A stretch of DNA of 63,826 nucleotides, filler included, from Rhabdomonas costata (taxonomy: Eukaryota), in NCBI GenBank assembly GCA_019059605.1. It is 35 parts of 35 records of this genome, joined end to end, with 100 filler letters (N's around TTAATTAATTAA, not from the genome) between each part and the next. Parts side by side here need not be neighbours in the genome. Positions count along the whole stretch, not along the records: positions 58,452 to 60,176 come from JAHMHO010010028.1; 34 more parts are not named here. One strand, given 5' to 3'. A program made the translations under genes and the position numbers. Under the pieces are notes generated by a model. It did no database searches, was not told where the DNA came from, and saw only the letters and a program-made list of their open reading frames with translations. Shown one piece after another: positions 1-63,826 of this stretch; within the stretch, counting starts at the first letter, position 1, and each line of letters starts with the position of its first letter.

Positions 1-55
1 CAGTGGGGCACGAAGTTGATGCAGGTTTAGGAGCAAAGTGAAGGCACATACAAAC

Positions 56-1685
56 CCTGCCCGCGATGACACACTCGTTGCCCTTCACCACCATGTCGCC
101 ACAGCCCGCGACGCAGGGCTTCCCCATGCCGCGCGCAACCACGGCTGACAAAGGGAAAGAAAAAGAAAAAGGTGTGTGTGCGTGGGAGAGCAGAACATCA
201 AAAGGGAGAAGGCCCCAGCAAGCACGATCCTACACGCACACCAGCGTGAGAGGTCATCCCTCCACGGGCGGTGAGGATACCCTCGGCAACATTCATCCCT
301 CCGATGTCCTCTGGGCTGGTCTCCAGCCGCACCAGCACCACCTGTGCGAGGGGTTTGGCGGGAGGGGCCGGGGGATGGAGAGGTGAAGAGGGGAGTGGCA
401 TCTTCTGACGTTTCTTATCTTGCCTGGGGACGCGAAAAAACAGTAAGCAGTAGAGAGAGATGCCACTCACCTTCTCGCCCTTCTTCACCCACTCCTCGGC
501 CTCCTCAGCCGTGAACACGACCTTCCCCACGGCCGCACCAGGGCTGGCGGGCAGACCCTTGGCCAGTGCCTTCAGCTTCAGCTTCGGGTCGATCATGGGG
601 TGCAGCAGCTGGTCGAGCTGCTTGGGCTCCACTCGGGAGATCGCCTCGTACTCCTCCAGAATACCCTCCTTCACCATGTCCACGGCGATCTTCACCGCGG
701 CGAAAGACGTACGCTTGCCGTTCCTAAACGACAGGCAGAAAGTGCAATTCCACAGGGGAAAGAGACGAAGGTGACGGGGAAGAAAGCATGGAAGCCCGCG
801 TCGCGGAGGGCTGCGGCGGAACCTTGTCTGCAGCATGTACACCTTCTTCTCCTCGATGGTGAACTCCATGTCCTGCATGTCTCGGTAGTGGCCCTGCAGC
901 AAGTCCTTGATGTCCACCAGCTCCTGAAAGTAAGGAGACACCACAAGAATGTGATTCCCCACCCACCTCCTGCTACCGTTTCCCCAGCAAAGCGCAGCAA
1001 CTAAAGAGCAACCCTTGGGCTGGAAAAGGGAAGAAGCACCTGGTAGGCAGAGGGCATGTACTCCTCCAGCGAGGGGAACTTAGCCTGAAAAGACATGGTT
1101 GCGTAATGTGATGATCCATCGACACAGAGTACAGCTGGAGTGCCGCAGGAAATTCTAAGCAACTTTCACTGTCCGGCGGTTGCCGTCGCGGGCGGACCGC
1201 GAGAAACCAAAAACGCACAGAAAAAAAATACCACGCGGTCAGCCTCGGAGACGTTGTTCTCCTTGGCCCAGTTAATGGACATCTCCTTGGTGATCTGCTG
1301 GGGAGTGCGAATCCCGGCAACCACGTCCTCGCCCTGTGAATACCCGCAGCGTCCGACCCCAGGAGTGAGGGGTTCAATGCCCAGCTCTTGCCCATCCCTT
1401 GCCCACCAGACTTGGGACAGACACACCCCCACGGGCGGTAGGTGGGCGAGCAAAAAGGCTGCCTTCGAGTACCTGGGCGTTGATGAGGTACTCCCCATAG
1501 TACTTGTTCTCCCCAGTGCTGGGGTTCCGGGAGAAGCACACTCCGGTGGCTGAGGTGGCGCCCGTGTTCCCGAAGACCATGCTCTGGACGTTCACCGCAG
1601 TGCCCAGCAGCCCCTTGATGTCATTGATCTCGCGGTACTTAATGGCCCTGGGGTTGTTCCAGCTGCCAAACACCGCAGTGATGGC
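56..1685 (-). CDS. PPDK: Pyruvate, phosphate dikinase, internal fragment (~301 aa); 7 exons: 1685-1473, 1333-1232, 1084-1040, 923-823, 723-471, 341-242, 144-56
   Basis: Phase-consistent GT-AG splicing yields [75 protein letters not shown] and the phospho-His motif [16 protein letters not shown]. Confidence 0.97.

Positions 1686-1687
<2 letters not shown>

Positions 1688-1728
<41 letters not shown>
1688..1728. repeat. (GA)n/(CT)n microsatellite at the contig end, directly upstream of a PPDK acceptor
   Basis: Perfect GA run; on the minus strand it reads (CT)n followed by CAG|GCCATC. Confidence 0.95.
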
Positions 1729-1729
<1 letters not shown>

Positions 1730-1829
1730 NNNNNNNNNNNNNNNNNNNNNNNNNNNNNNNNNNNNNNNNNNNNTTAATTAATTAANNNNNNNNNNNNNNN
1801 NNNNNNNNNNNNNNNNNNNNNNNNNNNNN
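1730..1829. other. Artificial contig spacer (44 N + TTAATTAATTAA + 44 N), first of 34 copies recurring every ~1826 nt
   Basis: Identical linker with stops in all six frames; flanking sequences are unrelated. Confidence 0.99.
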
Positions 1830-2604
1830 CAAGACATTTCGATAATTCTATGGTGTGCGCGGACCTGGTCTGACTCCGTGGAGACAAAAATCGACATTCG
1901 AGCACGGCCCAACTTCCACTGCCTCCGAAGGCTTCGGGCAGCCCGCAGAAACCTTGGCATACAAAACAGACATGTCATGATTGCAAAAAGACATATAGAT
2001 AAACATTCCCAACGCGTCATGCAGTCACTCACTTCACTCTAGGATTGAAAGGACGCCACCAAATTGATGGCGCGCACGTAGAACACATTCGCGAATCAGC
2101 ATCGATTTCCAAACAAGCGCCGGTCACGCCTGGAGGCAGCGTCTCGTCAATCGTACAAGCGCCATGCAAACACACTCTCCCACTCACTGCGAAATCAGTC
2201 TCACAATGGAAAAACACGAGGTGAGGTGATATCAGACAACGTTTCACAGCAACGCAACAACCTCGTTGTGCTCATCGTTATTTTCCCAAATGGGTATAGT
2301 GTGCCACTGCCCCCTATAGCCGATTTCTTAAGTTTAAAATGCTTTCTCGACCGTTTGACGGTGTCAAGCGTTTAACACCAAACCAAAAAAAATTGTTTTT
2401 CAAAAACGTTTTGTGTGCACTGGGGTTAGTCAAACGTGCCTATACCCTGTAGGTGATGTTATTCTCCGTTATTTTCCCAGACGACCCAAGACCTTGAACT
2501 CTGCTGCATATGGTGGAGATAGGTTCTCTGGGCAAGGGACAAAGCAGGGAGAACTCTATCATGTCTCGCTTGTTTTCTCTTTTGTGTGCTAAGCCGTGGC
2601 GCAG

Positions 2605-2750
2605 ACAGCCGCGACCGTCGCGTGCCCGTGGACTACCGTGAGATGATGCGCCACTCTTACGGGTCATCAGGGTATAGCGGGTACCCAGGGTACGGAGTTA
2701 TGACGGGGATGGATTACGGCTACCCTCCCCCTGGGACCTACTGGAGGTGA
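2605..2750 (+). CDS. Probable terminal exon encoding a Gly/Tyr/Pro-rich tail (..SRDRRVPVDYREMMRHSYGSSGYSGYPGYGVMTGMDYGYPPPGTYWR*)
   Basis: Pyrimidine tract plus CAG acceptor at 2604, GC3-rich codons, stop TGA at 2748-2750. Confidence 0.55.
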
Positions 2751-5700
2751 CCGAGCGGGTCTCGAAGGAGTCACGCTTCCTTTCTTTGTGACCTTCTACT
2801 TTTGAAAGCTTTGTGAAACTGCATTGTGCAGAATGAAGGGGAGTGTGGGACCACGGGTGTGGGGTGATTCTCTCTTAATGCCTCTTCCGACTGGTTTTTG
2901 GCTTCTGAAAAGTTTCCTTTTGTGAGATCTTTTCAGGGCGGAACACATTGCCAAGTGCGGCAGCATCCCTGCTTCCCTGACTGCTTCCCTTTCTTTCTGC
3001 TTCATCGACAGGATACCGTGACTTTGGTTACGTGGAGATATTAAGATGAACATTTCTGTCTTACCCTCGGGAGGAGGGTGGGAAGATAGATAACGCATCA
3101 GGAATGATTTTTGAACACAGCTCCACTTTCCAAGCTTGTGAAGGGTTCCAAATTATGCCCTCGGACAAGTGCAGGTCCTGCCTGGCTCTCATTCCACTCA
3201 CTCCGGTCCAAACCTACCCCTTTTTACCCCAATGGGCTCTCGGTTTTCCCCCATCGCACAGCCAAATTCCAGTTGAACAACCGAACCAAGCCGCAACGAT
3301 TCATCGAAGCGTTTTCGACCATAGCGAATCAAGAACAGTGATGGCTTGGGTCGTCGAACATACCACGAGCATGTGTGGTCACATAGGCATGTCGTGCTTC
3401 CTCTGTTCTGCCTCTCTTACCCTCCTTTCTTTGTCAACAATATGGAAACATTAAGGGGCTCGCGGTTCGACCGATACGCTGAAGCACACGTCAACCCAGT
3501 ACTACCTGCAGTAACCCACACAGAATCCCACGCCATGCAGCAAGAGACCCACAAACNNNNNNNNNNNNNNNNNNNNNNNNNNNNNNNNNNNNNNNNNNNN
3601 TTAATTAATTAANNNNNNNNNNNNNNNNNNNNNNNNNNNNNNNNNNNNNNNNNNNNGGGTTGGTGTGTGTTTTTATGAAAACTTTTGGCAAACGGTTTGC
3701 AAATAAACGAACGAACGTGAAAGCTAAAAACTTTTGATCCAACAACCAGCCGTTCAAGAAATGCCATGTGACATATTAGGATCTCTGCGTGTAAACTGCA
3801 CACCGCCTCAGAGAACGTGGTGGAATGGTGACCACGAAGAAAGATTAAACACTAAAACATACACACTGGTTTTATGGCAAAATCAACCGACACAGAACTA
3901 TTTATAGCGCACAAAAATATAAAATAAAACCAATTTTCTTGTCTGACACGTAGTTTCACTCAGCTCATTGGGGCCGCAATGGCCTTGGAAAAGACAAATT
4001 AAAAGTCAGCAAACGTGTAAATTACCAAAATGGAGCACAGCGTACCACAGAGCACGAAAGCAAGCAACAGCAAAGCCAAAGGTCCAAATGTAACAGCTTT
4101 GACAGTGAAATATCCGTCCGGTGCCACCATACACAGGTTGGCCGGAATCATTTTTCCCAAAACGTGGCATTACATACCTATGGCACCTTGTTACATACTG
4201 GCTTGTTGCGGCCATTTTCCACATGCTTGAATTTTGCCCCTTGTCGATTGCCGGGAATGAAGAGCAGCTTCATCCAATTGGAGACGCTATGGATGATTTT
4301 ATCCCGATCACTTGTTGAGGATTGGATCTAGCAGGTGTCAGCATCACTCGGTCTTATTTTCCGCGTTTCCAAGCGGAGCAGCCATCCGTGTATCCGATTA
4401 CCAAGCCGGTTTGTCACACTCTATCAACTAGGAGTTAACTCCGGAACTCGTCGAACCTGATTGGTAGGGAGTGGTTTTCCAACTCTAAACTGTTATGAAA
4501 AACACTTTAACAAATTTACTGCTGGGGTGTGTTGGCACGAACCTCTGGAAGATGTGGGTTTCAACCAGCAGGAAGTACTCTGCAAACAACGTCTTTGGCG
4601 GTTTGGGCTCCGCCTGGCCATATGCAGCAATCATGTGCTGCCCGAGTGTTTGGGGATTGGGCTGCTACCTGGTAATTTTGTGGTTATCTCCGCGCTGCTG
4701 CTGCTGCTGATTCTCCATGACATAAGCCCTCAAGGTTCGGTGGGCAGACCCGGCTACCATGGAAAAGGTGAGATGGGGGGTGGGGAATTCCGTATTGGGT
4801 GTTGCTTCGCACGAGGTGTCCCGCAACTCCCTTGGCAGCAAACACTTGCTGAAAAAGAAATTCTTACAGAAAAAAGCTATGACTGCACTTCTAGAGTGTG
4901 AATGGAAGCACAGACATGAAGGCGAGCGGCGCCTTCCATGAAATGACTTAGTAATCCTTAGTGCTGTCACTGTGTACTTGCGGTATTTTTGGCAAAGCCC
5001 AATATGTCGTGAAAGCAAATCTTATCCAAAAAATTACATTCATCACACAGCTTAACTTGCCGCAAAAAGCCTTGATAACATCATTTTTGCTGTCCCTATG
5101 AGCCGCCAGCCAGAAGATGGTCTCGTCTCAACGATTTCAGCTTCTGTACAAAGAGGCATACGGACAGTACTGTGAAACCAACAGTACCACGCTACGTTCA
5201 GCGATGATTTTGTCAAGTACCTCGTCCAACAGCGACAACGGAGGATATGAAAAAAATGATTTTTTACGGTCACCAGTTGAATTTGAAGGCGTTTTAACCC
5301 CCGGCCCGCAGGCCTCCATGATCAGCCGAATAGTACCTGAGCAACTGATGATGTTTTCAGCTTGCGAACAGACCCCCCCAACCNNNNNNNNNNNNNNNNN
5401 NNNNNNNNNNNNNNNNNNNNNNNNNNNTTAATTAATTAANNNNNNNNNNNNNNNNNNNNNNNNNNNNNNNNNNNNNNNNNNNNGCCGGCCTTCGCACCTA
5501 AGATAATCTTATCCCAATTTTCTGCCAAAGCCCAGCAATGACAACTCCAAAATTCCCCAATGGCAAAAGAAAACGTTTAGCAGTGCAGAATTTTAAACGC
5601 CCCCCTCAACGCAACTGTCGCCAAAAGGTTCAACAATTGTCCCCAAGAAAGTTTGTCCTGACGAAACTAAAGAATTGGGAAGTGAAACGCAAGGCAAGTG

Positions 5701-5930
5701 AGAAGTGCAATTGCGAGAAGGGTAACTTTGAAGGGCAGCAGACAAAGATACCTGCGACCTGTGTGCATATGACGTATGCACTCGGTAGGGTATGCACATA
5801 TTTGAAGTTTGCCTGGTATATCTCAGCATTTCATTCAGATGTGTTTTAAGCTGCCCTCAAACCATCACGTTGGGCGAGCTCCGGTTTTTGTTTCGTCTCT
5901 CACTCACTCACTTTGGGCTCCGTCGCACAG

Positions 5931-6201
5931 GAATGTGTTCCGGCTGCAGCTCCGGCGGTGGAATTCCCAATTCAAGGCCGCCCAGGAGGAGCTGGCCACG
6001 GCTCACAGGGAGCTCTCGCAGACGCCGGGCGCTCCTGTTTTCCATCCCCCAGTCGTCCTGTCATGTGCAAGTTATCCCTTAACGTTCGCCAGGTGCACTC
6101 GCCCCGTCCATCTTCGGCTGGAGGCTCTGCAGGAAAAGCTCCAGCTGGTGGTATCAGAGCGCCCGAAGTTCAACTTCACCGTCAGCGGCGTGGCCCGTTC
6201 G
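5931..6201 (+). CDS. Exon(s) of a coiled-coil hypothetical protein
   Basis: CACAG acceptor at 5930; NVFRLQLRRWNSQFKAAQEELATAHRELSQT...LEALQEKLQLVVSERPKFNFTV; GTGTGC donor after 6201; internal structure unresolved. Confidence 0.5.
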
Positions 6202-7889
6202 GTGTGCCTGATATATGGCGCGGGTCATGTCAAAAGCGAGAATTACTGCTGAGATAATAATTCGGCAAAACACACCACGGGAGCTCATAGACGAGATGCC
6301 ATGACACTCGGTAAGGTCGTTTACTGTCCAAATAAGCTTGAAAATGTCCTGAAGCACCACATAAAGTCGGGTGCCATGAGAGAAAACCACGTCCCTATGT
6401 CGCCTTTTCGTTGCGCCGTTTTGGGAAGATACGTATTCCCGCCAAACAAGCTGTTCAGATGCAACCATTGAACAGAAATTCTGCAGCAGACTTTTTTATT
6501 AGTAAATATTACTTATAATCAAAAACCTCCATCTCAAAAACGTTCACTTGGTGACGCGGGTAATTGAATGTGGCGTAGTTGAACCATGGTGCCCCTCTGC
6601 CTTTTGTGTCTGCCTTTTGAGAAGTGAGAAATAGGGACAAGGAGCACTGACTGACCATTTAAGCTTGATTAGGTGAAGGCTGCTTTTCGTGGGTGGAGTT
6701 TTGCATGTGATGTTGTCGACCGTGAAGATGCGGCTGTTCTACGGGGCTACTGTGGAACCCGAAGACGTCTCGCCCTCTTGAGGAGGAAAAGAATGGTTGA
6801 GGTTCAGGAAGCAAATAAGAGGGAACGAGAGTCGGGAATTTCCTGGTCTGTTTTCGGCTTTTTCAGGAGCTCTTGAGGACACTCGGCCGCCCCAGACCAC
6901 TTCAGGCTCCCAATGACCCTGCCTCCGCTTTGGCTGGGGGCTCAGTTGTCGGGTCTTTTCAGACAGCCAGACAACCTGAAGGTGTCTCCCTGGTTGGTGT
7001 TTAAAAGGGCTCTTCCTGAGATATTGCACTTCAGCGCCCTCGCCGGGACAGGCAATTTGTTGTGGACAATGGTCCTTGCTTCAGTTTTTCAATGCGTAGT
7101 GGCTGCAACGACAACTGCAACAGTGGTGACCACAGATACCCACGTGCTCAAAGAGCAGGCAGTGCAGATCTGCACGTGACCACCCCCACCCCCCAACCAC
7201 ACCCACCACANNNNNNNNNNNNNNNNNNNNNNNNNNNNNNNNNNNNNNNNNNNNTTAATTAATTAANNNNNNNNNNNNNNNNNNNNNNNNNNNNNNNNNN
7301 NNNNNNNNNNGGTTGGGGGGCGTTATACCGTTCAACGCCCTCCCTTCCCCAATACACCTGACCGATATATTGCATCCGCGGTCGGGACGTAACAATTCAC
7401 CATGGAATTTTTTTAGTCCAATTCAATGACCGAAAATACCGTGTGCCATGTCTGTTTTGATAGTGGTTACTGTGGTATGCGCTGGTTGGCTGCTGCGCCA
7501 CTACTGCCACCACGGGTGGATGCTGAGTCGGCATGGTTCACCCTTGGGCCGGGTTGGCATTGTTTGCATCGGCTATTTTATCTGCTTCCCTGTTCCCTTA
7601 CTACTGCTCATTGATCTGATGTTTCAGAGATGTTCAATAGAAGACGCCAAAACGCTTCTTTCGTTGATAGGACGAAGACCCACTGATTTCTGGAGAAGCC
7701 ATCCAAACTTTTGGGGATGTGATTTCCCGGGTGCATATTTTAGCTGCCACCGGATCTCTCTAACTTACCGTCTTCGCTCGTTCTTCTCACCTAAACTTCC
7801 TCGAGTTGTTTCTCTCTCTCTCTGCCTGTCTTTGTGGCTCCCGCGCACACTGTTCACGCCCACGAATGAGTGGGTCTTGGTCTTCCGCG

Positions 7890-8099
7890 ATGGACTCCTC
7901 TCCCATCTCGTCCTCCTCCTCCTCTCCCGTTGTGCTGGTGTCGCCCATGGGGTTTGGTGATGCGGGGGACCGCTCTTCTTCGCGGAGGCACCTCCAGGAG
8001 GACGCGGCCTCCGGGCAGCCCTCGCTGGCCTCGGACACAGCCCCTATCGCTCAGGCCACGCTGGACGAGCTGAGCCTAAACGAGCATAGCAATCTTCAC
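7890..8099 (+). CDS. Probable first exon of a hypothetical Ser-rich protein (MDSSPISSSSSS...LDELSLNEHSNLH)
   Basis: ATG after a pyrimidine-rich leader, GC3-rich frame, GT donor at 8100. Confidence 0.4.
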
Positions 8100-11000
8100 G
8101 TCGAGTGCGTGCGCTGCTTGCTGCCTGCCTCCCGGCGCTAGCGCATCTTCCCTTCCATCGGATCCTTCATCTCGACTGGAGCTTGGTTTCACCTATTCTC
8201 GTCTCGAAAGCTTTTACGGATGCAAGAAGTTGAACCGACACATCTTATTTCACCTTCTCTCAGTTTCTTTTGCAGAATGTATATTTTAACCAAACCAATG
8301 TACATGGTCTTAGTCGGTTGTTGGATGCCTGGTCTGGCAGCCTCATAACATTACCTGTGTGCAGATAGGTGGTTTTATGTAATGACAGGACGATATTTTT
8401 TTTTTGGGTGCGACTTATTCATTAGTGCTGCCAAACGGTGAGGTACCCAATATTTCATGGGTTAAACTCCGCTGCCAGCCCCCCCCAAGTATCGCGTTTG
8501 CTCCGGTGACCACGAAAACCGAAAAACTGCGCCTTCCCAGTTAATGTTTTGGTTTCAGCCGCCCCGCAGTGGACTGGCCTGCTCCTTTCAAAGCACGGGT
8601 CCGTTTGGGGTTTGGTAGAGGGGGTTGGGTGCCATCATAAGGTGGGAACACCTGGACCAGTACCGCCTTGCGGCCAGCGCGGCCGCAGTGTACGCCTTTG
8701 ACGAGGGCCTGATGTTCCCGTTCTGGGTCACGAAAACTCGCCAACAGGTCGTGGGCGCTTTCGCACGCGTTTCTGGACTGTGGTGAACGCGAGCTGGATC
8801 GTGGGGATTACAAGCAATAATGGTAGTACGTCAAACATTCAACTCATCTTACGGATACTTGGAGCAAAATGGCCCCTTGCATTGCCGAACTTCCCGGATG
8901 CATACCTTTTGTTCTAACGCGTTTTCTGTGGCGGGGTTGAAATGTTATGACATCTTCTTTTGGCGTCAAAAAGTTACTGCGTCCACCACAATATTGGAGG
9001 CAGCTATTAAATCACGAAGGGCATGCAAAGGGCAAGTNNNNNNNNNNNNNNNNNNNNNNNNNNNNNNNNNNNNNNNNNNNNTTAATTAATTAANNNNNNN
9101 NNNNNNNNNNNNNNNNNNNNNNNNNNNNNNNNNNNNNGTTTGTCAGGGGAAGGAGAGGAAAAGAACAGACCAGGAAGGGAATGAACGAGATAGAAAGAAA
9201 GCGTGCGGAAAGAAAACTGGAGTGAAGGCGAAAGAGAGAGAGAGAGGAACGAGACGTTCAGGTCTGAACTCCATTATGCACTGCGGTGCAGTTCTGAACG
9301 TATGATGTATTTTTGAAAGCAGTTCCCAAATGGGTGCCACTGCAAAAAAAACCAAATACCACTTACAAGGGAGGGGGAGAGGGGCGGTTGGAAGCGAAAG
9401 CCGTACACATTACTTATCACAGCGCACGACTTTAAAAATAATGAAAATTTCTTCTTAATTTCCACTAATTTTGACACGTGTTGAGCAAGAAAGAATTATA
9501 CAAAGCAAACCACACAATTACCTCCATCATGGTCATACGGACCACCGACGAGTTGGCCCGGTGACGGTGCCAAGCAAACCGTATGTGCTCGACGGCTCTC
9601 AGGAGCGGCTCGTACAGGGCCCAAAGCACAAGGCTTCCGAATGCGCACAGGAAAAGCCCAATCATTTCGATGACCGGAAAGCGAGAACAGGAGCTGTGGG
9701 AGCTAAGGTGAGACTGTTTTGGTGCTCTCCACGCACACCCACAACTTAACAATGACTTGACAATGAATCAATTTTGACCGATACAGTACCCTAACTCACC
9801 ATTTACGATAAAAATTCAGAAGGCGAACGAAATTAAAAAAAAAATACTGGCCTATAAATACAGCGATCACTGAACCTGCCGGCTTCAGCGATAATCGGTA
9901 CGAAGACGTGCTGGGTCTTGCAGAATAATACCACATAGCGTGTGATCACTTGTTTTTCGACAGTGGATGTTCCCACCCAGGGTTCCCCGTATTTTTACAG
10001 AAACTTTTCGTTCACGTTCTTTTCTTTGCATTTTCCTACTTTTGCAAACAACGCATAAATTCGCATATTCGTATTTACAGTGTACAAAAATATGAGGATC
10101 CCTGCCCTATCTCACAGACCCACCACTACCCCTCGATGGCTGGGACAGTCTCACAATAGACGAAAGCACAATTAATTGCGAGAGAAAAAAAGCAGAGCAA
10201 AGGCAAAGGTTTCACATCGCAAAAGGGACAGGGAATGCAAGCAATAATATAACCGAGAATCTTGTCTGCCCAATGAAAACATAACAGGTGCAAACACAGA
10301 AGAATCGCGCGGTGACGAGTGGTTTGTGAAAAATTTACTCGCGGCCTGAAAACCTAAATTTCTGGCTCATCTGAGTATTTAAAACAAAACCAGGGTGGGG
10401 AATTCGGACGGTGAGGAGAACCGCGCATTCCAATTCCCAATCTCAAGAAGTCCTTTGGCGCCGTGCACGGGTCCGTAGAAATTTATTTGTGTGCGCGTGG
10501 AGGGCACAATCATTCCATCTTGATTCCTATTTCCGGTCCATTCACGCGCACCAACGAAAAGAGAGTTTTTCTTCTAACGGTAAGTAGCGAATGGGAAAGT
10601 GAGCTAAGTTAAGTAAGTCAGGGACGGAGAACTGTAAGTTGCGAGTGATTTGAGCGGTAGCAGAAAACTGAACAAAATTTTGGCCAGCCTTAAGAAGTGA
10701 CTCTGTCTGTTCACAATGGGAAGGTAAATGTACGTTTCAGTGCATCCTGAATGAGATTTCTTTTTGTTTTCTTCGAAAACTTCTGTTTTCCGGCGCCGGC
10801 ACGCACGCCCGGGAACATGTGATAACACAAATGCACGGTCACACTTCACGGTGTACAAACAAACNNNNNNNNNNNNNNNNNNNNNNNNNNNNNNNNNNNN
10901 NNNNNNNNTTAATTAATTAANNNNNNNNNNNNNNNNNNNNNNNNNNNNNNNNNNNNNNNNNNNNGTTGGTTTGGGGTTCCGCGCCAAAACGGCAAACTGA

Positions 11001-11124
11001 ATGAAAAGAAAAAAACAGAAACGGGAAAGAAAGAAACGGGAACTTGGGAACTTCCCAGAATTAGAACAGAGGTATGGCTATTCTGGTGCTGAGTGAGCGC
11101 GATGGGATGGGTTTGCAGCCATAC

Positions 11125-11926
11125 TTGAGGTCCTTGGCGAGCTGAGCTCGGATCGCCTTCCTCTGCGCATCTTCTGCCGCGACCCAGTTCCGCAACACCT
11201 TTTTCGCACGTAGGGCGGAGAAACGAAAGAGGCAGGACCGAAACTGCGGGACACATATATCGACGACTCGAACCGAAAAAGCAGGAAACAAGCAAGAGGC
11301 CAAAACCCTTAACCACAGAGAGGCGCCATCTACAGGGGCCCTTTGGTAGGGGGAGGGGGCATAGTAGGTTCAGCTAAGCGTTCTTTTTTTGTTTGCTTTT
11401 TTGTTGAGTTTGGGGCACTGAAACAGAAGCGGATGGCTGACTTGGGACGCCCCATGGGGTGGCGATGTTCAACATTTTGTGTTAAACGACTGGAGCGGTC
11501 GTTTTTTTTTGGAACTAGTCAGACACGCGGTTAATTTAAGGAGGGAAAGTAAAAATACTTGACTGTTCAGAAATGCTTCAGAGACGTTTACACTCCCCCA
11601 TCCACACATTCACATATCCACACCTGGGAAAGGAAATAGTCGCGACGGCGGGTGAATCTTCGGAAACATCTCTGGATCCGAATGACCTTCTCCAGAAGCG
11701 CGCGCACCCGGAACTTGAACTGTGCAAGTGGCTGGGACATCCACTGCAGCCCCGAGACCACCGCGGTTGTAGCAGGAACAGGGTTGAAGCCGTCGTGCAG
11801 GCGCGGGACATGCCGAAGTCTGTGCTTCGCAGCGAAGTCGTGGATGAAACAGTCCGTCCCCCATAACAAATCCCGGTTCCTGGAGTACTCTTCAAATGAC
11901 TCAAACACGAGGGTGGTATTTTCCAT
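11125..11926 (-). CDS. IQ-motif-containing hypothetical protein, 5' part; exons ~11926-11624 and 11198-11125
   Basis: VIRIQRCFRRFTRRR IQ-like motif; CAG|GTGTGG donor and AAG|GTGTTG acceptor join in frame to VLRNWVAAEDAQRKAIRAQLAKDL. Confidence 0.6.
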
Positions 11927-12974
11927 TGAGTTGAGCAAATTGAGAATGTGAGGATAGAGGAGAGTTGGGAAGAAGAGGAGTAGACGAGAAAGAGGAAAAA
12001 GAGGTTGGAGGGGGAAGAAAATGGGGGGAAAACGCCCACCCACCCCAAAAAAAACTGCGCGGGAGAGCACCAGAGCATTTTGGAGTCAAGGCTCGATTAA
12101 TATGGCTTGCTATTGCCCATTGCCACAAAATGCACGTGTAAAACCCTTGTTATTGAAACCAATGACTTGCAGATGTAAATGTTGCCCATAGTAAATAAAG
12201 GGCTCCTGACTTCTCGGTGTGTAAACGTTATGCATGCGCATTCCTGCAACAGTGCCAATACCACAATCCACAAGTTAAAATCACAACGTTTCTATTACAA
12301 AGAACGACCTCCGCCTGCAACGGGTGTGAGCGGAAATAAAAGGTAAACATACAGCTCTGTGAAACCTCTTTAAAAATAAAGTAGACATATAAACACAACC
12401 ACAATCATTCAAATCCACTGACAATCCAAAGGCAATGCAATCTTTTGATTATTAGCAGCCAACGTCTCAGGGACTATTGTTCAGTGCACGCGCCATCTCG
12501 AAGTGTTGAGAGATCTGCTATAAGGAGTCATCATCATAAGGAATCATTCCTAAGAAAAAGCATGACAGACTTCCATGCTCCGACCCAGCGCATGCCTATC
12601 TCGATCGCGTTGTATGCGCGTTACATCCGCCAGAGCCCTGGCTTCAACATTTGTCGTACTAGAAGGGGAAATTCTTCAGTCACACAACCACNNNNNNNNN
12701 NNNNNNNNNNNNNNNNNNNNNNNNNNNNNNNNNNNTTAATTAATTAANNNNNNNNNNNNNNNNNNNNNNNNNNNNNNNNNNNNNNNNNNNNTTTTTTTTG
12801 GCTTGTGTACAAAAACGTCCGAAAGAAACGCTGTGTCCTCCCCGGAGCGAGAAACCCTTGTCAGGGTGTGGTGCGGGGGAGATACTACGGTAAAATCAAA
12901 CAAATGGTGATTGACCTCACCTGCCCTCACCGGACTGTGATTCACAATTCCATGGCGATGTCCCTTTCACCCAG

Positions 12975-13208
12975 TGAGAATTTTGTTGAGCTTGCTCGAC
13001 GAGGCTACTACACGGCACCACCTTTCACCGCGTAGTGAAGGACTTCGTCATCCAAGGGGGTGACCCCACTGGCACTGGACGCGGAGGAAAGTCGATCTAC
13101 GGGGCTCCCTTCGCCGACGAGTGCGTCAGCTCTTTGCGTCACACCGGTGCAGGTGCTTTCTGCCGTGGACTCTCCATTACCTGCTCCATTCGCTTGGACC
13201 TCTCCCGA

Positions 13209-13244
<36 letters not shown>

Positions 13245-13921
13245 AACCATTTCTCAGTGATCTGTCACGTTCCGACGTTTGCATTTCCGTTTTTTCTGCT
13301 GGATATCTTCGTGCAATTTTAAATGTCTTTAAAAAAAAATTAAAAATAGATGACAGGCTCCTCTGGTGAGAAAGTGGCCTTTTCTCCGGCGTTTACCGTG
13401 ACTTACTTTTGTGTGTCGTTTCCAATTTTCGTGCGTTGCTGTTTTCTGCCCCAAGTTTGCGAGCATCGCGACCTGTTGAGCATCGATTCTTATGCGAAAG
13501 CTTCAGATGATCAAGGATAGAGTCCAAGTCCTATCGGCGAGCATCGCGACCTGTTGAGCATCGATTCTTATGCGAAAGCTTCTGATGATCAAGGATAGAG
13601 TCCAAAGTCCTATCGTTGAAAGAATTGGTAAAGACCGAAGTGCTTTTTTTGTTGCTGTTCCTCATCCCTGCAACGGGAACAGGGATACTTTCAATGGCCA
13701 ACGCCGGCCCAAACACCAACGGCTCGCAGTTCTTTGTCACCCTTGCCCCGACACCTGCACTTGACAGCAAGCACACCATCTTTGGGCGGGTCTGCCGGGG
13801 GATGAAGGTTGTGAAGAAGATCGGGACTGTCCTGACAGACGCCTCGGAGCGCCCGCGCGAGTCAATCCAGATCACCTCCGCTGCAGTTGTAGTGAAGCCG
13901 AGAACCCCTCGGCCAGCATAG
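12975..13921 (+). CDS. PPIL1: Cyclophilin-type peptidyl-prolyl isomerase (PPIL1-like), lacking first exon; exons 12975-13152 and 13683-13921; apparent 1-nt deletion near 13011
   Basis: [82 protein letters not shown]. Confidence 0.92.
13210..13243. repeat. (TG)n microsatellite in the cyclophilin intron
   Basis: Perfect dinucleotide run. Confidence 0.95.
13459..13615. repeat. Tandem duplication, 2 x 78/79 nt (13459-13536, 13537-13615)
   Basis: GCGAGCATCGCGACC...GTCCTATCG occurs twice, with one substitution and one 1-nt indel. Confidence 0.92.
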
Positions 13922-14360
13922 GCGCTGTCGTATCCTTGCTTTTTGCCGGGTTTTTGGCGGGTTTTCTGCTGGTGCCCCCCAGCAGTAGTGCTTTGCCCTG
14001 CCCTTCGTACTTCGGCTTTTCCCCGCAAGGCTGGGCGTTGCTTCGACCCTGTGCTATGTTGGAAGACCTTATGGCACTCTCTATTTTGCCTTGGGTTGAA
14101 GCGACTGCGTTTCCATGAAACAACAAAGGAGCTCAGAAAAATCCAAGTGCCTTACTTGCCATTTACTTGCCATTTTTTAACCAAGCCCGTTTTGCCAATT
14201 TCTTCCTTCCGGGTTGGCGATGGGCTTCCCGAAGGTGGCTGCTTGGAATTGTCGTTGAGGTTTCCTGAATTTGTTGGCGTAGGTATTCGATGAGGGCATG
14301 AGGGTGGTATCCGTTTTTCAACAGAAATACGTCACACTCTTGTGCACACAGGTGTGTTTT

Positions 14361-14363
<3 letters not shown>

Positions 14364-14391
<28 letters not shown>
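14364..14391. repeat. (GA)n microsatellite
   Basis: Perfect dinucleotide run. Confidence 0.95.
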
Positions 14392-14394
<3 letters not shown>

Positions 14395-14762
14395 GAGTTT
14401 TTCAGGGTCGGGGTCTTGTTGCACTTGCTATGACGGGGTTGCTTCCTTAACAAAACCCGACAACCTCAACTTTGTCGGGCTTACCAAAAGAAGTCTTTCT
14501 CTGTTGGGATAGAAGAGCTGAGCAACCCCACANNNNNNNNNNNNNNNNNNNNNNNNNNNNNNNNNNNNNNNNNNNNTTAATTAATTAANNNNNNNNNNNN
14601 NNNNNNNNNNNNNNNNNNNNNNNNNNNNNNNNTGGACTATGAACATTACATGGGGAAGAGGACGAGACCATTCGCCTCTGCAGCTTAAGAAACATACGAA
14701 GCAGCAAGGAAAGCATAAAAAGTGCAATAGTTGTTGCCACTGCGAAAGTTGGGTTAACCGCG

Positions 14763-14945
14763 AAACGACAGAGTCTCAACACACGATGTCTCTGATGTTG
14801 CGAGCTTCAACCTCTAAAAACTAAAAAGCTGAGTCCACTCACAGCAGTCCAAACACACAAACGACAGAGTCTCAACACTCGATGTCTCTGATGTTGCGAG
14901 CTTCAACCTCCAAAAACTAAAAAGCTGAGTCCACTCACAGCAGTC

Positions 14946-14985
<40 letters not shown>
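14763..14985. repeat. Tandem duplication, 2 x 96 nt (14763-14858, 14859-14954), running into a (CA)n microsatellite
   Basis: AAACGACAGAGTCTCAACAC...CAGTCCAAACACAC occurs twice with two substitutions. Confidence 0.92.
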
Positions 14986-14987
<2 letters not shown>

Positions 14988-15343
14988 GGAGGAGGCAGGA
15001 GAGCAGGAACAGGGCTTTGTTGGACTGTTTTTTTTTGCCCCCTCTCCTCCCATATTTTTCCTCTTGAAGTTGTGTTTTGCGCACTCTCCACACTGTTTTT
15101 TTGGGCCCCAAAATTGGGCGATGCGCGTGTAGGCGGACGCTTTTCGGGATGTCTTGGGCCGCGACCCAACACCCCTAATGCATTCATAAGTCCCAAATAT
15201 GGCATGTTTGCAGGAGGGGAGGAGGGGGCAAAAAAACAACTGATGCACATGGGGTGGCAAAACTGTTTCGCACTTTATTGACGCAAGTATCCTTTTATTT
15301 GGGTCGGGATCTTAACAATGACACTGGGGATACCAACTGAGAA

Positions 15344-16091
15344 TTAACGGGAGTGGAGTGGTGTGGGGAGTGATAGCTCGCTCGGACCCGTGAGGATAGT
15401 GTCTCGGAGGGCGTTGGCCAGGCACTCCTTGGCCTCTGCGTGGCGACCCATCAGCATCAGGTTCTGGCCGCGGTTGAACCATGCCTCGGTGCAGTGCGGG
15501 TTCAAGTCCGTCGCGTACTGTGAGAGGCGAAGACATGACAAGTTGAGATCCAGTTGGTAATGCATGCCAATTCCAGCAAAGTCTCCACCACTTGATTAAC
15601 GGAAGCAGTCCACAGCAGTCTGCGCACCAGTCCGATACAATACGCACCCCAAGGGAACCATGACTGAGAGAAAGAAAACAGCAAAGAAGTCCAACCTTGT
15701 AGATGTCCAGGGAGGCCTGCATTTTTCCCATGTGCCCGTAGCTGAAGGTCGCAAAGAAAGTAGAAGTTACGCACGAATTGTGTTGCCTGCATCCTATGCC
15801 ACGCAACTCTCCACGGCACGGAAGCCTGTCTAGCGGTGAGAAAAATTGCAGTAACAAGAGTCCCAGCATTACCAGAAGGTCTGGACTGAGGAGTGGGCAG
15901 TCATGTATTTTTGCAAACGAAAGGCAAGAAAAAAAAAGTAAAAGTGAGTGGTAGCGGGGAAAGGAGGAGACAGCGGGGGCTGAGTCAAGGCAGGGAGCAC
16001 ACCAGTTCGCCAACATCGTCACCACCCCCGAGTTCCCCACCTGAGCTCGGTCCGCGGCATGAAACAGCTCCACAGCTTTGTTGTACTCTCC
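15344..16091 (-). CDS. TPR-repeat protein, 3' part; exons 16091-16003, 15741-15696, 15517-15344
   Basis: GEYNKAVELFHAA...LANC|YGHMGKMQASLDIYK|YATDLNPHCTEAWFNRGQNLMLMGRHAEAKECLANAL fits the TPR consensus; GT-AG joins are in phase. Confidence 0.85.
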
Positions 16092-16671
16092 CTGAGAGGG
16101 TGCGTGCGGGGAAAGGGAATCCCATCCGAATGACCCCACCAAAAGGAGCGGAAAATGAAGCATCTACCTCCATCTATCTCCACACTTAAGTAAAAACAGG
16201 AATAGCGTTTACCCACTGCACGAAACAATGCGATAAAAACGAATGTAAATGCGAAAATGTGCAATGAGTCTCCTCATGGGTTCATCGGCACAATCCCTCA
16301 TGCAAGAAGCTTTGATTAGGGATTGGCCGATTCTGGTTCTCTCTCACCAAGTTCCCCAACCACNNNNNNNNNNNNNNNNNNNNNNNNNNNNNNNNNNNNN
16401 NNNNNNNTTAATTAATTAANNNNNNNNNNNNNNNNNNNNNNNNNNNNNNNNNNNNNNNNNNNNTGCTTCTTCATATGCATCATTTTAGGTGTGCGGTAGC
16501 TCACCCTTTTTCTATTTGACTTTTTCCATGTTGAGCTAGGTCAAATCACGCTTGCTTGTTGGACTCATCCGTCCTTGCCATTTGGTGCACAACAATGTTG
16601 ACACCTGTGAACATGGTCGGAGGCTGGTGTGGTTTGAGTTGCTCCGTTTTTCTTTTGATTGCACAGCTCAG

Positions 16672-18117
16672 GAAGGGGTGTTGGTGGCCTACGACGGCAC
16701 CGTCCGGGATTCTGACGGGGCGGTTGTGCAGCTGAAGTACGGCGAAGACAATGTCGACCCTACCAAGGCGGCCTACCTCTCCAACGTATCTGCAGAGAAT
16801 CAGCGGCTGAAGAGGGGCACAGCCTGAAACTGGAAGACCTGCTGGCGACATCGAAACATGTCAAACCCGACAGTTTGACAATACCAATATCATGTCGCAT
16901 TCATCGGAATGGAGGGAAAAATATATGCTGCAAAAGTACAATAATTTGCACAGTTACCCCTGAAAGAAACAGAGGAGAGAGAGGCAACGTGCCGCAAGCA
17001 GATTCTGCTTGTGTTTGTGTGTTTGCAGTTCGACTTCTTCCTGCAAAACTACGCAGTGTGCCGCCAGCGATTTCTGGAGGTGTGTTCGCGCCATCTGTCT
17101 CTTTTCCATGTGAGCGAAGTGGAGGGTTAGGGGAGACATTCCAAACACCCTCTCCCCTTGCACCAGATGTGGCTTCGCCGACCTGTTGTATTTCCCCCAT
17201 CGACCTTAGCAAGTTTAGAAGGCTTCCTTTCAATGCTTAGGGCTGTTGCGTGCGACTGTGCCATTTTTTTTCAGCAACGAGGGCCCACCGCAATGGCCGC
17301 GCTTCAGGCCAGCGGTTTGAACGGACCCTCGACGAAGTTCCAGGACAGCCTGGAACAGGTATTCGCAGAGCAGGAAAAGCGAGATGCTTCCAAATGACAC
17401 CCCGCGCCCTATTAACGTTTCGTTGGCGCTGATGGAAAAAGGTTTTGCACCCCGTTTGTGCGGGCATACGTGGATATCGTTGTGGGTGAAAAACAAAAAA
17501 AGAACCCATGGAATAGGAAGTAGCTTGCCAAATCAAATGTCTCTGCAGAATTACGGCCTGGAAAGTTGATAGATAAACGTGCGCGCTTGGGAGAGACGAA
17601 CGAGCTACCAATGGAAAGTTGGGCGATGTGGGTACTATTTTTGTTCCTGCACAGGATGTGGATGTTTATCTGCTTGGGGTGCATTTTTCCCTTCTTCGTT
17701 CTGTTTTTGTTCAGTTTCTCGAGGAGAAGCGAAAGCGGGAGGTGCCTGCGTTTGACTCCGCTCCCATTCTTGTTGAATTCCCTTTTCTTTTTTCATGTTA
17801 TGCGGTCGCAGTGTGTGTGTCCATTGTTGTGAGTGGGGATTTTATCCGGTGGCCCGTGCTTGTGACACAGAATTCTGGCGTTTGACTTTGTTTGTTCGTT
17901 GTTTCTCTAAACTAATCAAATTATTCAAACTTTTTTCTGCACGAGGAGGGGGTCGTGTCTGGAGGTGATAATTTCCCCACTGCCGCTGCCCCCCGCCTCC
18001 CCTACTCCCTTCGGACCTGTGGTTTGCTCTAAAACCTTCACCCTGACCCATCCCCTTTCGTTTTTCTTTTGTAACTTTTCTTAGGTGGTGACCGCTGGGG
18101 TTCCCTTCTGGACAGAG
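16672..18117 (+). CDS. RPA1: RNA polymerase I largest subunit, internal fragment; exons ~16672-16785, 17029-17079, 17275-17358, 17715-17741, 18085-18117
   Basis: [32 protein letters not shown] matches the RPA1-type VxYDxTVRDSDGxVVQFxYGEDG segment; followed by FDFFLQNY and [12 protein letters not shown]; all joins are phase 0 GT-AG. Confidence 0.85.
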
Positions 18118-18290
18118 GTATTGCCCATCATACTCTTTATCTTTTTGGGGGGATGGAACTAATTACTCTTTGCCTTCCCAACACACCCACNNNNNNNNNN
18201 NNNNNNNNNNNNNNNNNNNNNNNNNNNNNNNNNNTTAATTAATTAANNNNNNNNNNNNNNNNNNNNNNNNNNNNNNNNNNNNNNNNNNNN

Positions 18291-19341
18291 CGATGCACTC
18301 TGTGGTGAGCGTGACGGCGTACTTCTGGGCCCGAGGGAGGCACGGCTGGATCGTGATCGGCTCGGAGACCACGAAGAGCCCAGGAAAGCTTCCCAGGCTG
18401 AAGTTGATCCGGTAGACCTGGTCGTTGTTCCCAACCAAGACCATCCCTACACAAAATGAATGAACAGAAGACAAAGAGCAAAAAAACCTCTTTAACGAAA
18501 TCTGCAGTCATTTGAGAGAGATTGCGCAAAAGTACCGCAAAACGAGCAGCACTGCTGGGTCACTACAGAAGGTGCTCTGAAAAAAGTGTGAATGATTAAA
18601 TCACCGAGTCGTCATCATGGTCATTGTCGTTGCATAGCAGCTTCACCAGACACGCAGGAATGAGCTACAGAAGAGAGGGGAGGGAAATACCACTGAACAC
18701 AAACAGCCCCCCCGATGGACTGCGAGAGTTCCACTGGCACGCAGTGGAGATGATGTCCACACAACTGGCACTCAGCGGCATCGAAAAGTACTGGTAGAAG
18801 TCCTGAGAAAGAGGCACACGGAGAAAGAGAGCAACCCGCACGGGCGGGAAGGACGGAGATGCAGGTCCCCTTCGACCAGAAGGAGAGCTTGCGGGGTACT
18901 AAACCGAGCTGACAAACCATACTCAATTTCGATATGTTTTTCAAGCACAAAGCTCTCATTGCCTTAAGGTGGAATGCCTGAAATTTGCACCATTACCCAA
19001 CAAGCCTGAGAAAACCCACCAACACGAATGCTTGCCGGAAGAGAAGAGGAACAAAGTTCCCGTGTTCCCAGGAACGTCTGTGCAGCTGTGCAGCGAGGTG
19101 TATGTGTGTAGAGCGCACCGGGTCGTTAACCAGTGTGTAGGAGACCAGCGAGTTGTTCGCAGTATCCTGCAGCAGCAGCACAGGCTGCAGGCTCAAGGGA
19201 ATCAGCAGAACATCGTTCATCGCCGCGCTGGTGGCTGGGGTGCTGACCAAGAACCGCAGCGAGGTGGGCAGCCCCACGGTGACCTCAAACTCAAACGCCA
19301 ATGCGGTGGTGAAGCCGGAGTGTCGAAAATGCAAAGTGTAT
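18291..19341 (-). CDS. Exons of a large hypothetical extracellular/surface-type protein
   Basis: GC3-rich blocks ALAFEFEVTVGLPTSLRF...QPVLLLQDTANNSL and GMVLVGNNDQVYRINFSLG...SEPITIQPCLPRAQKYAVTLTTECI, flanked by pyrimidine-tract AG acceptors. Confidence 0.55.
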
Positions 19342-22300
19342 CTGAGAAAAGAGAGACGGGGCGAGCGAAAGAGAGAGAGAGAGAGAGCAAGGATAACGTG
19401 CGCGAGTTTCAGGCTCGTCCACGTCTTAAGTAGGAAACGTTTGCATGCTTTGCATCAGTTGCAGCCAGACTCTACATTGAGAATTGCTTATTGTTCGTAT
19501 TTGGATTGCTTGGGAGCCATGAACGGTGAGGGATTTTGGTGTTAACACTAAACAGTCCAGTTTGAGTGAATTCGCACAATGCTTGCCTGTGGAATATTGT
19601 CCCATTACCCCAAACTCTGTCGGGAATTCACCAACCAAGTTTAAATCAGTCGCGTCTTTCTTGCAGTTTTCCTGAACGTTAGGTCCGCGGCGAAGAACGT
19701 GAGAACGGTCGGGTTTTTCCTGCAAATCGACTCTGCTGCCCCTGCACGGCGCTTCATGCCGAAAGGAAACCGGCGAGAAGGGTCCTGCACAGCACATAAA
19801 CGATGACCGGCCAGCTCGCTGCAGACTGTGCCTACGTAACCGCGGTGGTTCCAATGAACGAATGCTCTGAAACTGACTCTGGATTGCTGTGAGGAGCGCC
19901 TATCGCGCCCCAGCAACCAGCAACCCACAAATCAAGAACGTCCTTGTCACCGCAATTAAAAATGCTAAACGCGCATATCAATTAGAACACGCGGAATCAG
20001 GTCAATCCACCCCCCCNNNNNNNNNNNNNNNNNNNNNNNNNNNNNNNNNNNNNNNNNNNNTTAATTAATTAANNNNNNNNNNNNNNNNNNNNNNNNNNNN
20101 NNNNNNNNNNNNNNNNACTCGGTGCTGCAAGACCTTGGTGGTGGTTTTCCGCTTGGTGGTGGTTTTCCGCGAAGCCGCGAAACGTTGCCCCCCCTCGGCT
20201 GTCTTTACGGGTGCTCTTGCACAGGGCCTGCACCACTACGTGTGCCGAGAATGCGGCCAACGGTGGAAAGGTTCGGAGTTCATCCTGGGGTTTGTGCCTC
20301 GTACCGTATGAGAACAGAACATAAGGGAGAGGAAAGCCGGAAAGACCTCTCTCTCTCTCTCTCTTTCTCCCCATACCCTGTCCACCACCCATTTGCGTGT
20401 AGCAGTGCGATTGTGCTGTGTTAAGATTGAAAAGGATGGAAAAGCCCCCCTATTGGGAGTGAACAGCCTCCCAATTTTCCCGCTTGTAGAAAAAGCAGTC
20501 TCCCTCTGCATGCGGCACAATTCAATGCACTGGGGTCTTTGGTGTGACAGAGAATTTTTCTTTCTTGTTTTGTGTGCTTTTTTTGGGCTGTTTTGGTGGA
20601 GCGGTGGGCCTCTGTGGTGTGTTCTCTCACTGCTCGCTTCTTTCCCGTATCTCGAGTGTGTGTGTACGTTGTGTTGGCACGCGCTACGCAAAGCATTTTT
20701 GTGGGCTCCCCACAGCGCTAGTGAAGGTATCATAGGACAAGGCGAGTGGGCGAATCCACTGTATCCTGTGTGCTGAGAGTTGTCCAGCTGAAGCGTAGCG
20801 ATTCGCTCGCCCCTAGCGATTCGCTCGCGCTTTTCCGATCATGAGAAGGAAGCGGCCATCGTCTGCCTTTGGCCATTGTTCTCGGGCCGAGAATGAGGCG
20901 CGTGCTTTTTGGTCCTCCACTGAAACGTGCCCCTCCCCCCAGGCACGCGTGAGATACAGAGAAATTTTGTGTTTAGTTCGATGGCTAAAAAGAAAGACAG
21001 CCTTTCTTCCAATTCACATTTACAAGGGCGTGTCTTCTTCGGCTGGCATTATGATTCTGAGCATGTATATTGCAAGCAATAAATGTGAATTCAAATGCAA
21101 ATGGTGAGTAGTTTTGCCCATTGGTACGTACGGCCCCCCAGAGTGGTGGCTGCGTCGGGACTGGAAAAATGCTCTCATCCTCTTCCGTGTCCTTTCAAAG
21201 CATTCACGGTGAACGGCAAAAATACCACGTTTCTCATGCGAAAGCAGAAAGCAGCTCTTTGCCCTTTATTTGGTAGTACCTGTGTATGCGTTTACCTGTG
21301 CGCGAGCGTTGATGCTTTGGTCTGGGTTGTCCGGTAACGCTTGTTAGGTGGGCAGGTGTACCTGCCCGAGACTTGCACCGTGATGACGAGCGAGTGAAAG
21401 CTGTTTTTTTTTCGGAGTGTCGGGTGCATGGGTAGTGACAGGAAATGCCTGCCCTTGAAATTTCTGAGATAAGTAACAACCACAAACCCAGAAATGGTAT
21501 GTGGCGGTTTTTCATTCAAAGTCTTTGTCTATTTAAATGCCGTTGTCCGGGTGTTTTTGAACCCGTGAGGTTGTTTTCGAAGCGCATGGTGGATTCTGTA
21601 ACCGCCTGCTTGAGCAGAAGGGAATGCAACGTCAGGGTTTGAACCTAGCCATTTGTTGCGGTGCTGTTCTGGTTTACAGTGGAACGTTCTTCACTTGGAA
21701 ACCTGTGGTCGAGAAATGAAGACCAGATGGTCAAAGTATTCTGGAGCTTTCATAGTACTTTCAGGGTTTTTCAGGGCTCAACGCGCTGTCAACAAAGTCA
21801 AGCATCTCAGAAACACAATTCGGAAACTCTCTTACCCAACACCNNNNNNNNNNNNNNNNNNNNNNNNNNNNNNNNNNNNNNNNNNNNTTAATTAATTAAN
21901 NNNNNNNNNNNNNNNNNNNNNNNNNNNNNNNNNNNNNNNNNNNAATTTCGATTTATTTTTTTTTTTGCTGAAACCGCTTTTCCACCTATTTGGAAAGCAA
22001 AACAAGGGAACTGCACTGCACCACACGGGATGCGATCAGCGGAAAGGCGCCGTTCATAGCGTCTCAGAGTGGTGGGTGTGCGCGTGTTCATAACATGCTG
22101 ATGTGATACAGATAGGGATAACATTGATATTTCCATATGCCAACCACACTGCGCTGGCAGTCCGGCACCACAATACTGGAATCGGGCAATGGAGTACCCG
22201 TGGAGCATAAGTGAGACGGTCGCGTTGTGCGCAGATGCTAACGCGTGTTCGAGAAGGAGGATCCAGATGTGAACAAATGGAAAGTGATTTAGCCTTGTTC

Positions 22301-23387
22301 CATAGAGATTGGCTTATTCGCTGGTGACGGTGGTTGACTGCCCGCCGGGCCGTTGAGTTCAGCCCGGGGGTGAAACCAGGTACGACGGTTCGGGTTCGGA
22401 CGCTCCAGTAGGGTATGGTTGTGTGTAATAGGGTGGAGAATAAGTGCAACAGGTTTTCGTTGAGGAGGTCCGCCCAGAAAAACCCTTCGCTTACTGCTTA
22501 TATTTGCTTTGTCCAGAGATGCGCACTCACACCTCCCTTTTTCTGTGAATGAGCTCGCGAAGGTCTCGTCTAATTTCGAAGGTTTTCGCCCCCAACTGCC
22601 ACTCTTTTCGAGCTGTGTGGAGTGGTTCCACCGTGCGCGCAACTGTGTCAGCAAAGTGCGTCTCCCGTGCCACCGCACAACACAGATGTGAGGTCGCGTT
22701 TTCAAGAAAAAGCGACAAGTTAAAAAACGAGTATTCAAACTTTTGTCGGCTTGAGGTGGTCAGATGGCATTTTGATGTGTTGCTGCATTGCTGCTTTCAT
22801 GGTTTAGAAGACCTATTGCTGTCATGAGATTTGGGCCACCATGGTTGTCTTAATCACTCTTGGCAACATGCTCCTCTGGGTGTTTTCCGCGCTCTTTGGT
22901 GCACAAATAGAGGGAGACGAATCTGCCTACCATGAATTCCAACACTGGGCTTTAACTATTTGCTTGGTAATGTTGAAGGTACGGTGCTGAAACCCATCCC
23001 TATAACAGGGTATAGCTCCCAGATTGTGCCCTTGCCAACGAGGAGGCTGCTTGGGCATTGGTTTTGGATTTGTTGGGGTCTCGGTTGTACGAAGATCTCC
23101 CTCCGCCATCGGTTTGCCTGATGCTCTTTCACCAGCAACGCCGAACTCTCAGAGAAAGAGAGAGGGACAGGGAGCTTCTGGTTTCACAGGGCCACCCTTG
23201 ATCGCTGTTGATCGTTGAATATAACCGGTTGCGCTTTTACCTCCTTGAAGCGGTACCCAGCACTTGGCTTTTCAGTGGATCTATTGCGCGCCTTTACGGT
23301 GACCTCGGAAACTCGGAAACGTGTGCATGAGGCGCAGCAGCAATTTGTTTATGAGAGAATTTTGTAGTTGCCTTTCTGCTGATGTAG

Positions 23388-23490
23388 AGAACTTTTGAGG
23401 GGGAGGGGTGCGCAGTCATGGGCTGGGGATGATCGACCCCCTCCGTCGTACGACAGCATTGCCAACGGCCCCAGCCCCATCATTGTTGAG
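23388..23490 (+). CDS. Probable internal exon with a PPxY-like motif (DDRPPPSYDSI)
   Basis: TAG acceptor near 23387 and GAG|GTGTCC donor. Confidence 0.35.
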
Positions 23491-24192
23491 GTGTCCCCAC
23501 ACACTCACACAAACATATCCTATGGTGCTGCGTGGTTGAAACTCTCGGGTTTTTTTTTTGCACTAGGCAAAGGGCTGGCTGGTGGTGGGGCTTTCTGGAG
23601 GCTGCTTTTAAGCATTACAACACTCTTGTGCCGCTTCCTGCCACGAAATACGAAATAGGAAACACAAACNNNNNNNNNNNNNNNNNNNNNNNNNNNNNNN
23701 NNNNNNNNNNNNNTTAATTAATTAANNNNNNNNNNNNNNNNNNNNNNNNNNNNNNNNNNNNNNNNNNNNTGTTGGGTGTGTGTGGTTTTTGTGGTAGGTG
23801 TGGCTTTTCCGGGGACTGGGGCAGGAGAATATATGGGATTGCGGCCTGTGGACTGCGCGCAGTGTTCGGGAACACACTCTTTACAAACTCTTCACACACT
23901 CTTCACAAACTCCTCTTTTTCCCATTTCTTCTTTATATAATCGCGCGCGCAAACTCATCTTCAACACACGCTTTCTTCATTCTTGTTGTGACCTGCCATA
24001 GAATATTTTTCTTCTTCTGATATACCGCTGCAAAATTTGGCGCCACCCTGCCTTCTCACTTTCGCGTCTCTTTTTCACCGCGCCACCGTTTTCTCATTTG
24101 GCGCACGCCACCGATTTCCTAGAATCAGAAATCGGGATTAATCCAAATCGATGGGGATTTCTGAAAACGGGAAAGTGGTGGGGTTGGCTCAG

Positions 24193-25262
24193 GGTTCATG
24201 GTAGAAGTGGGCTTGTGCTGTTCGAGGACGCCGCTTCGGAGAAGGCCTTCGTGGAGAGTCCTCCTGTGATGCACGGGATGAGTCTTCGCGTGCACCCTTC
24301 CGGGGACAGGCCGAAGACCTCCGCTGCCCTCCCTGTGCAGGGCACAGGGTCCCCTGTGGTGGTGGCCGCACACCTCCGCAGGCGTTTGCAGTACAAGACG
24401 GAGCTTAAAGTGACGAACTTGCCACCGAACTGCACGGAAAAGTCGCTGACTGAGGTCTTTTTTTTTAGATAAGACGGGGCGTTGAGGGCACTTTCCTTTT
24501 TGAACCCCCCCCCCGCACACGCACACACACACCGTGTGCAAATATATCAAAATACTATTCGTGCGTGATGCGTTATTTTCATTTCTTTCTTTTTTTTGTG
24601 TCTCTTCTTCTCTTATGCTCCATCATCAGCTTTTGATCCTGTGGTTCCCGTTTCCAGGGCACCTTTGCTTAATCTGCTCCCGTTTTCCGACATACGCCTC
24701 GCTCCATCTGCCCATGCTCGGTTTTTTGAACGCACCCCAACTCTATTGATCCCTTCACTTGCTCTTCCCTCACTGTGATTTGGTGTGGCAGGCTTTCACA
24801 AAGCTTGGAAAAGTTCTGAGCTGCTTTGTGCCGCGCTGGCCTGGGTCCAGCGTTCTGAAGGGATTTGCTCAGCTCACAATGAGCGGCCGCAAGACCTCCT
24901 CTCGGGCCCTGAAGACCCCCATCACTCTTGGAGGGAGGACCCTGAAGATCAAAGTGCAGGCCACGCACCGCCTTCCTGTGCCCAGCATTGCGGAAGCCGA
25001 AGGCTCAGGCGGGCCTCTCCCAGCTCCGGTTGGGGCTCTGGATTCTGGTTCTTCTCCTGATGCCCCCGCAGAAGGCCAGGCTGCGCCATGGTTGGTGCCC
25101 AAGCCCAAGGCCATGAATGCAGCCGCGGTTTTGCAGAAGCCGAAGAGAAAGCGGGGAGGGCCGGAGCATCGCGATTGGACCCTACACGATCCCATTGCGA
25201 AGCGCCGGAAGTACGTCCGCAAGTCTGTTCGGCGGACTATTGCAAACGCAGCCGTGGCCTAA
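24193..25262 (+). CDS. RRM RNA-binding protein, 3' part; exons ~24193-24454 and 24792-25262
   Basis: ELKVTNLPPNCTEKSLTE|AFTKLGKVLSCFV...KGFAQLTM...ALKTPITLGGRTLKI gives RNP2/RNP1; a preceding partial RRM (GLVLFED...HGMSLRV) and a basic C-terminus are present. Confidence 0.85.
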
Positions 25263-25944
25263 CTGCTCGGGAACCAAGAAACTACTAATGGTGCTAGTGA
25301 TGGTGATGGCCTCCTTTTCGGTGGGCGCGATGAAGAGTCCTGCTTTCCGGGGTTGTAATTTTGCTAACATGGCAGGAGAGGTTTCATCCTTTTTTGGTAA
25401 GCGATCCTAATGCACTCTCGCGCAGCACATTTACTTCAGTCAGAAGGACGCGTTTTGGCACCAGCCAGCGGTGCTTTCTTTGACCACCCAAAAAANNNNN
25501 NNNNNNNNNNNNNNNNNNNNNNNNNNNNNNNNNNNNNNNTTAATTAATTAANNNNNNNNNNNNNNNNNNNNNNNNNNNNNNNNNNNNNNNNNNNNTTGTG
25601 TGTGTGGGTACTGTTCTGCGGAAGAATCATTCGCGTTACTTGTGCGGTGGGTCTTCTGCGAATGTGGTGTAGGGGGTTGGGGGGTGGAAGGTTAACGTGT
25701 GTATTTTTTTTCGCTTGCCTACAACCTTGGCGTGCAATCTCTGCTCGCAGTGTTCTTTGCTGAGGTGGACGTAACGCCCAAGCGCTGCTGTTTCGGCCAG
25801 CTGCTTTGACCATCTCCCCTTTCTGGCCCCAAGAACCACTGCGATGATCAGTGGTGCGGCCGTTGTGCGATGGTGGGTGGGTGTTTTTTCTCACCTGAAT
25901 CCGTGATCCTTCATCTCCTCCTTGGGGAGGGGGGGTTGCCCCAG

Positions 25945-27320
25945 GTTTGCGATTCACGGCCTTGGCAGCAGCTTGATGAGGGATGTCTGCCAGACCGTGA
26001 GCTACCTCACTGTCCAAACCGCCCCAGGAGGTACCCCTTCTGTTTCTGCTTCATCTCCTTCCCATCTCCCTCCCCCATTCCTGTGGAGGGCCTCCGAGGC
26101 AGTCATTGAGGTGCAGAAAAGGCGGCCCTCACCCACCCTCGAAAAAATCGTCCGCGTCCTCGTGCATGCAGCCAGTGCGATAATGAGATGGGATCAATAT
26201 TGTGGGATGGGAATGAGGGACTATGCCCCCCGCGCACCACGCAGCGCAGAGCGAGCTTTTCGTGCAGATCAACAAGCAGTTCACCCCGGCCAGCTCACTG
26301 ATCTCTGACATCGCGACCCAAGTTTCTGGGGCATGTCTTGCGATTTGCACCTCTCACGCCCACTTATTTTGGGTAGTGGGTTGGAGGATGTTCACGGCTG
26401 GAGGAGGAGTCAGGTTTGAATCTGTCTTTTCCTACCTTTCTATTTCAGGCTGGTGCCCGAGACATCGAACATAATACACACCTTTTTTTGAGTGGGGAAA
26501 AGATGGAAGAACTGCCCCAGGGCCATGCATAGAGCCCAGATGCATCGATCTCTTCGGTTTCTCTCTCTCTGTCTTTCTGGCCGATGGCGATTTGTTTCGT
26601 GTCTGCCCACAGGCCGCATGTACCGCACTGCTGGCCAGCGGTGGACCTTGCGCTGCCCGGATCGGACCCAGCAACAACCTGAAGGTGTTTAACTGCTCCG
26701 CCCTGAGCTGCAGTACGTACGCCGACGCTCTGAATGGTGAGCCTCCCTCTCTCTGCCCATATGTCTCAGGCATACTTTTGACAAAGGCCGCTCAGGCAGA
26801 CATGCGACACGCGGCATTGCAATGCGCTGGCCATGTGGGTGTGGAACGGCTGCTTTGCCTGCCTTGTGTTCCCGAAACGAAGCGAAGTGAGGTACGAACG
26901 TAGCGTGTACTGTGTGTTGTTTCGTGATGAGCCTTTCTTTCTGATGCTCTTGTCCTTTTTGCCATACAATGGCATTAACTGTCCCCAACGTGCTAAGATA
27001 TCTTTTACTGCTGCTCTAGTTCGCAAAGGCGCAAATAAGGCGGCTTGAAAAATCAGAGCTAAACGTTCAGCGCGCCCGCCCACAAAAAAATGCAACGGCC
27101 CCCAAGTTTTTATTTTCGGGTCGATAGGAGGGGCGGGGGGTCGCCCCACTTACAGCGCTGACCACTGGAGTGGTGGCCACGATAAATGGGCTGTGCGGAT
27201 CCTCCGGCGCCTCGTGCACCGCCGCGCAGTGCGCCGCCGTGACGTGCACCCCGCAGGTCGTCACGTGCACCTCCTCGGCGTGCAGTGCGGTGGCGAGCTG
27301 CACGGGCTCGAGCTGCTACA
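25945..27320 (+). CDS. Multi-exon membrane protein fragment with a Cys-rich extracellular region
   Basis: FAIHGLGSSLMRDVCQT|SELFVQINKQFTPASSLISDIATQ|AACTALLASGGPC...CSALSCSTYADALN|ALTTGVVATINGLCGSSGASCTAAQC; GT-AG joins. Confidence 0.6.
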
Positions 27321-27559
27321 NNNNNNNNNNNNNNNNNNNNNNNNNNNNNNNNNNNNNNNNNNNNTTAATTAATTAANNNNNNNNNNNNNNNNNNNNNNNN
27401 NNNNNNNNNNNNNNNNNNNNGTGGGGGGGGAAAGGGAAGAGGGTCGTGTTGGCGCCTGCCCTATTAGAGCCTTCGGAGTGCCCTCATCTCGTGGACACCC
27501 GCACCCGGACCTGGGGTCCTCCCAGAGGGTGCGCACCAGAATTGCCACAAGTCCTGAGC

Positions 27560-28600
27560 GAAGATGTTCTGTCAGTTATCCGCTCCAGATGAGCCATCTC
27601 AGGGGAGTCCGGGGATGATGCCATCAAGTGCTCTGTATGGCACGCTCCTGGTGTCACTCGCAGGATTTGAAGGGCCTGGGCGGGCCACAGGCTCACAGGA
27701 TCCTTTTTCTTTGCGGTCAATGTGTTTGATTTGATTTCGGTGGTTTCGAAAAGTTTTCTCAAGAAGAAGTGGTGCACCCAGGTAATCCCTCAGCTCAGAG
27801 TTCGTTACCGTCGGAATGTCTGGGTGGAGTTGGACAGGCGCAGGGGCATATAGCTCACATTTCCCGAGGTTGAGACGCAGCCCCCGAAGGGCAAGCTCCT
27901 GTTCAAGGCGAGGCAGTGCGACACGAGTGGCAAGATCGGCACACAGCAATCCATCGTCCAGCATAGAATTGCAGCTGGAGATCATAGGTCTGTGCTGCAG
28001 CATCGATTGCTCCCTAAATCCGCGCGCAGAAGAGGGCGGCGGACATGGGCTCGCTTTGGGCAACTCTTTGAGCGGCTGAGAAGATCTCAGGGCCCCACAG
28101 CACTGGCGTAGGTTGTGACAGGATACAGGAAGCTCATGCGTGGAGGTCGGGGCAGAGGTCTCGGAAACCATCTATACAAGTGCGTTAAAAACTGGCGTTA
28201 AAAACAATTGTACGCGTTGCGCTCATCGATTTTCAGAAGATAACGTCCTGTTTCCGCCATCTGGAATGCCCACTGCCGAGCAACGTAGATTCCTGTTTGT
28301 AGAGCGAGGCGTTGCGCGAGGCTGAACTGCCTGGGAGTTGGTGAGCTGAGAGGTGTTCGCGAACCGCATGCCTGCTCTGGAAACCAGATTGCGTAGCGTG
28401 TCTCCCACGACCACGGGACTGATGCCTCCATCTTTCTTTGTGAGAGGCCAAATCGGAAGCTCGGGGCTCTGTGGTGTGTGAGCAAGATCTTGCTGCTGCG
28501 GAGGGAGCTGGTTCTGTTGGGCCAAACCGCTGGCCCTGGGTGACTTGACTGAGGGACTCGAATCTGGTGCCACGGCATCATTCAACGGTAAACATCGACT
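27560..28600 (-). mobile_element. Decayed non-LTR retrotransposon reverse transcriptase, CRE-like
   Basis: RT motifs in the correct order across frameshifts: PLTKKDGGISPVVVGDTLRNLVSR, PRQF, LLKIDERNAYN, VAQSEPMSAALFCA (QGxP motif), MLDDGLL (YLDD), GLRLNLGKC, YLGAPL. Confidence 0.88.
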
Positions 28601-30063
28601 CCTCTCAGGGGGTGAGGGATGGCGCAATTCCACGCTGACGTATTTGGCTCAGGGGGTGCTCCATTTCGGAAAATCCCTGGCTCCTGGAATGAAAGACTCC
28701 TCAACCTCGCTTACCCTACCGTCCATTGAGGCATCCGCTTGGAGCATGAAATGACGTCCTGGGACCAGAGTTGGTTGTCAAAGAGAAACTCAGCGAGCTT
28801 TCAGTCCACTGTAAAATTGGGGGTGAAAAAAGTCCAAAAAAAAGACTTCTCCTGGGGTCCTCTTAGGTTTGCTAACCCGGTCGGGCCGAAAACTTAGGCT
28901 CAGTATGCAGGCGGCAAGAAGAGCCAAAAGTGCTCCGCAGGCCTGAATAACACCGCAAAGTCGAAAATGCCCCTAACAGTAAACGCAGGAACAATAACAA
29001 AAAACTCCGAGCACCAGCAGGGCCACAATCCGAAGCTAACGGGGTGCAGCTCCATCTGCTCATCCATCACCTCCTTTCTCACGCTAACGCGGTGTACCAC
29101 GATATCGCCCCAATCTCACACAAAAACAGATAAAGTACACAACACANNNNNNNNNNNNNNNNNNNNNNNNNNNNNNNNNNNNNNNNNNNNTTAATTAATT
29201 AANNNNNNNNNNNNNNNNNNNNNNNNNNNNNNNNNNNNNNNNNNNNTATGGATTGATCCAGTGAAGGGTCCTCACAGGGCACGAATCATGAGGAATCGTT
29301 GCGCAAGTCGGAGCTGCGAAGAAATCCCCCCCTTCCATCCCACAGGTTGGGAAGAGCCCTCTTCTCACTCCCACACACAGCAAGGGCACAAAGGCTCCGC
29401 CCTCAACTCCTCCCAGAGAACCTTCTCGCGGTGCGGTAAAAGTGTAAATGCTACCAAGAAGGGAAATCTTGCATACACACATACACACCCATAAATGAAA
29501 AGGTCAGGACTATCCAGGGGAATAATCAAACCTAACAACGCGTCTCGCTTCTCCCGTTGTCATCTGTGCAAGGATTGTTTTAGAAAACACTGTGGGATGC
29601 GGAGGCGTAACTGAAACGGGTTCAAGAGGGGGGAACTGAAATGCGCTCTGTCCAAGGGAACTCAGACTTGCACCGCCATTGGCGTGGGCCGCGGTGAGAG
29701 TGGAGGGTCAGAAGAGCATACATAGAACCCAAGCTGTCATCAATGAGAGCCCCCAAAGTTTTGGCGATCTGCTTGGCGTTTCTAAATCAAGATTATTAAT
29801 GTTCCATTCAAACACCAGCTATAGAGTCGGGGAGAAAGCTCAAGCGACTCTCAAATGTTCCGTAGGGAGACCGGGGGCCTACACTCATTTTGTTCCTTGC
29901 TTGACACGCAAACAAACAGGTACACTACGTGCACAGGGCGCTGCTTCGGTAGAGGTCTTTTCAACCTCCAGCGGGCTTTCGAATCTTCTCTGGCTACTTG
30001 GTCGCCCCAATGTCGCATGCCTCTGCACCCCTTGTCTCAGACTCCGAGACTCCGAGAGCACAC

Positions 30064-30183
30064 CGGGGACGCAGCACTCCTCCTCGGAGCACACGCCGGT
30101 CTTGTTGGCACAGACCTTCTGCGTGGAATTTGGCAGGAGGACGGTGCCTTCGGGACAACTCACCACCGTGCTGCAGTTTGGTG
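30064..30183 (-). CDS. Single 120-nt phase 1-1 exon encoding a six-Cys module
   Basis: CACAG|CA...CCCG|GTGTGC; PNCSTVVSCPEGTVLLPNSTQKVCANKTGVCSEEECCVP. Confidence 0.75.
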
Positions 30184-31072
30184 CTGTGACAGAAGGAACA
30201 TCAAACGTAATCCCTTCCCTCGGAGCTCGGCCTGGCTCGGGCATCAGACATAAGACTGACGTGAATCTCAATACACACCTTTATTGCGCGAACAGTGGTA
30301 AATGCTACTGTGCGTCATTGTCACAAAAAATGGGTAACTTTTTTCCCCAACTGAGGTTTTGAACCGGCTATTTCTTCAGGAAATTAGTGCATGCATGCGT
30401 ACGAGTGTACGTGTACAACAAAGGACAGCAACCAGGCTCACTGACATTCCAAAATACATTGGATTGCATCAACAAGCCACATCATAAGGTTTTCCCTTAG
30501 AAATCGTTTTGCAGAAGTTTTCCTTGCAACTTGTTGTCACAATTTACGCCACATCTTACAGTTCGCCATGTGAAAGTGTCTGCGATATATACCATTTGGG
30601 CGAGCGACATCAAAGACGCTGAATCGCAGTACACTAAACGGAACACGAGGAACGAAGCAAAAGACTCGAAATGCATCTGAGATCCAACTAGAGGCAACTG
30701 CTTCCTCAGAAAAATGGAAAAAAAACGCCCCACATAAATGCACAACAGAAGTATGCTGGCAGGTTCACAGCAACTTTCAGCGTCAAAAATAGCATCGCGG
30801 CATACGGATAATTTGGATGAGAGTTTCGCCCAAAGCTGCCTCAACGTGTTGCCCAGCTCTGGACTCTGAGAAGCAAAAAGCAGAAACACCTCGTTGGGAC
30901 TCTGCGCTGGCAGGAAATAAGCAGGAAGAAGCTTCACCGAGTGCCATTCTTCTTTGTGCGTGCGTGTGTGTGNNNNNNNNNNNNNNNNNNNNNNNNNNNN
31001 NNNNNNNNNNNNNNNNTTAATTAATTAANNNNNNNNNNNNNNNNNNNNNNNNNNNNNNNNNNNNNNNNNNNN

Positions 31073-31407
31073 GTGGTGTGGTGATGGTGGGAACCCAAGC
31101 CTTTCTGCCCATTTTCTGGGCCTGGGCGGGGGGGAGGTTCTTTAGATGCGGAGTGGGCCACTCCATTTGGATTGCCTTGGTGAATTCCATTGGCAATCTG
31201 GGAGGGTTCACGGCGCCTTATTTCTTCGCCGGAGCGGGATCTGGTGGCTACCGCAAAGGGTTCACAATTGACCTCGGCTTGGTTGGGGTGGGGCTAGTTC
31301 TGCTGGCTGTGGCGGAGGGATTAAGGATTTGGGATGCCCGTCGTAAGCCGCCCTCTTTGGATGCGCTAGGATGTGGAACCGAGGGCCCGAGCGGGTCGCC
31401 CAGTTGA
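31073..31407 (+). CDS. MFS transporter C-terminal fragment (anion:cation symporter / TtuB-like)
   Basis: PIFWAW...IALVNSIGNLGGFTAPYFF matches the GIALINSxGNLGGFxGP motif; final TM helix, then stop. Confidence 0.8.
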
Positions 31408-32103
31408 ACTTGTCAGGTGGTTTTCCTCCCCTTCCTGACGAATCTGCCATGGCGACTGAAGTGTATTCAAGGTGAAAGAATATGATGGTGAGGTTCACTG
31501 CGTTTCAGGGATGTGCTCGCTTTGGAAGGTGCGCTATGCTGCCTCTGCGGAGACGTGTGCATATGAAGGAGTCGTAACTTTTTTTTGCTGCTTCGGAGAA
31601 TGCTCCCCTAATAATAATATCTCTCGTAACACGGTTCGCAGTGCGCAAGTGGACCCTCTTTTTGGACCAATTCCTACTTGGGTTACAGTTCAGCCGCAGG
31701 CCGTGCTATTCGCAGAGTGTTGTCAATGTGTAGAATCGGGGCTGTCGGCGGACCGGTGCCCTTCCAAAATTAAGGGTACGACTACGATGAGATTGAGCTT
31801 GCAGTTTGCAGCCGTCCGTTCTTCAACAATGAATGGGTGGGTCGCGTTTGGTTTCATCACATTATGTTTACGTGCTTTGCCAGCTGCCAGCAACATTCTT
31901 GGGCTGAAAAATAAGCCCAAGAATGTTGAGAGAAAGTTAGTGAGGAGTGCTCATGAAGACTGCATCTCTGGTCCGTTCAGGATCTGTCATCGCCGTTTCG
32001 TTTAATTTTGCTTCAGCTGTGTTTACGATGAGAGCAGGCTTAGGCTGGGGCTAGCTTGTTTTTTGGGGGATTTCCGCGCTGCACGTCTCTTTTGGCCGGA
32101 GCC

Positions 32104-32502
32104 ATGCCTGTCAACCGGAAGGCGCTGCGGAAGCCGAAAAGGATTCGGGCCAGCGCCTTCATCGCCTTCGGAGAACCCGCCATGAATTCTCCAATGGTGG
32201 AGATCAGGTCCGCGGTCGTTTCCCTTCTCTTAAGCTTTGGTTATGGTGAGTTCTGAGAAAGTGGCGCCGGGGCGAAACGCGTGTTACACGATGCACACGT
32301 TTCTTCTGGATACAGCGGGCGACCAGCCGAAATTAAGAGACTGTAACAGCGGAAAACCGTTCTGACTAATGCTACAGAGAGACCCTCTGGTCGCTGTTGC
32401 TGTGGGCCCCCCTCCAACCACCCACTCACCCATGCTCCTACCCTCAGCCTGTTGCAAAGCAAGGCCACTGTGTACGATGCCATCGCTGCGGTGGTGGAAA
32501 AG
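32104..32502 (+). CDS. 5' exons of a hypothetical protein (32104-32207, 32448-32502)
   Basis: MPVNRKALRKPKRIRASAFIAFGEPAMNSPMVEIS|LLQSKATVYDAIAAVVEK; phase-consistent GT-AG intron. Confidence 0.55.
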
Positions 32503-33111
32503 GTCAGGGAGTTGACGAGAATGCACACCAAAGGTGCCTCGCTCTGTGTATGCACGTGCCGGCACTGTGCAGGATTGGCCAATTTTTACGTGTGGAGAGG
32601 CAACAAATTATGGACCTGAGTGTATCACGTCAACAAAATCCGTCCCAAAAACCTGTTGGCAGCTGGTTCGAGGAAATGTAAAATACAGGGTTCCCGAAAA
32701 AATGTACAATATGGTATAAAAAACCCGTTAAAATGGACATAAAGCATGATGTAGTAGAATCCACCGCGGGGATTGGACGTGGTCAGGTTTTTTCTTCANN
32801 NNNNNNNNNNNNNNNNNNNNNNNNNNNNNNNNNNNNNNNNNNTTAATTAATTAANNNNNNNNNNNNNNNNNNNNNNNNNNNNNNNNNNNNNNNNNNNNGG
32901 GTGTTGTTTGTTCTTGTTACTTTCAGTATGATATTAAACCCTAACGTCTTTTTAACCTCCTGTCCATCGTAGCGGAGGGAATGGACGCCATTGTTGCCTT
33001 TCCTTTGAAATCAGCGTTTCAACTGTTTTCTTCTCATCATCCACCTGTTTTTTCTTTTGCCGTCCTTTTGGTCTTTCGATAGTCGACCCCCAAAAAAAGG
33101 CTGTCTCGCCC

Positions 33112-34427
33112 ATGGCTGTTCAGACTTTTCGGGATGGAGAAGAGCGTCTGATTTCCATCATCGGTGACGAGGTTTTTTTGTTGCTGTGTATTTTTTCTTT
33201 CAAAGCCGGTGAATATCACAGCGAAAAGAGGTCTGGAGCAGCAACAAAATGGTACATTTCGCACAAGATCTTTCAAGTCCCGGCCATCAACTCCTTGAAG
33301 TTCTTGTTTTGCAATAGCATTTGCGCTTTCCGCTTTTAGAAGTCAACCTGTGCCTGTGTGTCCTTCATTCAGTTCTCGAAATCAAGTCATTTGCTTTGGC
33401 GTTCCCTAAGGACACAGTCACGGGATTTCTGCTCGCTGGCGTTGGTGACTGCGATCGCCGCAAGAACATGACAAACTTCCTCATGGTTGACAAGAACACC
33501 CAGCTGAGCGCGATCGAGGCGGCCTTCAAGTCCTTCTCAACTCGCAGTGACATTGCAATCATCCTCATAAACCAGCATGTATGTTTCAGTTGCCTCAGTC
33601 GGCCTCCATCATACAGCAGGAGCATTGCGTGGTTGTGTCTGTTGTGATGGCGGCTATGATTTTGTCCACTACCGTTCTTGTACCCGTATTCAACCAACAT
33701 TAACCTCCATTCCCATCCCTTGTCCGTGAAGTGGACGTCACTTCCTGGCAATTCCACCAACCACAATGGAGTGGCAACGCTCCAAGTCGTGCACCCTGGC
33801 GCTGGCGGGTGATGTGGAGCCCTCTCTGATATTTGGGATTTTTTCGAAATTCATTCAAAAATTCGTACTTTTCCAAAAAAAAAAAATTCCAACTTTTCAT
33901 CCAACTTTCCATCTGCATCTGAAAAGTGGTATGAATTTATTCCCAGATTTTAGAAATCCAATTTTACCGTGGTCGTACCCAGTTTTTTGAACGTCCTTCG
34001 GGGCTGAACCCGAAGCGCTCAGGGTATTTCTGCAACAGTAAGATGTTGGGCAAATAGGCTTCTGGGTTGGGTTCTTGCCCCGTCCTTTCGGCAGCTCTTT
34101 CTATTCCACTCTTTTGTGTCAGCAATCTGTATTCCAAGAATATCTTATCCCAAGAGGCGCAAAGCGGACACAGACACTCGCACGCATGCAGAGAAGGTCA
34201 AAGCCTACAGGCCCCACTTCCCCCCCCCCCCCAGGGTGTTTTCATATAGTCATGTAGTTTGCTGGGGCTTAACTGTCATGCGGGGTATGGATGGAGACAG
34301 AAGAGCAGAGAACTCCCTCTTTTTTGCAGATTGCGGAAGACATTCGGTATCTTCTCAACGATTACCACAAGACCATTCCCACCGTGCTAGAAATCCCCAG
34401 CAAAGATTTCGGCTACGACACAAACAA
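33112..34427 (+). CDS. ATP6V1F: V-type ATPase subunit F, missing last exon; exons 33112-33171, 33411-33578, 34330-34427
   Basis: LISIIGDE|DTVTGFLLAGVG...NFLMVDKNT...FKSFSTRSDIAIILINQH|IAEDIRYLL...IPTVLEIPSKD. Confidence 0.96.
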
Positions 34428-34569
34428 GTGCGTGTTTTGTGGTTTGGTCGTTGGGAGTTGGGCGTGCAACGTTGTTTGTGCAAAAATGTTTCTCTGGTTC
34501 TGTAGAAATAACACTGGGTTGAGAAGTTTAGGGCATTGGATCGAAATTTGTGATGGTTTGCGTTGTGCT

Positions 34570-34616
34570 GGACGTTGGACATATGACATATGACATATGT
34601 CATATGTCCAACGTCC
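34570..34616. repeat. Perfect 21-bp inverted repeat with a 5-nt loop
   Basis: GGACGTTGGACATATGACATA (34570-34590) and TATGTCATATGTCCAACGTCC (34596-34616). Confidence 0.93.
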
Positions 34617-35337
34617 CACACACCNNNNNNNNNNNNNNNNNNNNNNNNNNNNNNNNNNNNNNNNNNNNTTAATTAATTAANNNNNNNNNNNNNNNNNNNN
34701 NNNNNNNNNNNNNNNNNNNNNNNNGTGGGGTGGTTTGACCCTTCCTAGTGACCATCCAAAGTTTCGCCACGGAACGAGACTCCGGCCATTTAAGCGCGTG
34801 GAGGCAACTTATGTCCGCAACCAGGCACCTGCTAGCCCCCTCATGTTCCACAGGGGTGGGGCCAGAGTTGTCTTGAACCAAACGCTTAATCGAGACCAAC
34901 GTGTTAGACCGTGATATAAATTCGAGCCGATTTCGGTGCCTGACAGTATTCGTACCAGTGTTCTCGTTTTACACCCAACTCAGCGTGTGCGATAGAGAAT
35001 GCGCAAGGTAATTGGGGTCAGATGCGAAAGAAGAGATCCTTTTCCTCGTTAACAGGATGCTTCTCTGAATGCCTCACGATCCCTTATCCCTGTTTTTTTC
35101 CTGCATGCTTGCCTGCTCAGTTGAACAATTCCCTGCACATTGTTGCTGTCAGTTTTTTGCCGCTCATTTTAGCGCATCTGTTTTGCAGTGCACAGCTTTT
35201 GTGCTTTTTGAGGGCTTTTTTATGGTGCTCCCTATTTCATGCGTGTTATGTGTATTTTCGTGAATCAGTGGTGTGTATATATATGTTCATGCGGGGGAAA
35301 ATATGCGCTCGGGAGTTCTCGCTTGCTTCCTTCAAAG

Positions 35338-36143
35338 GCCCAGCTCGAGACTGGTCACTCCGTCACTGAGAAGATTTTCCTGGCAACAGACAACATCTAT
35401 GCTCACCCTGGAGCGAATGCCTCGTTCGTCCGATATGTTGGTGTCCCGCGATCACGCCGCTCTGCTTCCTTGTTCGTCTATGCCTATGCACCCCCTTATA
35501 CAAAACTCACTTCCCTGACAAAACACCCCCGCATGGCCGCGTACGGACGGATGGATATTAGCCTCATGCATGTCTCAACGATATGCACTGATATTGTGGC
35601 TCATCTCAATATAAGAGAGAAGCTAAAAAAAAAAGATACTGCTTATCTTACCCGCCTCGAGAATGTGGGTTCATCCCAGAAAAGAAGTAACCTGAACTGA
35701 GGAGCTTTGAATGCGCTAGAAACAACCGTGTTGCGACTTTTTACCTGCTTTTGCTTTCCCCCCTGCAAGTCCAAATCCTGACTTTTTGGTAACATTTTGT
35801 CGCCTCTCGCTTTTAACGGGGCACTGGTAAGAATCGAGCGGTGTGCATATTCCACGGACGGGCGAGTTTCATGGGTATGGGGATGGTGCAGCAGTTCTGT
35901 TTTCTGCCAGGCCGCCACCAACGTACAGCTGCCGTGGTGGTCGACTTCTTCTTGATGGCCCGCTCTGGACTCTTCCTGGGCAACCCCAGCTCCAGCCTCG
36001 CGATGAACGTGTGCCTGTTCCGGCGAGCAATGCGCCCGCCTCGGTCGTGCCACCGCTTCCGCTTCTGTTACGAGCGCCCTGCCCCTTACCTCGCCAGTTG
36101 GCCCTGCGGCGCACCCCTGCCCTCGCTCTCGACGGAGCTGTAA
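35338..36143 (+). CDS. O-fucosyltransferase-like (GT-B) protein, 3' part; last exon 35911-36143
   Basis: KIFLATD followed by AVVVDFFLMARSGLFLGNPSSSLAMNV, the GDP-fucose-binding motifs of POFUT-like enzymes; middle exon structure uncertain. Confidence 0.7.
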
Positions 36144-36548
36144 GAGAGATCTTCTCAGGGGTCGATGGTGGTGGAGGGCGCCGCGCTTCCACGTACTGTC
36201 CTGGGAGCTGCACACGATAATTTGGCCTCCTGCAAATCAATTGCGACAGTTGGTTCGGTGGCGCAACTCGCAGGCCGCGATGTTGTCCTCGGATGGCGCA
36301 GGCACCTGTTATTGATTTGTGCTCAAGACGATGGGGAGGTTCCCGTGGGGAATACAATGACTGAAAACTCTCTCTGCCGCTACAGACCTGGTCCTGTTTC
36401 ATAAACTTCTCCCGTTCCTCTTCCTTTCGCTGGAAGCCAACCACAAAANNNNNNNNNNNNNNNNNNNNNNNNNNNNNNNNNNNNNNNNNNNNTTAATTAA
36501 TTAANNNNNNNNNNNNNNNNNNNNNNNNNNNNNNNNNNNNNNNNNNNN

Positions 36549-38274
36549 TTCCGACACATCGGATCACAGGCCTCGGTTTCCTGGCATTCATGAAACATAG
36601 CAACCAACCGCAAGTGCGAACCATACTCTTCGTCCATCTAGACCGCACCAGATATCATTTCCAAGCGGAGATGGTGTTGCTTACTTTGGAAGGCCACATA
36701 TGTAAACGTGGCTCTAGGATCCGTTGACGCTCACTTAAACCTTCAAGACGCTTATCTGCTCCTCGGCGGAGGAGACAGAGGTCTCTCGCTGGGCCACCAG
36801 CTGTTATGCGACCACTGAACCTGCTTCACTGGTGTAAACCAGAGTCCTCCTCTACCCCCCGAAGTGGCACTTGCTGCTCATGGTCCTCGTTCATGGTTTC
36901 TACATCGGAACTCTAGGATGAGGGACAGCTGTTGGATAACTGGGCACGTAAGGAACAGGCGGGAACTCAATTAGATAGAGGTCCATGGTGGCGCTGTCTG
37001 GACTCCGCTATTCCTCATGTGTGCACTTCCCACAAAGGAGGTGACGTCATGTGTAATAATCCACCTCCATAACAGGAGCTACCTGGTCAGTTTCCGTCTC
37101 CGAATCCACCTGCATTTGTGGTTCTTCAAGTCTATGTGGTTCGTGGTTAGAATGAATTTATACTCAGTACTGATTACAATCAGTAACATAAGCCTTGAAT
37201 ATCGCAGAAATGCGCCTCGACAAGCGCTCCCATGGTGGGGGAATATGGTTGGTCTCAGCGGATATGAGATGTATGTGTGGGGGTCGTTGGGCTGAATGGA
37301 CTGCGGCGGCGGCAGCGGAGTTGATCTGGTGGCATGTTCCGCTGTCTGTGACGGATCCTGGTGAGCTGCGGGATTTGTCTTGATCGTGTGGAGCGTGTGA
37401 CACCAAAGACATGTAGAAACCGGATTTACAGGGGGGCTTGCAATTATTTCTATGGCTTTGTCGGCTCGGGACCGGTTTTTTGAATGAAGCTCATTCACCA
37501 GGATGTCGATGGCGTGCCACATCTGTAAGAGGAAGCGTTGCCAGAATTTCTAAACCATTTGCTTTGGATACCCCTCCAGATGGCATTCCAAAATACCGAA
37601 GCCACGGATTTCTTAAAGTCCACCATATGGCTGCGGGTCAAATGGTAATGCACCAGATGGTCCATAATAACGCCAAGTTGTTCTAGTGGGACTGCTGTGT
37701 GGAGGACCTTGGTGCCGTTCTCCCTTATCACAGAAATACTTCTCACAGAGATACACAACCGAACTTCCGATTCTTGGCATCCCGTTGATTTGTGGCAGGA
37801 GTTCTGCGACTTGGCTCGAGTGTAGCCCTTTCCCAACATGGACCACTCCTTCGTACCGATGGTCAATTCAATGTGAAAATGGAGCACAAGGTCTTGTGTG
37901 CATGCTGGATCATGCAGGTGCGGGTATCCAGAGCTGTTCTCCTGCACAAAGCCCGGGATTTGCAGTTTCTTGGCTCAGTTCGTCTCTTCGGCTTACGCCC
38001 GCTTTCCAGGGCGTACTACCGGTCGGCCTTGCCTATCGACCAGGCTCAGGAGACGTCCAACATGTTGGCTTCCAGCTTCCGGCCGCGCCGGTCAAGGGTC
38101 TTGAGGTAAGGCCACCACAAAATGCGGGTGTCCACACAGGGCGAACACGGCCCCCATGAATCAAATGCCCTCGTAGTCTTAACACGGCCAAGGGGCACGC
38201 GCACTCCAGAGCGTGTTGATACGCGGTCGCCTGGTTACACAGCAGCGCCCGAATATGCGGCAGGAACAAACCCC
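36549..38274 (-). mobile_element. Possible heavily decayed retroelement 3' region
   Basis: No intron signatures and broken ORFs; GLFLPHI and WTPAFCGGL resemble the post-RT PxxxGGLGLP motif; Cys/His/Trp-rich downstream segments. Weak. Confidence 0.25.
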
Positions 38275-39968
38275 NNNNNNNNNNNNNNNNNNNNNNNNNN
38301 NNNNNNNNNNNNNNNNNNTTAATTAATTAANNNNNNNNNNNNNNNNNNNNNNNNNNNNNNNNNNNNNNNNNNNNAAACACCTAACTGGTCGAGAAGTGTT
38401 GGGGACTGGGAAGTGCCGAGGGAAGAAATCCCCCATAGCGCAACTTCCCGCCGCACCAACAATTCCAGAACCTGCAAGCCACCCCATCCTGCCAGCAATG
38501 CTATGCAATGCGATGTCACGACAAGAAACATACAAAACCAAAAAAACCCCGAAATACAAAGAGAGAGGTCAGCAACCGCAGAGAGCAAAAGGCGAGCAAA
38601 GGTGTGTCGGCCTTCCCTCCCGAGTGCGCGTAGAATCCTCCCAACTGCGGCGGAGTTTCTCTCACAGAAAGCAAGAATGATCGCGAGGGGAGGGTGTTAC
38701 GAGATGGGTACGGCGACATTCAGAAACTTTTCAGCAGAGAGGCAACGAAAACTGCACCACCGCATAGGTTTGCACACGGAAAGGAAGAAGCGCGCGCTGT
38801 CTCTGTCCCACACAGTGGCCGTGAGGACGTGTGCGGGTGGATAATGGGGTTGCGACCCCACGGCAGGTTGCTGTCCGGGGACGCGGAAATGGCCGCCCAA
38901 CAAGCGGCGATGATTGGGAGTGGGGCCACCCCGCTCAGTTCGCTGCAAGGAAGATGGAACAGATGGAGCAGTTGCCCTTTCAAAAAGGGTAAACTGCGCA
39001 GGACATTGCACTACACATGAAACCGACAGGCCAAGTGCGGTTCGGCATGGGGAAAGCAATCTTACAATGGGCACACTTACATACGGCGGGGCGGAGCCCC
39101 CCCCCCCCGCAATTTACACGGGTTAAGGAGCCATGCACGGCGGGAGTACAAAAGGAAGCTATGCCGAATATTTTTTTATAGCATGAAAGGATAAATGGTA
39201 GTGCGATTGTACATGAGAACTTGACAAAAAAGCTCGACTCTGCCGTCCTGCTGTCTTGATGCAGCGCCATCATGTAAGACAATTTGGCCAAAATCAAAGG
39301 ATTCCCACGGGGATTTCCAAATGCCCTACAAGTTCATAATCACAGCCATAAAAAAAGCAGCATTCTGCGACGCATTGGGTAACATCATCACAAAAAAAAA
39401 TGGTTGAAGATGTCCCCTCCAAATTGTGGAAAAGTGTTCGCGTCTTGCCCATAAGGGCATGATTCATCCCACTGTATCAAAATCCCGACGTTATTCCAGA
39501 GGGTTTTAGGACGCTAAACTTGCGTGAGGTGAAGTTGCGAGAAGAGGCGATCCACCAGCGCCACAGGGCTGATACTAATGCTCAGCCTGACACACCCATC
39601 AGAGGTTCAAGCAATGCACCTGCCCAGAATTTACTGATCAGCAACATCGCTGCCACTTGGACGATCATAACTCTGACCCAACATGCCTTCAAAAATATTC
39701 ACCCGAAAACGTGCACCGCTCACACACAAGCCAGCCTGCAAAAGAAAATCGCTGAACAGGACATCCAAAGACACGGAGAGCACAATGGGCTCCAAGCAGC
39801 TTTGGGTGAACAACCACGAAAACGTCGATACCGATACGAGGAGAATGGTTGTTCAATTCGCCGCAGACTTGACCGTGGGTCGCATCGGAACGCCTCTTGG
39901 AGCCGAGAAGACAGACTGCCTCCCATATAAAAAGGAGGGTGTGGCCGACGCCAAAAACAAACAAACAC

Positions 39969-40082
39969 CGGTGCAGCAGTCGGACTGGGAGCAGGGCAGA
40001 GTGGTGCAGCTAGTGCTGGGGTCCTTCGCGGTGTACCCCGAGGGGCAGGTGTAGGGCGTAGGGCTCCCACAGGTTGGGTTCA
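39969..40082 (-). CDS. Single 114-nt phase 1-1 exon encoding a six-Cys module
   Basis: TTTCAG|TG...ACCG|GTGTTT; NPTCGSPTPYTCPSGYTAKDPSTSCTTLPCSQSDCCT. Confidence 0.78.
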
Positions 40083-40530
40083 CTGAAAAACCCCCACCCC
40101 NNNNNNNNNNNNNNNNNNNNNNNNNNNNNNNNNNNNNNNNNNNNTTAATTAATTAANNNNNNNNNNNNNNNNNNNNNNNNNNNNNNNNNNNNNNNNNNNN
40201 GGTGGGTGGTGGGCTGCAAGATCGATTCAGTGCATTGTGTGTCGTACCTGACCACATGGCAGTCGCGTGCCTTACTTTCTAACGTGGTGGTTGTTTCGGG
40301 TGCGTGCGCAAAACAAGAAAACAAAAAGGGAACATCTTTAGGTGGATGTCCTTTGTTCTGTCGTTCATACATTGAATGCGTGCGAGTATTAACAACTACA
40401 AGTTGTGCGAACAGCCGTAATTGATCAGCAAAAACTTCATTGCAATGAGCGGATGTGCATCGCTCCAAATCAACTTTCCCACTGCTGATCGGTATCGAGG
40501 ATAGAAGGAAGCGACCTTTTGCTTCCTCAG

Positions 40531-41452
40531 GGCCACCACTTTTACCTGTACGGGACCACACTGATCTACTTCCGGCCGTCTTTCTTCACCCCATGCTTCT
40601 CCGATGGACAGGAGGTGCTGCACCCTCTCGGCCTCACTCCCTGTGAAGTAGTAGCTTCCTCGTTTTCTGGTAAAAAAAAAGAGGTGCTGACGTTTCGCCT
40701 GGAATCTGAACCAGCTTTGGAGTCTTTTCGTTCCAGGGTATGATGCTCCCTCGAAAACCCATTCTACCTAATTTGAGTTTGTTGATGATTGGTTTGATTG
40801 GTTTGCCAGACTTCAATTTCGTAACTTTTGTATGTGGCTGTTGGGCGCTTTATTACCAGCGACGGCAGCTCTGCCGCTCTGCCCACCAAACTGTGTGTTG
40901 CCTGGTGTGGTGGCTGATGCTGTGTTTCAGCGAGTGGGTTTTTCGATTCAATCAGAAATAGGAGCTACTGTACTGCACACTGGTGAACGGAACCGGGAAT
41001 TAAGCCGTCAGCTTTTGTTGGACCGCTTTGCACTTTGGAGCCTTTAATTTAGTGTCATTTCGCACTTTTGATAAGTGGCTTACATGCAAACCTTGTCGAT
41101 CCCGTTTGATATTGAGTCGTACTCTTTTCCCGTTTGAACCTCAAGTGTTTTACGCACCAACTAATTGCGAGTGAGGGTGTGCGAGTGTATGTCCAAGTGA
41201 GGCCCGTGGATCAGGCAACAGGAGCCCTCTCGCACATAGGTTGCGCTGGGAAGCACAGTGAATTTCGGGCCCTGGGTGGTGACTACTGCCCTGGAGGAGG
41301 AGGCCCCGCCGGGCCAGCCGCCAAGGTTCTGCTGCTGCGCAGATGGCGCCCTGTCCACCGCGGCGAACGGCAAGTGCACGCACCGCTTGTTGCCATGGGA
41401 CGTCCTTAGCGGGGAGTTCACGTACACTCTGCCCACGGGAACCCCACTGATG
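40531..41452 (+). CDS. Two exons of a hypothetical protein (~40531-40614, ~41240-41452)
   Basis: GHHFYLYGTTLIYFRPSFFTPCFSDGQE|VALGSTVNFGPWVVTT...WDVLSGEFTYTLPTGTPLM; phase 0 GT-AG join. Confidence 0.55.
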
Positions 41453-42543
41453 GTCCACAGGCATGGGAATATGGCTGTTCATTGCGTGGTGTGCACAAAG
41501 GGGTGGGGGGCATATTTCACCCATCACCCTGTAGTTGTACCCCCTGGGTATTCGACCACCTCAAAAACCAGCGTCGCTCCGTAGCTCAGAATTGAGTCTG
41601 ACGCACCAGCAAAGATTCCAAGATACATTGTTGCTGGAGAGAACAGGCGTTCAGGACAGTGAAGGAAAGTTTCTTTTGCCTTGTTTCCGAATGAAATTGC
41701 TTGCTTCAGAAAAGGTCATGCTCTTTTACTCGAAGTCCTTCCCGCCGTCGCCATGATTGCCATTCTAGGAAGAAACATCCCAAATGCAGTTACCGTTTTG
41801 CTTGGAAAACGTGAATTATCTGAACCCTGAAAAAGAAAGCCGAAAATATTCTCCGGGCAATGTCAAGTGGTGTATTTCTGGATGCAGCGGAAGAAACCTG
41901 CGTCCCAAGCCCCTTCACAACCACCCNNNNNNNNNNNNNNNNNNNNNNNNNNNNNNNNNNNNNNNNNNNNTTAATTAATTAANNNNNNNNNNNNNNNNNN
42001 NNNNNNNNNNNNNNNNNNNNNNNNNNTGTGGTTTGTAGTGGTTGCGCTGACTTCTTCTATTTAGTCAAGCAGCATGAGGCGTCGCTTGGTTTGTGGGCAT
42101 GTCAATATGTGCCTTTTCCTGTCACGCGTCCTGTTTGTTTGTCATGGGTTGTGGACTGCGTTCTTCGTGTGGTGTTTCATGGAGAGAAGAACTCTTGGGG
42201 TGCTTTCTGGGAAACAGTCTTGAGTGCTATTCGCGCGTAATGCATTCACTAAGCCATAGAACTGGCGAACTCTCCACAGTGCACTTTACCGCACTTCCGC
42301 CATGTGACCCAGGGATTCGGTTATGTGTCTTCTGCTCGGAAAAAATGATGTCTTGGTTTTTAGCTTTTCTCATTTGTTTTTCGAAAAGGGGTAAATTTGT
42401 TTCCAAAGAACGTATTTTCAACAACCTGGCCCACCTATGTCAAAAACTGGAAGACAATTCATCACCGCATATGGAAAAGGCGCTTGGGGACACGCACTGT
42501 TTACGACCACACTATAACATCCTCACCAGGGTCCTCAGTTAAG

Positions 42544-43528
42544 GTATACCAAGTGCGTCTGCCCGTCTCTAAGTCTGTTGCTGCCTGCAAGACACGAGTA
42601 TTGGAAGTATTGGAGGCTCAAAAAGCGGTGAAGCGACTGCCATCATTCAACCCAAGTTTCCTATTTGAGTCAAAGCGATGTCGGTTATTTCCGCTGTTTC
42701 CCTCTGTCCTCAGTTTTGAATAAAAGTTCTTCGCGCCGGATGTCCACAGGCGAATGGAATATTGCCGGGAATTGAATCCCTTCGGCGTAGTCCGATATCA
42801 TCGTGCGGCACTCCAAATCGGCCGGACAGCATTGCACAATAAGTTGCCGAAAATCGAAATGGGACTTGGATTCTTTGCTCTTTTTTGTTTGCGATCATTT
42901 AACTTTCCTTTTTCCCTGGCAGGACACGAATATTTATGCAGGGCGTGAGGTAGCTGCAACCCTCCTCTCTCCCTTTTCTCCTTTCCGTTGGAAATGGCGA
43001 ACCTGTCTGGCTCCCCGCCCACTTCCCCAGTCGTTACAGCGAGTGCAGACAATGGGGCCCTCTCCCCGCAGTGGGGCGCAGGCTTTCGGCCCACGCCTCT
43101 GCTGGCGCGGAGCGGCTCCATTCGTGGTCGTAGCCCCTCCACCGTACCGGGACTGCCCGTGGGCCACCTGACGGTGGTGGATCTAGTCTTCGCGAGTACT
43201 CTGGCCCACCTCACCACACTCGCCGTGTGCGCCACGGCGTACTACAACTACGTATGAGGCACCTTGGTACCCTTTCCCGAAGAGAGGTGCAGAGAATGCT
43301 TAGGTGCAGCGCCTCGCTGTATGTTTGGGAACCGGGTTGTTCCCGGAGGGATGAAACTGCTCCTTTTCAAGCAAGCATTCCCTGCAACTTTTTCTCAGGT
43401 GGCCTTAAAATGGCCCTTTACGATGCGTGTCGATCGTGGTGTTCCGGTTCAACCCCGCGCTTTTTCTCCCTCTGTGAAGCTCTAATGTGTACTCTCTCTT
43501 CTCTCTGTCAGAGGTAGTGCCTTGCTGA
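42544..43528 (+). CDS. Multi-exon hypothetical protein, 3' part
   Basis: VYQVRLPVSKSV...AQKA|DTNIYAGRE|WGAGFRPTPLL...ATAYYNY|VALKWPFTMRVDR|EVVPC*; phase-consistent GT-AG introns. Confidence 0.55.
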
Positions 43529-43851
43529 TGACCCAACCACTCCACCATGGTCGAAACGCCTGTCCCTCCAGTAACGCATGAGATCATCTAGCTGCCAGCT
43601 GAGAGTCCACCTCTCGTTTATTTGGCTCTCGGGTTAGCTTTGACAGCTCCAGAGGCAACAAAAGACTTACTATTACTTGCTGGTCCACGTTTTGCCTGCC
43701 ACCCGTTTGCTTCAGACACCCCGGGCCTCCTTTGTGGCACTATTCGGGTTGNNNNNNNNNNNNNNNNNNNNNNNNNNNNNNNNNNNNNNNNNNNNTTAAT
43801 TAATTAANNNNNNNNNNNNNNNNNNNNNNNNNNNNNNNNNNNNNNNNNNNN

Positions 43852-45305
43852 GGTTGTGGTGGGGTCCCCGCGGGATGCCATCCCGAGGCGGAGGGAGGCG
43901 CCAGCCCGGTCAGCCCATAGCTCGGAGCCTGCCTGTATACGAACATCAAATGCGCACGTGCTCATGACACGCCAAAACAGCACAAACACACGGAAGGGGG
44001 GGGGGTGAAAAGCGAGCAAAACACGCACTACGTGCACAAGGCACTGCCTTTGGGATAGGTCTTTTCTACCTCCAGCGGGCTTATAGTGCAGAATGCACAC
44101 ACACACGGAACGACGCCGCAAGTGATGCGACGGTGGGGTTGTTTTTATCATTGAATTCGAGTGCCTCACAGACCACAAAACAATTCATTCTCCTTGAACG
44201 GAGACTATCAAGAAAGATGAAGTGAGGAGACCCAGGGTACAATGCTATAAGGTATGCTGCAACCCCAAACTCAGAGATAATTGCTTCGGTGAAGCCACAC
44301 CTGAAAAACACGGGTTCTAAGTTAATCATGTTACCAACTTTGGAGGATACAACCGTTGTACAAAAGTAAATCGACAGTGGCCGCAGTGAGAATGCAAGTG
44401 AGTAACGCGGTTGGTCGCATCCCTTTTGCTAATTGAACGTCCAAACACCAAGAAGTGAGATGTGGGAACGCCCACCTGCTTCCATCCTCCGGGGGCAGCA
44501 AAGAGGACTGCTGCTCCGCAAAGCGTGAGCCCTGAAACCACACCAGAACACATAAGGCCGAGAGCCAAAGCCAGAGCCACCCATACCACCAGCGTAGTTC
44601 AAGTCATACAGTATGGAAAAGAAGCACCACAAAGTTGAGAGGCGAAATCTCAAGAAATAGCTTGGGGACGTGAAAGCCACGCGTCCCTTATGGTAATTTG
44701 CCTGTCATTTGCTACTACAGTTGGATACAATCCCTGACATGGATGTGAGACTACTGACCACCAGATTCCAAAAAGGGATCCGTTTACAGCAGTGCGGTTT
44801 ACAGAAAGTTCCCATTCAACAGGCATCACATATCAGAGGGAGATCAGCTAAAAGGGAACCCCCAGGTCTGAGGTGTCTTTGACAACGGACGAGATAAGAA
44901 GAATGGCTTGACAACTGAGAATCCGAAGCACTCTTGACCGCGCTGGAAGGGAAATAAAGAAACACCATGTGGAACTTCCAAAAATGAAATTTCCATTTTT
45001 TCTCGCGCGTTTTCGGAGAGGAATTTCCCTTTTTATGATTTCATGTTTTCGCATACGCAAAGAAATGAAGGTATGCGCGGTGTGCCACGGAGTTACGTGG
45101 GACATAGGGGATGGGACATGGAAATGGATGGGATGTTCGAACCAGCGTGTTCCACGGGCGGCCGTAGGCCCAGCGGTGGCGCAAAGAGGGCAGCCAGCTG
45201 AACGCTGCGAACGCCAACCCGGCCATCAGCAGCACCCCCAGAAGCACAGCCACCTCCTTCCCAGCGCCCTGCTCAGGGGTTACGGGATGGATCTCGTAGT
45301 GCTTC
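43852..45305 (-). CDS. Exons of a hypothetical multi-pass membrane protein
   Basis: KHYEIHPV...EVAVLLGVLLMAGLAFAAFSWLP...PWNTL and GLTLCGAAVLFAAPGGWKQ, bounded by AG/GT; full chain not resolved. Confidence 0.45.
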
Positions 45306-45756
45306 TGGACGCGGGTAGGACAACGCACACATTGAAACAAGGCTCTCACGACGCTCAGTTACGAAAGTGTAACACAGAACTGTTACTACCGCCCATCGAC
45401 CGAAACGACAAAAGCAGGCCAGCGCTGTTGTCCGTCCAATTTTACAAAAGTTTGGATTGTTTATCGAAGCGGTGCAAATCGCTCTTTCCCCCAAATTGGT
45501 GAAGAGACTTTTAGAGACCTCACACAATAAAGCGAGTCACAGTTAAGGAGGAAGAAGCCAGCAAAGAACAGAAGGCNNNNNNNNNNNNNNNNNNNNNNNN
45601 NNNNNNNNNNNNNNNNNNNNTTAATTAATTAANNNNNNNNNNNNNNNNNNNNNNNNNNNNNNNNNNNNNNNNNNNNGGGGTTGTGGAATTGGTGCTGATG
45701 CTATCGTCCGTTCTGGTCCGAAAAGGTTGTCCTAGGTGTTGCCCGTTTGGTTGCAG

Positions 45757-47389
45757 ATATCTTTTGATGACTCGGACCTCAACAATATCATCGCGGAGCA
45801 GATCCCCATCACCGTAGAACGCAAGGGCTCGGGGGACAGCTCGGCGGCCTTCATCATCCCCGTCATTCTCAAGCTGCCTGGTCCCGCAGACATCATGTAC
45901 AACCAGGTTGAATGGCGCAAGCCCTCTGTGTTATGTTGGGGATGAATTCTCGCACCCTTTTCTTCGTGGGCACTTGGAGGTCACTTTCCCTTTGAACGCA
46001 CGTCACGAGATTGCTGCATCTTTTGCTTAAGGGCTGAGATTTTTATGATTGTTACGCTTTGGCCACGTTTTGTTTGCCACTCTCCGTCTCCCGATCGTAT
46101 GTGTCAATGGCAGGCTCCTGTTCCTGCGGGACCTTGTTTTTGTCAGGTTGGCCTGCGGGAGTATTTCTTGTCACTGAGCGAGGCGGACACCGCCGCCCTT
46201 GTGGAGACCCACCCCTGTCCGTTGGGCGCTGCCCCGCTGGACTTCCTGTTCCACGTGGGAGTGCGCAAGCTGATCACGTGCTCCGCGATGCTTGCAGCCG
46301 CCCCTTCCGCCGCGGCGAGGAGGGGCACAGAGCTTTATCACGGTTAGTTCCGCCACCCTGTGCTGTCAACTCGACCCTTCAGTCACTTTCATTCTCCGGT
46401 GCCTTTGTGCTCATTGCTTTAATCTGTAATGGCTGAAGGGATATGCAGAACCTATGGTGTGCGACCCCTTTTTGGTGTTTGACGGATCTCGTACCGTGCC
46501 CGCATTTGTACCAAGCTGTTCAGCGCAAATGTGGCATTGCTTTTCCCACGAACAGCCTGTCTCAGCATAGCGAGATGGTCTGGAAGATGGCAAAGGGAAG
46601 GATGTGGGTATGTGTTCACAGGGGAGGTGGAGGCTCAAGGCCTCGCCGTTGCAGGGCCCCCACCGTTCGTGAACCACCCGTTCTTCTCCGTATTCATCTC
46701 GTGGCTGGAGAAGTCCACGTCGATCCTGGACGCCCCCCAGGTGCCCGTGTTCGCTCTGTGCGTCTGTGTGGGATGTTGCAGTGTGGTTTACATCCTCGCA
46801 TTTGCCGGACTTTGCCTGGCACCCTTTCCTGCGTTTCTTTGGGCTACAGGCTCGGGCGCCCGAGTTCCTGTGCTTTGTCGGGAGGTTCAACCCCTCCGCC
46901 TTCGGGCTGTTGCTCTCCAAGGCCAACACCGTCCACCAAACCTCCGCCCTGCTGGAGCTCTTGCTGGCCTCTCTGGAGGTGCGTGTGATTTGTAGGCGGT
47001 TGGTGATTGGTGGCTTCTAGATGGGCTGTAAAGCCGCTGTATGCGCCCTTGCCTGTTGATTAGCTGGGCACGTGACCTGTCTCTGTCTGTCTGTGCAATT
47101 ACCTGTGTGGTCTGATTTCTGTCGTTGTGTCTTTTTGTTTACAAATGTCAAAAGTAGGAACCCATGATTACAGATTGCGTGAAAGATAGGCAATGATTCA
47201 TGCAAATATAGATACTGAGAGACAGACTGTAAGCAAGGGCTTTTCATTGTAAGTTCAACAACAGTGTTCTTTGCAACCGAGTGACATCAACATATATCTG
47301 CATTACTCTGTATTTTTGTGTACCTTGTGTGCTGCCAGGACCGTGGCTTGGACGTGGTCTCTGCGGAGGGCTTCGTGGCGGCACACAAG
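45757..47389 (+). CDS. Five exons of a hypothetical protein (45757-45906, 46147-46342, 46622-46740, 46850-46978, 47339-47389)
   Basis: Phase-consistent GT-AG chain with GC3-rich codons; family not recognised. Confidence 0.7.
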
Positions 47390-47545
47390 GTACACAAAAA
47401 CNNNNNNNNNNNNNNNNNNNNNNNNNNNNNNNNNNNNNNNNNNNNTTAATTAATTAANNNNNNNNNNNNNNNNNNNNNNNNNNNNNNNNNNNNNNNNNNN
47501 NTTGTTGTGGGCACGATGAGGAGGAGGAGAGGGGTGAGGAGTTAC

Positions 47546-48852
47546 CTCATTTTGTACAGGTGGGCAGGAGATAGTACCCAACTGTTCATGATACACTTTG
47601 CTGCTGTTGTCATGCGGAAGTTCTTTTCACTGATGACGACCTTTTTTGCTCTGCGTTTTTTCATTTGCGCGCGCGTGAGTGGAAACTCGAGTGTAAATAC
47701 CCCTCTCAAAAGAGAGGTCATGGAAGTAGTCATGGAAGGCATCCGGCGTGATGAGTGCCTGGTTTTTCACATCTCTCACTACCTCTCGCGCAACGTGTGA
47801 GAATCAGGGTATGGAGGCGGTTGGGTTGGCGGGTGGTATGGAGTTCCAAACCTCCTTCGGGGGCACAATCTTCTTCAGCTTCTCGTGGTGGCCCCCGTCA
47901 TCCTCCTCCTCCTCATCGCCCTCATCGTCGTCATCGCCACCCAACAAGCCAGGCTACACATCCACACAGGGCAGATAGACACCGCAACCCCTCTACTCGA
48001 GTCAAGCGGTCAAGACCTAACTTACTTTGATATGGTATTTATCACACATGTTCACTGGACCCATACACAGCTCAGCGCCGGCCCTGAGAGCAGTGCGACA
48101 CGTTGGAGCTCATCCCAGGCGCGCATTAGAAACATGTCAAAAAGTGAACGTCCCCCAAACAAAGGAGACGACCCAAAGGGTGGTAACCAAATACTACCAC
48201 TAACGGACCATATGTAGGAGCCACATTATTCCGAGGCTCCTAATGCCCAAAGCGTGGATGCCTTTTTTTTTTTTGGCCATGACCGGCACTGGAGATGCAC
48301 AGACCGAACCTTTTGTTCTTTTTTCTCGCCTCGCGTGCACGCTTGAGTGACGAAAGAACGACCACAACAAAAAAAGAGGCTTTCGATGCACGACGGGTCT
48401 TTGGCGCATACACGTACCGGAAGACGAAGCTGCCGAAAGGCCTCTCCGGTGAACCAATCTGCACCCCACCCACAGCGCAGCACAAGACAACCGAACTGCA
48501 GGCCTTACCTGCACCCAAAACCTTGGCAAAGGTCCGCTTCTGCAGAAGGGATGGAGCCAATTTCACGGGAATCCGGCATTTTCTGGGGAAGAAGAACATC
48601 AACCAAAGGGATAGTGTTGCACAAGGAAAAAAGCATTTTACGCCAACCTGCAACCTGCTCGCACGAAACTCGAAGAGAAAAGGAAAAAGAATGATCTTGG
48701 CGACGGGTGTGCAGAGGGAGTGGGTTGGCGTTTGTCACGCGGCAGTTGGAGAAAAAGGAACAGAGGCACCCACCGACGGCATTGGGGATGATGTGGTCCT
48801 TTATTGTCCGTCCCACCTCGTAGTCCTGCTCAATCTTGTCTTCCAGCTCGTC
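47546..48852 (-). CDS. NAP1: Nucleosome assembly protein (NAP1 family), 3' part; exons 48852-48774, 48458-48418, 47953-47852, possibly 47581-47546
   Basis: IEQDYEVGRTIKDHIIPNAV|DWFTGEA followed by the acidic tail DDDDEGDEEEEDD. Confidence 0.9.
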
Positions 48853-49145
48853 CTGCCCAAAGCATTGGCCGGAGGTGATGACGGTGAGGTGAAGGCGGAT
48901 CAAGCCGATCCTAGCCTGTACTTCACTTGAAACCTGAGAATCTGGGACCCTCTCGGACATGGCGCCAAGAAAAGAAAACTCAACGGATCTGCTGGCTTAA
49001 TTGCCGAAATTGGAGAGCCCACTTCAAAGCAAAAGAAAGGCAATTACAACGTTGACGAAAAGAAAACACGGACTTGACTTGGCCCAGTTTTATGTTAAAT
49101 TGGGTCGGTTCTGATCTTCTGATCTTTTGTTGTTCTGATGGAGTA

Positions 49146-49222
49146 TGTTGACGACCTCCCCCCCCCCATCCTGTTGACGCACGTCTGTACTAGAACGAAT
49201 GGGGGGGGGGAGGTCGTCAACA
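49146..49222. repeat. Perfect 24-bp inverted repeat with a 29-nt spacer
   Basis: TGTTGACGACCT(C)10AT (49146-49169) and AT(G)10AGGTCGTCAACA (49199-49222). Confidence 0.93.
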
Positions 49223-50426
49223 CACACNNNNNNNNNNNNNNNNNNNNNNNNNNNNNNNNNNNNNNNNNNNNTTAATTAATTAANNNNNNNNNNNNNNNNN
49301 NNNNNNNNNNNNNNNNNNNNNNNNNNNTTTTGGTGTTGCCATCTGGATACACTCGGCGTGAATTAACTTTTTTTAATCGAATTTTCGAGTCTCAAGACCC
49401 TCTTTTGGAACTTTGATTTCAGCATGTTTATGCAGAAAGTCGGGTTTTTTACAACCAAAAAAGCCCCGTTTTCGAGCCCCACGAGGTCAACTGAGAATGG
49501 CATACAAAACGGTAGTAGAAACCCAATCAATTATTTGCTCTGAGGTCGGGTGCAAAAAACCGCTTTCTGGGACGTTTTTGATCAGTTTTTGGGTGGCTTG
49601 CACTGATTTTCGGTTGATTTTCGCACCCCCCCCCCAAAAAAAAATCGACAAAACTTTCGATTTTGGAAGTCGCGAGTAGTGAATAACTGCTTTTTGCAGT
49701 TGCGTGGTTTTCACCGGTATTTTCAGGCTGGATTCCTACTTCTTGTCGTTTAGGGCGCTTTGATAATCTTTTTGCTTTTTCAGGCTCTGCCGGGGAGCTA
49801 CAATTTGGCAGGGGACCCTCTGGGTCCTCAACGCGGTTGTTACGGGTGGGCACCTGGTGGAATGTGTCTGGTGGGTAGGATCATTAGGCACCAGCTCAGC
49901 GCTGCTGCTATGGTGGGAGTGCGTGTACTAAGGTAACAGACACATGGGTTGATGCGATGCCCGGAAGGGGTGGAGAAATGCTGGTAATGATACCCATGAT
50001 GTATTCCTACTACAAATGGCTCCACTTCGCGGCCCATGCTTCGTGACCTTAAGCCCAAATGTATGCTGAGTACATGCTCTGTCGGGGAGGCCGCCGACCC
50101 GTCATCCTTGTTGTTGGTCCTATCCCACTCATTGCTGGGCGAAAATGGTGAACCCGATGCTTCTTTCAGAAACTTCAGGAAAAGGGAACACAATGGTTGA
50201 GCGCAAGGTCAACGGGAGGGCTGCGGGTGTCGACACAAAAAACGCAGCTACGAGAAAATCGCTTGGTGCAGTTTCAAGAAATTTCTTTTAGTAGCCAACC
50301 CTACTTTTTCTGGTTACTGTCGTCTGTTAAAATGCGTTTGTGAACGGCGCACAATGTCCGGAGGGGGCGTTATCTGTTTTGTTTGGTTGATACCAGCACC
50401 TTTCCCTGCCATAATGTTACGTTAGA

Positions 50427-51052
50427 ATGCAACCACTGCATGTTTCCGTGTGTGTCCACCAGCCTCCAGGGCAAAGCCCTCTGAGCTCGGCTGATGGAAA
50501 GCTTGTCCTTCAAGCCCCGGTATCCTCGGGAAGGGATTCGCGATCCTTTCTTTTCCACCAGCTCTCAATAGGAGACCCGTCCGACCCCGTGAAGGCTGAC
50601 AAGCTTCATGTGGAACTCGCAGAAGGTGTTACTGAAAAGGTCGTCCAAGGCCTTAGCTCTTGCCTTTGGGTCTGTTCGACGGGACCCGACCCCTCGGGCT
50701 TGTTCTCTGGTACGGGTTCCCTGATAGAGGCCATTTGCGTGGCGCTTTTTCGAAGAATCGGGGACCGCCAGAAGGCTATGGTTACCTCAGACACCTCAGC
50801 GTTTCGAGTGGGCGTCTCTCTGCTCGAGCTCCGTGGGGTTAATTTGATTGACCTTTTGGACGGGGGCAGCCCGATCAACGCCAACGGCTTCAAGACGAGC
50901 TTTCAGCCCGTGGTTCTCCCTCCTGACGCCACTCAGAAGTTTGTCACCAGTCCCGACCAAATGCAAACCCTCATCACGCAAGCCCTCGGCAGCCACAACC
51001 CCAACCCCACCGCCGAAGGGTGTCCACACACCCACCCAAAAACACCCAACAA
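50427..51052 (+). CDS. Divergent kinesin-motor-like protein with degenerate P-loop, N-terminal fragment
   Basis: Kinesin-like segments in order: LHVSVCVHQP, RSFLFHQL, VTEKVVQGLSSCLWVC, GSLIEAICVALFRRI, FRVGVSLLELRGVNLIDLL, FVTSPDQMQTLITQA. Confidence 0.7.
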
Positions 51053-51370
51053 NNNNNNNNNNNNNNNNNNNNNNNNNNNNNNNNNNNNNNNNNNNNTTAA
51101 TTAATTAANNNNNNNNNNNNNNNNNNNNNNNNNNNNNNNNNNNNNNNNNNNNGGGTGGGTGGTGAAATCCTCTTCTGTTGGGTTGATGTCGGCATCATGT
51201 TGGTTAACTGTCTCAACTGCGATACATATGACGATCTCCCCGGTGCTGGGGTTGAACAACTGTGCCTGCTGACTCAATGCCTTTGCGTGTACATTCGATT
51301 TTGCTGTGCGCTGTGAACATGTGTGAACAGGGTTTCCGAGGTATTGTGGGAGCTCTTTGTTCTGCTGCGC

Positions 51371-52876
51371 ATGACGAGCACTGCGGAGGCAGCTGCGCCC
51401 TCTTCCGTGGTTTGCCTTGTCTCCCCTAACGGCGACCGGTACGAGGGGACGGTGGATGCCTCGGGCAAAAAATCAGGGCAGGTTAGTGGCGGTTTCTGGT
51501 GAGTGTATACGGGTGGTCTTTGAGACACCCTGCTTGCATACCATCCCTCGTGGCTCATTTTCAGAGGTTAGGGGTTTCCCATAAGTGGCAACCTGGTGGG
51601 GTTAAATTGCTGCTTTTCCAGTTCCTGCTCCTTCGCTTTTTTTTGTTTCAGGGAACCCTACGATATGCCCATGGCGCAGTGTACTGTGGTGAGTTCCGAG
51701 ACGACCTCAGATGGGGAAAGGTTCTGAGTTTTGAGCTTTTGTTGACGTTGTTCCAGCTCGGAATTAATGTTGCCAGACTCAGACCCAGGGTTTTTTGTTC
51801 GGTAATCCAACTGTTGCAGCCTAATTCCCACCGGTTTTTTTGCAGGAGGGGGGGGGGATGGTATGCGCTCCACCTTGTATTGTCCAGTTTTGGGTTCGTG
51901 ATTTGTATATTGCGTGAGGGGCCTTTGCCACATTGTTGTTTTTTATTGTTATTGGGAGCATTCGTGAATGGAATAACCCTTCAAATGACTTTACCGGTGA
52001 TACAGGCACCCGAAATATTCAGAAATGAAGGTTCTCTAAAACGTCGGCGCCAGCTAGAGGTGGACCTATACTGTCCCCAAAGTGTCATTCGTCTCCATGT
52101 TCATGCTGTCCCGTGTGCCCTTCTCCCGGCAACCGTGTATCATGTTTCAGGGAAAGGTCACCTATTCCAACGGGGAGTACGAGGGCGACTTTGAGGCAGA
52201 CTTCCCCCACGGCTTTGGGCGGTGCACCTACGGCGACGGCTGCCACGAGGGACGGTGGGTGCGGGGCGTGCGTAGTGGCCCTGGGGTGTTCACTTACACC
52301 CTGCCCAGCAGCAGGCTGGCCACCCTCTCTGGGGTGTTCCAGGGGAACACCCTTCGGGGGGACGCCACCGTGGTCTACCGTAATGGCAACCGCTATGTCG
52401 GGTCAGTCAAGGGCTGGGAGCCCAATGGCGAGGTACCTGCATAGGGGCGTGCTGGTTGTTGAAGAAGTTGCCATACGGAAGGCCATTTATCTTCTTCCGC
52501 ATAAATGCCCCTGGTCGCCGCAGACCCTGGTTAACGCGATCGAAGCCATTTTCTGAGGGATGATGGGCCAGTAGAGGGTGCTCATCGCTGATATATCGAC
52601 ACTCTTGCGGATTGTGCCTCACTTGCTCGTGTGTACTCCAGTTGATGTGCATACCGCCACTGTGTTGCTCACTTCTCACTAAAATTTCTGGGCTGTCTGA
52701 TGGGGTTGGAACTTGCGCACCGGTGCGGAAAGTGAAGTGCGGAAATCGGTTGCGGAAATCCTGCTTGAACGCGCTTAAACGTGGTGTTGGCTCGACGACT
52801 GTGTCCACCGCGTTTTTCGCAGGGGACGATGCACTACACCAACGGTGACGTTTATTATGGGCAATGGAAAAGAGGG
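51371..52876 (+). CDS. MORN-repeat protein, 5' part; exons 51371-51481, 51652-51720, 52151-52432, 52823-52876
   Basis: NGDRYEGTV..GKKSGQ|GTLRYAHGAVYCGEFRDDLRWGK|GKVTYSNGEYEGDFEADFPHGFG...NGNRYVG..EPNGE|GTMHYTNGDVYYGQW. Confidence 0.93.
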
Positions 52877-52976
52877 NNNNNNNNNNNNNNNNNNNNNNNN
52901 NNNNNNNNNNNNNNNNNNNNTTAATTAATTAANNNNNNNNNNNNNNNNNNNNNNNNNNNNNNNNNNNNNNNNNNNN

Positions 52977-54200
52977 TGTTTTTTTTAAAAGAGATGGCCA
53001 GGGGGTGTAATCCGCCACGCGTGTCCGCGGTCCATACGTAGTAATTCCATCCGGCGTCCGGGCATCCTGGCAGGTACCGCTTATCCTTGTGCTGGTTTGA
53101 CTTGTCCAAAGGATCTTGGGCCCCGCCATGCCGCGACCACACCGTGAAGTCCAAAGCGCGTGGGCCTTTGGGAAGCATGTTCGGGAACAGCAGGTCGGCG
53201 GGTACCAGTTCAAATATTACAGATTTCAGCAGCTCCATAACCGCGCCAGACCATCCACTTCGGCATGCTGCTGACAATGCTTTTGAGGCGGTGTAAGGTG
53301 AGCTGTTTGGAAAGCGCTGAAGCGCCGAACCGCCGAGGGCATGAGTGGCAGCGGCTGGAGTATCCGGAGTAGTGGCAAGATGTATGGCTGTGCCAACAGC
53401 GTGACGATCCGGGCTATTGTCGAGACAGTGCGGCGGAGTGTGGGCCGTTCGCCCAGTTTGATTTGTGGTGCAAAGGAGTTGAGGCCATGACCACGGGGAC
53501 AGCAGGGGCCTTAGTTCAAGTACGTGGTGGACGGGACTGGCGGCCGTGGGCCGGTTGCGCGTCTACATTGGTGCGGTGGAGAGTGCCTCCACCTGGAAGA
53601 CCCATATGCAGCGGCGGATGCGCACGAAGTCTCTCAGTCATGTGCACAGATAGCGGCGGAAATGGTCCTCCGAGTTGCCTCTGAGGTGAGGCCAAGCGAC
53701 AGCATGACAAGCTCATAGTACAGCTTGGGGTCTGGAGGCGGGACCTTCCGGCATAAGTGGTGGTAGGTCGCAGGGACCAAAACTCCCATCCAACGGGTGT
53801 TGCCCACCACCACTAAGGCGGTGGAAAATGAGGCGGCGTCACGGATTGGAGGTCACCTTGGAGCCAGATATTGGTAATGAACATCCACCACAAATTGGAT
53901 GAAGATCAAGCCTCCAGTACCGTAGATGTGTATGACATGAGTAGGAGCTGAGTCGTGGACGCGGTCGGTAGCCCGCAGTGTACTCTGCCCTACGAGGTCT
54001 CCCCGTGTGTCCATGGAAAACACTTCCAAGTGGCAATGGGTATGATGCAGCATGGCGCTTAGCATCTTCAAGATGGCTCGGGTGCGCACATTTTCCGTGG
54101 AATCCCACTCGCCAGACCAGCGCTTGCCCACTCGATGGCAAGCAGCACAGCTTCAGCGGCGGCGGAGAGTTCCAGGGTCCTGGACTTGGCAGGAACTATG
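52977..54200 (-). mobile_element. Decayed RLE-type non-LTR retrotransposon 3' region (CRE-like)
   Basis: Frameshifted HLRY/GGLIF (LPxRxGGLG-like), then the restriction-like endonuclease signature LVPADLLFP...ALDFTV...HKDKRY..GC..GW...ADTRGGLHPLA. Confidence 0.82.
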
Positions 54201-55238
54201 GGGCCGAGGCCTCTGGCATGGGTTGGTATGCATTTGATTAAGCCACAGACAATGGCTATGAAATGGCACCGACAACTCTCAGAGCCCCTGCCACTGAGCT
54301 ACCTCAAGCGGCACCCATTCCGAACCTTCAGGCTCATGATTCTGAACCAACAGCTCCACAGTTACCTCGGTAGTCATGAAGGCTAGCCAGTCGCTGGACT
54401 CTGACGCATTGACAAGTTCGCCAACAGGCTCATCCACTCAATCGCTGAGATTCGCTGAGGCTCATGGAAGACAATCCAGTTTGTACCTGCAGAAATCCAC
54501 CCTGAGTGGGTAAAAATTATAACCTCAACTAACCTCAATTTCCCTAGGAGACTTCTTTGCCTTCTTTATTTCAAATTGCAACGAAAGCGCTACTCGCGGC
54601 CGATCCAGGCAAGAGGCATTCAGAAGAACCCTGCGGGCCAGCATCTGCAACAGGAACGCTGGCCGATTTATGTATATATGGGAATCAGTTAAGTTTAAGT
54701 TNNNNNNNNNNNNNNNNNNNNNNNNNNNNNNNNNNNNNNNNNNNNTTAATTAATTAANNNNNNNNNNNNNNNNNNNNNNNNNNNNNNNNNNNNNNNNNNN
54801 NGTGGGTTGTCCAAGATAGACTCGAGTCTTCGCCCAAGCTCCGAAGAAAAGCTCACCAACTGCGCGAAAGTCAACGCCCCGCCTTGCCCTGCTAAACAAA
54901 ACACTCTGTAGCTCAATCAATGAGCAGGGGGGGGGGAGCAACGGATTGATGGTCCTCCAGGAATTCCTTTCTCGACTGAGTTTTCGCTCACTGTTCGCGG
55001 CCCAGTCTGTCCCTCACCCCCCACGCCAGTCATTTTCGTTCATCCAGCGCACCGAGGACATCTCGAGCACTGACACAGGGCAAGATGCCAGGGAGACGGA
55101 ACGCGGAGAACATTGGGTGCGAAGTGGAGATCCGAGGTGTGTTTGTGTGTGCGGGTTCACCGGTAGGTTGCGATCTGCCCCGGGGCGCACCCGTGGGGGT
55201 TGCCCAACTTTAGGCGGGTCTCGGTCAGCTTAGCCAAC

Positions 55239-56463
55239 CGCTTCTGCTGCGCCGGGGGCACGGTGATGCCGCTCTGCGCAACGGCCTGAAATTCCATCTG
55301 GTGCGCGTGCTTCATGTCCGCCTTCAAGTTGGAGGTCTTTTGCAGCAGCCTGGGAACGTTACGCCCCCCACTCTTACCATGACTGCAGCCATCACTACAC
55401 CCACTAGAGAGACTGTGTGCATCAAGGATAAAAAAACCTCAAAAAAGGGTGCAACCCGTCGTTCCAGGGTGCAAGGTTAAGCTCACGCCTGGGACAGGCG
55501 CTGAAAAAAAACCCAGGAACAGGAGATGGGCTGACTGGTGTAGGATGCTGTTGCGGGCACACGTTTGGTGGGCCTTCAGGCAGCGCCGAGTCAGCATCGT
55601 CCGCTCGTTCTTGATGTGCATTTCCAGCTGCCACCTCTCCTCCTAGGCGCGTAAGCGGAGGCGCACCAGAAATGGAAGTGCATTGTCGTGCATTTCTCGA
55701 GGGTTTGTTTCTGCTCCACCGCAGAGCTGAGCGGTAAGGATAAGAATTTGCCAGAGCAAAACCAAACGTTGTGCATGTCTGCAAACAAGCGAGCGATTGA
55801 AACGTGAGAGGTTACCGGCTTCGCCTCGAGTGGATTAGCATTCCCTCCTTCGTAAGCACTCGTGTTCTCACCTCCGAAGGACCAACTTCCATCCAAGTGA
55901 AAACAGTCACGAAAGGGGAAAAGCCTGGTTGATGACTGGGATGCCACATGCAACGCAGAAGGGAGAACAATCAGAATCATTCAAAAAGGTGGCGAGCGTA
56001 ACCACAACATCCAACCTGCTGCCGCTCTTGAAGGCGCTGGATCTGGCTTTGGCGATACGCCTAGAAACGACGCGGGGGTGAAAGCAAAGAACACAGCACG
56101 GAAATTATAGTTTCTCACAATGTGCACAAATGCACCAGAACACATCAGGGTACAAAAAATCGTCACACTTGAATTGTAATACAGTTAGGATTTATCGTCA
56201 CACGTGCTGGGGATACAGCCACGAGGAAGGGATGGGAAAAGTTGGTGATGCACAAGTGGTGGTGGTGGTGGTGGTGGCCGTAGCGGTTCCGTGCAAATAC
56301 AGAAGGTTGGGTCCCGTCCTGCCAGCTGACATTCGAAACCACTTCTTTTGGAACGATTCCGAAAGTGAAAGGGAGGAAAGCACCTCTCTCTGCGCGGCGT
56401 TTCGGATGTGCTCCTCCTCTTCGCGCTTCTGGATGCGCTTGTGCAGAACCTTGGCATCATCAT
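55239..56463 (-). CDS. Coiled-coil hypothetical protein; exons 56463-56384, 55642-55563, 55349-55239
   Basis: DDAKVLHKRIQKREEEEHIRNAAQRE|EERWQLEMHIKNERTMLTRRCLKAHQT|LLQKTSNLKADMKHAHQMEF; joins in phase. Confidence 0.72.
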
Positions 56464-56701
56464 CTGTTTCGGGAGCGGGCAAAGGGAAAGACGGGGGTGA
56501 TTCTGTGACCCACGGTTCACACATTTNNNNNNNNNNNNNNNNNNNNNNNNNNNNNNNNNNNNNNNNNNNNTTAATTAATTAANNNNNNNNNNNNNNNNNN
56601 NNNNNNNNNNNNNNNNNNNNNNNNNNGTTGGTTGTGTGCTGGCGACGAGTCTGGCGCCGTTCGGGCCCTGCTTTGTATTTCACCTGACCATCGCGGGGCA
56701 G

Positions 56702-57770
56702 GTCCGCCCGGACTTCTATGCGTACGGCCTGAACTGGCGGCTGTATGTGGTGCTTCCCCAGGTGAGTATCCATCCTAATTAGGACATGTAGTTAGAGGTA
56801 ATCAGCACTGGGGGCATCGCTACTGCGTTTTGAAAGACAGCGTTCTTGAGTGGTTACACATGGGTCTTAATGGGGAAGGGGGGAGCTACTGAGGGGTGCA
56901 CAAGGTATGATGGCGTGTGATTCACCGGTCACTGGTGCTTTTGTTAGCTCTCGTCGTTTGTATCCAGAACATATCTGATAGTCGGAATGGGGGTAACGGC
57001 TTCTGGCGAAAACCCGGAAACGTTCCGCGGTTTTTTTTTTGAGAGGTTTCGATGAAAATGTGTCAGTGCTTTCGTAATAAGCTGTATTTTTGTTTTGAGG
57101 CAATCCAAAAAAATGCTGGTGGATTTTACAGGGCTTTGACATGTGAATTTGTTATGAGCTTTCTTTTTGCATTGATGAGTTTGCGTGAGGCCTGCAACCC
57201 CAAAAATGCGGTTGGATGCTGACCTGTTACTAGACAAGATAGGGTTGAGAACAACCATTGGAAATGCTTTGTTCACATCAAAGGCCATGTGCGGTCACGT
57301 GCCATGATCGAAAGTCGCAGTTTTGTTGGCCCAGAAAATCCTCCTGGCGGCCATAACATTGAACTTGGAAACGACCTTTGAGCTGTTAGCATTGAATTGA
57401 ATTCTCCTTTGGGCACCCCCACGTTGCACTTTGAGGTGGGCACATCCCTGGTTCTGAGTTCTGTCCGCCCTCTATGTTTCAGGAGGAGTACTACGAAGGG
57501 GTATGGAGCAACCACCGCGTGGCAGTGATCCTGGTGGTGGTGTGCTCGGTGACCTTCTTCGTGGTGCAGCTTTTCCTGTACCGGGCCATCCTGGCCTTCC
57601 ACCTCCGCACCCTCCTGCACGGCCTGGTGCACTTGAAGGCCGCGGTGGACCGGGGCCACGCTGAGGAAGGCCCTTCGGAGAGCGGGGGTGACCCCGGCGG
57701 GGCGGAGGCCTTCTGGAGACCGGAGAACACGAAAATGTCGATATTCTCGGAAATACGGGCCCTGCACCAG
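56702..57770 (+). CDS. Membrane receptor fragment: Cache-like end, TM helix, HAMP-like linker; exons 56702-56761 and 57483-57770
   Basis: GLNWRLYVVLPQ|EEYYEGV, hydrophobic helix VAVILVVVCSVTFFVVQLFLY, LRTLLHGL and SIFSEIRALHQ. Confidence 0.65.
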
Positions 57771-58451
57771 GTTCGAACGCCGAGGCCTGAAACGGAAATC
57801 GAAATCACTGTCGCCACACCCGCACACTAATCGCACGAATTCCGCACAAACCATGAAGCAACATCATCCATCACCACACCATAGAAAAATATCCTATGTT
57901 TTCTTCTGCGGGTTGTTTTTCGAGCGGGTGCTTAGAAAAGTTTACCGGTCTCTGAAGCTCGGAAGAGAGCATGTGTAGCATAGTTCACAGAGAGATATGC
58001 AGGGCGATGCATAGTATATCATCTCCCCAGTCGTGGGAACGTGTGGCAGAGTACTTGCTTTCAACCCGAAATGACGCTACACCTGCTCAAGAATTTTGGT
58101 TTGCGTTCGCTGAGGACCGTTCAGGACCGCCCCTTCATAGTCTTTGTGGTCTGCACCAGCGTAAGAGCTCCCTTCTAAAATACTCTTGTTCCATTTTTTC
58201 TTGCAAAACCCAACAATAACAATTCCGAGAATTCGCGAAAGTCAAAAACGTTTAGCAATGTTAAACGTCGTCGGCATCCCCTCCCCACAGAGAAACTTAC
58301 AGTGGTTCCTACAAGTGGTGGTCCCTCACTTGGGGTGGTGCGGGACCACCANNNNNNNNNNNNNNNNNNNNNNNNNNNNNNNNNNNNNNNNNNNNTTAAT
58401 TAATTAANNNNNNNNNNNNNNNNNNNNNNNNNNNNNNNNNNNNNNNNNNNN

Positions 58452-60176
58452 GTTTTTTTGGTAAGTTCTAATAGTAAAGGATTTATTGGTGGATGTTATG
58501 ATGGTCGATATATCTATTTCTCTCCGTTTGAAAGTACATATACAACTGCATCAAATGGTCAAATAACAAGATATGATACATCATTACCATTTTCATCTTC
58601 TACAGCATATACTGTATTTGATACAACAACTGTTAATGCAAATAGTAAAGGATTTTTAGGATCTGTTTTTGATGGTAAATATGTATATTTTATTACATAT
58701 ATTGCAGATGGAACAAGTGGAACTACATATTCAGGAATGTTAACTCGATATGATACTACATTATCTTTCACATCATCATCTTCTTATACAACATTTGACA
58801 CATCAACAGTTAGTTCAAACAGTAAAGGCTTTCACGGATTAGTATATGATGGTCGTTATTTATACTGCATACCATCTTGTATTAGTTCAGGATATTCTGG
58901 TCAAATTACTAGATATGATACAACTGCATCTTTTACAACAAGTTCATCATATTCTGTATTTGATACAACAACTATAAGTTCAAACAGTAAAGGTTTCTTT
59001 TTCGGTGCATATGATGGTCGATATCTGTATTTAATTCCATTTAGTACTGGAATTATAACAGGACAAGTAACACGATATGATACAACATTGTCATTTACAT
59101 CTGCAAGTTCATATTCTGTTTTTGATATGACTACAGTAAATTCAAATGCTAAAGGTTTTTGTGGTGCTGTATATGACGGTCGATATCTTTATTATATTCC
59201 ATTATCAAATACTATTTTTATACGTTATGATACATCGTCTTCTTTTACTTCATCTACATCATATACATCTTTTGATGTATCAACTGTTGGAGGATCAACT
59301 TTTTATACTGGTATATTTGACGGTAGATATATATACCTAAATCCTTCTAATTCTGGTAAAATATTAAGTTATGATACAACAACATCTTTTACATCAAGTT
59401 TATCATATACTTTATTTGATGCAACAACCGTTAATTCATCATGTAAAGGCTTTAATGGTGCAGTGTACGATGGTAACTATATTTATTTTGTTCCATATTA
59501 CAATGGCAGTTCATTACATGGTACTGTATTACGTATTGTAGCTAATAAATCGATAAATACCATTATAAATTCTGTCAGACCTCAAATTACACTACAAAAT
59601 TCAATTCGTGATGTTGTATTATCTTCACCAATTAGTGGTAACTTATTGACTTATAATGGTGTCAATTGGACAAATTCAGATACAATTCCTGATAATATCT
59701 TTTTTATTAAAGATGATCTTGATGGTACCAAGAAATTACAATTTCAATTATCGGGAATAACAAGTGGACAAACAAGAACATTGACAATTCCAGATTATAG
59801 TGGTACTATTGTAGCATCTAGTAATTCTCAAACTTCTGGTTATACATTAATTTCAAATGGAACAACCCCATCATGGAGTCAAATATCAACCAGTAACATA
59901 AGTGATATATCAATATCATCAGTAGCAGATGGAAATTTACTTGTTTATTCATCTACATCTTCTAAATGGATTAATGCAGATACAATTCCTGATAATATTT
60001 TCTTCATCAAAGATGATGCTGATGGAACTAAGAAATTACAATTTCAATTATCTGGAATAACAAGTGGTCAAACAAGAACATTAACAATTCCGGATGCATC
60101 ATGTGTAATTGTTGGAGACACAAATACACAAACTTTAACAAACAAAACTTTAACTGATTCAACAAATAATATTATG
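58452..60176 (+). CDS. Intronless AT-rich ORF open at both ends (~575 aa): beta-propeller repeats plus viral fibre-like repeats; probable giant-virus or phage structural protein
   Basis: Seven repeats of SKGFxGxx(Y/F)DGRYxYxxP...RYDTxxxFxxxxSYxxFD; two units of D(V/I)x(L/I)SSxxxGNLLxY...WxN plus DTIPDNIFFIKDDxDGTKKLQFQLSGITSGQTRTLTIPD; TQTLTNKTL. A/T-ending codons are unlike the host's. Confidence 0.8.
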
Positions 60177-61199
60177 NNNNNNNNNNNNNNNNNNNNNNNN
60201 NNNNNNNNNNNNNNNNNNNNTTAATTAATTAANNNNNNNNNNNNNNNNNNNNNNNNNNNNNNNNNNNNNNNNNNNNGATGTCACTCTGTCATCTTCACAC
60301 ATAGAGGCGTAACGTGGGTCATGCTTCTCACGTTGGAGGCATTCTCACTCTCACCCTTCTGTGGTGGATGTTTGAGTGGGGTGTAGCCTTAGTCATGCAT
60401 CGGGGTGGGTGGTTCATAGTGGTTCGTAGTGGCTGTCACGTCACTGCCATCATCGCTGCAGCAACGTCACGTCAGGGTGTCAGTGTCCTCCCTTCTGGTG
60501 GTGGTACGCATCAACGTTGGGAGTGCCAAGTGTTGAGTGTGCTACCCGTAGAAGGTACGCCTCACTGTCCCTGCAGTGGGTTGGCAGCGTCAACATCAAC
60601 GGTGAGGAGTTCGGGCAGTAGGAGTGTGGGACCATCTCCGTTACCCTGCTGCCTCCACAGGTTGGACGTTGGGCCTCATCCTAACGTCACGCAGAAGGTA
60701 CAGAGTCGAAACCCTGTTCACCCACGCTGGGATGGTTATGTCATAGCATGCCCTCTGTGTGAGGTGGGAGCTACTATGGTGGTTGGGTTCACGACTCCCT
60801 CCCACGACTACCGGTGGCTCCGATAGTCAGCACAACACAACTGTGGGGCCATGACAGCAGAGCCTCAGAGGGTTACTGTGTGGCTCACCCCACGCATCCT
60901 AGTCGGCATCAGTGCATAGGCTTGACGTTGCATCACCGGTCACCGTATGACCTGTGCTCACCAGGTGTTGGTGGCCTCATCCACATGTTCCCGTGTTGCC
61001 AGGCGTACCTGATCATTCATGCTCGTTCGGACCACTGCTCATCACAGCTCTCAACGACTTCTGCGGACGGATGGATCTAGAGAGCGGCTTCTGGCGGTTT
61101 CACACCTCTCGAGGAGGAAAAGAGACAACAAAGGAATGCAGCCCTGAGGATCACAATGGGAACACCTAACCCATTTACATCGAATAGCCTACGGCAAGC

Positions 61200-62001
61200 A
61201 CATGAGGCAGAAACAGAGACAGAGACGAAGGCCGAACCCTGACACCGAACCCCGAAGACAGAAGGCAGAGACAGAACCCGAAGACAGAGACACAAAGGCA
61301 AAGACACACCATGAGACGCTGACACCACCCAACCCAACAATCGCACGATACCATCAACCACGACACCAACCACGCCATCAGCCCCAACCATCGCCAAGCA
61401 CCAGCACCCAACACCCAAGGCAACGCACGCCACCACACCCTCAGCCTCGAAGCCTCGACACCCTGACACAGAACCCGATTAGCCCAACGCACCAACCCAA
61501 CGCACAGCCTCAACCAACGACACAGCCAACAACCCCTAACACTGACTCCGACACAGACTCCTTACCTCACCCTTACACTCCTCCACAGAACCTTACACCT
61601 AACCCATAACCGTAGAATACAAGAAGAGCGCACGCACCCACGAAATAAAGGCCAACACCATGAACGCCATACCAAATCCCACACCCACACACCCACACAC
61701 CATACCATACACCATACACCTACACCTAACCCTAGAGACAGAAGGCCGACACATGGATACGAAGTTGGGTGTGCAAAGCCGGACAGGAAAGAAAGGAAGA
61801 AGGCACGAAACCAAGAGAGCGGACGCAACATCGGAATACGCAATGACACCACAAGGCATGAAACCGTGACCAGAACCACAAAGCTCAGCGCACTAACCGG
61901 AGAACTAACCAGGACACAAAGCACTAACACACACCCACGAAACCCTGCCAGAAATGGCATCAACCTTCACACCAAGAGCCGGAACCGAATAGCAATGAAT
62001 G
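61200..62001. repeat. A/C-rich low-complexity, strand-biased degenerate repeat tract
   Basis: Dense ACACC/CCAAC/ACAGA-type units with very few T on the plus strand. Confidence 0.6.
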
Positions 62002-62195
62002 NNNNNNNNNNNNNNNNNNNNNNNNNNNNNNNNNNNNNNNNNNNNTTAATTAATTAANNNNNNNNNNNNNNNNNNNNNNNNNNNNNNNNNNNNNNNNNNN
62101 NGGTTTTTGTGCCTTCCTTTTTGTGATTTTCTTCCCCTTGTCATTCTGCCGCTGCAGACCAGCATAGCGTGTGTGTGTGCTGTGTGTTTGCTCAG

Positions 62196-63417
62196 CGATG
62201 GTACCTGGCAGGACCCGCGGAGGCTCTCTGAAGACTCTCATGGTTGCATCCTGAGGTGCGCCGTGGCCATGGGCAAGCGGCTGGCTGGCCCTCAGGGGTC
62301 CTTCCGGGTCCTTTTGGCGACGGACAGCTCTCGAGTGAAGCGGTGGGCGCAGGAGGCGGTCGGATCAGAGGCACTGGTGACAACCAGTGGGGTGATCACC
62401 CACATGGACAAGTCACCTGCCGACCAGGTGCCCATAACCCATCGCTGCCAAAGGGAGGCGTGTAGAGGAAGCAAATGCTCGCCTCACGTTTACTTTAAAG
62501 GGTGCTGCAGTGTTTATTTTACAGCTCAGTGCACGTGTGATTTCCTTGTGCACTGTGAGACGTTTGGATGGATGAGCTTTGAGAGCGGTTGTGCTCCCGG
62601 GAATTGATTAGCTATGGTTGATCATCTGCTGGTTATCATTCCATTCCAAAAAGGTTGCGTCAAATCTTGTACTGATCCTCCTGGAGCCCCTGTTGCTGGC
62701 CGAGCATACAGACAGACTGGTGCTGATGTTTTCAGGTGCTGTTTTCATTTCATCTTATCTCACTACCGTGCCTAAGTGTCAAGTGCCCCGTCTGATTGGC
62801 TTGTATCAGCTTCTTTGTGCATGTAATGTTGCCCTGCGTCATATCCTCAGGGTTCAGCTTTATTGCTGGGTGGCGATCCCTGCGACCCTTCGTGCTACAC
62901 CCTGACCATGACACCACCTGCGGTGCCACCCCAGAGAGACTCAACATGAGCTCTGCGGATGAGTTTGAGACCTCCTGGTGCCCTAAGAGGTGCAAGTGCT
63001 TCTTACTTACTTCTTGTGCCATGTTTAATTCCTTTTCGCGGTGCCTTCATTTGAGACTTAAATTTCTGAGGAATACAAGTATAACTTCAGGATGACCGTG
63101 AAACGATCCCTTTTCACCTATTGCGCAGGTATCCCGCAAATTACGTCCCGCGGTTTCCACCACGCTTCCCGTACAGCCGCAAAGACAACCAGAACGTGGA
63201 CCCCTACTTTCGCGCCAGTGCCGTGTGGCGCAAGATCCGCCGCATGCCTCCGCAGGCGCCGTGCCCCTCGGCGCTTCTGCCGCCGCCGCGGGTTCGTGCG
63301 CCCGAGAAAGGCCGCTCACAGACAGGCAATCTGCACCCCACCTCACTTTTTCCACCGAACTCATTCATGCCTCCTGCAAAGCTCGAGGTGTTGCCACCAT
63401 GTCCTCGCATTCTTTAA
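62196..63417 (+). CDS. Fucosyltransferase-like (GT23/GT37-type) protein, 3' part; exons 62196-62427, 62654-62735, 62851-62989, 63129-63417
   Basis: FRVLLATDSSRVK...VITHMDK|...LLAEHTDRLVLMFSG|FSFIAGWRSLRP fits the LATD...IxHxD...LL..D..SGFS motif order; joins in phase. Confidence 0.78.
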
Positions 63418-63726
63418 AAGTATTCTCCAAGCCATGGAATCCTTCAAACTAACCTCCTGGCATTGCTGTTCTCAGTGTTCCTGTGTGCGATCACCTGGCT
63501 TTTCCAGGCAAAAGCGCATTGAGAGCCCTTTTTCCCTCTGCACGTTCCACGTGACATCCTTTGACAGCGTAATTTTGATCTTAATTCTTTCGCTCGCTCT
63601 CTCTGCTTCTCTGCTTCTCTGTTTTGTGGACCATTGGACAATGAACATTTGTTGAACTGCCTCGAATGTCAACACTTCCTGATCTCAAGCTATACCATCA
63701 CAATGACTTTGTACTTTCTGAATTCT

Positions 63727-63757
<31 letters not shown>

Positions 63758-63826
63758 ATTTTTGGTGCTTTTGTCGCTTCACTATGTAGAAGGGCCTGTT
63801 CCCAACACCCCCAAACACCCCACACA

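Follow-up and report, generated by a model that had tools for sequence, protein, structure and literature searches.

The contig at positions 58452-60176 of the window (by which we mean the whole 63,826-nucleotide stretch of Rhabdomonas costata assembly that was analysed, 35 contigs of 1724-1741 nt each with N/TTAATTAATTAA spacers between them) is occupied over its full 1725 nt by a single open frame of 575 codons on the + strand (P0001). Truncated at both ends, the contig is a fragment whose frame has neither a start nor a stop codon. Frame +1 is open for 100% of the contig, the sole such case among the 35, whereas the longest open stretch in the other 34 covers 17-51% of the length. Base composition predicts 44.7 stops in 575 codons against the 0 observed, and, as the probability of meeting no stop is 6e-21, a chance open frame is ruled out; the remaining five frames contain 25-65 stops. 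The GC content of the contig is 0.296, compared with 0.453-0.586 in the other 34, and GC at codon positions 1, 2 and 3 is 0.31, 0.49 and 0.094, respectively, compared with a GC3 of 0.39-0.71 in the longest frames of the other contigs. Both its base composition and its coding density set the contig apart from the other 34 as foreign. A Pfam scan of the longest frame of each of these 34 returned one match, a pyruvate phosphate dikinase fragment in contig 1, and Rfam and tRNA scans of the window returned none.

The contig opens with an 11-nt tail that consists only of G and T (58452-58462, + strand). Such starts are common in the window: at least 8 G/T-only bases are found at the start of 22 of the 35 contigs and at least 8 C/A-only bases at the end of 22 of the 35, the usual length of these tails being 10, and at the 3' end of the contig studied here the C/A tail is absent. 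The 11-nt tail is probably derived from a degenerate amplification primer, and the first 3-4 codons of the frame may therefore be non-genomic. As the G/T tail is common to this contig and others, they have undergone the same amplification. A first-pass annotation had described the contig as foreign and AT-rich, as the only one formed by a single uninterrupted open reading frame with A/T-ending codons, and as sharing its G/T-only tail, and hence its amplified library, with the other contigs, all of which is borne out by these data.

The frame encodes two recognizable modules. The first, spanning residues ~5-363 (58464-59540, + strand), is modelled by AlphaFold2, using a 60-sequence alignment, as a seven-bladed beta-propeller with a pLDDT of 93.9 and a pTM of 0.92. 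The blades, of the form KGF-x-G-x-x-(F/Y)DG(R/K/N)Y-(I/V/L)Y...RYDT...F...SY..FD.TTV, are delimited by predicted strands at residues 11-57, 68-116, 127-171 and 182-225 (blades 1-4) and 236-275, 284-323 and 334-363 (blades 5-7). Seven DG[RKN]Y motifs, 48-59 residues apart, lie at residues 17, 74, 133, 188, 242, 290 and 340; the seven DGRY repeats initially reported are thus seven in number, but only five are exactly DGRY, with one DGKY and one DGNY making up the set. The model agrees with a fold of seven four-stranded antiparallel blades around an axis, and has Z scores of 26-30 to solved seven-bladed propellers. The model contains 27 strands in its seven blades, with three in blade 7, and the 28th was presumably lost with the cut N-terminus, the frame beginning inside blade 1. 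Propeller-only homologues of 390-410 residues align from their own residue ~18-30 through to the end, indicating that the fragment has nearly the whole propeller domain.

The propeller belongs to a very large family for which Pfam lacks a model. No Pfam family exceeded its cut-off on the fragment, the best being PEPCK_N (E 0.015, 15.4 versus 23.8 bits), and NCBIfam gave no matches. Annotation as a WD40 or Kelch protein was rejected, as there was no profile match to these families or to YVTN or NHL above the Pfam gathering score. PDB sequence searches with the fragment returned 0 matches, while fold comparison with solved structures placed Vgb lyase (Z 30.2, rmsd 2.2 A over 282 residues) and YncE (Z 28.9) among the matches. 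The fold is held in common with virginiamycin B lyase, YncE, hydrazine synthase beta and WD40 proteins; the ranking, however, is flat (Z 26-30 among the 50 entries listed) and sequence identity is 7-15%, such that no function can be deduced from the fold.

The propeller is joined at a RIVANKSIN junction (59532-59558, + strand) to the second module, two fibre repeats of ~100 residues. Repeat 1 (residues 378-472; 59583-59867, + strand), defined by its motifs, a repeat alignment and matches to phage protein families (phrogs), is built from two sub-motifs, (a), IRDVVLSSPISGNLLTYNGVNWTNSD, and then (b), TIPDNIFFIKDDLDGTKKLQFQLSGITSGQTRTLTIPD. Repeat 2 (residues 477-575, then TQTLTNKTLTDSTNNIM; 59880-60176, + strand) is cut by the end of the contig. 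The two are identical in 59 of 96 aligned columns (residues 378-472 versus 477-572), and at the DNA level their cores (59664-59795 and 59964-60095), offset by exactly 300 nt, agree at 116 of 132 bases. The motif TKKLQFQLSGIT occurs at residues 426 and 526, and TQTLTNKTL at residue 559. The monomer model of residues 365-575 is mostly extended (pLDDT 69); a fold search with this low-confidence C-terminal model found nothing at E<=0.001, and the repeat profile had 0 matches among PDB sequences. A literature search for the motif TLTNKT yielded no paper containing it. Peptidase_S74 is absent from the fragment, whose C-terminus is cut, and from the full-length relative P0272 described below; the domain is present in three propeller relatives (P0242, P0243 and P0297). 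Thus, the earlier proposal of a modular propeller and fibre protein of virion-surface type, with a seven-bladed propeller, shaft-like repeats, a duplicated TKKLQFQLSGIT module and TQTLTNKTL, stands in its essentials.

Both modules also occur in a full-length relative, P0272, a 1252-residue metagenomic 'hypothetical protein' (JGI) encoded on an 18.6-kb contig. P0272 contains, in order, fibre repeats, a propeller, the junction RIVANKTVN and the string TKKLQFQLSG...TQTLTNKT...NNVM. The protein displays the same module order as the query, the same RIVANK junction and a sister position in the propeller tree (support 99/88), and is 38-40% identical to the query across the propeller and fibre modules. 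It differs in that identity is only ~40% and its propeller aligns over a shorter region, one blade being gapped. The fibre repeats of P0272 are 57% identical over 165 residues to an open reading frame of a podovirus contig (L150), and its C-terminal domain matches the same frame (31.6%, E 1e-8). A scan of viral_contigs found nothing for P0272 and distant relatives only for a second protein, P0337. The propeller had been suggested as a possible receptor-binding head; as it lies mid-fibre in full-length P0272, it is probably not a terminal head.

The fibre repeats match phrog_13925 (3.1e-22, spanning residues 496-568), phrog_25093 (4.2e-9), phrog_13853 (2.1e-5) and phrog_692, a 'virion structural protein' (8.3e-8), and on this sequence evidence are members of phage virion protein families. 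A tblastn search of 50,697 phage records matched 24, comprising 22 Rhodobacter and 2 Rhodococcus phages, and all matches were confined to residues 383-554. In RcZahn the match is to gene 39, part of the tail-gene block and located just after the genes for a minor tail protein, a GTA TIM-barrel-like domain protein (gene 33) and a distal tail protein. RcZahn gp39 and the gene 12-type proteins of 21 other Rhodobacter phages share sub-motif (b) with the query (47-60% identity over 60-143 residues). Unlike the query, these proteins are annotated only as hypothetical, lack a propeller and belong to GC-rich phages (L030 has a GC content of 0.61).

The closest relative of the fibre module with a known context is the 15.4-kb T7-like podovirus contig L150 from IMG/VR (GC 0.36). 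Fibre repeat 2 (residues 481-575) is 77% identical (73 of 95 residues) to residues 1036-1130 of a 1778-residue frame (L150:2659-7992), which contains both repeat sub-motifs, (a) and (b), and the identical end TNKTLTDSTNNIM. In contrast with the query, this frame has no propeller, its contig has a GC content of 0.36 rather than 0.30, and the protein runs on past ...NNIM, contains a far larger number of repeats and has a C-terminal domain at its distal end, out of reach of the query fragment. The frame is flanked by genes for a T7 capsid-assembly protein (PF05396, 8e-8), a major head protein (phrog_3437, 1e-35) and tail proteins (phrog_394, 1e-21; phrog_376, 2e-13), and the L150 capsid is nearest to those of 32-37-kb marine podophages, namely Methylophilales phage MEP301, Pelagibacter phage EXVC031P and Vibrio phages. 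Repeat 2 is 84% identical over 91 residues to P0134, and relatives of residues 370-575 number 1015 in one length class. Scanning IMG/VR with the repeat alignment recovered 307 relatives, 80 loci of which were kept, mostly on 12-80-kb contigs. Immediately adjacent open reading frames were listed (119) and, after removal of 11 from near-duplicate loci, 108 were scanned; 30 had a PHROG match at E<=1e-8 (9 to head or virion structural proteins, 5 to tail, 4 to lysis and 4 to homing endonuclease families, and 8 to families with no known function) and 78 had none. A search of five viral records for the terminase PF03237 found it in 0 of 5, an uninformative result as a single terminase family was covered. 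The nearest Atlas clusters to residues 365-575 carry Viruses/Uroviricota labels, with scores of 0.88-0.89 that offer leads only.

The propeller also occurs in phage structural modules. In IMG/VR it is found within frames of 1311-1631 residues (L002, L004 and L080), which lie among genes for head/protease, virion structural and DNA-ejection proteins (L002), adjoin a large terminase and a tail-fibre protein (L004), or themselves carry tail-spike PHROGs and K1-lyase_C (L080). Both modules of the query are therefore homologous to proteins encoded in phage structural modules. A careful tree places the query in a group with P0272 and L012 (99/88), and this group sits in a 16-row set (99/99) with the phage loci L001, L084, L080 and L081.

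We propose, with a probability of roughly 0.65, that the contig is a gene fragment from a tailed phage or prophage (Caudoviricetes), encoding part of a long tail fibre or receptor-binding protein. The phage is probably short-tailed and T7-like, and its host would be an AT-rich bacterium. Its DNA could have come from a free particle, from an ingested or associated bacterium or from a prophage, and would have been co-amplified with the eukaryotic cell. The protein would form a homotrimer in which the (a)+(b) repeats, with the pattern ...D-x-x-I...G-x-L-x-Y...W-x-N..., then F-I-K-D-D-x-D-G-T-K-K-L-Q-F-Q-L-S-G-I-T...T-Q-T-L-T-N-K-T-L, build a three-chain beta-structured shaft. One seven-bladed propeller would be looped out from each chain, the three together forming a lateral mid-fibre platform, as in the receptor-binding protein of Staphylococcus phage phi11. 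On the bacterial host, this platform would bind a surface polymer, such as a sugar, and a second contact would be made by a C-terminal domain at the distal end, absent from the contig. Several observations count against a phage origin: the 1.7-kb contig, all of it open reading frame, contains no terminase, portal or capsid gene; P0272 has no PHROG match at E<=1e-6; and a propeller was found in 0 of 76 IMG/VR fibre-module carriers.

By analogy, the phi11 protein Gp45 is most likely what the query protein would work like. Gp45 has been described (PMC4901313) as having a trimeric stem, a platform of three off-axis propellers, for which a sugar (GlcNAc) site is proposed, and a trimeric all-beta 'tower'. 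The phi11 propeller, as described there, is five-bladed and its stem is a helical bundle, whereas the query has seven blades and beta-type repeats; it should be emphasized, therefore, that the likeness is architectural and functional rather than one of family membership, PDB searches having detected no sequence similarity. The mid-fibre position of the propeller is seen in P0272, the query fragment showing the C-terminal flank only. A second comparison is with gp131 of Pseudomonas phage phiKZ, whose C-terminal seven-bladed propeller (PDB 4GBF) is cited in the same text (PMC4901313). Protein gp131 resembles the query in its seven blades, its location at the baseplate or fibre periphery of a phage and its suspected receptor-binding role, and differs in that the propeller is C-terminal and not mid-fibre. 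The structure 4GBF is not among the fold matches listed, although similarity is still possible.

It could be argued that the fragment derives instead from a cellular gene, whose product would be a surface protein or secreted adhesin, or else the fibre of a phage-tail-like particle (a tailocin or an extracellular contractile injection system). Its owner would be an AT-rich bacterium, or a symbiont of DPANN/CPR type, that accompanies the eukaryotic cell, is attached to it or resides within it. We regard this as unlikely, albeit with evidence on both sides. Within genome_contigs all 19 propeller loci are in MAGs (16 bacterial and 3 DPANN archaeal), and the preponderance of cellular MAGs in the propeller family counts against a phage origin, as does the query's sister L012, located on a 90-kb 'bacterium' MAG contig where PHROG searches of the neighbouring genes found no match. 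Many propeller homologues of 390-500 residues consist of a leader and the propeller only, one source gives a homologue the name 'predicted small secreted protein', and MAG proteins from Parachlamydiales and Patescibacteria have propellers with 50-57% identity to that of the query. Bacteria of this kind are frequent in single-cell protist libraries (PMC11722414), and injection-system fibres that join beta-propeller lectins to shafts have been described (PMC12923769). The discriminating part of the query, however, is the fibre module, which is of a kind typically seen in phage virion proteins. Among propellers, those most similar to the query (54-61% identical) belong to proteins whose remaining parts match tail PHROGs: P0046 matches phrog_863, P0261 a tail spike, P0027, P0030 and P0297 phrog_9942, and P0242 a tail fibre together with Peptidase_S74. 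As the closest MAG proteins themselves carry tail-fibre PHROG modules and Peptidase_S74, they may be prophage genes or mis-binned phage genes. Furthermore, no signal peptide or cell-anchor domain is visible in the N-terminally cut fragment.

The first-pass annotation had favoured a giant virus associated with the protist, which is not the best reading of the data presented here. That the contig comes from a virus of the eukaryotic cell, a member of the Nucleocytoviricota (NCLDV, the giant-virus phylum) or a virophage- or polinton-like element whose capsid or fibres are decorated with a propeller and phage-like fibre repeats, is in our judgement distinctly unlikely; the particular version in which the cell contained an undescribed virus with a phage-type modular fibre, either a giant virus rich in AT or an element of ~19 kb resembling a virophage or polinton, is more doubtful still. 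Composition does not discriminate, a GC content of 0.30 and a GC3 of 0.09 suiting AT-rich giant viruses and AT-rich phages equally, and the contigs that encode P0272 and P0337 (18.6 and 19.0 kb) would suit small protist viruses too. The same propeller family, with DG-x-Y/RYDT blades, does occur in NCLDV capsid paralogues. In four of these (P0326, P0331, P0332 and P0336) a propeller (residues ~345-705) is flanked by Capsid_N (~211-312) and Capsid_NCLDV (~712-854), and a complete 207-kb IMG/VR record with inverted terminal repeats (G004) has seven Capsid_NCLDV matches, one of them in a 1359-residue frame, where it adjoins a propeller match. Among the papers retrieved by a literature search on propellers inserted in Nucleocytoviricota major capsid proteins, none, judging by title and the beginning of the abstract, concerns such fusions. 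A 5-kb contig of a giant-virus MAG encodes a 1521-residue propeller frame, and the top two matches in a BFVD structural search with the propeller were Klosneuvirus collagen-repeat proteins (E 6e-13, TM 0.63, 17% identity).

Two further findings are consistent with a eukaryotic virus. An approximately unbiased (AU) test on the careful tree did not reject the query and the NCLDV fusions as a clade (lnL difference 3.07, p 0.458), and an NCLDV record with a GC content of 0.28 (G009/L233) contains two ~220-residue frames with fibre sub-motif (a). The AU result, the capsid propellers, the Klosneuvirus matches and the G009 frames all count against the phage reading. In the NCLDV capsid paralogues, however, the propeller lies between the two jelly rolls of the capsid and not in a fibre, and the TKKLQFQLSGIT...TQTLTNKT module, fibre module (b), was found in 0 of the 4 records searched, the complete G004 included. 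The capsid-paralogue propellers are 31-38% identical to the query, compared with 43-61% for phage and MAG propellers, and in the free trees the capsid fusions fall outside the 16-row set that contains the query. An NCLDV capsid was present in only one of nine large (>110 kb) records with fibre-motif matches, and the match of that record, G009, to the query is weak (E ~1e-3) and involves sub-motif (a) only. The context found for close relatives of either module is in all cases that of a tailed phage. The fibre module matches phage families (phrog_13925 and phrog_692, at 3e-22 and 8e-8), its relative L150 is T7-like, and the nearest propellers reside in phage structural frames or in proteins with tail-fibre modules.

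Finally, it is very improbable that the frame is one of the eukaryote's own genes or comes from a virus inserted long ago into the eukaryotic genome: the amplification tail is the same as in other contigs, a transcript of Gefionella okellyi (P0314, EukProt transcriptome) encodes a propeller relative with 29% identity and one Atlas cluster near the propeller is 58% Eukaryota-labelled, but the GC3 of 0.09 is far from the 0.39-0.71 of the other contigs, the frame has no host-like flank and no interruption where the others are at most 51% open, and nothing suggests integration, the tail showing only presence in the amplified sample.

The contig thus most likely reflects a phage whose bacterial hosts accompanied the cell, and not a giant virus of the protist. 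Phage and phage-infected bacteria are common in single-cell libraries. The contig, and probably other low-GC contigs too, should be flagged as non-host and not annotated as eukaryote genes. Were the virus instead one of the eukaryotic cell, phages, giant viruses and cells would exchange the propeller as a shared 'surface display' module, and the cell would host or carry a virus yet to be described. As a separate lead, the propellers found within capsid paralogues of giant viruses merit follow-up. A phmmer search with the whole 575-residue fragment retrieved 5157 cluster representatives at E<=1e-3, a count that, coming from the whole fragment, includes hits to the propeller as well as to the fibre repeats. 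Both modules belong to large families with neither a Pfam model nor a solved structure, and defining both would improve the annotation of phage receptor-binding proteins. For the organism itself, a tailed-phage origin of the fragment would be a modest indication that phage, or bacteria infected by phage, accompanied the cell, whether as prey, epibionts or symbionts.

The 35 joined records are short contigs (1,724–1,741 nt) and not one locus, with N runs around TTAATTAATTAA between them, and the contig at 58452–60176 stands apart in having a GC content of 0.296, compared with 0.453–0.586 in the other 34. One frame runs open from end to end (575 codons, without start or stop), whereas the longest open stretch in the other contigs spans 17–51% of their length, and its third codon positions have a GC of 0.094 against 0.39–0.71 in their longest frames. 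At this base composition 44.7 stops would be expected in 575 codons (probability of none, 6e-21), and the five remaining frames contain 25–65. Thus, the ORF is a real coding sequence, truncated by the contig at both ends. The contig begins with an 11-nt run of G and T. At least eight G/T-only bases open 22 of the 35 contigs and at least eight C/A-only bases close 22 (for example at 3657–3674, 23770–23795 and 7179–7210); the commonest length of such runs is exactly 10, and they reach 32. We read these ends as leftovers of what was presumably a degenerate G/T primer for whole-genome amplification, so that in most contigs the outermost ~10 nt are probably of non-genomic origin, as the opening three or four codons of the ORF may be. 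Since the target carries such a tail, its DNA was physically present in the amplified sample. These results uphold the first-pass annotation, which had singled out this contig for its uninterrupted ORF and A/T-ending codons and had seen that it shares a G/T tail with the host contigs. A Pfam match was found in the longest frame of one of the 34 other contigs; contig 1 encodes a pyruvate phosphate dikinase fragment (201–1079, minus strand; PEP-utilizers 2.6e-10, PPDK_N 4.8e-7) and closes with a (GA)n run (1700–1729).

We consider, with a probability of roughly 0.65, that the ORF encodes a tail fibre or receptor-binding protein of a tailed phage, prophage-encoded copies included, because this is the source indicated by both halves of the protein, by its sole full-length relative and by every genomic context that could be read. 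Residues ~5–363 comprise seven repeats of 48–59 aa, as indicated by motif counts and AlphaFold2, each with KGF, (F/Y)DG(R/K/N)Y, RYDT and FD-TTV motifs. The seven DGRY repeats reported initially are indeed seven in number, but DGRY itself occurs in five, DGKY and DGNY accounting for one each. The model (60-sequence alignment; pLDDT 93.9, pTM 0.92) builds seven blades from 27 strands, four per blade and three in the last, in agreement with the propeller suspected earlier. Homologues consisting of a leader and a propeller only align from their own residue ~18–30 through the C-terminus, and the fragment therefore contains nearly the entire domain. The solved structures matched, virginiamycin B lyase (Z 30.2), YncE (28.9) and many WD40 proteins (26–27), are 7–15% identical in a flat ranking and suggest a generic seven-bladed fold only. 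The ORF scores below the cut-off of every Pfam and NCBIfam family.

The rest of the protein is, judged from sequence comparison, its discriminating half. A junction, RIVANKSIN (aa 361–369), leads into two fibre repeats of ~100 aa (aa 378–472 and 477–572). Aligned to each other they agree in 59 of 96 columns, and at the DNA level their cores are identical at 116 of 132 positions and offset by exactly 300 nt; a duplicated module had been noted previously. Each repeat contains sub-motif (a), ...D-x-x-(I/L)-S-S-x-x-x-G-N-L-L-x-Y...W-x-N-x-D, followed by sub-motif (b), TIPDNIFFIKDD-x-DGTKKLQFQLSGITSGQTRTLTIPD, and the second continues into TQTLTNKTLTDSTNNIM at the contig end. As a monomer this part gives a poor, mostly extended model (pLDDT 69), and comparison with PDB sequences and folds returned nothing related. 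It matches phrog_13925 (3.1e-22), phrog_25093 (4.2e-9) and phrog_692, a ‘virion structural protein' (8.3e-8). The target is matched by 24 of 50,697 phage records (22 Rhodobacter and 2 Rhodococcus phages), in every case within aa 383–554, and in Rhodobacter phage RcZahn the matching gene lies directly downstream of minor tail, host-specificity-like and distal tail genes. Residues 370–575 have 1,015 relatives in the searched length class of a large protein collection, several containing Peptidase_S74 or Mtd_N, or PF07484 and PF00386 (which we take to be tail collar and C1q), and 307 in IMG/VR, mostly on 12–80-kb contigs among the 80 loci retained. The closest is a 1,778-aa ORF of a T7-like podovirus contig (L150; 15.4 kb, GC 0.36), 77% identical over aa 481–575, including the final residues of the target contig. 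This ORF has a T7-type capsid assembly protein and a major head protein on one flank, and tail proteins on the opposite flank; the capsid is nearest to those of 32–37-kb marine podophages. ‘Dunaliella viridis virus SI2' (HQ332136.1/NC_023841.1, 37 kb) is an algal virus by name, but its major head protein matches the L150 one at 34% identity and is listed beside Methylophilales and Pelagibacter phages; the record appears to be a tailed phage instead. Among 108 of the 119 immediate neighbours of ORFs carrying the fibre module (11 from near-duplicate loci were dropped), 30 match a PHROG at E≤1e-8 (9 virion or head, 5 tail, 4 lysis, 4 homing endonucleases and 8 of unknown function) and 78 have no match at that threshold.

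Both modules occur together in one of 239 near-length proteins (P0071), in reversed order. Among 96 longer proteins, the metagenomic P0272 (1,252 aa) has the module order, the junction and the TKKLQFQLSG, TQTLTNKT and NNVM segments of the query, and carries fibre repeats upstream of the propeller as well. A 1,245-aa protein (P0337) shares both terminal domains with P0272 and has extra repeats in place of the propeller. P0272 also matches the L150 ORF, through its repeats and its C-terminal domain. The fragment therefore belongs to a family of ~1,250–1,800-aa fibres with an exchangeable central part. The propeller is probably a mid-fibre insert and not the tip; the earlier proposal of a receptor-binding head does not fit P0272, in which repeats lie on both sides. 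In a propeller tree of 65 sequences, from which identical rows and aligned stretches below 280 aa (loci) or 180 aa (proteins) were excluded, the query groups with P0272 and L012, a 90-kb contig of a ‘bacterium' MAG (support 99/88), nested in a 16-row set (99/99) with four phage loci.

The propeller family is widespread, and its matches dominate whole-fragment searches. A phmmer search of the 575 aa against 1.84 billion cluster representatives returned 5,157 at E≤1e-3 and 966 at E≤1e-30, counts that include fibre-repeat matches, and no protein near-identical over the whole fragment. IMG/VR holds 112 relatives of the propeller, and at the loci inspected it lies within a 1,311–1,631-aa ORF of a tailed-phage structural block, beside head/protease, virion structural and DNA-ejection proteins (L002), adjoining large terminase and a tail-fibre protein (L004), or with tail-spike PHROGs and a K1-lyase C-terminal domain (L080). 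The most similar propellers (54–61% identical) sit in proteins whose remaining parts match tail-fibre, tail-spike or fibre-assembly PHROGs or Peptidase_S74, some of them binned in Parachlamydiales and Patescibacteria MAGs. In species-representative genomes all 19 loci are in MAGs, 16 bacterial (including Myxococcota, Planctomycetota, Verrucomicrobia and Peribacteria) and 3 DPANN archaeal. The main rival, which we regard as unlikely, is a cellular surface protein, or else a fibre from a phage-tail-like particle, of an AT-rich bacterium or archaeon associated with the cell; propeller-plus-shaft fibres are described for contractile injection systems too (PMC12923769). Endosymbionts, Patescibacteria, giant viruses and phages are known to occur side by side in single-cell protist libraries (PMC11722414), and prior odds are therefore not decisive on the source. 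The family also includes giant proteins of 2,000–3,600 aa, in tandem arrays and with multiple propeller copies, often with a C-terminal Peptidase_S74 chaperone (L012 2475–22429; L034; L043; L062 1082–13471; P0241–P0253, P0341–P0348). Three are in a Parachlamydiales MAG (HW387_1025, 1026 and 1729); in L012 and L034 two ~2,300-aa propeller proteins flank three of ~650 aa, and no PHROG match was found around L012. A propeller at 29% identity in a 1,241-aa transcript product of the malawimonad Gefionella okellyi (P0314; EukProt EP00698), and an Atlas cluster near the propeller that is 58% Eukaryota-labelled (Haptophyta), could be contamination, viral transcripts or genuine eukaryotic copies.

Less probable still is a virus of a eukaryote, whether a small element or the giant virus initially put forward as the source. 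Four metagenomic major-capsid paralogues of Nucleocytoviricota (NCLDV; P0326, P0331, P0332 and P0336; 1,371–1,464 aa) have a DG-x-Y propeller (aa ~345–705) inserted between Capsid_N (~211–312) and Capsid_NCLDV (~712–854), followed by ~600 residues. One such gene (L113 6001–6759; ~175.4–176.6 kb in record G004) lies in an IMG/VR genome of 207 kb that is complete, has inverted terminal repeats and contains seven Capsid_NCLDV matches; a propeller ORF lies on a 5-kb contig of a giant-virus MAG, and the best two viral-model structural matches are Klosneuvirus proteins (TM 0.61–0.63, 16–17% identity). In free trees the fusions fall outside the query's group; however, a tree constrained to unite them is only 3.07 lnL units worse and is not rejected (AU test, p 0.458), the placement of the fusion clade being uncertain because of its long stem. 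For the fibre part, one of nine large records with motif matches is NCLDV, with sub-motif (a) only and a weak match to the query (E ~1e-3); module (b) was not found in four records searched, the complete NCLDV genome among them. Base composition (GC3 0.09) is as compatible with AT-rich phages as with AT-rich giant viruses. Both modules, P0272 and the readable contexts favour a tailed-phage fibre instead. The NCLDV record among the nine (G009; 188 kb, GC 0.28, NCLDV capsid present) encodes two adjacent paralogous ~220-aa ORFs (L233 9794–11262), each with two copies of L-x-D-L-S-D-V-E-L-T-D-P...Y-D-G-T-N-W-V-N, which is sub-motif (a) of phage-type fibre repeats. That DNA of this composition is a host gene or insertion is very improbable.

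As a tailed-phage fibre, the protein would likely form a trimeric beta-type shaft carrying three projecting propellers as a sugar-binding platform, by analogy with phage phi11 Gp45 (PMC4901313). Its kind is already known, and both modules belong to unnamed, abundant families without a solved structure. A literature search found no paper on NCLDV capsid–propeller fusions. Finding a piece of a phage fibre in an amplified single-cell assembly is nothing out of the ordinary, and the practical upshot is decontamination; more unusual is the presence of this propeller within capsid paralogues of giant viruses.
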